Positions 1-64,000 of a DNA stretch of 64,000 nucleotides are shown here, in pieces; position 1 is the first letter of the stretch, and each line of letters begins with the position of its first letter. Below the pieces are notes generated by a model. It made no database searches, had not been told where the DNA came from, and worked only from the letters and a program-made list of their open reading frames with translations. The stretch is taken from the NCBI GenBank assembly GCA_963719515.1, contig CAVRCJ010000010.1, forward strand, positions 512,001 through 576,000. Direction: 5' to 3'. Position numbers and translations under genes: made by a program. Source of the stretch: an uncultured cyanobacterium. GTDB lineage: Bacteria; Cyanobacteriota; Cyanobacteriia; CAKZMO01.

Positions 1-1952
1 AGCTGGTGGTTCCCAAGCCTGAGCTACCCGTCTATTCGGCGATCGCCCCCTGGTCCGATAAAGACAGCACCTACTACTTTTCTCTCCTCTACAGCGTCGG
101 ACAGGCCTTCGGCTTCGAGATTCAAACCCCTTGGGAAGAGCTAACTCCAGAGCAGCGCCATATTATCCTCCACGGCTCTAAGGAGAAAATCAAGATTGAG
201 ACCGACTCCCGCTATGGCAACAAGCGGGGCTACCAGCGGCGCTACGAGGGGGTGCTGCCTATGCTAGAGCGCCAGTACCGAGAAAGCTCTTCGGATAGCT
301 ACAAGCAAAAGCTAGAGCAGTATCTGGTGGACCAGAGCTGCGAGGTGTGCGGGGGCGATCGCCTTAAGGCTGAGTCCTTGGCGGTACGTATCGGCCAGTT
401 CAGCATCCAGGACTTCACCAACGTTCCCATCCATATTGCCCTAGACCGCATCAATGCCCTAAGGCTCACCTCCCGGCAGGCCCAGATCGGGGAGCTGGTG
501 CTCAAAGAAATTAGAGCCCGGCTGCAGTTTCTGCTGGACGTAGGCCTAGATTACCTGACCTTGGACCGGCGGGCCATGACGCTCTCCGGCGGAGAGGCTC
601 AACGCATTCGGCTGGCGACCCAAATTGGCGCGGGGCTGACCGGCGTGCTCTACGTCTTGGACGAACCTAGCATCGGGCTGCACCAGCGGGACAACAGCCG
701 CCTGCTGACAACGCTCAACATGCTGCGCAGCTTGGGCAACACCTTGATTGTGGTAGAGCACGACGAAGACACGATTCGCGCGGCGGACTACATAGTGGAC
801 ATTGGCCCCGGTGCGGGGGTACACGGCGGTAGAATTGTGGCTCAGGGCAGCCTAAAGAATTTACTCACCTCAGAAGACTCTCTGACGGGGGCTTACCTCT
901 CCGGTCGCCGCCGCATCGCCACGCCGTCCGAGCGGCGGAACGGCAACAAGCGACAGCTCACCATCAAAGGCGCTCACCGCAATAACCTCCAGGGTATTGA
1001 CGTCAGTATTCCCTTGGGCAAGCTGGTATGCGTGACTGGGGTTTCGGGTTCAGGCAAGTCTACCTTGGTGAACGAGCTGCTGTACCCTGCTCTCCGCCAT
1101 CACTTTGGCCACAAGGTGCCTATGCCAAAAGAAGTAAAGGAGATCAAGGGGCTGGGCGCTTTGGATAAAGCGGTGGTAATCGACCAGTCCCCGATTGGCC
1201 GCACGCCGCGCTCCAATCCTGCCACCTACACCAGCGTATTTGACGTCATTCGGGAGCTGTTTTCTCAAACGGTGGAAGCTAAGGCGCGGGGCTACAAGCC
1301 GGGGCAGTTTTCCTTCAACGTCAAGGGGGGCCGCTGCGAGGCCTGCGGCGGCCAGGGCGTGAACGTCATTGAAATGAACTTTTTGCCCGATGTCTACGTG
1401 CAGTGCGACGTCTGTAAGGGCGCTCGCTACGACCGCGAGACCCTGCAGGTGAAGTACAAAAGCAAGTCTATCTCCGACGTGCTCAATATGACGGCGGAAG
1501 AGGCCCTAGACTTTTTCCAGAATATTCCCAAGGCGTCGGCGCGGCTGCAGACCATGGTGGATGTAGGGCTAGGCTACGTGCGCTTGGGACAGACGGCCCC
1601 TACGCTCTCAGGCGGAGAGGCCCAGCGGCTGAAGCTGGCAACGGAGCTGTCGCGGCGGGCGACGGGCAAAACGCTGTATCTCATTGATGAGCCCACCACA
1701 GGACTCTCTTTCTACGATGTCCACAAGCTGCTGGACGTGCTGCAGCGCTTAGTGGACAAGGGCAACTCGGTGCTGGTGATTGAGCACAACTTAGATGTGA
1801 TTCGCTGCGCCGATTGGCTCATCGATCTAGGCCCTGAGGGAGGCGATCGCGGCGGCAAGGTGGTGGCTGTAGGCACGCCGGAAGAGGTTGTGACGATAGA
1901 AGAGTCTTACACGGGGTACTACCTGAAGCAGGTGCTAGCTCAGCACGGGTAG
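1..1952 (+). CDS. uvrA: Excinuclease ABC subunit UvrA (5'-truncated by window edge)
   Basis: Two ABC signatures ([24 protein letters not shown]), Walker A GVSGSGKS, zinc-finger CEACGG...CDVCKG and the [13 protein letters not shown] motif; frame is open to the window start. Confidence 0.98.
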
Positions 1953-1967
1953 GTCAAGCCAAGGCAT

Positions 1968-2660
1968 TTACTTCCAGCTGAAAAGCTGAAGTTCCCCTGT
2001 GGCGTTACTAGCTGTGACGGCGACCCTAAACTCTGGGCCTATTTGCAGGCTGGATAAAGACCAAGTTTCAGGCCGTTTGGCCGTCGCTATCTTTTGAATT
2101 CCTTCCCCTGTAGCTTTGATGTACGCTTCTTTTTGAGTCCATAAATCAAAGAAGCGCTGCACCTGTAGCGGTCCTGAAAGCGCTTTTAAATCTGCCTGCT
2201 CTTGCTCTGAGAAGTATCGGTGAGCGAGCCTCAGCAGTGATGAAACAGGGCGGACATATTCCACATCGACACCGATATCACCCTGCGAGATGAGCGCGTA
2301 GACCGCGACGTCCCGTGAGTGAGATAGGTTGAACTGCAGCTGTGGCTGGCTATGGGACGCGCCGAGAAGCGGCTTGCCGCGATCGCTGTAGGCAAAATTG
2401 ATAGCGTCGGGAGGGCAGTGCAGGTATCGACCTAGAATTAGCCGTAGCGTGCCTCGGGCCACCACAAAGCGTCGGCTGGCGGGCGATCGCAAGCGATTCG
2501 CCCGCTCAATCTCATCCTCTGACAGCAGACCGGCTCGGTGGCGAAGGCGGTCTGGTGGAATGTCCAAAGACGCCTTCCACAAATGGATGGCCCCTGACGT
2601 CAGCCCAGTGAGCTGAGAGGGGCCGCGCCAGCAGAGCTCATCTGACGGAATCAGCGGCAC
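1968..2660 (-). CDS. hetI: Sfp/HetI-type 4'-phosphopantetheinyl transferase
   Basis: GKP, FNLSHS, IGVDVE and WTQKEAYIKATGEG motifs of Sfp-type PPTases. Confidence 0.9.
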   Translation of the reverse strand: MPLIPSDELCWRGPSQLTGLTSGAIHLWKASLDIPPDRLRHRAGLLSEDEIERANRLRSPASRRFVVARGTLRLILGRYLHCPPDAINFAYSDRGKPLLGASHSQPQLQFNLSHSRDVAVYALISQGDIGVDVEYVRPVSSLLRLAHRYFSEQEQADLKALSGPLQVQRFFDLWTQKEAYIKATGEGIQKIATAKRPETWSLSSLQIGPEFRVAVTASNATGELQLFSWK

Positions 2661-2690
2661 GGGCGATCGTTTAATGGAGGTCAGCGGGCG

Positions 2691-3722
2691 CTAGGTGTTT
2701 TGAAAGCTCAGCTTAGGTCTGAACCCGTGCTTCACCGAAACTTCTCCGATACGAAGCATATTTTCAACCGTAATTTGGTTGCGTCCCCAGGAAAAATTGG
2801 TGTGCCATTTTTCAAACTCTAGCAGCATCGACTCCGCGAAACAGGCAAACAGCTGCCGACCCGGAATATCCATCTGAGCGATCTGCATGATCTGCCAGTC
2901 AATTTCTAGAGAATGCTCGACGATGCCGCCCTCTAGCACATAGACCTCAGGATGCTGTATTTTTGAGCCCATGTTCTTGGGGTAGCCTCCGTCCACCATC
3001 AGGCAGGGGTGCTTGAGGGTCTCAGGGTCAATTTCGACCCCTTTGGGCAAGCTGGCAACCCACACGACAATATCGGCGAGCGGCAGCGCCTCGGTGAGCC
3101 CCATGATTTTTCCTCGCCCCAAATCGCTCTGCAGCGCCTCAAGACGTTCTTGGTTTCTGGCGATTAGCAACAGCTCTTCAACGTCGGTGCGAGCATCAAG
3201 CCACCGGCACACAGCGCTGCCAATGTCTCCGGTTGCCCCACAAACCGCTACCACTGCATTGGACAAATTGATCCCCAGCTTTGCGGCAGCCTGCTCAACC
3301 TGACGACAAATGACGTAGGCGGTATGGGTATTGCCCGTAGTGAAGCGTTCAAACTCTAGATCAACGTTGCGGACGCGCCGATGCTGATCTAGGTTAAAGT
3401 TCTCAAAGATAATCGAGGAAAATCCACCCAGCGCCGTAATGTTAAGGTTGTTTTTTTGAGCCAGCGCCATGGCATTGAGAATTTTGCGGATGGCGGTTTT
3501 GACGCGGCGGTTTGTCAGCATCTCGGGCACGAAACAGGATTCGACGTACTGCCCTTTGATGGTCTGCCCAGTCGCGCTGGTAACCGTAATAGTATCGGCC
3601 ATCAAAGGCGGTGCCGAGCACCAAAAATCGAGACCCTGATCGGCATACTGTTGGAAGCCTAAGTGTTCGGCAGCCCGCCGCGCATGCTCAAGGCTTGTGA
3701 GATGACCAATCAACCCAAACAT
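2691..3722 (-). CDS. aar: Long-chain acyl-ACP reductase (alkane biosynthesis)
   Basis: Conserved N-terminus [14 protein letters not shown] (ATG at 3722, not the ORF-track start 3788), [24 protein letters not shown], catalytic FACFAE; lies directly downstream of ado. Confidence 0.97.
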
Positions 3723-3839
3723 AGTTCTTTGCTCGTAATCGTTGTTTAATAATTTAAAGAAAGCAGATGAAATCGAGACGCTCGCCATCCCAAGGCCACA
3801 CGTCTCGATAGCTACTTATTCAACTTTACCCAGCAGCGT

Positions 3840-4535
3840 CTAAGCCGCGACCAAGCCGTGAGACGACATCCGCATGATCTCACCGGTGGTAAAGCCAATG
3901 TTGCCTAAAGCTTCGCCATAGCTGATCATAAAGTCTTCGACCAGCGCCTCTTTCTCCATCCCCAGAATGGCGGCATCTTTCTCAACCTGGTTGAGCATGC
4001 GCCACACAATAGGCAGGTTTTGACGGTTGGCCTCCTTCAGCTCTTCCCGAGACTCTTCAAAGTTGGCCTTGAGCCACACTTCGCCAAAGTTGAGGTGCAT
4101 GTACTCGTCTTTGACCACCCCTTCGGTGATCTTGCGCGCAAAGGCATCGGCGACGGGGATATAGATGTTGTATGCGGCGATCGCAAACGCTTCGATAATT
4201 AGGGACTGAATAAGGAAACAAGTGACAACGTTACCCTGCTCAAGGGCTGTCTTAAAGTTGCCGTGTAAATCACCAAAGTACTCGCGGGCAAAGTCCATAT
4301 CGGGGTCAACCTCAAGGTTGCGCCCACAGGCCATAAACCCCTTCTTGTGACGGTTCTCCATCTTGGCCAAGCGAGTCAGCTCTTCTGAGGAGTCCGGCAG
4401 TAGCGAAGCGAGGCTCAGGTAATTATCGTACGCTTCCTGCTCGCCTTCGATGACGATAGCGTTGATGCGGCTATACGCATCTTTGTAGGCATCACTACTG
4501 AAGTTGATCTCTGGCGTAAGTGCGAGCTCTTGCAT
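3840..4535 (-). CDS. ado: Aldehyde-deformylating oxygenase
   Basis: [19 protein letters not shown] and the two di-iron ExxH motifs (ENRH, EYMH); 231 aa. Confidence 0.98.
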
Positions 4536-4976
4536 GTGACTTCAACATCCCCTTGAGTTCTATTTAAGTAGTAGCTAGGTTCGATCGGCGTAGCAATCGT
4601 AGGGCATAAACCCTTAAACGGTGCTTATCATAAAGCCTGATATCCCAGCGCTGTCAAGTCTCTAATGTTCTAATCTTGGCCTATATTAGCTAGGTTTGCT
4701 GCGTTTACAGCTCACCTATAAGGTGAACAAATCAGTCAGCTTCTCCAAGCAGGGCTAACTCAATGCATGTAGCATAAATAAGTCGGTGACCGTAGTATAA
4801 ACAAGCTATGTCTAGGTCAAGAGGAAAAACTCTCCCATGGGAAGAACCCACTTCCCAGAAAGATTTTGGTAATAGAGCCCGATCGGTTATTTCTAGTGCT
4901 TCCTTCATGGTAGATAGAGAAGTCGCGCCAGCAGGTTTGAGTTTGGGCCACTATCGCGGCTGTCACATGTCGGCAC

Positions 4977-6776
4977 CTATACCAAAGAAGTCACTGCAGC
5001 GGTCTCTGCGCCTGTTCCCCGGGTACCAGAGTAGACAAGCCCTCGCTTGAGGTCCAGCGTCAAAATGGTGCCATCTCGAATCACATCAGTGGCGTTTTCA
5101 ACCCCAAGAATAACCGGCACCCCCAGCCGCAGACCAATGGTGGCGGCGTGGCCAGTTAGGCTGTCATCTTCGGTGATGATGCCGGAGGCGTTGCGAATAG
5201 CTTCAACGTAGTCAGCACTGGTGTGAGACACCACCAGAATTTCGCCTGGGTTGAAGCTACCCGCATCCATCGAGTCGTGGACAATTCTGGCCCGGCCGTT
5301 GACGGTTCCCTGGCCGATGCCGATGCCTTTCCCCATCACTGCCGTGACGATTTCGACCTTGACGAGGTCAGTGGAGCCCGCAACGCCCTGTAGCGTGCCT
5401 GCCGTCATCACCACCAAATCGCCTTCCCGCAGCAGGTTGACCTCCTGGGAGACGCTGAGCGCTGCCCGAAAGGTCTGACCGGCTGAAGGGAGGTCCAAAA
5501 CCAACAGCGGTTTAACCCCCCAAGAGAGCTGAAGCTGGCGGGCGACGTCGGTGTGGGGGGTAACCGCCAAGATGGGCGTCTGAGGGCGGTATTTGGACAC
5601 GTTCCTCGCTGTCGCACCAGTTTTGGTCAGGGTCATAATGGCGGCGGCGTCGAGCTGAGCGGCGATCCGACCTACCGCTTGGCTGATGGCATTGGGAATG
5701 GTGTGGCCAAGCTTTTCTTCAAAGGTACGGCTAGTGAGCTGATCGCGCTCTAGACGTACGGCAATGCGCGCCATGGTCTCCACTGACTGGACGGGATATT
5801 CGCCGACGGCGGTTTCGTTAGAGAGCATCACGGCGTCGGTGCCGTCCAAAATGGCGTTGGCTACGTCGGAGATCTCAGCGCGAGTGGCGCGGGGGCTGTG
5901 GGCCATGCTGTCGAGCATCTGAGTGGCCGTAATCACGGGGATGCCGAGGCGGTTGGCGATCGCAATTAGCCGCTTCTGCAGGATGGGCACCTCTTCCGCC
6001 GCCACCTCTACCCCGAGGTCACCCCGAGCGACCATAACGCCGTCACAAACGGACAGGATGGCCTCCATTTGCTCGATGGCCTCGTGCTTCTCAATTTTGG
6101 CAATTACCGGCACGTGCTTGCCGGCGCTTGAGATCAGTTCCTTGATTTCTAGGATGTCTTGAGGATTACGCACAAAGCTCAAAGCAACCCAGTCAACCCC
6201 TTGATCTAAGCCAAACACTAGGTCTTTGCGGTCTTTTTCCGTCAGCGCTTTGATAGAGAGGTAGACTCCCGGGAAATTTACCCCTTTGTTGTTGGAGAGC
6301 TGGCCCCCGATCACCACGCGGCAGTGAAGCTCTCCTGTTTCCGGTGAGACTTCGTCGACAACCATCTCTACCCGGCCGTCATCAATCAGAATGGTCGCCC
6401 CTGGCGACACCTCTTCTGCCAGCTTGTCGTAGGTTACAGAGCTAATGGTTTGCGTGCCGGGAATCTCTTTGCTCGTCAGCGTAAATGGGTCACCCACCTC
6501 CAGCTGGATGGGACCCTCTTGAAATCGGCCCAGCCGAATTTTAGGCCCCTGCAAATCCTGGAGAATTGCGACGGGCTGGTTGAGTTCAAAGGACAGCTGA
6601 CGGATCAGCCTAATGTTGCGCTGGTGGTCTTGATGAGTTCCGTGGGAGAAGTTGAGTCTGAGCGTCGTCGCGCCCGCTTCAATCAGGGCCCGAAGCGTGT
6701 CGGGATCGCTGGTCGCCGGGCCGATGGTCGCGACGATCTTAGTGCGGCGAATAATGTCATGAGGTGGTGTAAGCAT
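4977..6776 (-). CDS. pyk: Pyruvate kinase, long form with C-terminal PEP-utiliser mobile domain
   Basis: RRTKIVATIGPA, LNFSHG, DLQGPKIR, MVARGDLGVE, ATQMLDSM, DAVMLSNETA; C-terminal TGHAAT domain. Confidence 0.97.
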   Translation of the reverse strand: MLTPPHDIIRRTKIVATIGPATSDPDTLRALIEAGATTLRLNFSHGTHQDHQRNIRLIRQLSFELNQPVAILQDLQGPKIRLGRFQEGPIQLEVGDPFTLTSKEIPGTQTISSVTYDKLAEEVSPGATILIDDGRVEMVVDEVSPETGELHCRVVIGGQLSNNKGVNFPGVYLSIKALTEKDRKDLVFGLDQGVDWVALSFVRNPQDILEIKELISSAGKHVPVIAKIEKHEAIEQMEAILSVCDGVMVARGDLGVEVAAEEVPILQKRLIAIANRLGIPVITATQMLDSMAHSPRATRAEISDVANAILDGTDAVMLSNETAVGEYPVQSVETMARIAVRLERDQLTSRTFEEKLGHTIPNAISQAVGRIAAQLDAAAIMTLTKTGATARNVSKYRPQTPILAVTPHTDVARQLQLSWGVKPLLVLDLPSAGQTFRAALSVSQEVNLLREGDLVVMTAGTLQGVAGSTDLVKVEIVTAVMGKGIGIGQGTVNGRARIVHDSMDAGSFNPGEILVVSHTSADYVEAIRNASGIITEDDSLTGHAATIGLRLGVPVILGVENATDVIRDGTILTLDLKRGLVYSGTRGTGAETAAVTSLV

Positions 6777-6906
6777 TTCTGGACTCCCAACAGAAAACAG
6801 TCATCTCCACTCTGCACATTGAAAGACAGAGAGCAACGCGAATAGTAGCATGTTTACGTTATCGAAACATTATCAGCTGCCCTAGCAAAGACGTGACGAA
6901 GATTGG

Positions 6907-6933
6907 CAAAATCCCCCGGCGCTACGCCGGGGG
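6907..6933 (-). terminator. Intrinsic terminator downstream of the COP23-like gene
   Basis: 9-bp GC stem CCCCCGGCG-CTA-CGCCGGGGG (6913-6933) followed on the minus strand by ATTTT, 20 nt after the stop at 6953. Confidence 0.75.
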
Positions 6934-6952
6934 GAAAGGCTCAAGCCGGTGC

Positions 6953-7669
6953 CTAGCGAAACGCCTCTGGGTTTAGCGATCGCCCTGAAGGCTGTACCTG
7001 TGAGCGTAGGGCTGTCCCCGTTCCGCCGTCGGCTGGGTCTAAAAACGGCCTCAGGTTTATCGCTGCGCTAGAGGGCACCGCCCCGGAAGGGGACGCCGAG
7101 CCCTGGCCTCCCGGCAAATCTAGGCCAAGTTCGCGCCCAATCCGGCGCAGAATTCCATCGCTACCGCTAGTGTATGTAGTGACTGCTGTGGTCTCCTGGC
7201 CCTGGTTAGCGATCGCCAGGTTTTCAAACACGCGGTCCCTCGTCTGCAGGGGGTCTTGCCCTTGAGGGACCGTGAAGACAATCCGGCACTCGCTGTTCGC
7301 TTCCGTGGTGGCACAGACGGTGTTGTAGCCGTTCTCAACGTCGGTACGTAGCTCCAGTAGGCCATCAGGGCGATAGAGCTCTAGGCGGCGACCAATCTCA
7401 GCGCAGCGGCGATCGGCAAACCAACCCCCTCCCATGTCTTCTGGGGTTGCCCAAGAATAGAGCTGGTCAGGCTGACTCTCTGGGTTGTACATGATGGTGT
7501 ATTCCCCATCGGCCAGCTGGCAGCTAAAGCGAGTTGAGCTCGCGGTGGGGTCGGTATCGCCGGCGTCTTGAGCGATCGCGGCGGGGGCAATCATCGCGGG
7601 GGCGATCGCACTGGCCGCAAGTAGGGCGGCGGCGAGTTGTGTAGGTTTGAACGGCGGGATGTAACGCAT
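6953..7669 (-). CDS. COP23 (circadian oscillating protein) domain secreted protein
   Basis: Signal peptide ending AIA-QD; RFSC...MGGGW...RCAEI..RL...NGYNTVC..C.IVFT pattern of COP23; ATG at 7669 preceded by AAGGA. Confidence 0.8.
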   Translation of the reverse strand: MRYIPPFKPTQLAAALLAASAIAPAMIAPAAIAQDAGDTDPTASSTRFSCQLADGEYTIMYNPESQPDQLYSWATPEDMGGGWFADRRCAEIGRRLELYRPDGLLELRTDVENGYNTVCATTEANSECRIVFTVPQGQDPLQTRDRVFENLAIANQGQETTAVTTYTSGSDGILRRIGRELGLDLPGGQGSASPSGAVPSSAAINLRPFLDPADGGTGTALRSQVQPSGRSLNPEAFR

Positions 7670-7900
7670 GGATGTCCTTATGAAACGCAACGCAAAGAGG
7701 GTAGTGACGGGTCAGCAGAATAACAGGCTCAAAAAAGGCTAAAGGTCTGCGGATTCAGCTCGATAGCGGCTGTAGCCATAGATAACGCTTAGGGCTACTA
7801 CAATCTCTGTGCCTTAGCGCCAAATGCTTCGTCGTCAGATGCATTAACAAGAGTTATGGGTTCACGTAAAACCTGGTGTAAAGTTTTATGAAAAAGAACC

Positions 7901-7914
7901 GTATATCTTGCTAC
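7901..7914. promoter_or_regulatory. Candidate NtcA binding site
   Basis: GTA-TATCTTGC-TAC (GTA-N8-TAC, reads TGTAGC...ATAC on minus) in the AT-rich region upstream of the COP23-like gene; no -10 box at the canonical 22-nt spacing. Confidence 0.35.
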
Positions 7915-8267
7915 ACTACTTCTCAAGAAGCGAGACGAGACCGCCTTCGGTTATCGCTCAGGCAGCCCTGGGAACGCAATGGCTGACTTTTTCTACTGAT
8001 ATAGAACGTTTGAGACTGCAACGACATCGTATCAATTTGACAGAGACAGAGGCTGGCCTTCACGGGCCAGCTTTTTAATTGGTCTAATTCAGGCAAGGCC
8101 TGTAGGCGCGTAGCGTGGCGTGCCCCCTGCCAGCAATTCTCATCTTAGAAAACATAAGCAACTGACCGTTTGACTACGCTTTTTACCCCACCCACGATTG
8201 AACTCTAGCGCGGCAGTCCCTAATCTCAGCGCAGCGGATTAGGGAAGGATAGGGGACGGCTTCGCCG

Positions 8268-8678
8268 TCAATCAGTCGGTGCATCTTGGCGGTGGATGTA
8301 TTGTTTAAGCATTTCGATTGGGGCTCCGCCAGCGCTAGCGACATAGTAAGCGTTGGACCAAAACGCTTTATGTCCCCCGTAGTGTTCTTTGTACTGCTGG
8401 GGAAATTCTTTTTTCATGGTGCGGCTGGTTGCGGCTTTAAGGCTGCCAACGAGCGCAGAGATTGAGTTGCGTGGATGGAAGTCAACAAGTAGGTGGATGT
8501 GGTCCGCTTCCCCTGAGAACTCCAGCACCCTACACCCCATCTTCACGCAGACCTGAGAAATCATTTCCTCAATCCTAGCAAGCATTTCAGAGTTGATGGC
8601 TTTGCGCCTGTAGTGCGTTACAAATACTAGGTGCAGGTGCACGCTAAAAACGCTGTGACTTCCTTTTCTTGTTGGCAT
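8268..8678 (-). CDS. tnpA: IS200-type Y1 HUH transposase TnpA (apparently intact)
   Basis: HLVFVTHYRR, HUH motif DHIHLL, FWSNAYY and catalytic helix KQYIHRQ; ATG at 8678. Confidence 0.93.
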   Translation of the reverse strand: MPTRKGSHSVFSVHLHLVFVTHYRRKAINSEMLARIEEMISQVCVKMGCRVLEFSGEADHIHLLVDFHPRNSISALVGSLKAATSRTMKKEFPQQYKEHYGGHKAFWSNAYYVASAGGAPIEMLKQYIHRQDAPTD

Positions 8679-8707
8679 TTGGGCTAGGTGTAGGCTATTA
8701 TGGGCAC

Positions 8708-9612
8708 ATGGTAACAACTCGCCGCGTCACTTTCAAGCTGTATCCGTCCGCCACTAAGGCGGCGAAGCTGCATGATGCGCGGAAGTTGCACCAGTATCTG
8801 TACAATGCCGCACTAGCAGATCGCCGCGATATGTATAAGCGGTGGGGCGTCTCGGTGGACTACTTTGCTCAGCAAAACTGTTTGCCAGCATTTAAGAGAG
8901 AGTGGCCTGAGTACAAAGGGCTAGCCAGTCACGCCTTGCAAGCGACTCTAAAGCGGGTTGACCTAGCATTTCAGGGCTTTTTCAATGGCCTGCGGGGTTA
9001 CCCCAAGTTCAAGGCATTCCGCTACTACAGAGGTTGGACATATCCTTGCAAGTCAGGATGGAAAGCCCATACCGATGGTACAAATGGCTACTTGGAGCTG
9101 AGAGATTTGGGGTTGCGCATTCAGATGCGCGTTGGCTTCACCAGGTAACCAGCAGCATAGTACGCGATAACAGCCTAGTTGCTGGCGAACAACTCAACGT
9201 CAAGGGCATGACCCGCAAGGCCCAGAAGGGTAAGCGGAAAAAGCAAAAGGCCGGTCTCAACCGCTCTATCTTGTCGGTAGGGTTTGCCGAGATTGGCAAG
9301 CTGCTATCCTACAAAGAGGCTGAGGCCGGTGGATTCTATGTCGAGTCACCTACCCGGCAGCTTAAGCCTACTCAGCGGTGTGCTGTGTGCTGACAGACGA
9401 CGCCCAAGACGATGGCTGAGCGCACTCACGTATGCCAGCACTGCGGTCATGTTGAGGACCGCGATACCAATGCTGCCCAGGTCAACCTGATCTGGGCCAA
9501 GGGGCAGGAACTGTCCTTAAGCCGTCGATCCACTAGCTCCACTGATTGCCGAAGCATGAAGCGCCTAGCGGAAATGAAACGCGCGAAACGTCTAGCTCAG
9601 CCTTGCGGCTAG
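8708..9612 (+). pseudogene. tnpB: tnpB pseudogene (internal deletion with frameshift plus nonsense codon)
   Basis: N-terminus FKLYPS...YNAAL jumps at ~9130 to the RWLHQVTSSIV...EQLNVKGM frame with RuvC-I absent; TGA at 9391-9393 inside the zinc finger CAVC*...CQHCG; RuvC-III DRDTNAA present. Confidence 0.9.
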
Positions 9613-9743
9613 ACGTAGTTCATAGTGGACTGAAAGTGCAGGCCAATTGAGAATACCCACTAGAGTGGGTCAAGGCTTCTAGACTGGGTTCTATGCAGCA
9701 GTGCGTTCTCCAGGAGCGTATCCGGAAAACTTCGCTGAGCCGC

Positions 9744-12464
9744 CTACGCAGAGCGGTTCTTACGGGACAAACTCAGCCCAACGCCCTCGATGCGGTAGGT
9801 GTCGCGCACCCGTTTGGCGCGGTAAAGAGCTTCATCGGCCCGGCTCATGGCGATCGCGGCGGTCAGCTCAGCCGACACGCAGACGACCGCAATCCCCATA
9901 CTTACCGTGAGGATAGTTTTCTCAGATCCTGGGTTAGCGATCGCCAACCTTGCGATCGCCTCCTGAATGCGCTGAGCAGTGGCGAAGGCTCCGGCATAGT
10001 CAGTGTTGGGCAGCAGCAGCGTAAATTCTTCTCCACCGTAGCGGGCTACTAGGTCGTCTGGGCGATTGACTACCGTCTGCAGCGCTTGGGCAACGCGGCG
10101 AAGACAGGTATCGCCTGCGGGATGGCCGTAGGTATCGTTGAAGGCTTTAAAGTGGTCGATGTCGAGCATAATTAGCGTCAGCGGGTGCTGGGACTGCCGG
10201 TGGCGCTGCCATTCGTCATCGAGCGATATCTCCAGTTGACGGCGATTGGCGACCTGGGTGAGGACATCTATCGTCGCCAACGCCTGCAGCTTGAGCTCCA
10301 TACACTTGCGCCTGCTGATATCTGCCACGTAGCCGACGACCTGAATTGGCTGGCCTTCAGCGTTAAATCGCGTGATGCCCTGTTCCTCCACCCAGCTGTA
10401 GGTGCCGTCCGGCTTTTGAAGCCGAAACTCGACTTGATACGGCTTTGTTGAAGTCCTGTCTTCCCCTAAAGTCTCCACAAATCGCTCGCGATCCTCGGGG
10501 TGAATCAACTTGACGTAGCGCTCCATTCCACCCGATATTTCCTCGGCGCTGTAGCCCAGTATCTCTTCGATATTTGGGCCCCAGGTATCTTCGTCTGCGG
10601 CAAGATCGTACTCAAACAGCACCCGATCGCTGGCCCGCGCCGCCGTCTCATAGCGGTCGCGCCACTCTGCTATCTCTTGGAAGTGTCGCTGCTGCTGCAG
10701 CTCAGCCTGCTTGCGATCGCTGATGTCCATGGCGGTACCCACCAGCTCGACGACCCTGCCCTGTCCATTAAAAACGGCCTCCCCCCGGCTGACTATGTGC
10801 AGCGCTTTACCATCTTGGCGAATAAATCGATGTTCGATTTCGTAAGACTCTCCATCGGCGATCGCCCGCTTGACGGCGCTCATCAAAGTCTCTTGATCCT
10901 CCGGAGGCAAATAGCTGATGAAGTCGTGATAGCCCAGACTATGCCCTCCTTCACCCAAGTCATAAATTTGCAGGAGTTCTTCAGACCAAATAATTTTCTC
11001 CGTCGCCACATCCATCACCCAGCTTCCTATTTTGGCAATGCGCTGGGCTTCCTTTAGGTTGGCCTCGCTGTGCCGCAACTCTACCGTCCGTTGCTGCACC
11101 TGCCGCTCTAAAGTGTGAAGTAGCTCACCCAGGCGGGAGGCCATCTGGTGAAACGTCTTCTGCAGGGAATCAACTTCCCAGATACCCGTCGAGGGAACCG
11201 GACGAATCGGCTCGCCTCTCTCGAAGGCCTGAGCGCTCTGATTCAGGGCCACTATGGGGCGGGTGACGCATCGGGCAATCCGTAGGTAAAGGGCAATCGC
11301 TCCGAAGAGGGTGAAGATAGACGCTGCAGCTGTTCGATATAGACTGGCGTAGATATCTGCCATAAAGCTGTACTCCGGCACAATCGTCACGATTAGCCAA
11401 TCCAGGTTGCTGTCACTCCCATAGGGCATAACTTGAAGAAACTGGCGCTTGCTGTTGATGCTGATTGAAAACTGTTCTAAGGTCTGAACCTGGCGGAAGC
11501 TCCCAAACTCGGCGATTAAATGCTGCGCTGCGCCGCGAATTAAGGCGTTACTGCTCTGTTCCACCAGCGATCGCCGAAATTTCTGGTTATCCGCTGCGTC
11601 GAACTGGCCGTTCGGAGGCATAAGCGTCGTTGAATAGGCTTTTCCGTCAACAGAACCTGCAACGAGTTGACCATCGCGATCGATAATGAACGCCGTGCCC
11701 TGGTTGCCCACCTCTAGACCCCTGAGGAATTTGCTGATTTGATTCAGGCTGAGGTGGACGCCAAACACGCCCTGCAGCCTCTGCTGATCGTCGTAGACGA
11801 GGTCGTAGGTATTGACTGCCAGCAGATCCGTGGTGCCGACGCGAAAGGGGCTACTCCACCCCGATTCCCCAGTCTCAATAGCCCGGAGATACCAAGGCCT
11901 TTGTCGAATATCGAAATTTTTTAGAGTCAGAATAAGTCGACCTAAATTACCGGCCTTGTCGACGCTGTAAAGCGCTAGTTCGCCAGAAGATTCAGGGGTG
12001 GCGACACCCGCTTCAAAAGGTAAGTCAGAGACGGTCAGCGGTGTAAATCCCGACTCAATTTGCTCTGGTTCAATTCGATGGACAACTCGGGCATTGCCCT
12101 CTGGCGTTGAGAAAATAAAAGACGTCAGCGCGTCGCTCTGCTGGAGTTCTAGAATAAGATAGCGATGCAGCTGGTCTAAGTTTTGAAGATCAAGAACGCC
12201 TGCCTCCACTGCAACTACGTGGTTTCGGTTTACCTGCTGGGCCGATTTGAGATAAGCGTCTAGCTCTTGAGTGATGCGATCGCCCGTCTCTCCCAACAGC
12301 TGCATCGCCACCGCCTCAATCGCCTGATACCCGCTGCGAAACGTCAGGTAACCTACAAGCGACGTTATGGCGGCAATTTGCGCCAGCATCGGCAGCGTAA
12401 TCAAAACGTACAGGGGAATAGCTGTGGCCTTGCGACTTTTGATCTGCGACTGCAATATGCGCAC
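9744..12464 (-). CDS. Membrane diguanylate cyclase (Cache-HAMP-PAS-PAS-GGDEF)
   Basis: Two TM segments flanking a Cache domain (DIRQRPWY), HAMP, two PAS/PAC repeats, DIDHFKAFND, I-site RPDD and ARYGGEEF. Confidence 0.93.
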   Translation of the reverse strand: MRILQSQIKSRKATAIPLYVLITLPMLAQIAAITSLVGYLTFRSGYQAIEAVAMQLLGETGDRITQELDAYLKSAQQVNRNHVVAVEAGVLDLQNLDQLHRYLILELQQSDALTSFIFSTPEGNARVVHRIEPEQIESGFTPLTVSDLPFEAGVATPESSGELALYSVDKAGNLGRLILTLKNFDIRQRPWYLRAIETGESGWSSPFRVGTTDLLAVNTYDLVYDDQQRLQGVFGVHLSLNQISKFLRGLEVGNQGTAFIIDRDGQLVAGSVDGKAYSTTLMPPNGQFDAADNQKFRRSLVEQSSNALIRGAAQHLIAEFGSFRQVQTLEQFSISINSKRQFLQVMPYGSDSNLDWLIVTIVPEYSFMADIYASLYRTAAASIFTLFGAIALYLRIARCVTRPIVALNQSAQAFERGEPIRPVPSTGIWEVDSLQKTFHQMASRLGELLHTLERQVQQRTVELRHSEANLKEAQRIAKIGSWVMDVATEKIIWSEELLQIYDLGEGGHSLGYHDFISYLPPEDQETLMSAVKRAIADGESYEIEHRFIRQDGKALHIVSRGEAVFNGQGRVVELVGTAMDISDRKQAELQQQRHFQEIAEWRDRYETAARASDRVLFEYDLAADEDTWGPNIEEILGYSAEEISGGMERYVKLIHPEDRERFVETLGEDRTSTKPYQVEFRLQKPDGTYSWVEEQGITRFNAEGQPIQVVGYVADISRRKCMELKLQALATIDVLTQVANRRQLEISLDDEWQRHRQSQHPLTLIMLDIDHFKAFNDTYGHPAGDTCLRRVAQALQTVVNRPDDLVARYGGEEFTLLLPNTDYAGAFATAQRIQEAIARLAIANPGSEKTILTVSMGIAVVCVSAELTAAIAMSRADEALYRAKRVRDTYRIEGVGLSLSRKNRSA

Positions 12465-12670
12465 GAGTGACTGGTGTAAAGAGGGTTGTCAAGAATTGAG
12501 GGGCTCTCCAAAAGTATGCCGACCACCTCTCAATAGCCCTCACTATTGTGCAACATCTTTAAAGCTCAGGCTATTCTTAGGGAGCCGCAGGTGAAGCAGC
12601 TTTAACTTTGGCTTGGCACCGAGCCTGAAGGCAACTTACACAGCTCAAAGGGCTGGCCAACTCATACGCC

Positions 12671-13723
12671 ATGACGATTTCTCGCCACCGACAATCTTCT
12701 CAGGAACGCCCCAAGCGCCCCCCATTAGTCGCGCTGCGGGAGCGCCTCTCCACACCGCTGCAGATCGGCCCTGTGAGCGTGGCAAGTCGGGTGCTGCAAT
12801 CTCCCCTGTCCGGCGTCACGGATCTGGTGTTTCGGCGATTAGTGCGTCGCTATGCCCCCCAGTCCATGATGTATACCGAGATGGTAAGCGCCAGTGAGCT
12901 GCATCACCTGCAGTCTTTGCCCCAGATGATGGAGATTGACCCCGACGAACGTCCGGTGAGTATCCAGCTTTTTGACTGTCGCCCCGACTTTATGGCAGAA
13001 GCCGCCCGCCGTGCCGTAGACCAGGGTAGCCTGACCATCGACATCAATATGGGCTGCCCAGTGAACAAGATCACCAAAAAAGGGGGCGGCTCCTCTCTGC
13101 TGCGTGACCCTGACATGGCGGCGCGCCTAGTGAGCGCGGTGGCCGGCGCGGTGACGGTGCCGGTCACGGTCAAGACCCGCATCGGCTGGGACGACGACCA
13201 TATCAACGCCGTTGAGTTTGCCCGCGCCCTGGAAAGCGCTGGCGCTCAAATGCTCACCCTCCACGGACGGACCCGCGCCCAAGGCTATACCGGTCAAGCT
13301 CGCTGGGACTGGATTGCGCGGGTGAAGCAGTCCATCACTATTCCGGTGATCGCTAACGGCGATATCTTTTCAGTGGCGGCGGCGATCGCCTGTCTGCAGG
13401 AGACGGGAGCGGACGGCGTCATGTGCTCTCGGGGGACTTTGGGCTACCCCTTCTTGGTGGGGCAAATTGACCACCTGCTGCACACGGGGCAGGAGCTACC
13501 GCCACCGACAATAGTCGAGCGACTGCGCTGCGCCCAAGAGCATCTACAGATGCTGGTGGACTACAAGGGTGAGCGGGGCATCCGTCAGGCCCGCAAGCAT
13601 ATGGCCTGGTACGCTAAGGGATTTCCCGGCGCGGCGGAGCTGCGGGACCAGCTCTGCCGGATTGAGTCGGTGGCGGAAGGGCAGAGTCTGCTGGAAGAGG
13701 CGATCGCCAGAAATATGCTCTAG
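12671..13723 (+). CDS. dusB: tRNA-dihydrouridine synthase DusB
   Basis: SPLSGVTD, IDINMGCP, PVTVKTRIGW, LHGRT, IANGDI motifs. Confidence 0.95.
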   Translation: MTISRHRQSSQERPKRPPLVALRERLSTPLQIGPVSVASRVLQSPLSGVTDLVFRRLVRRYAPQSMMYTEMVSASELHHLQSLPQMMEIDPDERPVSIQLFDCRPDFMAEAARRAVDQGSLTIDINMGCPVNKITKKGGGSSLLRDPDMAARLVSAVAGAVTVPVTVKTRIGWDDDHINAVEFARALESAGAQMLTLHGRTRAQGYTGQARWDWIARVKQSITIPVIANGDIFSVAAAIACLQETGADGVMCSRGTLGYPFLVGQIDHLLHTGQELPPPTIVERLRCAQEHLQMLVDYKGERGIRQARKHMAWYAKGFPGAAELRDQLCRIESVAEGQSLLEEAIARNML

Positions 13724-14043
13724 AATATCGCCAGTCCCAGGCAAACATCGAAAATGCGCCCTGCCTGCAGCCCTGTCCTAGGCTCCAATGATGAAAATCA
13801 AGCACTTTATCAACCTCCATAAGGGCACAACAGGCTTGTTTGTGTTTGCCCTGATGGTGCTTTACGGCAATTTCACAACCGCAGCTTGGATCTACCTCGC
13901 CCTCCACGGCACCTATGGTTTACTGTGGCTCATCAAAGATCGGCTCTACCCCGACAAAAGCTGGGAGCAGAGCATTTCCCTGATCAAGGGCATTGTGCTA
14001 TTTGGGGTGCTCGGCCTGTACTGGGCTGCGCCCGTTATTTTAG

Positions 14044-14492
14044 CTAGTTCGTGAAAGCCCCGCGCTGTATGCGCAGCATCAGCGTCGGGATGTAAGCGAG
14101 CGAGTCGAGGTGCGCCCTTGACTGGATGCCGAAGGCGGCAATTAAGGGCAGCGCCGAGGCGAGCAAAGGGTACAATTGAACCAAGCTCAAACTATTTCAT
14201 GGCGGCGGCCTGCTATCGTGACACAAACGTACAGCCCTTGGCTGGTGAACAGTGCAGACGGTAGAAAACGTAGCTGGAAATTGAATACTCGTCACTGTCT
14301 GGGGTTGGTCATTGCCTGGACATTAAACAAATCGCCTGTCGATGGGATCTAATCGGGGTTGCACGGCTTGCTGCGTAACTAGACAGGACCAGATGAAGCA
14401 GGATACCTTCTTGCGCGGCATCCATTAAATTGTGGTGCGTGAGCCAAGAAGCCCGCGCTCTATCTAAAAGATGAGCGTCGGGAGTATGTCAC
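14044..14492 (+). mobile_element. Non-autonomous IS200/IS605 (IS1341-type) deletion derivative, 449 bp
   Basis: Inserted 3' of TTAG; near-identical end hairpins CCCGCGCT(G/C)...(C/G)AGCGTCGGG at 14059-14089 and 14452-14482; right end GGGAGTATGTCAC; degenerate tnpB N- and C-terminal stubs in one frame from ATG 14199. Confidence 0.88.
14300..14492 (+). ncRNA. Putative TnpB omegaRNA scaffold in the mini-element right end
   Basis: GCCTGT...GATGAAGCAGGA...GTGA...hairpin...TCAC layout typical of tnpB 3' ends; CCTGTC/GACAGG pairing and GTGA/TCAC pseudoknot potential; 5' boundary approximate. Confidence 0.55.
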
Positions 14493-14913
14493 TGACGCAG
14501 AGGGTCCAACCGTCCTCCGCCCTAATTGCCGTCGCCGTCTCCCTAAACCTCTTGGGCATTTTCCTGCACTACGCAAGCGATGCTCAAAAGTATTTCACCC
14601 TCAAGTACCAGAAGGGGTTGATCACTGAGGGCCTGTTTGCCCGCTGCCGCAACACCAACTATCTCGGCGAGATTCTGATCTACGCCTCTTTCGCGATGCT
14701 GGCGATGCACTGGCTGCCCTTTGCCATCTTGGCTGGGTTCTTTGCGCTGGTATTCCTTCCCAACATGCTTAAGAAAGACAAGTCTCTGTCTCGCTACCCA
14801 GAGTTTGCGGCCTATCAGCGTCGCTCGGGGTTGCTGTTCCCCAAGCTATGGGGGGTTCCGGCGGACCCAGCCGGTTCTGTGCCTAAGGCCTCTGAAGAGA
14901 CAGTCGCACCGGG

Positions 14914-17244
14914 CTAGCCCCAGGCTCTGCGAACGCTGTAGGTGGGAAAAGTTCCGTAATGTTTGGCCCAGGGCATCTGGCCCACATAGTCGCAGCAAAA
15001 CGCCGTTTGCCCTTCAGAGGCGGCGATCGCCGCAAAGGCCTGGCTCGCGTAGACCTTGCCGGGGGGAGTGACGGGTTCAATCCGGGCTGTGTGGTTGACA
15101 TGGGTGCCCACGTAGCTGACCCGCCCGGTCAAGGGGTCCACCTTGCTGGAGACCGGACCGGCATGCAGGGCAATTCTCAAATTGAGGTCAGCGGGAAGGC
15201 CCTTGCTGCCCCAGTCTACCCGCTGCACCAGGTCGCACAGGTCTAGGGCCGCCTGCCCCGCCTGCTCCACGGTGGTGAACACCAGATAGAGGGCATCTCC
15301 CCAGGTGTTTCTCGTTAAGGGCCTGTAGCCAGGGGAATCGAGAAGCTGCGCTACAGCCCCCAAAAAATGGTCGGCAAAGGGCAGGAACTGCTCCTCGCTG
15401 AGGTGGGTATAGTTCACCACATCGGCAAATAGCAGTGCTCTCAGCACCGGGTCCATTGGCTTTGGGGGGCACGTTGAGGGGGATGTAGCCTGAGAAGACG
15501 GGGCCTGAGAAGATGTAGCCTGAGAAGACGGGGCTCGAGATGGCAGGTGAACCGGCTGGGGGTCAGCCAAGGCCGCCAAATCGATCACCTCCACCGTTTC
15601 GTTCCACTGCTGCCAAAGATTTACCGTATTGGCAGTCCCCTCCAAGCTGCCGAGCTGCCCGTCCCAAACCGCCAAGGGCACGAGATCACTGCCCAGCTGG
15701 TTCGCGCGAATCTTAGCGAGCCCGTGGAGCAGTCGATTGGAATAGTCGTAGAGGGTAGGACTTTGCTGCACGCTCTGCTCGGAGGCCACCACCACTTCCC
15801 TAGCCTTACCCATCACCTGCTCAAACCGCTTTTCCCACTGCCCATCCGGCTGCCGATACAGGGCGTCCCGAAGACAGGACTCTAGGCCGTAAGGCAGCAC
15901 AATATGCAGCTCTCCCTGCAAAGACTGAAGCGCTTCCAAAAACAAAATATCTGCCCCACAGGCCGCAGACGCATAGCCAAAGTGCGCGTCCAGATGCTGG
16001 AGGCGATCGCGAATTGCGCCGTACACCTTAGGCGCTAGCTCAGACGGGAACCGGGGCTGTTGGCGGTTGGGCGGGTCAATGCGATGACCGCAAAACATCA
16101 CGACGCGAGGGATATGGAACCATCGCTTAATTCGCGCTAGGTCAATTCCCAAATGCTGACCCAGCAGCAGCGCATTACGGCGGCTAGAGCTGAAATCTCC
16201 AAATCGCCCTTGCCCCTGTGCCACCGCCTGACCATAGAATTATTCCGCCGCTGTCAAATCCTTCAAAATTAGCGCCGCTTCTCCAAGCGTTGCCAGCAGC
16301 CAGTAGGCATCTCCGCCGGTGCGCGTCAGAGCAGCGAGCTGAGTCAGACAGGTTGCTTTGATCGCCCGCGCCAGCTGCCGGGCCTGCTCTAATTGATTCA
16401 TCAGACAGGCCATCGTCGCGGCGTTAATTCCGACCCAGATGCTGCCGGTCAGGGCATAGGCCTGCTGATAGCGCTCTGCCGCTAGGGCTAAGTGGCGCTC
16501 TGCCGCCGCTGGGGTAAAGGCCTGGGACCAGAGATCTTTGTGGGTGCGTGCGAGCAGACCGACGGTCTCTTCGTCTTGGTGTCCCGCCTGCACCAGCGCA
16601 GTCAATAGGGTATTGGCGGCGTCAGTAGAGCCACTGCGGGCCAGCGACAGCGACAGCAGCTGCTGTAGTCTGAGGTCGTTTGGCCATTGCTTCAGCCCCT
16701 CGCTCAGCACGTCGTAGGCCATTAGCGGCTCGCCAATTTTTAGGCTGGCCTCTCCCAGCGCCCGATAGACGGGGGGCGCTTGGGGGCTGAGTTTGATGGT
16801 TTCTCGCTGCAGAGAAATTAGGGTTGCTAAGTTCACCTCCGACGATTCTTTTAGCCTGTTGAGCGCCAGCGTCACCTCTGGCGATTCGGCCAAGGCCTCG
16901 TCTTGAGTCGCGCTCGCGTGCGTCGGCATTGGGCGCGCCGTTTCCGGGTCTGTGGCGCTAGAGCCGCCATCGATACGGTAGCCCAGCGCCAGCAGCACCT
17001 TAAAGACAGTCAGCGCTGCGTTACGCTGCCGCTGCTGCGATCGCTCGTTGAGCTGAGCGTAGGGCAACAGGTTGGGGTGGGTGCGGGCAGCAGAATCATA
17101 GACGCTGTCGTAGCGCCAGCCCTGGTGGAAGTGGTCTTTACTCCACAGGCTATGAACCGTTTGGGCCACCAGATCAGCTAACGCTAACTGCTCTGGCGCT
17201 AGCACAATATTGTCAATATCAACGGGCTGGGGATTGTACCTCAA
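14914..17244 (-). pseudogene. RyR + TPR (TRAF-binding/TPR-S-like) + SLOG-like + class III nucleotide cyclase, split by one in-frame TAA at 16240-16242
   Basis: Both ORFs are in the same frame (AAE-TAA-FYGQAVAQG); RyR motif YNPQPVD...HSLW...GWRY...THPNLLPY; MFCGHRID...ACGADILFLE; cyclase FADVVNYT, NTWGDA, RIALHAGPV, GTHVNHTARIE. Confidence 0.85.
15481..15540 (-). repeat. 15-bp coding repeat (SSQAT/SSQAP) in the cyclase linker
   Basis: GATGTAGCCTGAGAAGACGGGGC occurs twice at 30-nt spacing; encodes PSSQATSSQAPSSQATS. Confidence 0.7.
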
Positions 17245-17330
17245 GCGATCGCCCTCAGTGGCATTCAGGAGCGGGGTAGCCTAGCGACAGAGAACCTGCT
17301 CTAAGCGCTATTTAGCCCCATCTTAATCCT

Positions 17331-17363
17331 TCACAGCATCAGTCAGATTGACTGATGCTGTGA
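17331..17363. terminator. Perfect 15-bp inverted repeat, likely 3'-end hairpin of the Rieske oxidoreductase transcript
   Basis: TCACAGCATCAGTCA-GAT-TGACTGATGCTGTGA, 30 nt downstream of the stop at 17394; no U-tract. Confidence 0.55.
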
Positions 17364-17393
17364 TGTGCCTCAATTCCGGTAGCCCCGCTGTTT

Positions 17394-18905
17394 CTACGTC
17401 TTTGGCTCTAAAGCATTCACGGCAGGGCCGTGGAGAATCTCGCCGTCACAGCTAAAGCGCGAACCGTGGCAGGGGCAATCCCAGCTCTTTTCAGCAGAGT
17501 TCCAGGCCACGATGCAGCCTAAGTGAGGGCACACCGCAGAGACCGCATGCAGCTCCCCTGCTTCATCACGGTAGGCCGCCACTTTCTGGGCATCGACAGT
17601 CACCAGCTTGCCCTCTCCAGCCGGAAGGTCTTTGGGCGAATCGAACAGGCCTTTGAAGCGATCGCCCACCCAGCGGGTACCCACGTCGAGGTTTTCCTTC
17701 AAAGAGGTTTGGGTGACAAATGGGGTCGGGCGAGTCGAATCGTAGAGCGAGGCCCAGGGGTTATCGACGCCCATCACCCGGTCGGTGAGCATCATAGCGG
17801 AGAGGATAGACTTGCTCATGCCCCACAGGCTAAAGCCCGTAGCCACCAAAATGTGGCTGTTGGCCGGGGTGAGGGGACCGATGTAGGGCAGCTTATCGAA
17901 CGACTCGTAGCCCTGACTTGACCAGCGGTAGTCAGGCACGACGTCAAAGTAGCGCTGCATGTCTGCCTCTAAACGCTGGTAGCGAATCTCGGTGTCGGAG
18001 TCCTCACCCACCTTGTGGCCCTCTCCCCCCATCATCAGCATGGTGCCGCCGTCGTCGGTGGGGGTGGTGCGCAGGGAGCGGTACTTTTTCCCAACGCCGA
18101 TGTACATACCGCTGATCTCTTTGGAGGCGTCGATGCGGGCTCCCACGATGTAGGAGCGCTTGGGATAGGTTTTGGCGAAGAACAGGCCTTGATCGAGAAT
18201 AGGCAGATGGGTCGCAATGATCACATCTTGGGCCGTGACGGTCGGGCCATCGTTTGTGATCACTTTGGAGGGGGCTTCGCCCTCAACCTTGCGAACGCGG
18301 GTTTGCTCAAAAACATGGCTCCCCTCGCCGGGAATCATGCCGGCGATCGCCAGCATAAACTTGCGGGGATGGAACTGGGCCTGATTAGAAAATTTGACCG
18401 CGCCCATGATGTCAAACGGCAGCTCAGTCTCTCGGGTAAAGGTGGCGGGTAAGCCTAGCTTCTGCGCCGTTTCGACTTCCTTTTGAACCGACTCTAGGTT
18501 GTCGACCTCCTGAGCAAAAGAGTAGGTAGCCTTGCGCTCAAAGTCGCAGTCAATGCCCAGCTCCTGCACCAAAGACGCCAGCTTCTCAACGGCGGCTTGA
18601 TTCGACTCACCGTAAATCCGTGCCTTGTCTTCGCCGTGCTGATCTACCAAGTCGGCGTAGATCAGCTGGTGCAGCGAGGTGACTTTAGCCGTGGTGTGGC
18701 CCGAAGCCCCTTGGCCGATGTGGTCGGCTTCAATGAGCGCTACGGTCTTACCCGCCTGCTTGAGCAGCTTAGCCACGGTAACCCCGACTAAACCCGCTCC
18801 AACGACAGCGACATCGACGGTGAGATCTTGGGTGAGCTTGGGATATTGGGAGGGGAGCGTTGAGGCGATCCAGAAAGACTGGTGGGTGCCGGATAGGGTA
18901 GTCAT
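17394..18905 (-). CDS. FAD-dependent oxidoreductase (DAO-like) with C-terminal Rieske [2Fe-2S] domain (YhfW-like)
   Basis: VVGAGLVG Rossmann motif, SGHTTAK, Rieske CPHLGC...WDCPCHGSRF. Confidence 0.92.
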   Translation of the reverse strand: MTTLSGTHQSFWIASTLPSQYPKLTQDLTVDVAVVGAGLVGVTVAKLLKQAGKTVALIEADHIGQGASGHTTAKVTSLHQLIYADLVDQHGEDKARIYGESNQAAVEKLASLVQELGIDCDFERKATYSFAQEVDNLESVQKEVETAQKLGLPATFTRETELPFDIMGAVKFSNQAQFHPRKFMLAIAGMIPGEGSHVFEQTRVRKVEGEAPSKVITNDGPTVTAQDVIIATHLPILDQGLFFAKTYPKRSYIVGARIDASKEISGMYIGVGKKYRSLRTTPTDDGGTMLMMGGEGHKVGEDSDTEIRYQRLEADMQRYFDVVPDYRWSSQGYESFDKLPYIGPLTPANSHILVATGFSLWGMSKSILSAMMLTDRVMGVDNPWASLYDSTRPTPFVTQTSLKENLDVGTRWVGDRFKGLFDSPKDLPAGEGKLVTVDAQKVAAYRDEAGELHAVSAVCPHLGCIVAWNSAEKSWDCPCHGSRFSCDGEILHGPAVNALEPKT

Positions 18906-19138
18906 GGGGAGTAAAACTTGTGTGTTTTGAGGCGCTCTGCTACTCTATCCGTCCCATCTATAGCATTTTATCTATCTGTGGTGTGGAGGGAGACGGATGG
19001 CGAAGAAAAATGGCTTGTATAGGGCTCCTTGTATTATCTGCATAAGATCTGCATGAGACCAAAATCTTCGCCCTGCTACCCCACGGTTAGACCTTTTATG
19101 ATGGGGAGGCGATCGCATATCTCATCAAAGGGCTGTCA

Positions 19139-19723
19139 ATGAATTTGGACTTGCTAGAGAGCGTCGGTCTGGGCCTTGGTCTAGGCATCGCCGCCGGATT
19201 TCGCGTGGTGGTGCCCTTCTGGGTGCTGAGTGCAGCGGCCATTTTCGGCCACCTGCCGCTCAACGAAAATATGCAGTGGTTAGAGAGCCAAACGGCGCTG
19301 ATTGGCCTCAGCCTGGCGCTGCTGGTGGAGCTGCTGGCCTATAGCATTCCTTGGCTAGACAATGCGGTGGATACGGTGGCGCTGCCCATTGCCGCTGTAG
19401 CCGGTACGCTGCTGATGGGGCTAGCGGCAAACCAGCTGGACCCTTTTGCCCAGTGGAGCCTGGCGATTGTGGCGGGCGGCGGGGCGGCAGCTACGGTCAA
19501 AGGGCTGAGCGGATTTACCCGGCTGGTTTCAACGGCGACCACAGGCGGACTGACGAATTTTTTGGTGGCGATCGCGGAATTAGTGGGGGCGCTGGCGCTC
19601 TCGGTGCTGGCGCTCTCGGCTCCGCTATTCGCTTTTGCTGGGGTGCTGGTGCTGGCTGCTGTGCTGGTGCGCTTTGTGGTGAGGTTCACTCAGGCAAAGG
19701 AGCCAACGGTCGGTGTAGATTAG
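19139..19723 (+). CDS. DUF4126-family membrane protein
   Basis: GLGIAAGFR, ELLAYSIPWLDNAVD, RLVSTATTGG..N pattern; highly hydrophobic. Confidence 0.8.
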   Translation: MNLDLLESVGLGLGLGIAAGFRVVVPFWVLSAAAIFGHLPLNENMQWLESQTALIGLSLALLVELLAYSIPWLDNAVDTVALPIAAVAGTLLMGLAANQLDPFAQWSLAIVAGGGAAATVKGLSGFTRLVSTATTGGLTNFLVAIAELVGALALSVLALSAPLFAFAGVLVLAAVLVRFVVRFTQAKEPTVGVD

Positions 19724-19803
19724 ATCGCGATAGCCGGAAGCCAACAGGACAAGCTATTGAGTGCGATCGCCTTTGCCTCAGAGCGCCGGCGACCCCGATG
19801 GAA

Positions 19804-20550
19804 TCAGCACCATACCCTAGCCCAGCGCGATCGCACCATCGATTCCACCCTACGACCGTACAGCTTGCCCAGCGTCACTAAGATAATCGTCCCTGCCTGA
19901 ATGCTGCCCTGCAGCGTGCCCGAAATCTTTGATTTACCAGAGCGTCTTGGGTAATACTGTGTCGGGAACTCTGCCACCCGCAACCCTAGCTCTACCGCCC
20001 GCACCTGCATCTCCACCGTCCAGCCAAAGCCCCGGTCCTGCATGGCAATTTGTTCTAGGGCCTGCCGCCGCACCAGTCGCAGTGGACCCAAGTCTTTGTA
20101 TCGGTAGCCCCAGCCTAGCTGAATAAGCCGCGTCGCCAGCGCATTGCCCCACCGCTGGGCGGGCGTCAGCACCCTGCGGCCTGCCACCGTTGCGGTGCGA
20201 TCGCTCAGCATTAGGTCGTAGGCGTGGCGCTGCTGTAGCCACTCAGGCAGCTGGGCCAAGTCATCACTGCCATCTCCGTCACAAAACAAGATCCAGTTAA
20301 CGTCGCTTGGCAGGCGACAAAGTCCGCGCCAGCAGGCTTGGCCATAGCCCGGTTTGGGCTCGTGAAGCACCTCGACGCCCACCGCTGTAGCGCAGGCAAC
20401 GCTGTCGTCCGTGCTGCCATTGTCGACCACGCGCACTCGGCTTAGCCCCAGTTTCTTAATCTGCGCAATGACCTTGACAATGCTGTCGGCCTCATTGCGC
20501 ACTGGGATAATGACCAAAACGTCAGCAGCGCTGTAATTTTCAGGGGTCAT
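19804..20550 (-). CDS. Glycosyltransferase family 2 (DPM1-like)
   Basis: IIPVRNEA, VVDNGSTD, GYGQAC, FCDGDGSD, DLGPLR, GWTVEMQ, SKISGT. Confidence 0.9.
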   Translation of the reverse strand: MTPENYSAADVLVIIPVRNEADSIVKVIAQIKKLGLSRVRVVDNGSTDDSVACATAVGVEVLHEPKPGYGQACWRGLCRLPSDVNWILFCDGDGSDDLAQLPEWLQQRHAYDLMLSDRTATVAGRRVLTPAQRWGNALATRLIQLGWGYRYKDLGPLRLVRRQALEQIAMQDRGFGWTVEMQVRAVELGLRVAEFPTQYYPRRSGKSKISGTLQGSIQAGTIILVTLGKLYGRRVESMVRSRWARVWC

Positions 20551-20743
20551 GGGGGGCGTTCCACTCGAAAAAACTGTCTAGCCCTAAAGGCTGAAGCACT
20601 CGATATTGGTTTATCACGGAAGCCATGTGCTTAAATGAAAACCGCTGAAGAATCTCCTGAGAGGTTGCCGCAGCGGGTCAGCTCCACACCCTCAGCCAAA
20701 ATCAAAGAGTCCCAATTCACTTCATTCTTGTTGATCTCTGCCC

Positions 20744-21613
20744 ATGTCAATTTTGCCTAACCCTTCAGCCTGCCTCGGCTTAGCGTTCTTGTCGGCTTCT
20801 GCCCTCCTGCCCATGGCCGCTAGCCCAGCCGCCGCGCTGTCGGTGAGGATTTCTCCGGAGAGCCCTCAGCTGGGCGACACGCTGTCCGTGGTAGCGGTTG
20901 CCGACGCCGGAGAAACCGAGCCACCCACCGTCACCTCAGGAAATCGCGCCTATCCTATGTTTGAGGTCAACGGCACTTGGCGGGCTTTGATTCCCACCAC
21001 GCCTCTGGAAGCCTCTGGTCGACGAGAAATTCAGGTGCGCGACAGCGATGAGGTTCGCAACCTGGCGGTGTGGGTGAGCGATCGCTCTTTTCCCACGCAG
21101 AGCATCTGGGTACAGGGAGGCGGTTCCGGGCTTACGGAAACAGAGCGATCGCAGGTGGCAGCGTTCAAGACCTTAGTCACTCCCGAGCGCTTCTGGAATG
21201 GGCCATTTTTACGGCCAACGAGCGGACCAGTAAGCACGGTTTTTGGGGTACAGCGCTATTACAACGGCGTGTTTGCCGATAACTACTACCACCGTGGCGT
21301 CGACTACGCGACGGGAATCGGCACCCCCATTGTGGCCCCTGCATCAGGGCAGATTTCCCTCGTGGGCTACGAGAGCGAGGGCTTCCGCGTCCACGGCAAC
21401 ACTATTGGCCTGAACCACGGACAGGGGGTGCTCAGCATTTTTATCCACCTCAACGAAATCTACGTGCAGGACGGAGAGTTTGTAGAGGCAGGCCAGACCA
21501 TCGGCACCGTAGGCTTCACCGGCAGTGCTACTGGGCCTCATCTTCACTGGGGGCTCTATGTCAATGGTGATGCGGTGGACCCGGTGCCCTGGCGGTACGA
21601 CGGTATTGAGTAG
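20744..21613 (+). CDS. M23 family metallopeptidase, secreted
   Basis: Signal peptide; HRGVD and ATGPHLHW zinc motifs. Confidence 0.92.
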   Translation: MSILPNPSACLGLAFLSASALLPMAASPAAALSVRISPESPQLGDTLSVVAVADAGETEPPTVTSGNRAYPMFEVNGTWRALIPTTPLEASGRREIQVRDSDEVRNLAVWVSDRSFPTQSIWVQGGGSGLTETERSQVAAFKTLVTPERFWNGPFLRPTSGPVSTVFGVQRYYNGVFADNYYHRGVDYATGIGTPIVAPASGQISLVGYESEGFRVHGNTIGLNHGQGVLSIFIHLNEIYVQDGEFVEAGQTIGTVGFTGSATGPHLHWGLYVNGDAVDPVPWRYDGIE

Positions 21614-21715
21614 GCTTAGCGCTGCGATGAAGCTGGTTATCCGAGCCTAGAGTTGGGCACTCTACACCGGTAAACCCATCCATCGCGATCAAGTCTATCG
21701 CGATTGAGAGAAGCC

Positions 21716-22249
21716 ATGAGTATTGCCCAGTTGGTTGATCAGGCGCTAGAGGAAGGGTACTTGACCGCGGTAGTGGAGGGAAACATTGGCGAGCGGTGCG
21801 GCGCAGCTGAGCTTACTCTAGAGGACTACAGGGCGCTGGATCGCCTCACGGATGCCCTTATGCAGGGCACCGTGATCACCGTACCGCGTAAGCAGGCGGT
21901 GAACGTCATGGAGGAGCTAGTGCTGCTGGAGGCCACCACTCGCATTACCCAGCTGGAGACCCATGGGCCGACGTTCCTCGACCTGGGAGATATCTCGGCC
22001 TATGCCCTCAATCGCCTACCGCCCCTCTACGCCACGACGGAAGAAGGGGCAGAGTATCAGCGAACCCGCGCGAGTGAAATGCTGCGGCCCGAAATTGTGC
22101 AGGTCGTCAATGAGGCAATTTCTCGCAGCTTGGTGTGGCCAGACTTCCCAGACCGACAAGCCCTCCAAACGCAGGAAGAGGCACCGGCTCACCTGTCAAC
22201 GCAGCTGGCGAAATGGCTGAAAAATTTGACCAAGGGCCAAAAGACCTAG
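21716..22249 (+). CDS. ComFB-domain protein (putative cyclic dinucleotide receptor)
   Basis: NVMEELV...DISAYALNRLPPLYATTEEG signature; N-terminal helical domain; ATG at 21716. Confidence 0.85.
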   Translation: MSIAQLVDQALEEGYLTAVVEGNIGERCGAAELTLEDYRALDRLTDALMQGTVITVPRKQAVNVMEELVLLEATTRITQLETHGPTFLDLGDISAYALNRLPPLYATTEEGAEYQRTRASEMLRPEIVQVVNEAISRSLVWPDFPDRQALQTQEEAPAHLSTQLAKWLKNLTKGQKT

Positions 22250-22419
22250 TCTCAGCAGATCACAAGGCGCTCTATGCCATGTAAAGGTTTGAGCCCACGA
22301 CATTGTCCTAAGCAATGTGGCCAAAGCTATATTTGACTCGTCAGCAGCGGATCCCCCTGGCAAGGCGGGTTCCCCGAGAGAAACTTTCTAAGACCCTGAT
22401 TGAGTTTTTTGCCATGGAG

Positions 22420-23163
22420 CTAGCGGCCCCCGTAGCGGGCGATCGCCCCTTCAGCGGGCTGCGCCTGATGGGTGAGCCAGGCCCACAGCTGATCCCCGTA
22501 GGAAAAGTGCCACCACTCCTGCGGATGGCGGCGGAAGCCTGTGCTGGCCATAGCAGCATTGAGAATTTGTCGGTGCTGGTGGAAGCGAGCGCGATCGGGG
22601 TCTGCCGCTGCGTCGGACGGAGCAAAGTGGTCTGGGTAAGAGCGCGGAGAAATTTCGTCGATGGGAGAACCCATGTCCACCGCCTGACCCGACTCGTTCA
22701 CCAGCGTCAGGTCTACCGCTGCCCCAGTGCTGTGGGGCGGGGGCATTGCCGCATCTTGGCTCGGCAATGCCCAAAATTGGTAGACCTGTTGCCAAAGCTG
22801 CGCTTCTTGCTGGGGGGTGAGGGTATCTGGCGAGCAGCCGCTGGCTTCAAGGCGCTCAGCAAAAGTGGCCTCCACCATAAACCGCTGCACCGCTATGGGG
22901 CGGTAGGCGTCGAACAGGCACAGCCGCCATCCGGGATGCTGCGCCTGCAGAGCGACCTGCGCCTCCATGAGCCGTGCCAGCACACCCTGCCGTAGGTAGT
23001 AGGGGGAGCGATCGCCGTAGGGAGCACCACGCTGAACGTAGGGGTGAGGGGACTGGACGGCGAAGCGATCGAGGGGGATGGGGACGAGGGGTTCACCGCA
23101 GTCTTGAATGGGAATTTGGTAGTGGGGCTTTGAGGAAGCGGTTGGAGCAGGTGTAGACGTCAT
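22420..23163 (-). CDS. ddpX: D-alanyl-D-alanine dipeptidase (peptidase M15D, VanX/DdpX-like)
   Basis: FDAYRP, PHSTGAAVDLTL, DMGSPID, EWWHFSYGD. Confidence 0.88.
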   Translation of the reverse strand: MTSTPAPTASSKPHYQIPIQDCGEPLVPIPLDRFAVQSPHPYVQRGAPYGDRSPYYLRQGVLARLMEAQVALQAQHPGWRLCLFDAYRPIAVQRFMVEATFAERLEASGCSPDTLTPQQEAQLWQQVYQFWALPSQDAAMPPPHSTGAAVDLTLVNESGQAVDMGSPIDEISPRSYPDHFAPSDAAADPDRARFHQHRQILNAAMASTGFRRHPQEWWHFSYGDQLWAWLTHQAQPAEGAIARYGGR

Positions 23164-23194
23164 AGGTCAATGGGGAAGAGGGTAGAACTGTAGC

Positions 23195-23670
23195 TTATAT
23201 GCCGTCACCGACCACCTGGAAGTCAACCACCAGCGGTTTGTGGTCAGACCCGGCGTCTGCTCCCACCCGAGTCTCTACCCCCTCAAACCCGCTGCTAATC
23301 AAACAGCGATCGATGGAAATAGAGAACAGCGAGGTCAGCCAGCCTGGAATCGCTCTAGACGTTCCCACAGTGGGCCAAGTGGACAGTACGCCAAAGCCGT
23401 CTTGGGTATTACGCAAGCCGGTCTGCTCAGCCCGCCGCTGGTAGTAAGGAGACCACATCGTTGTGTTGAACCCGCCAAAATTACCGGACCGCTCACCGCC
23501 TGCAGGTACTGGCCGATGAGGGCAAGCTGGCGATTGCGAGAGCGAAAAAACCGAGGCCTGACCGGCGTAAAGGGATGGGTGGCGAGTAGGGTAATGGCCT
23601 GATCTTGAACCGTGAGTTGAGCGACCACGCTGGCAATCGTATCTGTGCCAAAAAATTCAATCTGGGTTTG
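23195..23670 (-). pseudogene. 3' remnant of an endonuclease/exonuclease/phosphatase (EEP) family gene
   Basis: ATHP...RNRQL...PVILAG then a frameshift removing the Asp of GDFN, continuing NTTMWSPYY...TWP...GSDHKPL; N-terminal half is missing. Confidence 0.8.
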
Positions 23671-23696
23671 ACCCTCGCCACTTCATCCTCATCACT

Positions 23697-25541
23697 TCAC
23701 CGCCCCCACCTTACTGCTGACGTCATCCTAAAATACAGTCGCTTCAGGTGAGTCAGCGGGTTCAAATACCGGCGCACCACGGCAGGAATATCCAGCGCAG
23801 CGGGCGATCGCCACTCGCTCAGTACCGCGAGCTCCCCGCTCACATAGCGGTCGCGGCAGGCCCGCCGCTGAATCTTGCCGCTAGAGGTCTTGGGGAGGCT
23901 GCCGGGCTTTATTAGGGCGATCGCGTAGATGTCCACAAAGTGCTGGTCAAACAGCGCCCAGCGCACTGCCTCCACCACCGCTGCTGCCGTCAGCTGGTGG
24001 CGGTAGGTCCGCTCCACCTCCTGCACCACCACCAGGCGATCGCGCTCCTCCACCCTCACCGCAAACGCCGCCCCGCTGCCCGACTTCAGCCCCGGATGGC
24101 AGGCCGCTACCGTTTCCTCTAGGTGCTCGGGGTAGTGGTTGAGGCCCCAAAACACCAGCAGGTCATTCAGCCGTCCGGTGATAAACAGCTCCCCATCCTG
24201 GACAAAGCCCAGATCGCCCGTGCGCAGAAACGGGCCTTCCCCCCTCTCAGCGCCTTGACCCGATAAATAGGCCCGAAAGGTCTGGCTCGCCTGCGGCTGG
24301 TCCCAGTACCCCACCCCCAACCCCGACCCCGACACCCAAACCTCTCCCACCTCCTGGGGAGCGCAGCGTTGGCAAGTCTCGGGATGGGTGATCGCAATTT
24401 TCCCCTCCAGCCAGGGGTAGCCGCAGCTTACTAGATCGCGACGGCGGGGGGATGGCAGCTCACTGTAGTCGACCCGGCCTAACGCTAGGGCGGCTTCATC
24501 TACATAGCCCACGCGGGGTGGGTCAGCGGCCTGGCCGCCGGAGATAAACAGCGTCGCTTCCGCCATACCGTAGCAGGGATAGAAGGCCTCCCGGCGAAAG
24601 CCACAGGGGGCAAACTTGGCGGCAAACTGATCGAGGGTCGCGGCCCGCACGGGCTCTGCCCCAGAAAACGCCACTTGCCAAGTGCTGAGGTTAAGGTGCT
24701 GCACCTGGACTTCGGTCACGTAGCGGCAGAGGAGGTCATAGGCAAAGTTGGGCCCGCCGCTGGTGGTGCCGCCGTAGCGAGAAATAGCCTCCAGCCAGCG
24801 CAAGGGCTTTTGGATGAACGCGATCGGCGACATGAGGACGCAGGATGTGCCCAGATAGAGCGGCTGCAGCGCATTGCCAATCAGCCCCATGTCGTGGAAT
24901 AGCGGAAGCCAGCCAACGCCGACTAGCGCCTCGCTGTGGTTAAACGCTAGCTTGAGCAGCTCTTGGTTGTGGAGTAGCCCTTGGTGGGTGACCATGACGC
25001 CTTTGGGCAGCCCCGTGGAGCCGGAGGTGTACTGCAAAAACGCCAAGGCTTCGCCGTCAATATCGGGCCGCCGCCAGCTCGCCGCTGGGTCTAGCGAAAT
25101 CTCCTCCGGCACGACCCACCGACAGTCGGCGATCGCCCCCGTCTCTTTCAGCTGGCGCTGCAGCTTCGCGCCCATCGATTTGGGCGTCAGCAGGAGCTTT
25201 GCGCCGGAGGAGGTCAGTCGTCCCACAAGGTCTGAGACGCCATGGCGGCTGCGGGGGGGATGGGTGGGCGCAGGGACGACACCTGCGTATAGGCATCCCA
25301 AAAAGGCGGCGATGAATTCCAGTCCGGCCTCGTAAGGATAGACCAGCAGCGCCCGATCCCCTTTTCGGGCAACGGTGCAAAGATAAACGGCGATCGCTCG
25401 TGCCTGCTGGTCCAAAGCGCCATAGGTGAGGGTGCTTTCAGCTGTTTCCCCATCTTTAAGGAATCGATAGGCCACCTGGTCAGGGGTCGCCTGGGCGCGA
25501 TCGCACAGCAGGTCAATGAAGGTAGCGTGAGTAGTCTGCAT
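23697..25541 (-). CDS. Stand-alone fatty acyl-AMP ligase (FAAL)
   Basis: LQYTSGSTGLPKGV, WLPLFHDMGLIG, YPCYGMAEATL, FLRTGDLGF, PKTSSGKIQR; likely ATG at 25541 (MQTTHATF). Confidence 0.9.
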   Translation of the reverse strand: MQTTHATFIDLLCDRAQATPDQVAYRFLKDGETAESTLTYGALDQQARAIAVYLCTVARKGDRALLVYPYEAGLEFIAAFLGCLYAGVVPAPTHPPRSRHGVSDLVGRLTSSGAKLLLTPKSMGAKLQRQLKETGAIADCRWVVPEEISLDPAASWRRPDIDGEALAFLQYTSGSTGLPKGVMVTHQGLLHNQELLKLAFNHSEALVGVGWLPLFHDMGLIGNALQPLYLGTSCVLMSPIAFIQKPLRWLEAISRYGGTTSGGPNFAYDLLCRYVTEVQVQHLNLSTWQVAFSGAEPVRAATLDQFAAKFAPCGFRREAFYPCYGMAEATLFISGGQAADPPRVGYVDEAALALGRVDYSELPSPRRRDLVSCGYPWLEGKIAITHPETCQRCAPQEVGEVWVSGSGLGVGYWDQPQASQTFRAYLSGQGAERGEGPFLRTGDLGFVQDGELFITGRLNDLLVFWGLNHYPEHLEETVAACHPGLKSGSGAAFAVRVEERDRLVVVQEVERTYRHQLTAAAVVEAVRWALFDQHFVDIYAIALIKPGSLPKTSSGKIQRRACRDRYVSGELAVLSEWRSPAALDIPAVVRRYLNPLTHLKRLYFRMTSAVRWGR

Positions 25542-26094
25542 TCCGCTGGTGGGCGATGGGATAGAGACGCTGCCGCAATACGACCATAGCCCCTGGGCTT
25601 GGGTGGCTAGCGATCCAGACATTACCCAATTTTCGCGGCGGATGCAATCAGCTTTTTGAAAAGCTACTGCCAAATTCTGCGATCGCTGGGTTATCCAGGA
25701 GAGATTTAAAGCAAGTTCCTGTAGCTTTTTCAACTGACTTAAAAGTAAGACCGAGGTGGCGATCGCCACCTCAAACAGGTTTAGTCCTTAGCTAAAAGTC
25801 CTAAGACATACTTAGTTTGGCTTCCCAAGATATTCCTCTTAGGAATAGCCGTAAGCTTTGTATCTCTATCAATTGGTGGGTAGGTAAAAGATCCAGGTTT
25901 TGTACTATTAGACTTGGCTACAATCGGCCTTTAAACCAAGACACCCAATAAGTTTTCTCGAAACTGATCATTTCCTGCTTCAGAACCTTTTTCGCCGTTT
26001 AGGAGAAGCAGGCGATGTTGGGTTTAGCCCATTCAACACCGCAACCTAGACCGCTACGCTATCGGTTAATTCATCAAAGGACTCAATACAGGGC

Positions 26095-27285
26095 ATGATC
26101 TGTACCTCCCTGGCGTCGTCTATGAGCGATGCTCCTCTCTCGCCTCGTCTCTGGGTAGAGAAGTCGCCGCTGCCGCAGTGCAGCATCTGCGTCATTGTTC
26201 CGGTCCGCAACGAGGCCGAAAATTTACCGGCTGTCATGCAGGCTCTGGCTCACCAGGTTGATCTGCGGGGAGGACCGCTCGACCCGCGCCGGTACGAAGT
26301 GATTGTATTTGCCAACAACTGCACTGACCGGTCCGCCGACGTTGTTCGCCGCGCTATGAACAGCTATCCGCAGCTGAGACTTCATCTGATAGAGCGCGAA
26401 TTACCTTCTGAAGAAGCTTATATTGGCCGAGTCCGTCAGCTGCTCATGAATGAAGCGTATCACCGCCTGCTGCAGCTGGGTGAGCTGCGCGGGGCGATCG
26501 CCTCCACTGATGGAGATACTCAGGTTGGCCCGACTTGGGTTGCCACCATCTTGCAAGAGCTTGGACAGGGAGCTGATGCCGTCGGGGGACGCATTGTGAC
26601 GAGCGGTGCCGGACGTAAGGCTCTAGATGTCTATGCCCGGTCCTACCATCTGCGCTCGGTGGGCTACGCCTTACTCACCACGCAGCTCGAAGACGGCATT
26701 GACCCCAACCCAGCCGATCCCGCGCCGCGCCATCACCAATTTTATGGGGCAAACTTTGCGGTTACTTGTGAGGCTTACGCGCGAGCCGGGGGCATGCCCC
26801 CTGTCCACACCCCGGAAGACGTTGCCCTGCGCGATGCCCTAATTAGGGTAGGCGCGCGGCTGCGCCATAGCCTAGCAATGCGGGTGACAACCTCAGCCCG
26901 CCAGGTGGGACGTACCTCCATTGGGCTTGCCAGCCAGCTGACTGAGTGGCAAGTTATGGGACAGCGGCAGCAGGCCCTCTTGGTAGAATCTGCAGCGGCC
27001 TTAGAAGCCAAGCTGCGGGCCCGTCGGGATTTGCGGCGGCTTTGGCGACGGCTCGCGCTAGGTGAACTGCCGCTGCAGCAGGAAATTGACCCGCTTGCCG
27101 CGCGGTTTGCGATCTCTGCAGAATGGCTGTGGGAGGAGCTTGAGGCGCTGCTGCCGTTTGACTTTCTTTACCAGCGAATTGAGCAGCGCCAGTCGGTAGA
27201 TGGCCTGTGGCAGCGGCGCTGGGAACTGGTTCCCATTGAGGTGGCGATCGCCGGGCTGCGTCTGCGGCTAAGTCGGTTGCGCTAG
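26095..27285 (+). CDS. Glycosyltransferase family 2
   Basis: VIVPVRNEA, ANNCTD, STDGD, HHQFYGANFAV, EDVAL, VTTSAR..GR. Confidence 0.88.
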   Translation: MICTSLASSMSDAPLSPRLWVEKSPLPQCSICVIVPVRNEAENLPAVMQALAHQVDLRGGPLDPRRYEVIVFANNCTDRSADVVRRAMNSYPQLRLHLIERELPSEEAYIGRVRQLLMNEAYHRLLQLGELRGAIASTDGDTQVGPTWVATILQELGQGADAVGGRIVTSGAGRKALDVYARSYHLRSVGYALLTTQLEDGIDPNPADPAPRHHQFYGANFAVTCEAYARAGGMPPVHTPEDVALRDALIRVGARLRHSLAMRVTTSARQVGRTSIGLASQLTEWQVMGQRQQALLVESAAALEAKLRARRDLRRLWRRLALGELPLQQEIDPLAARFAISAEWLWEELEALLPFDFLYQRIEQRQSVDGLWQRRWELVPIEVAIAGLRLRLSRLR

Positions 27286-27866
27286 CGCTCGTACAGATCC
27301 AGGCGGTAGGCCTCTGCTCGCTGGCTCAGGCGATGACGCAGCCGAGAGGCGGCAAACGCTTCGAAAGAATCGTGGACCTCGTTGCCGTCGATGGGGTAGT
27401 CCGGCACCTCGCCCGTCCAGTGCACTAGCAGCAGGTGCCCGTCTGGTGCCAGGGAATCGTAAATTAGCGCCTGCGATCGCGCCAGATCGGACCGGCTCCA
27501 GTAGTACCCCACCTCAGACAGCACCACCAGGTCAAACTTGCCCTTGGGATAGCGCTCGGGAATGTTCATCATCTCGAAGCGGACGTGGGGCAGATGGCGG
27601 CAGCGCTGAATAGCCTTAGCCTGCGCCGTCTCGGAAATGTCGATGGAGAGTAGGGCGTCGCAGCGCTCCGCTAGCTTTTCAGTGAGCACCCCAATAGACC
27701 CCCCAACCTCGAAGGCGGAGCCATACCGCTGGCGCGGCAGTGCGGCCAGGGTAGTGGCGTATTTATCGGTCTCGTAGGGGCTAGTTTCAAATCCCCACGG
27801 ATCTGAGTCGGCTTGGTACAGGGCTTCAAAATAGTCTGCGGGCAGCGACTGTTGAGGGGAGGTCAT
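27282..27866 (-). CDS. NodS-like SAM-dependent methyltransferase
   Basis: YFEALY..DSDPW, YE..KY, EVGGSIG, FDLVVLSEVGYY; ATG at 27866 overlaps the upstream stop (ATGA). Confidence 0.88.
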   Translation of the reverse strand: MTSPQQSLPADYFEALYQADSDPWGFETSPYETDKYATTLAALPRQRYGSAFEVGGSIGVLTEKLAERCDALLSIDISETAQAKAIQRCRHLPHVRFEMMNIPERYPKGKFDLVVLSEVGYYWSRSDLARSQALIYDSLAPDGHLLLVHWTGEVPDYPIDGNEVHDSFEAFAASRLRHRLSQRAEAYRLDLYER

Positions 27867-28618
27867 GGGCAGGGCTCCAGGTAAATTTCCCAAGGTTGTG
27901 AAAAGTGGGTGAGCAAGTCGGGTGAGAGGCGAAACCCGCTGGGGTCATCGTCAATTAGATCCTCAATCTGGGACCGGTAGCAGGCGATCGCCTGTTGCTT
28001 CAGATGGACGGTGCTAGAGATATCCAGTCGCCAGAGCCGATAGCCCGCCGGTAACTCTCCCCGCTGCGCTGGGTCCCAGTCCCAGATAGGGTATTCCACC
28101 AGGCGCGGCGGACAGGGCAAGGTAATAGCCACAGCCTGAATTAGCTGCCAGGTGGCGCGGTGGTCGGGGTGGGGGTCATAGCGGTAGGGCAGAAAGATGG
28201 TGCTGGGAGGATGGGCCGTCAGGGCGATGCGGCAGGCTGCTAGCGCTTGACTTAGCTCGGGCGTCGGGGACTGGAGATGGGGCACCCCGCCGTCCGGCAG
28301 GCGTAAAAACGCGATCTGCTCAGCGCTAACCCCTAGCCGCTGCATCGCCGCTTGGGTTTCCCCCTCCCGAAGCTGCCGCAGCGCCGGAGCGGGGTATTTC
28401 TGGGAGTGGGGGTGAGACTGGGTGCCATCGCTCACCACCAGCACGCGCACCGCTTCTCCCCGCGCGCGCAGGAGCGCCACTGCTCCGCCGCACCCCAAGG
28501 TCTCGTCATCGGGGTGGGGAGCCACCACCAGAACCGGCCCCGCCACCGCCAGCGACCGCGCTTCTATCGCCTGGGGGGATGCGAGTGGGGATGTTGGCAA
28601 TGGCGGCACTGCTGGCAC
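27863..28618 (-). CDS. PIG-L/LmbE family de-N-acetylase
   Basis: VAPHPDDETLGCGG, SDG..SHP, R..E, DPHPDH, K..AI.CYRSQ; probable GTG at 28618 just after the ACAD stop. Confidence 0.9.
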   Translation of the reverse strand: MPAVPPLPTSPLASPQAIEARSLAVAGPVLVVAPHPDDETLGCGGAVALLRARGEAVRVLVVSDGTQSHPHSQKYPAPALRQLREGETQAAMQRLGVSAEQIAFLRLPDGGVPHLQSPTPELSQALAACRIALTAHPPSTIFLPYRYDPHPDHRATWQLIQAVAITLPCPPRLVEYPIWDWDPAQRGELPAGYRLWRLDISSTVHLKQQAIACYRSQIEDLIDDDPSGFRLSPDLLTHFSQPWEIYLEPCP

Positions 28619-28622
28619 TAAA

Positions 28623-29828
28623 TTATCTGTGATCTGGTCCGTGCCACAGGGAGGCCGCCGGCTTTGTTTCCGACAAAACATAGGCCCCGGCACCAGACAC
28701 TGCCGCATCATAGGCGGGCTGGCGCAGGTACAGCGTCAAATCCCGAATCACTCGCTCCATTGCCAAGGGCGGCAGCAGCCCCCGCGTTCCCACCGAACGC
28801 TGGCACCTTTGCATCATGTCAATGCAGATCTGCTCGATGGCGGTGCGGACCATGCTGGCGTAGGCTACAAGCTTGTCGGCCTCAAGGTGAGCTACTGCCG
28901 GATCCCCGCCAAACTGAGGGTCATAGGCCGCCACCATATCGGCGACGCCGCGCAGCCAGAGACAGCCGCTCTCTAAAGCGATCGCCATTTGCCCCAGCCG
29001 CTCCTGCTGATAAGGGTGTTCCGTACGGCATTCAGCCTGCAAAAACTCTCGCGTCAGGTTGAACAGAGCCTCAGCCCCCCCAAGCTGCACAGCGGCGAAG
29101 CGCGTCACCCCAGCCGTCAGCCAGGGCTGGCGGAAATAGTCTCCCGGCTGACCAATCAAATCTTGGTCACTCAGCTCTACGCCGCTAAAGTCGATGCGGT
29201 AGCTGGCGGTGGCCTTCATGCCTGAGGGCTGCCACCACGACGGGTCTACGCCAGTGACCACCTCATCCATGGGGACGATGCACATCTGCCAGGTGCCGTC
29301 GGGCAGCGCTCCGTTCACAAAGGGCCGGTCGACAAAACCCGACCCAGAGCAAAAGGTCTTAGCCCCCTCTAAGCGGTAGCGTCCGCCGCCCAAAGGCACC
29401 ACCTTCACCCCTTGGGCATCTTCAGCGTTCCACACGCCGAAGACTTTGTGGCGGCGGGCGTCGTGACCGTAGCGCTCTACCTGCTGCGGGGTTCCAAAGG
29501 TCTGGATGAGCTGCAGGGCGTTGACGTGGCCTTCGTACAATCGACCTACTGCCAGATTGCCGCGCCCGATGTGCTTTAACACCATCAATAGGGGATATAG
29601 ACTGCTGGACTCGACCCCCAAGCTACAGCCCCCTAGCGAAGCTGGGAGAGGAGCCGCCAACAGCCCAACCGCAGCCAGCCGCTGGAAGTCCTGTTCTGGG
29701 AAAGCTCCCCAGGAGTCAACCGCGGCAGCGTGGTCGGCGCAGCCCTCAGCGATTTGCTCGGCGATCGCGACAAAGCGCGAAGCAGGAATGACCTTCGGAG
29801 TTGAAAAAAGTTGAGTAGCGATATGCAG
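28623..29828 (-). CDS. Acyl-CoA dehydrogenase-like flavoprotein (probable CTG start)
   Basis: GRLYEGHVNAL, LEGAKTFCSG, GMKATAS, RDLTLYLRQP; frame stays open 56 codons upstream of the TTG at 29660 with typical N-terminal helices (AAAVD..GAFPEQDFQRL). Confidence 0.85.
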   Translation of the reverse strand: MHIATQLFSTPKVIPASRFVAIAEQIAEGCADHAAAVDSWGAFPEQDFQRLAAVGLLAAPLPASLGGCSLGVESSSLYPLLMVLKHIGRGNLAVGRLYEGHVNALQLIQTFGTPQQVERYGHDARRHKVFGVWNAEDAQGVKVVPLGGGRYRLEGAKTFCSGSGFVDRPFVNGALPDGTWQMCIVPMDEVVTGVDPSWWQPSGMKATASYRIDFSGVELSDQDLIGQPGDYFRQPWLTAGVTRFAAVQLGGAEALFNLTREFLQAECRTEHPYQQERLGQMAIALESGCLWLRGVADMVAAYDPQFGGDPAVAHLEADKLVAYASMVRTAIEQICIDMMQRCQRSVGTRGLLPPLAMERVIRDLTLYLRQPAYDAAVSGAGAYVLSETKPAASLWHGPDHR

Positions 29829-30025
29829 CAGTCCTCACCTTTGAAAGAGGCGTTTAGATCATGCCGGAGATTCTGGGTATAAATCGTCTTTCTTCTGGTA
29901 GGGTTCTGCTGCGGTTTGCAGTTGAAATAGAGCCTAACTTGCAGCTTTTTCTCCACAGCAGCCGGTAAACGCGGTTTAATGAGATAGGCTTAACATTCCT
30001 TAACCACATTTCACCCACCGCAACT

Positions 30026-31525
30026 ATGGCGAGAGATCTACGGGGTTTTCTAAAGCAGCTAGAGGAGCGCGATCGCCTGCATCGCATCACAGCACCGGTG
30101 AACCCCGACTTGGAAATGGCCGAAATTGCCAACCGAGTGCTGCAGTCCGGGGGGCCAGCCCTGCTGTTTGAAAACGTGGTGGGTTCCCCCTACAAGGTGG
30201 CCATTAACACCGTGGGCACTGTGGAGCGGGCCTGCTGGGCCATGAACATGGAAGCGCCCGAGGAGCTAGAGACCCTGGGCAAAAAGCTGGGCATGCTGCA
30301 GCAGCCCAAACCGCCAAAGAAGATTGGGCAGGCGGTGGAGTTTGGCAAGCTGCTGTTTGACGTGGTGCGGGCCAAACCGGGGCGCGACCTGCTGCCGCCC
30401 TGTCACCAAGTGGTGGTGAAAGAGGGCCTGGACCTGAACCAAATTCCTATGATTCGCCCCTACTCCGGCGACGCAGGCAAGATCATCACCCTAGGTCTAG
30501 TGATCACCAAGGACTGCGAGACGGGCACTCCCAACGTGGGCGTCTACCGGCTGCAGCTGCAGTCCGACACCACCATGACGGTGCATTGGCTGTCGGTGCG
30601 GGGCGGAGCGCGGCACCTGCGCAAGGCGGCAGAGCGGGGTAAAAAGCTGGAGATCGCGATCGCCCTCGGTGTCGATCCACTAATTATTATGGCGGCAGCC
30701 ACCCCCATTCCGGTGGACCTCTCGGAATGGCTGTTTGCTGGGCTATACGGCGGCAGCGGCGTGAATTTAGCCAAGTGCAAGACCGTGGACCTAGAAGTGC
30801 CCGCCGACTCGGAGTTTGTCCTAGAGGGCACCATCACCCCCGGCGAGGTGCTGCCCGATGGCCCCTTTGGGGACCACATGGGCTACTACGGCGGCGTGGA
30901 GGACTCGCCCTTGGTGCGCTTCCACTGCATGACCCACCGCCGCGACCCCATCTATCTCACCACCTTCAGCGGTCGCCCGCCGAAGGAAGAGGCGATTATG
31001 GCGATCGCCCTGAACCGGATCTACACGCCCATACTGCGGCAGCAGGTCTCGGAGATTGTGGATTTCTTTTTGCCGATGGAGGCGTTGAGCTATAAGGCGG
31101 CGATTATCTCCATCGATAAGGCCTATCCAGGCCAGGCGCGGCGGGCGGCGCTGGCCTTTTGGAGCGCGCTGCCGCAGTTTACCTACACTAAGTTTGTAAT
31201 TGTGGTGGACAAGGATATCAATATCCGCGACCCGCGCCAGGTGGTGTGGGCCATCACTTCTAAGGTGGACCCGGTGCGGGACGTGTTTATTTTGCCGGAG
31301 ACGCCGTTTGATACGCTCGATTTTGCCAGTGAGCGGGTGGGGCTAGGGGGACGCATGGGCATTGATGCGACCACGAAGGTGGCTCCGGAAACGGACCATC
31401 CCTGGGGTAAGCCTTTGGCTTCTGACCCGGAGGTGGCACAGCAGGTAAGCCAGCGGTGGGCGGAGTACGGGTTGGGAGAGCTGAGTGATGTGGTGGACCC
31501 AAATTTGTTTGGGTATGAGGTTTAA
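30026..31525 (+). CDS. ubiD: UbiD family prFMN-dependent decarboxylase (plastoquinone pathway)
   Basis: ALLFENV, NVGVYRLQ, DGPFGDHMGYY, GRPPKEE, DTLDFAS, GIDATTK. Confidence 0.93.
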   Translation: MARDLRGFLKQLEERDRLHRITAPVNPDLEMAEIANRVLQSGGPALLFENVVGSPYKVAINTVGTVERACWAMNMEAPEELETLGKKLGMLQQPKPPKKIGQAVEFGKLLFDVVRAKPGRDLLPPCHQVVVKEGLDLNQIPMIRPYSGDAGKIITLGLVITKDCETGTPNVGVYRLQLQSDTTMTVHWLSVRGGARHLRKAAERGKKLEIAIALGVDPLIIMAAATPIPVDLSEWLFAGLYGGSGVNLAKCKTVDLEVPADSEFVLEGTITPGEVLPDGPFGDHMGYYGGVEDSPLVRFHCMTHRRDPIYLTTFSGRPPKEEAIMAIALNRIYTPILRQQVSEIVDFFLPMEALSYKAAIISIDKAYPGQARRAALAFWSALPQFTYTKFVIVVDKDINIRDPRQVVWAITSKVDPVRDVFILPETPFDTLDFASERVGLGGRMGIDATTKVAPETDHPWGKPLASDPEVAQQVSQRWAEYGLGELSDVVDPNLFGYEV

Positions 31526-31780
31526 AGGGGATAAAGGCTACCCTTTGAGCCCCGAGAGAAATCCTGTGGAAACCTGACAAAGCGGCAGGAAGCCGAAAAT
31601 TTAGCCATCCTGTCTCGGCAGCGATCGCTGCCGAGGGGCTTTGGGCAAGCTGCGGTTTGGGGTTACCGCTAGGGATGCTTACGGTAATCCCGCCAGCGAT
31701 CGCTCTTTGGGGTAAGGCTACCATCAGGCTCGCTCTCGTAGAATGAGGGCAATAGACTTTTGGGAGCTACCCGTCGAATT

Positions 31781-32371
31781 ATGGGTCTACGCGATCGCTT
31801 TAACCCGCTCAGCCGCCAGACGCGCTTCGTTGTCTGCCGCATTTTCGTGCATCTTGCCGGCCAAGAGGTCGCCCCGCTGCTGGGGGTGCTCAATCAAGCG
31901 GGACGCAAAGCCGCCGACTCAGACGGCGACCTGCAGGTGCTTGGTGAGCAGCTTGCGCAGGTCTGCGAGCGCTTGCTGGAATATGAGACCTTCTGGCGCT
32001 CGGCTGCCAACGAAGGAGACGTCACCTGGGACGAGGGAGAAGCTGGAGACTACGTCAGCGAGCTCTTTACCGATTCGGCGGCGCGCTACGGCAGCGCCAC
32101 GGTTGTCTCAGACGAGGATACTGCATTCACCATTCCCGCAACGCAAAACGTAGTAGTGATGATTGTGGCTGCTTTTGAAGGCGAAGTTCCCGAACTAGAA
32201 GACAGCCTCGACGACATAGAGGCGCTGAGGGCGGGATTGAAAGCGCTAATCAACCTGCATTACAGGGGCACAATTAGGGCGGTTCAGCTCCACTTCTCTC
32301 CAGCTCAGCTTGGAGACGACCTAACGCCAGATCAGCTCATTGAGTTTTTTCCGGAGCTTGTTCCCCTCTAG
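31781..32371 (+). CDS. DUF1517-domain protein
   Basis: Resembles short cyanobacterial DUF1517 proteins (VVVMIVAA, WRSAANEG, SPAQLGDDLT.DQL...FPEL.PL). Confidence 0.65.
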   Translation: MGLRDRFNPLSRQTRFVVCRIFVHLAGQEVAPLLGVLNQAGRKAADSDGDLQVLGEQLAQVCERLLEYETFWRSAANEGDVTWDEGEAGDYVSELFTDSAARYGSATVVSDEDTAFTIPATQNVVVMIVAAFEGEVPELEDSLDDIEALRAGLKALINLHYRGTIRAVQLHFSPAQLGDDLTPDQLIEFFPELVPL

Positions 32372-32423
32372 CCCAATTCAGCTAAGACTTTATCCTGTTT
32401 TTTGCCCACCTCTCTGCCCAGCT

Positions 32424-33467
32424 ATGACAATCCGCAAACTTCTGCCCCTAGGGCGTACGACCCTGAATTGGTCAGCCGCCCCTAGTCTCTCTAATCCCGC
32501 GAAGACGGACTCGGCCCGCTCTTTGTCCCAAAAGGGTACCGGCGCGAAGCGTAACCGGCGAACCCACCTGGGGGGATTTTGGGGACCAGCGCGTAAGTCC
32601 TGTGTTTCTTTGATGGCGCTTTCTCTCCTCTTGGTGACCAGCGCCTGCTCTATTGAACCCAATGGTCCTGTCTCCCAGCCGCCCTCGCAGCCCACGCAAA
32701 CCACGACCCCAGCAGCGACAACCAGCGCTATTTCGGACGGAACCTACCCTGTTCAGCAGGCCACCTACGACGACACCCTGGGTGAATACAGCCTGATGCT
32801 GCTCAACACTCAGCCCGGCCAGTCGATGTTCCGCAGCGCTGACTTACCCCTTGCCCAGCTCACGAACGAAGAGATCTCTGCGGGGAAAACGAGCGAGCTG
32901 CGGGTTGAAAACGGACAGCCGGCACTGTACATGACGCCCGACTTTCGGATTGAATACGTCCACAACGTCACCGAAACGCAAACCAACCCGCAGACCGGTC
33001 AACAGGAAGTGGTCGTGGTTCGCCGGGAGTCAAACTTCTGGACGCCGTTTGCCGGTGCTTTAGCGGGTCAAGTCGTCGGCAGTCTCCTCTTTCGGCCGCA
33101 GTACTACATCCCTCCAGTCTATCGACCGGGAGTAGCGCTGACGGGCTACGGGGGCTATGGCCGCAGCTATGGCGAAGCCGTATCCCGCTATCAGTCCCGA
33201 TACCAGGCTCCGCCCACCGCCTATCGCAACCGGCAGTTCCGCTCGACTGGGCGATTGCGCTCGACCGTTGGCCGGTCGGGGACCTCTAGTACGGGCACCC
33301 GCGCTAACACCAGCCGCCCCTCCACGCGCCCGTCCGGCAGCGGCGTGGGCAACAGCGATCTGCGCCGCAACAACCGCCAGAACGAGCGGGCTCGTCCGTC
33401 AAACCGAGGCTTTGGCAGTTCCCGGCGCTCTGCCCCCAGATCCCGTCCCCGCAGTCGACGCCGGTAG
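32424..33467 (+). CDS. Conserved cyanobacterial lipoprotein with Arg/Ser/Gly-rich tail
   Basis: Lipobox-like LLLVTSAC; YPVQQATYDD..GEYSLMLLN, FWTPFAGALAG; start uncertain. Confidence 0.7.
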   Translation: MTIRKLLPLGRTTLNWSAAPSLSNPAKTDSARSLSQKGTGAKRNRRTHLGGFWGPARKSCVSLMALSLLLVTSACSIEPNGPVSQPPSQPTQTTTPAATTSAISDGTYPVQQATYDDTLGEYSLMLLNTQPGQSMFRSADLPLAQLTNEEISAGKTSELRVENGQPALYMTPDFRIEYVHNVTETQTNPQTGQQEVVVVRRESNFWTPFAGALAGQVVGSLLFRPQYYIPPVYRPGVALTGYGGYGRSYGEAVSRYQSRYQAPPTAYRNRQFRSTGRLRSTVGRSGTSSTGTRANTSRPSTRPSGSGVGNSDLRRNNRQNERARPSNRGFGSSRRSAPRSRPRSRRR

Positions 33468-33505
33468 TCTCTGAGTCCTGTGAGACATCTGCTGTAAGAG
33501 AGACG

Positions 33506-36500
33506 CTAGCGGGCCGCAAGCTCTTCTTGCCCCACCACCGCGCTTCTATCCAACAGCAGTAGATTGCGCAGCTGCTGGGTGTCGAACTCACCCAGCCAGG
33601 TCTCCCCAGTGCCTACGACCTGTTCCGACAGCGCCTTCTTGCTCTCGATGATCTCGTGGATGCGCTCTTCTAAGGTGCCTGAGCAGACGAATTTGTGGAC
33701 CTGCACATTGCGGGTCTGACCGATGCGGAAGGCGCGGTCGGTGGCCTGGTTTTCCACCGCCGGGTTCCACCAGCGGTCCACGTGGAAAACGTGGTTGGCC
33801 CGCGTCAGATTGAGACCGGTGCCCCCGGCTTTCAGCGACAGGATAAATAGCCTCGGCCCCTGGGGGTCGTTTTGAAAGCGGTCCACCATGGTTTCCCGCG
33901 CCTGCCGGGAGGTGCTGCCATAAAGAAACATCACCTCTTGGCCAAAGCGGTGCTCCAGGTAGGTTTTCAGCAGCTTGCCCCACTGAGCAAACTGGGTAAA
34001 CAGCAGGGCGCGATCGCCCTCGGCCAGCAGTTCTTCCACCATCTCCTCGAGCCGCAGCAGCTTGCCCGACAGGGTGGGAAATTGGTCTGACTGGGCGGAG
34101 AGGGCAGCGTCAGCAGCTTTGGTAGAGGCTTTAACACCCGCTGCCTTTGCGTCCGCCTCAGTTTTGAGCAGCGTCGGGTGGTTGCACACCTGCTTGAGCT
34201 TGGTGAGCAGGGCTAGCACCTGTCCGTGGCGCTGGATGCCCGCCGCCGCCTCAATTTCTTTTAGAGAATTGTCCACCAGCTTTTGATACAGATCTGCCTG
34301 CACCTCCGACAATCCGCAAAATACCGTCATTTCCTGCTTCTCCGGCAGGTCCTGAATGATGGTGCGGTCTGTCTTCAGGCGGCGGAGAATGAAGGGCTGC
34401 ACCAGCGATCGCAGGGCCTGCAGAGAGGCGCTGTCGCCGTAGCGCTCGATGGGCATGGCAAACCGGCGCTGAAAGAAGTTGCGGGGTCCCAGGTAGCCAG
34501 GGTTGAGAAAATCGATGATGGACCACAGCTCGGAGAGGCGGTTTTCTAAGGGGGTGCCGGTGAGGGCGATGCGAAAGTCTGACTCTAGCTGCCGCACCGC
34601 CTGGGACTGCCGCGCCTCTGGATTTTTGATATTTTGGGCTTCGTCCAGCACCAGACCCTGCCACGATACAGCCTTCAGGCTCTTCTGGTCTCGGTAGGCT
34701 AGGGCGTAGCTGGTGATAATCAAGTCGACACCATTGGCCGCTTCGACGAAAGCTTTCCCCTGAGCGCGATCGCCATGGTGCACCAGCACCTTGAGGCTAG
34801 GGCCAAAGCGGCGCACCTCCCGCTCCCAATTGCCGATTACGGAGGTCGGACACACCAGCAGCGTCGGCGCGTCTAGGGCATTGGTTTCCTGCAGATGCAG
34901 CAGCAGAGCAATCAGCTGAATGGTTTTGCCTAAGCCCATGTCGTCTGCCAAGCAGGCCCCCAGTCCCCAGCGTCCTAAAAACGCTAGCCAAGAGACGCCG
35001 CGCTGCTGGTAGGGCCGGAGGGTGCCATGAAAGCCCTCCGGTGTGGGAATGGCCTCAATGGACTGGTCGCCCGTGGTCAGGGTCTCCAGCAGCGTATTGA
35101 GGGCTCCCGACGCCTCAAAGTCTACCACCGGCAGCTTTTCTACCGTCTTGCTGTCGCCGGAGCTGATGCGCAGAGCATCTTCCAGCGACAGAGAGAGCTG
35201 ATCTTTGCGGGTGTCGAAGAACTCCTGGGCTGCCTTGATGTCCTGCTGTCGCAGCTCCACCCACTCCCCGTCAATCTCCACTAGCGGCGACTTTCGGGCC
35301 ACCAGCCGGTCGAACTCTTCTTTGGAAATGCGGTGGTTGCCGATGGTCAGCTCCCAGCGAAAATTGAGCAAGCTTTGGAGGTTGAGGGATTGGTTCTTGC
35401 GGCGGCGGGGGGTTTGGGCACGGACAGCCAGACCTAAGCGGCTGGCCCAGCCGTCTGGGTTCGATAGGCTTGCGGGCAGAATCACCCCAAAGCCGTTGTC
35501 CTGAAGCTGCCAGGCTACAGTTTTGATGAACTCGTAGGCGGTTTGGGGATCTAGGGAGCAGCTGACGGGCTGCACCTCTTCCAGGCTGGGCAGCAGGATA
35601 GGGTAGAGGCGAGAAGCAATGCCCAAGCCCAACAGCAGCGTCTCCTGCGGAAAGTCGATGGTGCGCCCTTCATAGTCAAACTGAGAGACGGGGTGTCGCC
35701 AAATCTCTTCGGCTTCTAAAAAGATAGCGGTGTCATCTAGGGCCTGGAGCCCGTAGTTCAAGCGCCAGGCAGAGGCGGGCGACTCAGGCGAATCTGCTTT
35801 CGTGGGGGTGGGGGGCTGCAGGACAAAGGCGACGCGGTAGGGCGAAATGGTCTGAGAGAGCTGGCGCTGCACGGGAGCTAGCCAGGTGGACAGCACGGCG
35901 GCAAGCCGGCGAGTTCCCTCCGTCTCCGCCTCCATAGGTGTCTCTTGGGCAAGAGACTGGAGCCAGGCCTTGAGGGGCAGGTCGCGGGGGAGGGGCGCTG
36001 TGGGTAGCGGTAGGGTGGTGGCGATCGCCTTCACTTGAGCATTGACGGCCCGGGTCAAAAAGCTAAACAGGGCGGTGCGGGCAGCGGGAAAAGTCTCTGC
36101 AGTGGTGCGGTCGTAGCTGCGGCACACTAGGGGCATGTAGCGCTCGAAATGCACCAGTCGCCCTTGGTCGGTGGCGCTGTCTAGCAGGGGCTGCCAATGT
36201 CCGTTGCCCACCTGCGGACTGTCTGTGTCGTCAAGGGTCAAGCGAGGTACAAACTTGGAGCGGGCCAGCAGATCTAGCTGCCAGCGGCTAACGTGGGACC
36301 AAAACCGCAAATCGCTTCCCCAGGTAGATTCTTGGTCGGCGAGGCTGAGGGGGAGAGAGTGGAGCAGGGCCACCGCTTCTGCTGCCGACAGCCAGAGCCC
36401 CGAAATCCGCCAGGGGTAAAGCAGCAGCGCGCCTTCTGCGCCGGAGCCATTGGCGCTGTTGGGCAGTACCGACCCAGAGTGCTGCGGCAGTATGGCGCGA

Positions 36501-37064
36501 GCTGGGGAACGGTTCGCACTGGGCTTGGCGGCTGGGCTCTGGCGCGCTGGGCTCTGGCGCACTGGGCTCTGGCGCGCTGGGCTCTGCCGCGTCATCTGAG
36601 GCATCTTTGGAGGCTTTTAGGTTGCCTGACTGGCTCTTTGCTTTTGACTTCTTTGCTTTTGGATTCTCTGCTTTTGACTTCTCTGCTTCTAAAGAGTCTG
36701 ATTCTAGAGCGTCTGCCGACAGCACGTGACTCGGCAACAGAACGGGTAGCGATCGCCAAGACGCCAGGGTCACGGTTGAGGTTTCTGCTAAGGTCTTGAG
36801 CGGTAGCTCGTCTACCGGCCACTGAAGCTGGCCCGCCACTTGGAGGGAAAGCAGCCACTGCCCCAGCTCTGTAGAACCCATAGCGTAGGGATGCTCTGGG
36901 TTGGCGTTGCTGGATGGAGTCTGTTCATCGGCAATCTGGTAGGGCACAGCGCGACGCCATTTCTCCCCCCACAAAAAGAAGCCGATAGGGTCGCTACTGG
37001 CATCGGTCGGCTGCCCAGAGGCCGCTGCCTCAGAGACAACCCAGCTTCCGTGTAAAACTGCCAT
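33506..37064 (-). pseudogene. SNF2-family helicase/ATPase (DUF3670-SNF2_N-HelicaseC), one frameshift near 36530
   Basis: MAVLHGSW N-terminus in ORF 36288-37064; LADDMGLGKT, DEAQ, ALTGTPLEN, QATDRAFRIGQ in ORF 33506-36604; may be a sequencing error. Confidence 0.88.
36518..36590 (-). repeat. 15-bp tandem repeat (EPSAP) x4 plus a degenerate 13-nt unit
   Basis: (G/A)CTGGGCTCTG(G/C)CGC at 36531, 36546, 36561, 36576; ACTGGGCTTGGCG at 36518. Confidence 0.85.
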
Positions 37065-37328
37065 GCAAATCTATCCTGCTTCCGGTAGTAATCCGCGTCA
37101 TAATCGGTAGAGGGCCGTCACAGCCTGACGCTATAAGCTGCAGTGCCGCTGCCCGCGCCCAGTCTACATCCGCTATCGAATCTGGGGTGACCTGCCGCTT
37201 TATGGGTGGCTCTTGTGTTAGCCATTGTACCGCTCGCCTTTAAGATGACGCTTGTATTTGCAGAACTTTAGGATAGGGTTGTCCGTAGATGACTGTAGTC
37301 CACCTAAACCGGTTTTGGAGCGCCTAGC

Positions 37329-38033
37329 TTGGTCCCCTTAAAAGACGAAAACCCAACCCGGATCACGCCCTATGTGACCTACGTTTTCATTGCCATCAAT
37401 ATTTTCGTGTTTCTCTATCAAATTGGCCTGGGTCAAGAGGGTCTAGAAGGCTTCTTCCGCACCTGGGCCGTCGTTCCTGCCAACTTGAGCGCTAGTTTTG
37501 CAGGTCAAGCCTCCCCCTTGGTTTGGATTACCCTAATTACCTCTCAGTTTATGCACGGCGGGCTGCTGCACCTAGGGGGCAACATGCTCTACCTATGGGT
37601 ATTTGGCAACAACATTGAAGACAAGCTGGGGCATGTGCGCTATATCCTGTTTTATTTAGCCTGCGGGGTGCTGGCGTCGCTGTCCCAGTGGTTTTTTTCC
37701 CAGATGTCGACGGTGCCCTCTTTGGGGGCCAGCGGGGCGATCGCAGGGGTGATGGGGGCCTACATTCTTCGCTTTCCCCAGGCGCGAATTTTGACGCTGA
37801 TTCCCATCCTGTTTTTCATCACTACGATCCGCATCCCCGCCATCGTGTTTTTGGGCATCTGGTTTGTGCAGCAGGCCTTCTACGGCGTCGCTAGCCTCAG
37901 CGTCCAGACGGATATGGGACAGGGCGGCATTGCCTACTGGGCCCACGCCGGGGGGTTTGTGTTTGGGGCACTGCTGGGACCGCTGCTGGGGTTGTTCGGC
38001 GATGCGGATGCGTCTCAGACGCGCCGCTACTAG
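37329..38033 (+). CDS. Rhomboid family intramembrane serine protease
   Basis: FMHGG..HLGGNMLYLW, GASGAIAG, AYWAHAGG. Confidence 0.93.
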   Translation: MVPLKDENPTRITPYVTYVFIAINIFVFLYQIGLGQEGLEGFFRTWAVVPANLSASFAGQASPLVWITLITSQFMHGGLLHLGGNMLYLWVFGNNIEDKLGHVRYILFYLACGVLASLSQWFFSQMSTVPSLGASGAIAGVMGAYILRFPQARILTLIPILFFITTIRIPAIVFLGIWFVQQAFYGVASLSVQTDMGQGGIAYWAHAGGFVFGALLGPLLGLFGDADASQTRRY

Positions 38034-38085
38034 CTGGCTTGAAACGCAAAGTCGCTTTGGGAGGAGTCAACGCCATCGACGGGGC

Positions 38086-38859
38086 TCAGTACACCGACGG
38101 TGACGCCAGCTTCAGCACCCGGTCCACCATCCAAGGCGAGACGCGATCGCACCACATTGCCAGCTGCGCCTGCCAGCCCACGGAAATCTCCGCCGCGTTG
38201 CGGCTCAGTCCCCGCACCAGCGATCGCGCCACGGCCTGGGTGGACACAGGAACGACGCCCCGGAACCACTTAAACTCCCGCACCATGTCGGTGTCCGTCA
38301 GCGAGGGCAGCAGCGCCATTACGCCCACGTTGTAGTCCGCCAGCTCGTGGCGCAAAGCGCGGCTAAACCCGACCACGGCAAACTTAGTTGCTGAATAGGT
38401 CGCCATGCTGGGGGCCGCCACCTTGCCCATGAGGCTAGAGACGTTGACAATCCTGCCCTCTCGGTGGGCCACCATGCGCCGGGCCACAAAGCGGGTGACG
38501 GCATAGAGGCCTACGAGATTAGTGTCAATTTCCGCCTGCACGTCAGCCAGCCGAGACTGAATGAAGGGCCGCTGATGAGCTACCCCAGCGCAGTTGACCA
38601 GCAGGTGAATTGGGCCGTGGTGCTTCCAGGCTTGGGCGACGGCGATGTTTACCGCCTTGACCTGAGTGAGGTCTAAGACGAGCGGGACGGCCTCTACCCC
38701 TAGCGCCTCAATTTGAGCGGCCACCTGCGCGAGTCGCTCGGGGCTGCGGGCTACCAGAATAATGCGCTGCATGCCCTGATGAGCGAGCTCTAAGGCGATC
38801 GCTTCGCCGATGCCGCGAGAGGCACCGGTTACCAGTGCGGTTTTACCCTGTAATTTCAT
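38086..38859 (-). CDS. Short-chain dehydrogenase/reductase
   Basis: TGASRGIG, NCAG, NVSS, YSATK. Confidence 0.92.
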   Translation of the reverse strand: MKLQGKTALVTGASRGIGEAIALELAHQGMQRIILVARSPERLAQVAAQIEALGVEAVPLVLDLTQVKAVNIAVAQAWKHHGPIHLLVNCAGVAHQRPFIQSRLADVQAEIDTNLVGLYAVTRFVARRMVAHREGRIVNVSSLMGKVAAPSMATYSATKFAVVGFSRALRHELADYNVGVMALLPSLTDTDMVREFKWFRGVVPVSTQAVARSLVRGLSRNAAEISVGWQAQLAMWCDRVSPWMVDRVLKLASPSVY

Positions 38860-39563
38860 AGAATCTCCTACGGTGAGGCTGGCGATGGAGATGTGAGCGC
38901 CCGTAGGCAGCTTCAGCCATCGTCAGGTACTATCGAGTTTGCAGAATTTCTGAAAGCGCCTCAGGTCGGGCGCTGTGGCCGGGTAGTCGCTGGGATGAGC
39001 GTCTACTATTCAGCCGGCCTACGGCGGATTGGAGGGACATAGCAGGCTATGCCCGTACGAAATCAAGCTTGCAGTTCGGCAGACCCAAAGAACAGGTCTG
39101 CTCAAAAGGTGCGTCTGAGAAAAAAGTTGCGTTTGGAAACAGGGTGAAGAAACAGGGTGTGGGCCTAAGTCGATTGAGAGGTGAGTGCCACAGGGTCACT
39201 CATACCTTAGGTCAGCGTCCGCTAAACGCCGTAAAATCCAATGCTGCAGAGCATATTGTCTCCCTGGTTGCTTAACCGAATTCAATCACCCACACACGCT
39301 AGCAAGCGGATCAAGCATCTGCAATGTTTCTTTGCTAAATTCAAATGTTGTAATTTTTGTTTATATTTCTTTAAGATTTCTGCGGGAAGCTGCACTGGAC
39401 GCGATCGCAAGGGATCACCACTGGGGCAACGCCCTGCCCCAATTCCAGTAGCCTATACAGATTGCTGCAGTTCTGAATTTAAGGGCGCTGCGGCCTCGAT
39501 TCTGAGATGAGCCTTTCGCTACCGTTGCCCCACAACAGGCAGACTCACCTTAAACACCAGAGG

Positions 39564-42500
39564 CTAGAGCACGATTGAACCATCTGCTTGAGGGTTTGAC
39601 AGCAGCTTCTCTACCGCCTCAGCAGACAAGGCCGTAGAGAAAAGATGGCCCTGTCCGAAGTGGCAGCCTAGACGGTACAGCAGTTCAAGCTGGGCGGATG
39701 TTTCGATGCCCTCTGCTGTGGTTTTGAGATTGAGCTGATGTCCCAGCGACACAATGGTCTGCACAATCATCTGGCTTTTGACCTGAGTTGACATCTGATG
39801 GATGAACGACTGATCGACTTTGAGCATGTTGACGGGGAGCCAGCAGAGATAGCTCAAGGAGGAATAGCCGGTGCCAAAGTCATCAATGCTGATCTGAATA
39901 CCCCTGTCTTTGAGCGGCAGCAGCTTCTCAAAGTCGTCTAAATTCAGCAGTACGCTCTCTGTAATCTCTAGGGTGAGCCACTCGCCCAGCAGGCCGGTTT
40001 CAGCCAGAACTTCGGTAACGTACTCCACAAACTGGGGGCTGCGAATATCGTGGACAGATAGATTGATGCTCATTCTCAAGCGGCTGGCGTGGGGGTACCG
40101 CTGTTGCCAGGCCACAAGCTGGCGACAGGCTATGCGAATCAGCTCAAAGTCAATATCTACAATCAGGCCGCTATTTTCCGCCGCTCCGATAAAGTCTTTG
40201 GGAAACAGCAAACCGTCAGTGGCTGTCTGCCAGCGGGCTAGCGCTTCAAAGCCGACTAGTTTCTGACTGTCCAGCGCCACAATGGGCTGATAGTGCAGCA
40301 TAAACTCCCGACCCTCTAACCCTCGACGCAGATTATTTTCCAGCGTCATTAGCGCGATCGCATGGCCGTGCATTGTGTCGTCAAAAATTTTGTACTGGGC
40401 GCGCCCTTCCGCTTTAGCTCGATAGAGCGCGATGTCGGCATCTCGAAGCAGCTCGACAGCGTTGCAATAGGTTTGTCCCATGACGATGCCGATGCTGGCG
40501 GTAAGTCCGATGTGGTGTGATTGGATCGACAGCGGTAGCGCAAACTCAACGGCGATACGCTCGGCGATACAAACGGCATCGCGAACGGCGTCAACGGCAT
40601 CGATTAAAATGACGAACTCATCTCCCCCAAACCGAGCCACAAGGTCTTGAGTTCTGACGATAACCTGAAGCTTTCTCGCCACCGAGAATAGAACAAGGTC
40701 GCCGATGATGTGGCCAAAGCTGTCGTTGATCAGCTTGAACTGGTCTAGGTCAACAAACAGGACAGCAAACTGGTAGGTGTCATCTTGCTCAGCCCGCTGA
40801 AGCGCTGTTCTGATGCGCTCTACAAAGAAATGACGGTTGGGCAAGTCAGTCGGCTCATCGTGAAGCGCGCTGTCAATTAGATGCTGCTCCGCCCGTTTGC
40901 GATCGCTGACGTCCTGAAAGGCGGTGATGGAGTAGATAATCCGGCCACCCTCGTCAAAGATTGGCGTTGCCCAAACTTCTAGCGGAATCTGCTCTCCCCG
41001 TCGCTGCAGCTCAAGGTTATCTAGATGAACAACCTCTCCCTGCAGCGCCCGCAGACCTGGTAGGTCTGCCTCCTCATAGGGCTGTTGACTATCGGCGTAG
41101 CGAATCTGGAATAGGTCAGACAGCTGTTCTGGCCAGACTTCAGTCGAGTTGAGTCCGAGGATCTGCTTACTAACCCGGTTTAGGTAAGTTGGCTCGCCTG
41201 CGACATTAATTACAATCACGCCTACCGGCAGCGCTTCCATAAACTTGTATAGGCGATTCTCGCTTTTGAACAGAGCCGCGTTGACGGCCTGCAGCTGCTG
41301 AAACGCCGCTTGAAGCTGAATCGCCATTTGGTTGAACGAACCCGCTAGCTCGCTCACCTCGCGGATTGGCCCCACTGCGATAGTCTGTCGTAACTGCCCG
41401 CGCGCGATCGCTTTCGCCGCCCGGTTGAGAACCAACAGCGGTTGGGCGATGTAGCGGGAGGTGATCGCGCCCAAACCCGTGGCGATCGCCAGCGCGACGA
41501 CACAGAGCGCAGCCGTCGTTCGGGTGCTGGCGTGAAGCTGGGCCGTGAAGTCAGTCTCAGGCACAACAACAACAGTGAGCCAATCTAGCCCGGAGCCATC
41601 TTGAAACGGCGCTACGCGAACAAATTCTCGCTCCCCGTCGTGGTTAATGACGATCTGCGTTGGAGAAGCAAAGGCCTCCAGGCCACCGAAGCGATCGCGC
41701 AAATAGCTCGCCGTAAATCGAACCAAGATGTTGTCGCTTTCAAAAGCTAAAAGTCTTTGAGACCCTCCGGTAGTGGGCCTATAGGGCTTTTCCTCTAGGG
41801 AACTCGCGATGAGATATCCCGTGCGCTCAATAATAAACGTTTCGCCCGTTTGCCCCACGTCTAGCTCCCCTAGAAACTCACTGGCAAGGGAGAGGTCATA
41901 CCCCACGCCAATTACGCCCACCAATTCGCCATCGGGGGCTCGGAGCAGCTCGTTGACCGATAGGGCTAGACCTTCTGAGGCAAAGTAAGGGTGGGCGTCT
42001 GACCAATAGGCCCCGTCAGCAGCCTTGGTGTCGGCGTACCAGGGGCGTTGTCGAACGTCGTAATTTGGCTCTGTATTGAGGCGATTGAGACGGTTGCCCT
42101 GAGCATCTAAGAGATAATCCTGTAGCGCTCCTCCTGTGTCTTGGGTTGCAAGCTGAAGCTGAAATTGTCCGTCTACCCGTCGGTTGACTCCAACGAACTC
42201 CCCAGCCTCGTTGCCAAAGCCAATGAATGTAACATCCTCGTACAGCATGAGCTGCTGCATAAAGTACTGCTGGGTGGTGTCAATATCCGTGAGGTCGAGT
42301 AGACCGAGCTGAGCCGCGCGGATATTGACTTTGTTGAGTCGCTTCGGCTGTGCGGCGTAGGTCTGAAGCTGATCGAGAATGCGATCGCTCGTTTCTTCCA
42401 CCAGCTGCTCTGCAACGACTCGGACAGCGGCCTGACTATTGTGCCAGTAGAGCCAACCTGTAACCCCGACGGCCGCAAAAATTTGTAGTAGAAATGGCAC

Positions 42501-42572
42501 AACGATCAGCAGCCGCAGCGGTGGCTGAACCAGCCAAGATTTTATTTCTCCAAAGGCTCGATTTGGCGTCAT
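39564..42572 (-). CDS. Cache-HAMP-PAS-GGDEF-EAL c-di-GMP cyclase/phosphodiesterase
   Basis: DVRQRPWY Cache domain, ARFGGDEF, FEALARW, LEITES, DDFGTGYSSL. Confidence 0.93.
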   Translation of the reverse strand: MTPNRAFGEIKSWLVQPPLRLLIVVPFLLQIFAAVGVTGWLYWHNSQAAVRVVAEQLVEETSDRILDQLQTYAAQPKRLNKVNIRAAQLGLLDLTDIDTTQQYFMQQLMLYEDVTFIGFGNEAGEFVGVNRRVDGQFQLQLATQDTGGALQDYLLDAQGNRLNRLNTEPNYDVRQRPWYADTKAADGAYWSDAHPYFASEGLALSVNELLRAPDGELVGVIGVGYDLSLASEFLGELDVGQTGETFIIERTGYLIASSLEEKPYRPTTGGSQRLLAFESDNILVRFTASYLRDRFGGLEAFASPTQIVINHDGEREFVRVAPFQDGSGLDWLTVVVVPETDFTAQLHASTRTTAALCVVALAIATGLGAITSRYIAQPLLVLNRAAKAIARGQLRQTIAVGPIREVSELAGSFNQMAIQLQAAFQQLQAVNAALFKSENRLYKFMEALPVGVIVINVAGEPTYLNRVSKQILGLNSTEVWPEQLSDLFQIRYADSQQPYEEADLPGLRALQGEVVHLDNLELQRRGEQIPLEVWATPIFDEGGRIIYSITAFQDVSDRKRAEQHLIDSALHDEPTDLPNRHFFVERIRTALQRAEQDDTYQFAVLFVDLDQFKLINDSFGHIIGDLVLFSVARKLQVIVRTQDLVARFGGDEFVILIDAVDAVRDAVCIAERIAVEFALPLSIQSHHIGLTASIGIVMGQTYCNAVELLRDADIALYRAKAEGRAQYKIFDDTMHGHAIALMTLENNLRRGLEGREFMLHYQPIVALDSQKLVGFEALARWQTATDGLLFPKDFIGAAENSGLIVDIDFELIRIACRQLVAWQQRYPHASRLRMSINLSVHDIRSPQFVEYVTEVLAETGLLGEWLTLEITESVLLNLDDFEKLLPLKDRGIQISIDDFGTGYSSLSYLCWLPVNMLKVDQSFIHQMSTQVKSQMIVQTIVSLGHQLNLKTTAEGIETSAQLELLYRLGCHFGQGHLFSTALSAEAVEKLLSNPQADGSIVL

Positions 42573-42664
42573 CGTTGTTGCTCATGCAGCAGGCCGAAAA
42601 TCGCCTATGCGTTTACGCAATGCTAGCTTAGTTTACCGGTTATTTAGCCGCAAACCTCCCCAGC

Positions 42665-44431
42665 CTAAACCGATGCCGGCACCAGCCGCCAGCTGCAGTC
42701 TTCCGCCAGGGCCAAAATCTCGTCGTGATACTGAGTCAGTGAGGTGTTGTGTCCGACACTCAAAATAGTGACCCCACTGCTGCGTAAATCTCGGTATAGA
42801 CGGGCCTCATTCTCAGCGTCTAGAGCGCTAGTTGCTTCATCCAAGATGGCGTACTTAGGTTGATTGGTGAGGATACGAGCAAAGGATACCCGCTGCTGTT
42901 CCCCTTGAGATAGTACCTCTGACCATAACTCCTCCGCATCGAACCCGCCGAAGCGCTGGGCCAAATCCGGCAGGTTGACCTCTGCCAAGATTTTAGAAAG
43001 CGCTGCCTCAGATAGCTCAGTGTGGTGGGGATAGCACAGCTGGTCCCGCAGAGTGCCAGGAACCATGTAGGGCCGCTGGGGCAAAAACAGCACCTGATCA
43101 GAAGGCGGGTGGAGGATGATGCCTTCTCCCGAAGACCACAGACCCGCGATCGCTCGCAATAAGGAGCTTTTGCCGCAGCCGCTAGGTCCGGTAATCAGCA
43201 CGCTGGTGCCGGGGGCCAGCGACAAAGATAGATCCTTCACTAAGGTCTGCTGGTAATTGGGGGTCTGGAGGGTAAGGGAGTCTAGAGCAATGCGATCGCT
43301 TTGCTGGCGGGTAATAGTCGGCGGCGGGGTAGGTTCGGCGGCGGGCGGTTCGGCGGTGCTGGCCTCAGCCTCTTCTACAGGTCCAGCTGCCGCTGCGTCA
43401 CTCGCCGGCGCTAGCTGGGCGGCGGGCTGCGAGATGAAATCTTCAAAGCTGTGGAGGCGATCAATCCCGGCCCCGAAGTTAGTTAAGTCCTGGAACTGAT
43501 TGACCACCACGTTGAGGGAAAAGAATACCCGAATGAATGCCCCCTGGGCTTCGGTAACTTTGCCAATTTCTAGCTCTCCAGCAAAAATAGCTGGAGCGAC
43601 CACGAGGGCTGGAATCACAAAGGGCACGAACTCGTAGATGTTGGTGAGTCCATTTAGCCCTAATTCCCAGCGAATGAGACGTCTGAAGTTCTCGAACACC
43701 TCTGAGAAGCGATCGCGAGTGAAGCGCGACTCTTGCTCCTCTCCTTTATAAAAAGCGATCGCCTCGGCATTTTCGCGAATGCGGATCAGGCTAAAGCGGA
43801 AGTCTGCCTCTTTTTTAAGCTGCTGAAAGTTAAGCCGCACCATTGGCTGACCGAATACCAGGGCCGTGATTCCGGTGCCTAGCAGGGCGTAAAGGAGCAA
43901 AAACAGCACCAGCGGTTTTGAAATGCTGAACAGCACCACGCCAAAGGCAATTGTTTCTAGAAATGAGTCTAGGAAGATCAGCGTAAACTTGAGGGAGTCG
44001 AGGGTGAAGCGGCGGATATCTTCAGCGATCCGCTGGTCGGGGTTATCAATGTCGGTGGCAGAGGTGTTGAGGGCGTAGTAGGCGCGATCGCTGAGGTATT
44101 CTTCCAAAAACCGCTCCGTCAGCCAGCGCCGCCACTGCAAACCAAAGCGATCGCGTACGTAGACGTAGGCCGCTAGCACCGGAGCGTAAGCTACTAGCAC
44201 TACGACAAAGACAATTACCGTCTGCCAAAACTGGGTTTCGTCCCGGTTCGACAGCGTCGTAATCAGCGCCCCTCGCTTGTTGTTGAGCAGCACGCTCAGG
44301 CCAGTGTACGACAGCAGCAGCAACAGCAGCAGTACCAGTGATCCCCGCGCGGTCCATTTCTCCTCGCTCCACCAATAGGGTCTGGCGATCGCCCAAAACC
44401 GCTTAAACAAGGTCAAATCGAGTCGTGCCAT
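42665..44431 (-). CDS. ABC transporter fused permease/ATPase (ABCD/YddA-like)
   Basis: DNPDQRI, EAA-like RENAEAIAFY, GPSGCGKS, LSQGEQQR, ILDEATSALD. Confidence 0.92.
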   Translation of the reverse strand: MARLDLTLFKRFWAIARPYWWSEEKWTARGSLVLLLLLLLSYTGLSVLLNNKRGALITTLSNRDETQFWQTVIVFVVVLVAYAPVLAAYVYVRDRFGLQWRRWLTERFLEEYLSDRAYYALNTSATDIDNPDQRIAEDIRRFTLDSLKFTLIFLDSFLETIAFGVVLFSISKPLVLFLLLYALLGTGITALVFGQPMVRLNFQQLKKEADFRFSLIRIRENAEAIAFYKGEEQESRFTRDRFSEVFENFRRLIRWELGLNGLTNIYEFVPFVIPALVVAPAIFAGELEIGKVTEAQGAFIRVFFSLNVVVNQFQDLTNFGAGIDRLHSFEDFISQPAAQLAPASDAAAAGPVEEAEASTAEPPAAEPTPPPTITRQQSDRIALDSLTLQTPNYQQTLVKDLSLSLAPGTSVLITGPSGCGKSSLLRAIAGLWSSGEGIILHPPSDQVLFLPQRPYMVPGTLRDQLCYPHHTELSEAALSKILAEVNLPDLAQRFGGFDAEELWSEVLSQGEQQRVSFARILTNQPKYAILDEATSALDAENEARLYRDLRSSGVTILSVGHNTSLTQYHDEILALAEDCSWRLVPASV

Positions 44432-44612
44432 GGGTGGTGCTGTCGCCCCGGAAATTGAGTTTTTGTTACAGCTCTAAACCTAACGCTGTTTAGGCGATGG
44501 GGGGAACCTGCCCTCTGGAGGAAAGCGCCAATAAATTGCTGACGAGGGGCGAAATGGGTCGCTCCTTAATCTAATAAAATGACGTTGTAGGCAGCTCCTA
44601 ATCATTCATTCC

Positions 44613-46064
44613 ATGTCCCTACTCTTGACTGATTCTGACCAATGGTACGACGAATACGACGACGCCTCTCCTAAGCAGCAATACGCCCTGGTGAGGGAAG
44701 CGATCGCCCAGCCGATTCCCGTTGAATTTGCCGAAGCGATCGATCTGGGCATGGTTTTGGTTGAAGTCTACGACCTCTTGGCCAACAATAACCAGGTAGA
44801 GGAGGTGCTAGCGTTTACAGCCACCCTCCAGCAGCACAACCCCGACATTTTCCAGGGCGAGTTTCAGTATTTCGACAAATACAGCGTGCTGTATGGTCTG
44901 TTTCACGGCCAAATCGACGCGGTTAGCAACGCCTTGGTTCGCTACAGGGCAAACCCCGTTCAAGGGATCGAGGAACTCATTGAGCTGCTTTACAGCCTCG
45001 AGTTCTACGGCGCGCTAGAACCACTGCTTGACCTGTGCGCAGCGGTGTACGAGCCGATAGCGATATCTCCTGACATCATTAGAGGTGCTGAAATCGATTT
45101 TGGCGCGATTTGGGTCAACCACCAGTTTGAACAGACCTATCGACGGATTCAGCAAGGGGAGGCTATCGACTGGAAAGCGCTCAGCAATGAATTGAGTGTG
45201 TACGGCTTTAAGAACAATACCCAGGTGCGAAACGAGCTAGAGCAGGGGTTGACTACACCGACAGCGCCTAACCCGGAGTTTCTTCATCGCTTTAAGCGCA
45301 ATCGTCAGAGCGCTCTGCGTCGGCTTTCTCTCGGCTTTAGCCGTGAAATGCTAACCCAGCAAATGTCCTTTGTCTGTAGTCAAGCCATCTGGACCTGTGT
45401 GATCGATGCGCTGGAGTGGCGAGAGCGACCTCAGGCCAAACTAAACCAGCCCAACCGATACTTTGCCATCACCGAGACAGAGCTTGATGCGTACTTAGCC
45501 AAACGGATTATGGGTCTGCTTTCCTCTCGGTACGCCGAAGGGTTTGCCCTAATTTGGGGCATTCCCCTCGTCTATGAGTTTTTGGCGTCTCAGCAAATCG
45601 TGGAGACCGACACCGCCGAAGAGGCGATCGCGGCGGCCACTGCCCTGAAGCTCTTTCTTACCAAGGCCTGCTCGTCTTTCCTGTGGCAGCTTGATTTTGT
45701 TCACCGCTGGCCGCGCCCTCAGTGCGTTTCAGAGCCAGAGTTTGCGGCAGAGGCAGAGCAGTTTAGGGCCACGATCACTCAGGCCGAACCCCTAAGCGAT
45801 GACCCTGAAGATCACGAATCTTTCACCGATATGATCGACAGGGCGGCTGAGACCCTAGCAAACAAATTAGAGGGGACGTCGATCCCAAAATTCGCTGGTG
45901 CGTCTCCCTTTGGGGATGACGACCTGCTGCCTCATACCCTGCCCACCTCAACCTGGAAACCCCCCAAGCCGCGAAAGTCTCCATTGCAGGAGGCGGGGGA
46001 GCTACGCAACTCGAAGCCGCCTAAGAAGGAGCGATCGGGCAAAAAGAAGAAAGGGTTCAGCTAA
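44613..46064 (+). CDS. Hypothetical helical protein with C-terminal KKKKGF motif
   Basis: 483-aa ORF with ATG start filling the intergenic space; no recognised domain. Confidence 0.75.
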   Translation: MSLLLTDSDQWYDEYDDASPKQQYALVREAIAQPIPVEFAEAIDLGMVLVEVYDLLANNNQVEEVLAFTATLQQHNPDIFQGEFQYFDKYSVLYGLFHGQIDAVSNALVRYRANPVQGIEELIELLYSLEFYGALEPLLDLCAAVYEPIAISPDIIRGAEIDFGAIWVNHQFEQTYRRIQQGEAIDWKALSNELSVYGFKNNTQVRNELEQGLTTPTAPNPEFLHRFKRNRQSALRRLSLGFSREMLTQQMSFVCSQAIWTCVIDALEWRERPQAKLNQPNRYFAITETELDAYLAKRIMGLLSSRYAEGFALIWGIPLVYEFLASQQIVETDTAEEAIAAATALKLFLTKACSSFLWQLDFVHRWPRPQCVSEPEFAAEAEQFRATITQAEPLSDDPEDHESFTDMIDRAAETLANKLEGTSIPKFAGASPFGDDDLLPHTLPTSTWKPPKPRKSPLQEAGELRNSKPPKKERSGKKKKGFS

Positions 46065-46118
46065 GCCGTCAGTCTGCACCCACGCTTTGGATTGACCCAC
46101 CTAGTTCATCCGAGTGGG

Positions 46119-47646
46119 TCACATCATCCGGTCTATGGTCCGATACTGCGCCGCCTCGGCGATGTGCTGCGCCTGAATCTGCTCATCTCCTGCCAGATCC
46201 GCCAGGGTGCGGGCTACCTTCAGCACCCGGTCCGTGGCCCGCGCCGACAGCCCCAGCTTGCGAATCGCCCCCTCTAAAAGCTGGCGGCTAGTCTCGCTGA
46301 GGGGGCACCACTGGCGCAGGTGGCGGCTCTGCATCTCCGCGTTGGAGCACAGGGGTTCATCCTTAAAGCGCTCCTGGATTCTGCTGCGGGCCATCTGGAC
46401 GCGATCGCGCACCGCCTTTGAGGTTTCGCCGGTTTGCTGCTGGGTAATTTCCTCCGGCTTCAGCCGACTGACTACCACCTGCAGGTCGATGCGGTCCATC
46501 AGCGGCCCGGAGAGCTTGGCCCAGTATTGGTCTCGCTGGCGGGGGGTGCAGGTGCAGGGCTGCACGGTGTCGCCGTAGTAGCCACAGGGGCAGGGGTTGG
46601 TGCTGGCTACCAGCATAAACTGGGCCGGGAAGGAGACGGACTGACGGGTGCGGGAAATGGTGACGACCCCATCTTCGAGGGGCTGGCGCAGGAACTCCAG
46701 CACGTCCCGCTTGAACTCCGTCAGCTCGTCTAGAAATAGTACGCCGCGGTGGGCCAAAGAGATCTCTCCCGGCTTGGGATAAGACCCACCCCCCACCAAA
46801 GACGGCCCAGAGGCGGAATGGTGGGGACTACGGAAGGGGCGATCGCTCACCAGGGCCCCTTTCTCCCGCAGCCGCCCCGCTACGGAGTGAATCTGGGTCA
46901 CCTCTAGGGCTTCTTGGAACGACAGCGGCGGCAGAGATGCTGGGCATCCGCCGCGCCAGCATGGTTTTACCGCTTCCTGGCGGACCGACGAAGATGAGGT
47001 TATGGCCGCCCGCCGCCGCAATCTCCAGCGCTCGCCGCGCCTGCATCTGGCCTTTGACGTCTTTGAGGTCTAGGCCGCCAAACTGGGGGGCGGCCAGCTC
47101 GGCTTTACCGTCGACCGTTACCGGGGTGTGGCGCTCGGGGTTGTTGAGCAGGTCGGCCACGTCGGCCAGGTGCTTGACGCCGTATACGCTTAGCCCTTCC
47201 ACCACGGCGGCTTCGCGGGCATTGTCGCAGGGGACGACGATGCCGGTGAGGCCCATCGACTGGGCGGCGGCGGCAATGGGCAGCACGCCGGTGACAGGGC
47301 GCAGGCTGCCGTCTAGGGAGACTTCGCCTAGAAACAGGTGCTGGACTAGGTCTTTGGGGTTGACCTGCTCTGAAGCGGCCATGATGCCGACGGCAATGGG
47401 CAAGTCGAAGCTGGGGCCTTCTTTGCGCAGGTCGGCGGGGCTGAGGTTGATGACGATGCGCCGCATGGGGAAGGCGTAGCCGGTATTTTTGAGGGCGGCG
47501 CGGACTCGCTCGCGGCTCTCTTGAACGGCGGCGTCGGGGAGACCAACGACGGTGATGCCCGGCAGACCGCCTGTGATGTCGACCTCTACGCCGACTTTGA
47601 TGGCGTCGATGCCGATGAGGGTGGCGCTCCAGGTTTTGGCTAGCAT
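46119..47646 (-). pseudogene. comM: YifB/ComM Mg-chelatase-like AAA+ ATPase, one +1 frameshift at ~46935
   Basis: VGLPDAAVQESRERV, GPPGSGKT in the 5' ORF; RSPHHSAS, PGEISLAHRGVLFLDE, NPCPCG in the 3' ORF; junction ATC-T-CTG has one extra base in PSILPPL. Confidence 0.9.
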
Positions 47647-47793
47647 GGGGTTCGGTGATGCACGATGTCAGGCTAGAGTGCCCAAGGCGATCGCGCTTTC
47701 TACCGGCGCTGGATGTGCGGAGCTGCAGCTATGAGAGCTGAGCGGTGGTAGTCCCCTCACCTTAGAACAATACTGTCACTCTGCTTGAGGCGC

Positions 47794-47873
47794 TCGCACA
47801 GCGAATGTGAAGCATTTATCGCACAGCGAATGTGAAGCATTTATCGCGTAGCGAATGCGGAGCATTTATCGCA
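47794..47873. repeat. 25-bp tandem repeat x3.2
   Basis: TCGCACAGCGAATGTGAAGCATTTA twice, TCGCGTAGCGAATGCGGAGCATTTA, then TCGCA. Confidence 0.9.
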
Positions 47874-47930
47874 TCTCGAACGCCCGAGGTTTACCATAAT
47901 AGAACAATCGTCTGTCCGGAGCCGATACTC

Positions 47931-48167
47931 ATGTCTCCACTCTGCGAGCAAATTCTACAAACCGTCAAAACGCTGTCAGACCAAGACCAGCAGCAGATTC
48001 TAGACTTTGTTGAGTTTCTACAAGCAAAACGTCAGCAGCCCCAAAAAACAGCACCCGAAACCGCTCTCAAATCATTCTTCGAGGTAGCCCAAGCCACGAT
48101 TGGGGCTGGAGAAGGGCCTGGAGACTTATCAACAAATCCAGACTACATGCGAAACTATGGCCAGTAA
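47931..48167 (+). CDS. DUF2281-like antitoxin
   Basis: EQILQTVKTLSDQDQQQILDFVEFL and C-terminal GPGDLSTNPDYM..YG typical of small antitoxins; ATG at 47931. Confidence 0.7.
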   Translation: MSPLCEQILQTVKTLSDQDQQQILDFVEFLQAKRQQPQKTAPETALKSFFEVAQATIGAGEGPGDLSTNPDYMRNYGQ

Positions 48168-48213
48168 TGCTCCAGCAAGTCACCGTTGACATAAGCATTC
48201 CTGTATCGCGGCT
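48167..48213 (+). pseudogene. Possible 5' stub of a PIN/VapC toxin cut off by the IS right end
   Basis: TAATG coupling with the antitoxin stop; MLQQVTVDISIPV resembles the PIN first strand (xxxVxxDT). Confidence 0.45.
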
Positions 48214-50007
48214 ATGAAGCTCTCCCACCTGGCATAGCCGAGGTGGGAGTGTCCTATGCTAATCTCGAACTATCCTGAGTCCAGAGATCACATAGACAAG
48301 CCCAGCTTCGGGGCGACCGTCCAGAACATTTGCTGGAACGGCCCTCACTGTCCTTTCGGCGAGTGAGCTGAAGGATACCTCTGGCCGCTATATTTTGGCT
48401 TCCATTAAGGTCGCAGTTATAGCGCTTGCCAGAGGAGAATTTTGCTAGCGCGTAGTTTTTTGAATCGCGCTTAACAATGCCAGAGCCATCGTAGGCGAGC
48501 TTTGAGGTATAGGCAGCAACGACATCAATCACTTTGCCACCGACCTCTCGCCACTTCATTTCGGTATAGTCGCGGATCATGGCTTTGAGCCAACCATGAA
48601 AGCGCTGGCGCAGATTAGAACGTCGCCGCCCACCCGTCGCCTTCCAGCCTTTCAGATTCTCAAAGACAATCGCTTCTGAGTTAAACTCAGCCGCTATTTG
48701 CACAATCCGCTTAGACACGATGTGGCCGATTTGCTGGTTGATGTTCCGGCATTTTCGGTAGGTATTGGCGCAAAACCCCTTGTGGAGTTTGCCGCCCTTT
48801 CCCATCGTCTTAGATGCCCGCATTGAAACGGACTTGAGCCGCTTGTCTCGACGGTCTATGTCTTTTCCAGGGTGAATAAATTCACGATGGATTACAGTAC
48901 CGTCGTGGGTAACGACTACCACGGTCGCCGTGGTATTGATGCCCAGGTCAACCGCCGTGACATTGCCATCTGGCTTCCGTTTCGCTGGCATACAGTGAAA
49001 CGGGACTGATAGATGGCAGGACTTGGCATTGAAGATCAGCGAGGGCGACAGCAGCTTGTTGCCGGAGATTTCGTGGCGGTCACGTAGCCCCGTGATTTGA
49101 ACCGTTGTCCAGACCCAGTCAGACCCCGTAAATACCTTGATCTCAACCTGCTCGTAGCCCTGCAGCTTGTAGCACTGGCCCTTGTAGAGCGTGGGGTAGC
49201 AGCCTGCCGCTGCATTGAGTAGCGTGGGGTTCGCGTCCCGACGATTGCGAGAGTGCCCGCATTGCCAATCCCGATACCGGGTCAGGTAGCTACTGACCTG
49301 ACCCGCCGCAAACATGATGGCGGCACGGCGGTAGTAGCTCGGGAATTTGTGGAACGTCGCATCAATCAGCGCGTACTTCGGATTAGGGTTTTTCGCTGTT
49401 TGATGGGTGAGCCGTTCGACAGCCGGAACCAGTTCGTCGCTAGCCAGGCTTCCCAGATCTGGCCAGTGCGTGAAGACAACCCCGACCAAATGCCTGCATA
49501 GCCGACGATAGACCTTGACCGTTTCGCCGAACAGCTCTCGCTGTTGGGTCGTTGGGTTAAGCGTCCACTTGTCGGTGCGGATAATTTTGGCGGGTTTCTT
49601 GGTCTTCATGGTTCTAGTGTACTACAGTGAAGGAAGAAAATAAACCTCGAAATCGTTGGTATATCTCAGGTAAGCTCAGATCCTTTTCTCACAGTGTCGC
49701 TTTACTTAAGGTGCATATTGTGTTCGTCACTAAATACCGTCATCCGGTTATCACTGAGGCCATAGAGGCTGATATCAGGGCGCTGGCGGAGAGTATCTGC
49801 TTGAAAGTTGACTGCCTACTGGAGGACGCCAAGGCCGATTTAGGTAGCAAAGACCACATTCATTTGTTAGTGGACATAGCCCCGAAAGTGGCGGTGTCCA
49901 GGCTGTGCAATACACTTAAAACAGTGACTAGCCGGGAAATTAGAAAGCGGTATGCTGAAGAGCTACGGCCCTACTACTGGAAGCCTGTCTTCTGGAAGCG
50001 TGGGTTC
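48214..50007. mobile_element. IS200/IS605-family element, left end lost
   Basis: Right end on minus strand: guide GACA, hairpin CTCCCACCT-N10-AGGTGGGAG, then AGCTTCAT ending at 48214; divergent tnpB/tnpA; tnpA homology stops near 50007. Confidence 0.85.
48254..49609 (-). CDS. tnpB: RNA-guided endonuclease TnpB (RuvC triad intact, no zinc finger)
   Basis: RuvC-I AVDLGIN, RuvC-II VFENLKGW, RuvC-III NCDLNGSQNI; YTSKLAYDG replaces the CxxC finger. Confidence 0.92.
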   Translation of the reverse strand: MKTKKPAKIIRTDKWTLNPTTQQRELFGETVKVYRRLCRHLVGVVFTHWPDLGSLASDELVPAVERLTHQTAKNPNPKYALIDATFHKFPSYYRRAAIMFAAGQVSSYLTRYRDWQCGHSRNRRDANPTLLNAAAGCYPTLYKGQCYKLQGYEQVEIKVFTGSDWVWTTVQITGLRDRHEISGNKLLSPSLIFNAKSCHLSVPFHCMPAKRKPDGNVTAVDLGINTTATVVVVTHDGTVIHREFIHPGKDIDRRDKRLKSVSMRASKTMGKGGKLHKGFCANTYRKCRNINQQIGHIVSKRIVQIAAEFNSEAIVFENLKGWKATGGRRRSNLRQRFHGWLKAMIRDYTEMKWREVGGKVIDVVAAYTSKLAYDGSGIVKRDSKNYALAKFSSGKRYNCDLNGSQNIAARGILQLTRRKDSEGRSSKCSGRSPRSWACLCDLWTQDSSRLA

Positions 50008-50088
50008 AAAGCTATCGCAAAAATCGCGATCGCCCCTGCTTCTGAACCTGAGCAATCACCGCATAGTGCTGAGGGCCAGCAACCGTAA
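49627..50088 (+). pseudogene. tnpA: tnpA truncated at the 3' end
   Basis: HIVFVTKYR, DHIHLL and FWKRG present, but the catalytic Tyr helix (Y-x3-Q) is replaced by unrelated sequence. Confidence 0.82.
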
Positions 50089-50346
50089 CCATGGGCTGAG
50101 CAAAACCCGCCTCAGCGATCGCCACCCACTTCGCCACCTCACCCTCCCCCGCAAACTTTTCTTCAATACGCTTGCATTAGCCGCAAAACTTCGCTACGAT
50201 GCCAAGCCATGGATGCAAATTACACCGCGTCCTAATTTCCGACAACTCCAAAGATTTAGCGCCCCCTGGAAGTGCTGACACACGACCAGGGGACTCACCG
50301 CACGCTGAACGAACCAGCGGTTGGCTACTGGGATTTTATCCCGGAC

Positions 50347-50387
50347 TAGTCACCTCGCTCTATGGTTTGCGGGGTGGCTAAATTTTT
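50347..50387 (+). terminator. Intrinsic terminator-like hairpin in the leader of the 50430 gene
   Basis: 12-bp stem TAGTCACCTCGC/GCGGGGTGGCTA (three G-U pairs) followed by AATTTTT. Confidence 0.6.
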
Positions 50388-50429
50388 GGGGGCGTCTTTC
50401 CTTATACCCAAACAGGAGACAACCCCAAA

Positions 50430-50741
50430 ATGACTTGTGAACCTCAAACCCCTGACAGCCGTCAGGACAGCCTCGTGCGCCTGGACATCAACCCCCAAAC
50501 CGGGGACTACCTGATCGGCGACAAGCGCGAAAGCGGCTATCATGCCCTGCGGCTAATCGCCATTGGCTCCCTCTATGCCGTCAATAACTGCCGCGACCGG
50601 CTGCACCTGCTGGGCTACGCAGAACCTCACGAATGGTCTCAGCCCATCCCCATGGTCAATACCGACGGCGTCCTGCGGGGCCTCACGCCCACTGACGTGA
50701 TGCGCATCTTGACCAAGCGCATTACGCTGCCCCGCCGGTAA
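50430..50741 (+). CDS. Hypothetical protein, 103 aa
   Basis: ATG preceded by CAGGAG; EPHEWSQPIP motif; no function recognised. Confidence 0.7.
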   Translation: MTCEPQTPDSRQDSLVRLDINPQTGDYLIGDKRESGYHALRLIAIGSLYAVNNCRDRLHLLGYAEPHEWSQPIPMVNTDGVLRGLTPTDVMRILTKRITLPRR

Positions 50742-50788
50742 GGGCAAGCCTCGGGCTGGCAAAAACCAGCCCGAGCGTCGTGGAACCT

Positions 50789-52478
50789 CTACGGCATGGG
50801 GAACAGCATATTCCCCGACTCATTCAGCGCCGCCAGCCTGGCGTCTTGCATCACGGCCCGCCGCCGGGCGATCGCCACGTCGTACAGCCGCTCTAGCTCC
50901 GCCTGCCGGGAGGCCGGGTCGCTGAGCCGAGCCTCCAGCGTCCTGCGATAGGTCTTCACGCGATCGGCCAAGACCTGCTTGGGGTCATCCGCCTTCAAAA
51001 TCGCCAGCAGCTCCCCTTCTGAAGACCCGCTCGGCGGCTTCAGGCGCTCCAGCCTATCAACGACGACTTGGGTCAGCTCATCGGGGTGGCGCTTCGTCTT
51101 CAGCGGGTCCGTGACGTTGAGCGGCTGAAAGCGGAAGGTGTCCGGAATCAAATCCAGCAGCGTCTCCCGACCTTCAGACAGCACTGGATTTTCCAGGTCG
51201 ATTGCCGTCACCGCCGCCGCGAACTCAGGGGTAATAATCCCCTGCTTGATCAGCCGGTCCACCAGGTCATTGTCGATGTGGCTGGGCTCGGGCACCAGCC
51301 AGGCAAACACCGCATCCCCAGGCTCAACGCCCCCCAGCTTTGTCCGGGAGTTGACGATTAAATCCTTGTACTCTTCCGCAGACAGCTCTGTGACATCATC
51401 AAACCTCTGAGCCTCAGAAATCCCTAAGCCCTTATAGTTCAGGATTCGGCTGCCGCCAATCAGGTTGGCGTTGAGGAAAAAGCTGTCGGGAATGCGGACC
51501 GGCTGCCCTGGGCCATTGGTGTCGGCTTTAGGGAAAGGGATGCAAACCAGACGGAATGCGATCGGCGCTGATGATGTTGTATTCGGTGGTGGTGAACAGG
51601 GGCTTGAGTAAGGCCTTGCCGTCGGTCACCTCCTGGAAACCATTAGCGTCGGTGACGGGCTGTCCGCTGTCGTCGTGGCGAATCAGCTGGGCAATTCTCG
51701 CTCGGTTAAACTTGCGGATGGGTGAGATAACCAAGCGCTCTAGGGTTTCGGCCCCGCTCAGCCGGTCGCCCCGCAGCTTGCTGTCCTGGGAGACCTTCCA
51801 CGGGAGCGTATCACCGGTTTGAAAGCCCTGTAGGTAGGTCACGGGGAAATCTAGGGAGTGCCAGTTGTTCCACGGGCGCAGCAGCTCCTTCATCACTGGA
51901 GCGCCGTTGATGTGGCACTGCATGCAGGTGCCGCTGCGCTGGGAGACGGTCATCGCGTCCGCCCCTTCAGACGAGCCGCGAAACTTCCAGGAGGGGCGGT
52001 CTGTGCCCTGGCGGTCCAGCTTGTAGTAGTTGTAGCGTCCCCGCTCGTCGTCCCAACCTAGGGCTTCGATGGGCTGCTGGTCCGGGAACTGCTCGGAGTT
52101 AAACAACACCGAAAGCATGACGTTGGTGTTCAGCCGCTCCGACCCATTGACGCCCGAGTAGGTCAACACCGCCCGCCGCCCCTGTCCGGGCGCGGAGTCG
52201 GCAATGTGCTCTTCGACGACGAACGTATGCCGCTGTGAGGCACTGGGCTGAATGAGCGCTTCAACCTCAGATAGCGAGGTCGCGTCCGCTCCCTCCTTCA
52301 GCACCAGGTTAAAAAACGGATCGCCGAGTTCGCTGCGCTCCTCAGGGGTCAGAGGCCTCACCGGGCTGGCGTTGGCGTCTTGACGCAGCAGGGCCGCGCT
52401 GTCTTGGGCAAAGGCTGGCTCAGCCACTAGCCCCACCGCCAAGGTGAGGCTCAAAAGCAGATTCAAAATTCTACGCAT
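50789..52478 (-). pseudogene. Secreted protein with one CxxCH heme-c motif, one frameshift at ~51530
   Basis: Signal peptide MRRILNLLLSLTLAVGLVAEPAFA (ATG 52478); CMQCHING; after CCCTTTCCC the adjacent frame runs without stops (KADTNGPG...FLNANL...) into ORF 50789-51310. Confidence 0.78.
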
Positions 52479-52524
52479 TACCGCTTCTCGCTTGAACTTC
52501 CTGTGACTAAAACTATTTTTTGGT

Positions 52525-53547
52525 CTAGACTGCACGCACAAATTCCTGGCCCGTTCTCGCCCAGCGGGGCAAACTTGCGTCGGGAGCCGAGATCACATCA
52601 GCTTCCACCTGCAGCTCATTGGCCACCTGGGCCCCGCTGGTCACGGGGTCACCCCCCAGGGTAACCGCACCCTTCGTCAGGTCTAGCACCGCGCGACGAC
52701 CGTTGCGGCTGATGGCCCAGGCCCCCTTGCTGTCTAGGGCGTCGTTGATCTCGACCGGGACGCCGTCGATGTCCCAGCTTCCCAAAAGCGCCTTTAGCCT
52801 AACGCCGACCGGATCCGCCAGGCTGAGGGCGCGATCGCTGCGGATCATATTTTGGGAGGCTTGGCAGATGACGGGGTCCGAATTGCGGTTCGCCCCGCAG
52901 GCCCCGCCGACCGCACCACACACGGCGCTAGGCGGAATGTCGGTCTGCTGAACTGCACATTTGTCGACGAGGTTGAACAGAGCCCCAATGGTGTTGAACC
53001 GCTGAGTCAAGCAGAGAATGCCTTTTTCACCGTTGTTCCAAGGATTTCGGGGAAGGTTTAGCCTGAAGAGCTGGGCGCGGCTCTCGCCATTGGCGAGCCT
53101 GGGATCAAATTCGGCACCAAATAGGTCTTCCAAGGTTGGGCTCGCGCCGGGAATCGCGTCTTGAATGCCCGCCATTAGAGCCTCAACGCTGACCCGCGCT
53201 AGGGCCTGGTAATACTCTGGAAACTCGGTGGTAAAGGTAACCCGCGCGATCGCCCCCGTTTCAGAGCGCTCCGTCCACCATTCCACATATTCGTCCTGCC
53301 ACCGAAAGCGATCGCGATCGATTTCCTCAAACGGGGCCGAGGCTGTAACCGGAAATGCCCGCCAAGGCACAGAATTGATCTGGCTCGTGCCGGCTGGCAG
53401 GGTTTCAAATGCGTCGAGCACGGCGAACCCGGAGTTAGGTAAGCGGGCGGAGTTTTGGTAAAAGCCATCGACTATGGCTCGGTATTCGTCGAGTGCCCCC
53501 TGCTGCTTTAGGAAATCGGTTCCGGTGGGATCTATATATGCAAACAT
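52525..53547 (-). CDS. Hypothetical protein (QDEYxEW / VTFTTEFPEY / NRNSDP motifs)
   Basis: 340-aa ORF with ATG start, 46 nt upstream of the CxxCH gene on the same strand. Confidence 0.8.
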   Translation of the reverse strand: MFAYIDPTGTDFLKQQGALDEYRAIVDGFYQNSARLPNSGFAVLDAFETLPAGTSQINSVPWRAFPVTASAPFEEIDRDRFRWQDEYVEWWTERSETGAIARVTFTTEFPEYYQALARVSVEALMAGIQDAIPGASPTLEDLFGAEFDPRLANGESRAQLFRLNLPRNPWNNGEKGILCLTQRFNTIGALFNLVDKCAVQQTDIPPSAVCGAVGGACGANRNSDPVICQASQNMIRSDRALSLADPVGVRLKALLGSWDIDGVPVEINDALDSKGAWAISRNGRRAVLDLTKGAVTLGGDPVTSGAQVANELQVEADVISAPDASLPRWARTGQEFVRAV

Positions 53548-54074
53548 ATCAGTTACTCATTTACTCTCATCAGAAGCGCTGGTCTAGATCGCCACAACCC
53601 ACGCGGTCTCAAACCTATAGGCATTGAGAAGCCAGCCGCCCGTCTGCGTCGTGGTGATATCGTAATCTCTACCCTTCGCTACAGCGTATTCAGAGTGAAT
53701 TACGCAATTGATGAGTGAATTGGCATGTAAGGATTTTTAAAGGCCGTAAGCTGTCCCTCTGCGGCAAACGCATCCGAGAGCTGCCGATTACGCTTGAGAA
53801 ACTGCTGTAGGCTTCTACTGTGCCAACGTTGGTCAGCTTGTGGAGCTTCAAGCCATTGCCAATGCCGCGATTCACCCTAGAGGTGTCGCGAGACCGATTT
53901 TCCCTGGTAGACTAGGGGCCTGGTCCGGTGCTTTTGGCCCGCCGCGATCGCCCCACTCCCAAACAGCATCGCCGGACTGCTTGAGGCGGAAGCCTTAAAA
54001 TACTGGTTTTTGAATGTGTAGGCTGGACGATGTCGAAACCAACAGCTAGGTTTCTGAAACGTGCTGAGCGCCGC

Positions 54075-55037
54075 TCATTTATAGCTACTCATCGCCTTTG
54101 TTTGAACGGATAGGTTTGCTTCCTCCCAAGCTCTGAATAGCCCTAACTCAGGTTTCAGCTCAGCAAGCCCGATACTGGTAATGATCTGAGAACAACCCAG
54201 GTTGGTCTGCACCTTGTCGGCTAGCGCTTTACCCTGCTTGAAGCTACAATCTACGCACAAAATTGCAAACTTATCGCCACCAACGCGAGCAAGGTAACCG
54301 ATATATTGCCCACTGAGAGCGCTTTTGATGAGTCTTGCTGCTCTACGCAAATACTCATCACCGGCTGAATGTCCTTTGATATAGTTGATTCGCTTCAGAT
54401 TATCCAAATCCAAATCAATCGAAATAATGCAGGCTGACTGACCTAAAACTTTGCAGTTTTCTTCTTCTTTCGCAAGGAGCTTATTCCAAGCGTGGCGGTT
54501 AAATACGCTGGTCAGAGAATCTCTAAACAACAAGGTCTCGAATTCTGCAGTTTGTTCCATCGTAGCCTCAGGCTCTAGCCGAGCATCGATAAGTGCGGTG
54601 ATCAGCTTGCCTGTGATGGTGATCAGCGGCAAATGAGCTTCGACGGATTGAGGCAGCGGCTCAGGATGAATGGCGCACAAAGTTCCAAAGAGATCCCCGC
54701 TCTTAGAGAGCAGCGGGACACCGGCATAGGCTCCTATCTCTAAGTGCTCGACAATTGGGGCTCTGGTGTAGGCGTCAATATTTTGAACGGCTGATGTAAT
54801 AAATGGACCGTTGCCGAGCACCATCTGATAGCAGCAAGAATCCATCCAGTTGAACACAGTACCTTCAGCAACGCCGTAGCTGTGGTCATCCACCTGCAAA
54901 ATGATCCAGTCTTTCCCGTCAACGCGGGTGATCATCCAAAGGTCAAATCCTACCGTCTGATGAAGGAAGGCAAGTGTCTCGCGGAATAAGCACTCCAGAT
55001 TAGAAGTGCCGTTGACAGAGCAAGATGGAAACACCAA
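54075..55037 (-). CDS. GAF-GGDEF protein with degenerate active site
   Basis: GAF motifs GAYAGVPL, FGTLCAI; DSLTSVFNR; ARVGGDKF instead of GG(D/E)EF. Confidence 0.8.
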   Translation of the reverse strand: MVFPSCSVNGTSNLECLFRETLAFLHQTVGFDLWMITRVDGKDWIILQVDDHSYGVAEGTVFNWMDSCCYQMVLGNGPFITSAVQNIDAYTRAPIVEHLEIGAYAGVPLLSKSGDLFGTLCAIHPEPLPQSVEAHLPLITITGKLITALIDARLEPEATMEQTAEFETLLFRDSLTSVFNRHAWNKLLAKEEENCKVLGQSACIISIDLDLDNLKRINYIKGHSAGDEYLRRAARLIKSALSGQYIGYLARVGGDKFAILCVDCSFKQGKALADKVQTNLGCSQIITSIGLAELKPELGLFRAWEEANLSVQTKAMSSYK

Positions 55038-55218
55038 ATAGACCTCAGGACAGAGTGTTCGTTTATACCAGGAATTATAAGCGCAGCACGCTCTACAGGA
55101 GCCAAGCTATCTGCGCTGCCCAACTCAGCAATATATCAGCAGGCGCAGGCGAAATCCAGCGGCTTCAACCAAGCATCGATAAGCGCGGCAACGCAGCACA
55201 GCGTGCAGCCACAATGCG

Positions 55219-55421
55219 TTAATCCAAACGCTTTAAATCACTCTGAAAGTACCATACCGAGTACCCTTCAGCGTCCTGTGGCATACAGGTAACGGAGTAA
55301 TGCCAAGCCTTTTCGTCTTCGTAAAAATGCATCCTCGAATGAAACCTATACTCCCCTGCGGAACTTTGACCATTGTGCCAAGCTCGAAGCTGGGTGGGTA
55401 CAGCTGCATCTCCTCTACCAT
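55219..55421 (-). pseudogene. Small SH3-like (DUF1392-like) protein with a 1-nt frameshift at ~55332
   Basis: PPSFELGTMVKV...GFIRG joins MHFYEDEKAWHYSV...WYFQSDL if one base is added at CGAGG-ATG. Confidence 0.5.
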
Positions 55422-55786
55422 TCGCCGACATTCTTATTGAGTAATAGACGTATATTATTATAATATCTTTTTCTCATTACATGGCAATGGTGATCTGCGT
55501 CACAAGTAACATCTTTAAAGTAATAGCTTTATTTGGATCGACGAGGATACTTGTGTCTACTGCCTCACCAAAGATGGCAGTCAATACAGGCCAATCCCTT
55601 AAAGCATTTGGTTTCCCAAGCTAGACTTACCAAAGTTGGCTTCGTCTCGGTGAGGGCGTAGCCCTGATCGCCGCCACCCGAGCGCTCAGAGCCGACGCTG
55701 TTCAGGCCTTTTCCCAGTCGTACCCTCACCCCTGCTTCCGCCCGCCTAAGTGCATCGTCGCCACCTCCGAGTCCTCCATCCCAGCC

Positions 55787-56767
55787 ATGTGGTTCAAAGC
55801 CCTCACCGGATTCTCTGAAGTCTCTCCGCAGCAGGTGCGCGAGAACATTGTGGTGGATGGAGACAAGCTGATTTCCCGCGCTAACGGGGCCGTGCTGCAG
55901 TGCGGCGAGCTAGAAACCCCGTCCCTAGCGGAACTGCGACAGCGGGCCTTTTCCCAGGCGGGTGACGGCGCGATCGCCCTGCGGGAGGTGGTGGCCGATG
56001 TGCAGCACCTGCACCGAGACCCCGCGCATGCCGGAGCCCTGTTTCAGGTGGCCTCCCAGTTCAACCTGCTAGAGATGGTATCCCCAGAGGTGACCCCAGA
56101 AGCAGGTGTAGGGATTTACGAGCAGGACCACACCCAGGGGCCGGCCTGTGCGGTCGCCGCCGGGGCGGGGACCCTCTACCGCAACTATTTTGCTGAGGTG
56201 AATGGGCAAATTGGCCAAACGGCCCACAATCAAATTGACTGCCTTACTGACTTAGGGGCGGCGCTCGGCAACGAGGGCGATCGCCTGTGGACCATGAAGA
56301 ATGGCTATGCCCTCCCCTCACGGGCCGGATTAGAGCAGATATCCCACCGCCTGCAAAGCGCGACCGAGGGCGATCGCAATCGGCTGCGGGGTTTGCTGCG
56401 TATTGGCCTGCAGTGGAACACCCAGGTCACCCTAGGGAACTACCAGCATCTGGTATCCCAGGCCTACTGCTCGGCGCTGCCGGTGGCCTATGGGAGCGAG
56501 CCCCAGGCCCTTTGGACCGAGTTCGCAACCCTAGTGCTGGAGGCGGCCTATGAAGCGACGCTTTGCGCGGGAATTATCAACGCGCGGCGCAGCGGCAACC
56601 GTACTGTATTTTTGACGTTGCTGGGCGGGGGCGTATTTGGCAACGACTCAGATTGGATTATTGGGGCTTTGGAACGAGCGGTGGCGCAGTGCGAGGCCTA
56701 TTCACTGGATGTAGCCATCGTCAGCCACGGGGGCCCCAATACCTGGGTGCGACCACTGCTGCGGTGA
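55787..56767 (+). CDS. Hypothetical protein, macrodomain/PARG-like by motif
   Basis: LFQVASQFNLLEM, D.TQGPACA, AAYEATL and LTLLGGGVFGN (macro-type diphosphate-binding loop). Confidence 0.7.
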   Translation: MWFKALTGFSEVSPQQVRENIVVDGDKLISRANGAVLQCGELETPSLAELRQRAFSQAGDGAIALREVVADVQHLHRDPAHAGALFQVASQFNLLEMVSPEVTPEAGVGIYEQDHTQGPACAVAAGAGTLYRNYFAEVNGQIGQTAHNQIDCLTDLGAALGNEGDRLWTMKNGYALPSRAGLEQISHRLQSATEGDRNRLRGLLRIGLQWNTQVTLGNYQHLVSQAYCSALPVAYGSEPQALWTEFATLVLEAAYEATLCAGIINARRSGNRTVFLTLLGGGVFGNDSDWIIGALERAVAQCEAYSLDVAIVSHGGPNTWVRPLLR

Positions 56768-57307
56768 AGTATTGCCTTACTGGGTTACGCGATCGCTGCC
56801 AATTCTCTACCGCATCTTGACCCAGTGCATTGCGCGACTTTGTCAACAGGGGCAGAGCTCGGGCTCGTGTTTTTGCCAGTCCGCTCGGGAAATCTATCAG
56901 TAGTTCTCCGCGATAGTGGTCAGTCGCGGGTGATAGGGGAAACAAAGCTGAGAACTCAACGTCTATCGAGTTTGTCAAGCTGAGGGCGCGATCGCCGCAT
57001 TTTCATCAAATGGATCTGTAGGTTGACCTTTTCGGGAACAAATAATCCCGTTAGAGCATCTCTGTAGACACATAGCAAGGCGGCACAAGATGCTGACCAA
57101 AAAGACGAAGAAAGGACCTTGGCCACAAAAGCTATGCAGCGCGATGTTGCTCAGCCTTCATTGAAACCGATTTCTTTGAAGCCCATTCCCAAACAGACGT
57201 AACAGCAACGGAGCCCTCGGTGTGCTTACGCAGCACCCTACCAGAATTCTTCGATTCCTCAGGAGCACTGCCATGACGATGATGTTGTTTCAACACTTAG
57301 AATCTCT

Positions 57308-60300
57308 ATGGCTATTATTACCGTTACCAATGCTCGCAACAGCGGAGCAGGATCACTGAGAGAAGCGATCGCCAGCGCCAACAGCGGCGATACAGTTGCT
57401 TTTTCCTCCGAGCTTGCCAACAAAACCATTCGCCTTGACGAACAGCTCGTCATCGACAAGGACATCACCCTCGACGGGGCAGCCGCACCCAATCTCACTC
57501 TCAGCGGCGAGGACAAGACCCGAATCCTACACGTCGACTACAGCTACGTCGACGTCGTCGTCCGCAACCTCACCTTTGCCAACGGCCGCGCCGCCGACAG
57601 CGACCCCAACAAAACTCAACAGGGCGGGGCCATCGAGCTGCGGGGTCCCAACACCCTAGTCGTCGAAAACTCTCGCTTCATCAACAACTCGGCTGAGCGG
57701 GGCGGCGCGATTCACGTCGGCTATGGCGCTAGCGCTACCGTCGTAGGTAGCGAGTTCGACGGCAACGACGGCTCTCTCGCCAACGACGGCTTCAGCGCCG
57801 GGGCGATCTCCACCCAAGGCGGGGGCGAGGGGGCAAAAGTCGTCAATACCAATGGCGATCGCAACGTTGGCGGAGAGGCATTTCTCGACATTCGTGACTC
57901 CACCTTCACCAACAACAAGGGCTCCTACGGCGCAGTCTATACGCTACTGGGCGGACTGCGGGTAGAAGACTCTGTCTTCCGCAACAATGAGGGCACCAGG
58001 GGAGCGGGCGCTATCTTCACCGATGGGGCTAACGGCACTGAGAGAGCTGATAACCTCGGCGGCACGACGCTCATCCGCAACGTCATCGCCGAGAACAATA
58101 CGGGCGGCGGTGACTACGGCGGTGCGTTTTTCCTCTACGGCTACTCCGGCGACAAGTACATCATTGAGAACACGCAGGTCATCGGCAACGAGGCGCGGCG
58201 GGGCGGCGGCATCGGGGTTCAGTCGGCCCGCGACGAAGACAACGGCGTCGAGCTAATCATTCGCGATTCTGTCATTGCAGACAATACGGCCTCCTCCCAG
58301 GGCGGCGGTATCTGGACCAACGTAAAAGGCGGTGTGACCATCGAGGACTCGACCTTTTCGGGCAACCGAGTGACGACTCCGACCGGGGGGGGAGACATCG
58401 GCGGGGCGATCGTCCTCAATACTCCTGAGTCAGCCGAGTCAACAATTACCAACACAACCTTCACCGATAACTACGCCGATCGCCAGTCGGGCAACATCTG
58501 GATTGGAGGGGCACAAAAGGCTCAAAACCTCACCATCACAGATTCTCAGTTTGCCGGTAACCGCGCTGGTAGCCGAGACATGGAGAACACGGTCAACTTT
58601 CCGGTCAATGATGGCGGTGGAAACGTCGTTCAAAATGCAAACCGAGTCGACAATGGGCTGTCTAACGCAACGTTGGTAGACAACCTGCAGATTGACACCA
58701 TTCCACCTGTAGCCGAGGAGCCCGTAGCTGAAGAGCCCGTAGCTGAAGAGCCTGCAGTTGAAGAGCCTATAGTTGAAGAGCCCGTAGCTGAAGAGCCTAC
58801 AGCTGAAGAACCCGCAGTTGAAGAGCCTACAGCTGAAGAGCCCGCAGTTGAAGAGCCTACAGCTGAAGAACCCGTAGCTGAAGAGCCCACAGTTGAAGAG
58901 CCCGTAGCTGAAGAGCCTACAGCTGAAGAGCCTACAGCTGAAGAACCCGCAGTTGAAGAGCCTACAGCTGAAGAGCCCGCAGTTGAAGAGCCTGTAGCTG
59001 AAGAGCCTGTAGCTGAAGAGCCCGCAGTTGAAGAACCCGCAGTTGAAGAACCCGCAGCTGAAGAGCCTGTAATTGAAGAGCCCGTAGCCGATGCTGGCGG
59101 TGGCGACTCTCCTGACATGGACATGTCCGAGCAACCGACACAAATGGACCCAACACAGATGGAAGACCACAATGGCCACATGGGAATGGATTCAAATGGG
59201 GGCGACATGGAGCCCTCAACAGTTTTGTGGTCAGACGCCGGAGAATGGTTAGGCCGCGTGCCCGCCGATGGGGAAGATGTCATCATTCCTGACGGCATGA
59301 CGGTTGTCTTAGACGGTGATACGCCTGATCTCGGTAACCTCGTCGTTCACGGCAAGGTCATGTTTGGTGAAACCGACGTCACCTTGACAGCAGACAACGT
59401 CATCGTCTTCGGCGAGATGATGGCAGGAAGTGAGGGTAAGCCCCACACCCACAAAGCGGAAATTATCCTCACCGGTAAATCCACAGACGCAGACGTCGTA
59501 CTGGCCGATTGGATGGGTGAAGGTCATGCCATGGACAGCGGCGAGCACGCTGGACACATGACTAACCCGATTGATAGCAAAGCCGTCATCGTTGCGCCGG
59601 GCGGAAAGCTAGAGCTGCACGGCGCCGAGGTAGACAGCTGGACTCAGCTCGATTCCACCGCCAACGCGGGCGATACGTCTATTACGCTTGCTGAAAGCCC
59701 CACAGGCTGGAACGTCGGAGATACGATCGGCATTGCCCCCACAGACTTCGACCCCCTCGAAGTTGAAGAGCGCACCATCAGCAAAATCGAAGGCTCAACG
59801 GTCTTCTTTGATAAGCCTTTGGAGTACCGTCACTACGGGGAGCAGCAGGATTTGGGCAACGGCAAACAGCTCGATATGCGGGCTGAGGTGACCAACCTGA
59901 CCCGCAACATCAGCATCACTGGGTCTGACGAAGGCGAGAGCCAAATCCTGGAAACCGATTCCAACAATCCGGATTACTATGCGCGGGCTGGCTACGGCGG
60001 CCACACCATGTATCTAAATGACTCGGAAGTCAAACTTGATGGCGTCGAGTTCAACGGACTAGGGCTATCAGGTGAGCTAGGCCGCTATCCCGTACACTTT
60101 CACCACACCGGTGATGCTGAAGGCTCCTATGTCAAGAACTCATCGATTCACCACAGCTTCCAACGGGGTCTAGTGGTCCACCGAACGGACAACCTGCTGG
60201 TTGAGGGAAACACCACTTTCGACACCATGAGCCATAGCTACTACATCGAAGATGGCGTCGAGACAGGCAACCAATTCGTCAATAACCTCGCTGTACTGCC

Positions 60301-62344
60301 CCGTAGAACGGCCGAAGATTTTCGAATCGACAACGAGAAAAAGTCTCCAGAGCGCCCATCAGGGTTTTGGATTACCAACCAAACCAACGCCTTCGAGGGG
60401 AACCACGTCGCGGGCGTCCTCGGGGGACAGGGATTTTGGTTCCAGGACCCTGACAAAAAATCGGGTACTAGTTCGGCCCGCACAAAAGATACGCCCCTAC
60501 TTCAGTTTGAGGGCAACACGGCTCACACCATTATGTTCAACCCAAGCAATGGTTTGGGCTACGCACCTAAGTGGACTGGTATTGCCCTCGACCTCGGTAA
60601 GTCGTACGACAATAACCCGGATAACGCGCCCATCAAGGACTTCACAGCTTGGAAAACAGGCAATATTGCGATCGCTGTAGGCCATGGAGATGAGGTAGAC
60701 ATTGAAAACCCCACCGTTGCCGAGGCCCGTATAGCTATTCTGACAAGAGCAGGTGCACCTGTTGAGGTCACCACCCCAACGATTGTGGCCGAGACTGAAA
60801 ACGCCGTGGAGGGTCGCGATCTCGACAGCCTCTTGCCTGCGGCCTCTAAGGCTGTTGTTGTGGAGGCTTCGCGTCCGGTTAACTTTATCGACGCCACGAT
60901 TATTGGCGAAGATAAGCTTGTGCTGTCTTCACAAAGACCAGAGCATCAAGGTAATCTGACCGTCACATTCGCCGATGGAAATGCACAAGCCTCCCCTACA
61001 GGCGAAGCGCCAACGGAGCAGCCTCCTGTGGATGAGTCTCCCAGCGAGCCTTCTGCTGACGAGCCTCCTGCCGAGGGCGATTCTGGCGCTGTAGATGTAC
61101 CGAACGAGGGTGGGGAAGTAGACCAGGGTAGCGATCCCGTTATGGAAACGCCCACTGACGGCAGTGGAACGTCGCTACTAGATGGCAGCGCCACCTTCGA
61201 CGGCAGCAGCGACGCCTTTGTCGTAGAACATCAAGCGGCATTTCAGGCAGAATCGGGTAGCCTCAGCTTCCGGTTCAAGGCCAACGACACCTCGGGCACT
61301 CAAGGCCTCATGTCGAAAGACTCAAAGGGTCTTGATGATGGCGGTCACTTGACTCTCCTGATGAAAGGAGATGTGCTACAGCTACGCGCCCAAACTGAAA
61401 GTCAGTCCTTCAGGATTAAGGGCGGTAGCGTTAGCGCGGGTGATTGGCACGACGTTGAGATCAGCTGGGGAGACGACGGCGTTCAGCTGTCGCTTGATGG
61501 GGCTGAGGTGGGTCAGACTAAAGGATTCACCGATCAGTTGATCAACAACCTCGAACCCATCGTCTTTGGTGCTAACCAGCAGGCCAGTGGCGATCAAGTG
61601 GCGGATGAGTTGAGCAATTTCTTCTCTGGAGAAATCGCTGACGTCAGGTTTGATGGCGATCGCGCTGTTGCCGGCGTCTCTGCAACGATTTCTCCCTCTG
61701 GAGTCGTAAAAGAGATCAACCCCGCTGCCGTCTCCACTCCCTTAGAGATGAGTGAGGCACTGTCGATGGAGCAGTCTGAAGCTTTCAAGCCCAAATTCAC
61801 TGCGGAGACGCTGGAGTCTTACGGTGGTAGACAAGACCAAAATCTGGAGGCCAAAGTCTCTGATGGAGGCAATGAGATCGCCCTCAAAGGCAATGGCTGG
61901 AAGCAGCTTGGTGTCGACTACACCATTACCCCTGAAACCACGATGCGCTTTGAATTCCAAAGCAATAGCGAGGGCGAGATTCACTCTATTGGCTTTGACA
62001 ACGACAACGCCATTACCACCGCTGACCAGGCCAATAGCTTCCAGCTATCGGGGACGCAAGAGTGGGGTGTGCAGGACTTTGCCACCTACATGGCAGAGTC
62101 AGGCTGGCAGTCCTTTGAAATTCCAGTGGGCGAGTACCTGCAGGGTGAGGTAGCCTCCTTGACCTTTGGCAACGACCACGACGTTGCCAATCCCGATGCA
62201 GCCAGTCAGTTCCGCAATATTGAGCTGTTTGAGGCATCAGAGGGCGTTGGTAACCAGACCGAAGTTCAAAATGATGACCTGCTAGCGGCAAACGCCGGGA
62301 CAACGACGGCGTTCACGATGGAAGAGCCTGCAACCTTCATGTAG
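57308..62344 (+). CDS. Large surface protein: beta-helix repeats, acidic spacer, G8 and TMEM2/CEMIP-like beta-helix, LamG-like and C-terminal lectin-like domains
   Basis: N-terminal SGAGSLREAI with GGAI/FxxN repeats; W...VP..G.DV.I G8 start; GRYPVHFH, SIHHSFQRGLVVH, PSGFWITN; LamG-like WHDVEISW...LSLDG. Confidence 0.88.
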   Translation: MAIITVTNARNSGAGSLREAIASANSGDTVAFSSELANKTIRLDEQLVIDKDITLDGAAAPNLTLSGEDKTRILHVDYSYVDVVVRNLTFANGRAADSDPNKTQQGGAIELRGPNTLVVENSRFINNSAERGGAIHVGYGASATVVGSEFDGNDGSLANDGFSAGAISTQGGGEGAKVVNTNGDRNVGGEAFLDIRDSTFTNNKGSYGAVYTLLGGLRVEDSVFRNNEGTRGAGAIFTDGANGTERADNLGGTTLIRNVIAENNTGGGDYGGAFFLYGYSGDKYIIENTQVIGNEARRGGGIGVQSARDEDNGVELIIRDSVIADNTASSQGGGIWTNVKGGVTIEDSTFSGNRVTTPTGGGDIGGAIVLNTPESAESTITNTTFTDNYADRQSGNIWIGGAQKAQNLTITDSQFAGNRAGSRDMENTVNFPVNDGGGNVVQNANRVDNGLSNATLVDNLQIDTIPPVAEEPVAEEPVAEEPAVEEPIVEEPVAEEPTAEEPAVEEPTAEEPAVEEPTAEEPVAEEPTVEEPVAEEPTAEEPTAEEPAVEEPTAEEPAVEEPVAEEPVAEEPAVEEPAVEEPAAEEPVIEEPVADAGGGDSPDMDMSEQPTQMDPTQMEDHNGHMGMDSNGGDMEPSTVLWSDAGEWLGRVPADGEDVIIPDGMTVVLDGDTPDLGNLVVHGKVMFGETDVTLTADNVIVFGEMMAGSEGKPHTHKAEIILTGKSTDADVVLADWMGEGHAMDSGEHAGHMTNPIDSKAVIVAPGGKLELHGAEVDSWTQLDSTANAGDTSITLAESPTGWNVGDTIGIAPTDFDPLEVEERTISKIEGSTVFFDKPLEYRHYGEQQDLGNGKQLDMRAEVTNLTRNISITGSDEGESQILETDSNNPDYYARAGYGGHTMYLNDSEVKLDGVEFNGLGLSGELGRYPVHFHHTGDAEGSYVKNSSIHHSFQRGLVVHRTDNLLVEGNTTFDTMSHSYYIEDGVETGNQFVNNLAVLPRRTAEDFRIDNEKKSPERPSGFWITNQTNAFEGNHVAGVLGGQGFWFQDPDKKSGTSSARTKDTPLLQFEGNTAHTIMFNPSNGLGYAPKWTGIALDLGKSYDNNPDNAPIKDFTAWKTGNIAIAVGHGDEVDIENPTVAEARIAILTRAGAPVEVTTPTIVAETENAVEGRDLDSLLPAASKAVVVEASRPVNFIDATIIGEDKLVLSSQRPEHQGNLTVTFADGNAQASPTGEAPTEQPPVDESPSEPSADEPPAEGDSGAVDVPNEGGEVDQGSDPVMETPTDGSGTSLLDGSATFDGSSDAFVVEHQAAFQAESGSLSFRFKANDTSGTQGLMSKDSKGLDDGGHLTLLMKGDVLQLRAQTESQSFRIKGGSVSAGDWHDVEISWGDDGVQLSLDGAEVGQTKGFTDQLINNLEPIVFGANQQASGDQVADELSNFFSGEIADVRFDGDRAVAGVSATISPSGVVKEINPAAVSTPLEMSEALSMEQSEAFKPKFTAETLESYGGRQDQNLEAKVSDGGNEIALKGNGWKQLGVDYTITPETTMRFEFQSNSEGEIHSIGFDNDNAITTADQANSFQLSGTQEWGVQDFATYMAESGWQSFEIPVGEYLQGEVASLTFGNDHDVANPDAASQFRNIELFEASEGVGNQTEVQNDDLLAANAGTTTAFTMEEPATFM
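58709..59083 (+). repeat. 25 x 15-bp coding tandem repeat (xxEEP)
   Basis: 25 consecutive units such as GTAGCTGAAGAGCCC encoding (V/A/T/I)(A/V/I)EEP. Confidence 0.95.
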
Positions 62345-62394
62345 CCTCAGCTCCTGAACCATCGCGACATTAGGGATTAGCACCCCTAGCAAGA

Positions 62395-62435
62395 CAATCG
62401 CCTCTTCTGTACGCATAGAAGAGGCGATTGCTTTT
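62395..62435. terminator. Intrinsic terminator between the convergent G8 gene and purF
   Basis: 14-bp perfect stem CAATCGCCTCTTCT/AGAAGAGGCGATTG followed by CTTTT. Confidence 0.82.
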
Positions 62436-62474
62436 GGAAATATAGATTAATTGACCAGAGCAATTAACCCCGAC

Positions 62475-63932
62475 TTAAACGGGTGCTGGCTCAGCCAGAG
62501 TTTCCAGCATCAGCTTCGAGCGTTTCATTGCCATCGGCACCTCAATGGGGTATTCACCCGTAAAGCAGGCCGAGCAAAAGCGATCGCGGTTCTGGCGGGT
62601 TTCGTCCAGCATGCCCTCCCAGCTGAGGTAGGCCAAAGAGTCGGCTTCAACATGACGCTCAATTTCCTCCACCGGCTGTTTGGCGGCAATCAGCTGGTCT
62701 TGGTTGTCGGTGTCGATGCCGTAGAAACAAGGGTGGGTGACCGGCGGTGAAGAAATACGCATGTGGACCTCGGTCGCCCCGGCATCCCGCAGGGCTTTGA
62801 CGATTTTGCGGCTGGTGGTACCGCGCACTACCGAGTCATCAATGATGACAATCCGCTTACCGACTAGCACATCCCGCAGCGGGTTGAGCTTCATGCGAAT
62901 GCCAGACTCTCGCATAGCTTGGGTAGGCTGAATAAAGGTGCGACCGACATAGCGGTTCTTGATCAGCCCTTCGGCATAGGGAATGCCGGAGGCCTCAGAG
63001 TAACCGATGGCGGCAGGAATGCCGGAGTCAGGGACGCCAATCACGAGGTCAACATCTACCGGAGACTCTTGGGCCAGTCGCCGCCCTAGCCGCATACGGT
63101 AGCTGTAGAGGGATTCGCCGTCTACAAGACTATCGGGCCGTGAGAAGTAAATCATCTCGAAAACGCAGAGCTTCCGGTCTGGAGCGTTCCACTGAATGGA
63201 TTTCAGCCCCTTATCGTCGATCCACACCAGCTCGCCGGGTTCGATGTCCCGTAGGTAAGTCGCGCCAATAATATCGAGGGCGCAGGTTTCAGAAGCCAAC
63301 ACATAGCGCTGGTCAGCGTTTGACCCCTCAGGACTATAGTGCCCTAGTCGTCCGAGCACCAGCGGACGAATGCCGTTGGGATCCCTTGCCCCCATGACGC
63401 CCGTCGGCGTTCCCATCACGAGACTGAATGCCCCACGACAGCGTTTGAGCGCGGCTGCGGTCGCCTCAATCCAGTCACTTCCTTGGGCGATCGCCTCAGC
63501 CACAGCTAGAGCGATCATCTCCGAATCTGTCGTGGTTTGTAGGTTGACGCTAGAGAGTTCCTGGCGCAGCTCATAGGCGTTGACCAAATTCCCGTTGTGG
63601 GCCAGCGCAAACGGACCTAGCTGAGTGTCGACGACGACGGGCTGAGCGTTTGACTGATGGCTCGACCCGGTGGTGGAGTAGCGAGTATGTCCAACGGCGA
63701 GCTCCCCCGGCAAGCCGCTGAGGACATCTTCGTTGAAGACCTGGTTGACCAGGCCAGAATTTTTGTGCAGGTGAACCACGCCATCGTCAAATGTGGCAAT
63801 TCCTGCAGCTTCCTGCCCTCGGTGCTGCAGCGCAAAGAGGCCAAAATAGGTGAGTTTGGCGACAGTCTCCTCCGGAGCGTATAGGCCAAAGACGCCGCAA
63901 GCCTCTTGGGGCTTCTCCCCTCTATCATCCAT
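62475..63932 (-). CDS. purF: Amidophosphoribosyltransferase
   Basis: Propeptide then EACGVFG, LQHRGQE, GHTRYST, AHNGNL, DDSVVRGTTS, CFYGID, FCSACFTGEYP. Confidence 0.98.
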   Translation of the reverse strand: MDDRGEKPQEACGVFGLYAPEETVAKLTYFGLFALQHRGQEAAGIATFDDGVVHLHKNSGLVNQVFNEDVLSGLPGELAVGHTRYSTTGSSHQSNAQPVVVDTQLGPFALAHNGNLVNAYELRQELSSVNLQTTTDSEMIALAVAEAIAQGSDWIEATAAALKRCRGAFSLVMGTPTGVMGARDPNGIRPLVLGRLGHYSPEGSNADQRYVLASETCALDIIGATYLRDIEPGELVWIDDKGLKSIQWNAPDRKLCVFEMIYFSRPDSLVDGESLYSYRMRLGRRLAQESPVDVDLVIGVPDSGIPAAIGYSEASGIPYAEGLIKNRYVGRTFIQPTQAMRESGIRMKLNPLRDVLVGKRIVIIDDSVVRGTTSRKIVKALRDAGATEVHMRISSPPVTHPCFYGIDTDNQDQLIAAKQPVEEIERHVEADSLAYLSWEGMLDETRQNRDRFCSACFTGEYPIEVPMAMKRSKLMLETLAEPAPV

Positions 63933-64000
63933 AGGATCAATCGCTACAGGCTTATTTTCTAGGGTACCGGTGGGTGAATCAAGCTCTAAACCACTGCTGA

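Follow-up and report, generated by a model that had tools for sequence, protein, structure and literature searches.

A conserved RNA domain precedes the omegaRNA-like module of a protein-free IS605-family mini-element in a cyanobacterium

A 449-bp stretch that interrupts a gene in an uncultured cyanobacterium is a real, multi-copy, protein-free mini-element of the IS605 family. The 3' 198 nt of the element has, to judge from its sequence, the architecture of an omegaRNA. The interior ahead of this module (14194-14281) is, on comparative evidence, a rod-shaped conserved RNA domain and not tnpB debris. Protein-free IS605 derivatives that carry an omegaRNA are already known, according to the available text of Meers et al. 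(2023); the apparently new part is the conserved front RNA domain. Positions are those of the window, i.e. the whole 64,000-nt stretch that was analyzed, which comes from a genome of 5.28 Mb.

The element spans 14044-14492; its left boundary falls between TTAG and 14044, and its right boundary follows the TCAC that ends at 14492. An earlier note on this DNA had read the apparent intergenic gap as an exact insertion, and this reading is borne out: excision of 14044-14492 joins a single 226-aa ORF (13788-14917) that is in register with four orthologs of the host gene. These four (203-223 aa, from 16 other genomes of the same family) are uninterrupted, have the same junction spacing without an indel, and do not contain the inserted sequence. 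An open frame also results from many alternative cut points of 3n+2 length, so that the frame alone is insufficient to fix the ends; they are fixed by the 18 copies described below together with the four uninterrupted orthologs that lack a junction indel. Comparison of the copies also confirmed the boundaries TTAG and TCAC that the note had proposed. The 3' half of the interrupted gene corresponds to Pfam DUF1295. On the minus strand, at 14914-17244, are two neighboring ORFs of 334 and 436 aa, of which the latter encodes an adenylate/guanylate cyclase domain; this pair may be one split gene.

The genome contains 18 full-length copies of the 449-bp element, which share 98.7-100% identity. All begin with CTAG; 17 of the 18 follow TTAG (the other follows CTAG) and 17 of the 18 end in TCAC (the other in TCGC). 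Their flanks are unrelated, the right flanks all differ, and there is no target duplication. The element is thus not single-copy, and TnpB genes are present in the same genome. It has no transposase or nuclease ORF; a TnpA with matching ends is encoded elsewhere in the genome.

Both ends have subterminal imperfect hairpins and no terminal inverted repeats. The two hairpins are 75% identical and fold as single-stranded DNA, with z-scores of -2.6 (left) and -3.3 (right) relative to shuffled sequences. By the rule known from IS608, the tetranucleotide at the foot of such a hairpin predicts the cleavage site. The feet of the window copy read AAGC (left) and GAAG (right), and among 113 left ends of this type in the genome AAGC accompanies TTAG in 91, AAGT accompanies TTAA in 15 and TTCA in one, and six are variants or unassigned. 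The claim that the end hairpins resemble each other closely and that their feet match the observed sites therefore stands, at 75% identity and with 91 of 113 left ends pairing AAGC with TTAG. Four of the 18 copies have CAGC in place of AAGC at element position 12 (window 14055); three of these are still at TTAG and one is at CTAG. The features of the element and its host gene are collected in Table 1.

Table 1. Features of the mini-element and of the interrupted gene, in window coordinates
Feature	Position	Strand	Remarks
Host gene, 5' part	13788..14043	+	Ends in TTAG (14040-14043), the target site and predicted TAM
IS605 left end	14044..14089	+	Guide tetranucleotide AAGC 14055-14058; hairpin 14059-14089
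Hairpin upstream of promoter	14110..14154	+	Variable; missing in homolog L084; precedes predicted transcript
Predicted -10 box TACAAT	14168..14176 (box 14171-14176)	+	GGG precedes the box here; start probably near 14183
Front RNA domain	14194..14281	+	Outer stems, P2, 7x7 internal loop, P3; covariation
P2	14218-14224 with 14252-14257	+	Front domain; bulged A
7x7 internal loop	AAACGUA 14225-14231 / GUGAACA 14245-14251	+	Nearly invariant
P3 hairpin	14232-14244	+	Front domain
OmegaRNA stem 1	14297..14321	+	Loop GGUCA 14307-14311, putative ISDra2-type pseudoknot partner of GUC 14488-14490
Linker, stems 2-3	14322..14447	+	A-rich linker (candidate triple-helix strand); variable GNRA-capped hairpin
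Stem 2	CCUG 14335-14338 / CAGG 14399-14402	+	Conserved in homologs
IS605 right end = omegaRNA stem 4	14448..14492	+	GAAG 14448-14451; hairpin 14452-14482; terminal TCAC
Host gene, 3' part, DUF1295	14493..14917	+	Pfam and ortholog comparison
Host flank, would-be guide	14493..14512	+	Matches the empty site next to TTAG; placed by analogy with ISDra2

Is the interior a remnant of tnpB or something else? The earlier note took it for decayed coding sequence, namely a tnpB 5' stub with two TAG stops fused to a tnpB C-terminal tail. We found no TnpB similarity in the interior. The peptide obtained by reading through the stops matches only mini-elements (28 at E<=10) in a genome with 81 TnpB zinc-ribbon matches, and none of the six stop-masked frames matches a TnpB Pfam family at E<=1. 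The supposed C-terminal tail is omegaRNA read as protein. The reading as decayed coding sequence is not supported: no other part of the element is as conserved as the interior, which also has compensatory base changes.

The core of the front domain, UGACACAAACGUA-hairpin-GUGAACAGUGC, recurs with at most one or two changes in three relatives in this genome (C4, C1 and C6, 69-73% identical) and in G349 from another family, all of which were found without using the core motif. In 11 aligned sequences 91.9% of 161 cells are paired, and 8 of 15 pairs have two-sided changes. The covariation score is 0.45, compared with 0.155 after shuffling and no more than 0.114 when partners are slid, in these 11 sequences, from which the structure was itself derived and whose relatedness inflates the shuffle test. 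Homologs found later, and so outside the derivation of the structure, replace U-A by C-G in P2 and CAG/CUG by CUG/CAG in P3; the stems also show length indels among homologs. At position 14218, four of the 18 copies, the window copy included, have a G, which disrupts a pair formed as C-G in the remaining 14. Of the 25 core positions, 22 are conserved in 13 or more of 14 homologs; the corresponding figures are 13 of 69 for stems 2-3 and 19 of 45 for the right end. This contrast is biased upward because the core was the route to most homologs. Eight homologs share only 49-59% overall identity with the window copy. That the front domain is required is made less likely by a related mini-element (L067) without one, and by the 392-bp, 422-bp and C7-type minis described below, whose front domains are unrelated to this one.

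Two further pairings were tried and dropped: one of core UGACA with terminal UGUCA, which is possible in 8 of 11 homologs, lost in the others, and in conflict with the covarying P2; and a pseudoknot joining stem 1 to the front domain's outer loop, which on inspection by eye is inconsistent across homologs. No Rfam covariance model for self-cleaving ribozymes, HEARO, group I or II introns, IS605-orfB or RAGATH motifs matched the element at E<=5. In six homolog loci the sole Rfam match was a weak one to RAGATH-18 (25.7 bits, cut-off 44.9), located downstream of the front domain in L093. Possible resemblances to hatchet, pistol and hairpin ribozymes, 5S loop E and HEARO found no Rfam support and were set aside. 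A search of Rfam and of the running text of openly accessible papers returned no description of the front domain.

The front domain spans eight families, that of this genome included. The searches for it overlap and their counts are not additive. A looser pattern matched 10 of 400 other cyanobacterial genomes, nine of them real (reversed control, 0), and a pattern scan of the genome contig collection likewise gave nine real matches of 10. Eight matches in metagenomes comprised five verified, one unverified (L087) and two due to chance; viral contigs gave none with the front-domain patterns. The covariance model matched two of 149 other genomes of the class, and in this genome 21 places, all in minis. 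The matches discarded as chance were L076 (one of 10), L083 and L088 (two of eight), L115-L117 (three weak ones of four model matches, in 121 genomes) and L144/G227 (one of 10 genomes). All real matches with readable flanks lie in gene-less IS605-type elements, upstream of an omegaRNA-like 3' module; the C6 relative is truncated before this module and several homolog contigs end inside the element. Two other genomes have seven (G236) and six (G587) copies of the element, so the family is mobile elsewhere too.

The 198 nt of the 3' module are shared with the 422-bp family at 83-85% identity and begin at 14295, which is the foot of stem 1 and corresponds to the starting point of the ISDra2 scaffold; the element is therefore modular. 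The order of parts in the module (stem 1, linker, stem 2, right-end stem) is that of ISDra2. Stem 2 (CCTG/CAGG) retains all four pairs in nine of nine aligned homologs, with a C-G to U-A change in two of them. In the ISDra2-type pseudoknot all three positions pair in 8 of 14 homologs, and six of the 14, among them the window copy, have a central U-U; the resident TnpB families covary at this pseudoknot (GAA/UUC, GAC/GUC and GGC/GUC, read by eye). The earlier view that an omegaRNA-like region has been retained is upheld by the stem order and the covariation of stem 2, with two of its details misassigned. A CCTGTC/GACAGG stem forms six of six pairs in the window copy and two to five of six in eight homologs. 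For the proposed GTGA/TCAC pseudoknot, the loop reads GUGA, GCAA, GAGA, AUGA, GCGA or GCGC in homologs, varying as a GNRA tetraloop does, and all four pairs form in just two of nine. Both are misassigned because the pairs fail in homologs and the loop varies in this GNRA-like way. A 14-nt long-range complement (14118-14131/14416-14429) was also rejected; it is lost in homologs and has one arm upstream of the predicted start. None of the 18 guides has a TTAG-adjacent 12-nt match (<=1 mismatch) elsewhere, a result that is uninformative since the chance expectation is only ~1.6 in all.

A single RNA of ~310 nt plus guide is predicted to be transcribed from the element. The TACAAT box to which the earlier note drew attention is present; there is no sigma70 -35 box at 16-18 nt from it (0 sites). 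TGn, as in an extended -10, precedes the box in 9 of the 12 homologs displayed, the window copy having GGG, and a -10-like box lies 36-69 nt upstream of the front domain in all 12 homologs checked. Two metatranscriptome runs (X1 and X2) have contigs of relatives (4-5% of words) that run across the element, and little on the flanking gene. The coverage by these contigs peaks at the left end, ahead of the promoter, and they show neither RNA ends nor strand; as they belong to relatives they give no evidence on transcription.

Which resident proteins could act on the element? The genome has 14 Y1-TnpA matches in addition to the TnpB matches noted above. A census by regular expression, which missed 4 of the 18 449-bp copies, counted 104 paired elements of this end type: 52 minis of ~392 bp, 16 elements of ~1483 bp, 14 of the 449-bp copies, 10+2 tnpB-only elements, six minis of 422/424 bp, three tnpA+tnpB elements and one other mini. 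The three tnpA+tnpB elements have an AAGC/TTAG left end and a GAAG/TCAC right end, matching those of the mini; in two of them (C1:305k and C10:313k) the TnpA frame is open over 163 aa and includes HUH and Tyr motifs. The left end of the 449-bp element is 92-97% identical over ~63 nt to those of five TTAG tnpB-only elements (C10:892623, C15:88261, C7:7153, C3:362181 and C11:131246). Among their tnpB genes, the one at C10:892623 keeps a complete frame including the D, E and D motifs; each of the remaining four has a frameshift or is missing the E motif. Mini families pair with TnpB families by left end and scaffold type: the 392-bp minis (52 copies) with the 1483/1800-bp TnpB family, the 449-bp minis with the TTAG tnpB-only family, and the 422/424-bp minis (six) with a TTAA sister of that family.

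The earlier note envisaged a parent tnpB with the same right end, and none in the genome shares a near-identical omegaRNA. In searches of this genome with a profile of the mini scaffold, resident TnpB ends scored 7.5-22.6 bits versus 106-160 for related minis, and no tnpB element with a near-identical omegaRNA was found; there is therefore no direct parent here. An exact 24-nt pattern for the parent tnpB had no match in the genome contig collection, none of 72,556 plasmids searched matched the element, and 16 other genomes of the same family contained no full copy of it. Another genome, G321, has a full-length tnpB element whose protein belongs to the same family and whose omegaRNA is closer (76% over 74 nt).

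Several other elements were seen in passing. The 392-bp gene-less minis (e.g. C3:709281-708889; 52 copies), which have TTAG/TCAC ends and a relative in L014, combine the scaffold type of the 1483/1800-bp TnpB family with a structured front domain of their own, in which a compensatory change is visible in the G011 copy. The 422/424-bp minis (C10:325086-324665 and five others) have a TTAA left end and the omegaRNA of the 449-bp family; their front domain differs from the 449-bp one and recurs in another family (L068, G166). Minis at C7:179.6-180.1k and C4:97.9-98.4k have other IS605/IS1341-type ends, the pre-promoter hairpin of the 449-bp family and a different front domain. Two left ends are joined head to head in a short palindrome at C6:143690-143749. 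Within the window, two more IS605 tnpA+tnpB elements with other ends lie at ~8200-9600, where tnpB has an internal TGA, and at ~48300-50100, where tnpA matches only part of its family. Short palindromic insertions occur inside tnpB elements and minis (C10:894.0k, C3:360.8k and C10:777.0k; L142 and L151), hitting the right-end hairpin, the omegaRNA or the RuvC-II region of several tnpB elements; they resemble cyanobacterial small dispersed repeats. They recall the SMR attack on PATEs in the accessible part of PMC3119063.

PATEs themselves were defined in PMC3119063, and protein-free elements like them frequently carry omegaRNAs for use in trans (Meers et al. 2023, 10.1101/2023.03.14.532601). 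As in the available text of both sources, the 449-bp element has no ORF, subterminal hairpins, a fixed target tetranucleotide and ends in common with tnpA/tnpB elements; as in Meers et al., an omegaRNA is kept and its use in trans is proposed. Unlike it, the PATEs of these sources are deletion derivatives for which the available text mentions no conserved RNA domain before the omegaRNA, whereas the interior here is a structure independently conserved over eight cyanobacterial families. The ISDra2 scaffold consists, in the available account of Nakagawa et al. (PMC10097598), of stem 1, a triple-helix strand and stems 2-4, with a pseudoknot between -5 to -3 and bases -103 to -105 in the stem-1 segment; RNA 5' of stem 1 is dispensable and trimmed off. 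The mini resembles it, as far as that account goes, in the pseudoknot partner in the stem-1 loop, the triple-helix linker, stem 2, a stem 4 that is the right-end hairpin, and a 3' guide taken from the flank. It differs in its longer scaffold (196 nt vs 116), in the central U-U of its pseudoknot, and in its 5' extension, which is a conserved non-coding domain where that of ISDra2, as described, is trimmed tnpB coding sequence.

The work of Altae-Tran in 2021 on standalone omegaRNAs reportedly concerns mainly IscB. Group I introns are spliced after a U at one end and after a G at the other; the mini ends, which fall after TTAG and after TCAC, do not fit such sites. IStrons, as far as PMC13565253 was available, also have a second structured RNA on the omegaRNA transcript of an IS605-type element, as predicted here; unlike them, the mini has no group I intron match and no tnpB, and its extra domain is only ~90 nt. 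Standalone omegaRNAs have been shown to work in trans (PMC10691335), and the minis are like them in being mobilized RNA-only loci in genomes that also have effector loci; no front domain is mentioned in the summary of them consulted there. Nor do the accessible parts of PMC13565253 or of the Arc preprint 10.64898/2026.09.24.754181 mention such a domain.

We propose, with slightly more confidence than doubt, that the element is a PATE moved by a resident TnpA, with a ~310-nt RNA whose back 198 nt would load TnpB and whose front 90 nt would protect the RNA or aid loading. The observed parts of this scheme are the exact insertion after TTAG, in 18 copies, with ends matching a resident tnpA+tnpB element, and the conserved structure of the front domain. 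By analogy with IS608 and ISDra2, TnpA would peel the element out as single-stranded DNA and leave an empty site. The internal -10 promoter is predicted to drive RNA through the right end into the flank, and the scaffold would be bound by the resident TnpB to which left end and scaffold type point, with an intact D-E-D copy at C10:892623. This TnpB would then cut the empty site at TTAG, and repair from the sister chromosome would copy the element back. TnpB guide RNAs normally sit inside tnpB mRNA. The front domain would replace this mRNA, which normally delivers the omegaRNA, and this is the weakest step; its invariant internal loop would bind a conserved partner. A host factor, or the RNA's own chemistry, is a likelier partner than a co-evolving TnpB because the loop is fixed while ends and scaffolds diverge to ~50% identity. 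Nothing known requires the front domain, in that the ISDra2 RNA 5' of stem 1 is dispensable and trimmed off in the available account.

Taken separately, movement by TnpA in trans is highly probable on this analysis. That the RNA is made and guides a resident TnpB to the empty TTAG site, restoring the element by recombination, we consider fairly probable. Whether the front domain protects or delivers the RNA outside the context of a tnpB mRNA is close to an even question, leaning toward no. The earlier note's idea of a mobile protein-free mini with an omegaRNA usable by resident TnpA and TnpB is thus supported, and its view of the interior as a decayed coding part is not. A broader and more speculative reading, which we regard as rather unlikely, makes such minis two-domain RNA-only parasites, in which a TnpB scaffold is joined to a nearly invariant front module (a small self-cleaving ribozyme of a new class or a site for a conserved host factor) through which the RNA would acquire a TnpB in trans.

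Catalytic cores typically have invariant loop nucleotides set between stems that covary. The front domain has this pattern, with 22 of 25 core positions constant in at least 13 of 14 homologs at 49-59% identity to the window copy in eight, and its constancy over different scaffolds and ends needs no co-evolving protein. The domain could thus be a self-cleaving RNA that frees the omegaRNA from its precursor or from host read-through transcripts. This we judge improbable: no Rfam ribozyme matches, inspection revealed no conserved pseudoknot or second docking loop, and the conservation is inflated by homologs found mostly through the core. Much the same odds, if anything slightly worse, attach to the possibility that the RNA binds TnpB or a host factor as a decoy or regulator rather than as a guide, the element being spread by TnpA alone. 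The central U-U in the pseudoknot of this lineage and a scaffold diverged from every resident TnpB element would suit a decoy, as would the restraint of tnpB expression by IS605-family elements in the accessible part of the Arc preprint 10.64898/2026.09.24.754181; however, the pseudoknot is fully paired in 8 of 14 homologs, stem 2 covaries, and the guide position and the TAM-defining left end match a resident TnpB family.

The interior might instead act as single-stranded DNA in the excised circle, in TnpA binding, protection or second-strand priming. IS605 elements do move as single-stranded DNA, and compensatory stems cannot separate RNA from it. But in 12 of 12 homologs checked a -10-like box precedes the domain by 36-69 nt; the domain also tolerates G-U pairs and adjoins GNRA/UUUU-type loops, and it is missing from full-length tnpA/tnpB elements with the same ends (21 model matches, all minis), which makes a role as DNA quite improbable. 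The least credible account is the earlier one of a simple internal tnpB deletion in which what is left of the coding sequence decays neutrally. TnpB elements are indeed the source of the left end and the omegaRNA, and a similar omegaRNA is present in the full-length tnpB element of G321; the interior, however, has no protein similarity and is the part best conserved over eight families, with compensatory changes and stem-length indels, so that the covariation contradicts this account and we give it hardly any weight.

The family bears on how RNA-only copies come to be expressed, stabilized and loaded in trans. It provides a ~90-nt test object with a fixed core and natural compensatory variants, in a genome that also supplies 18 natural guides, the matching TnpA and an intact TnpB. 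Should the front domain neither aid the guide nor self-cleave, the element would be a clean, ordinary PATE that knocked out a DUF1295 gene. A self-cleaving domain would be a new ribozyme; one that made the guide more stable or easier to load would be directly useful for compact TnpB editors.
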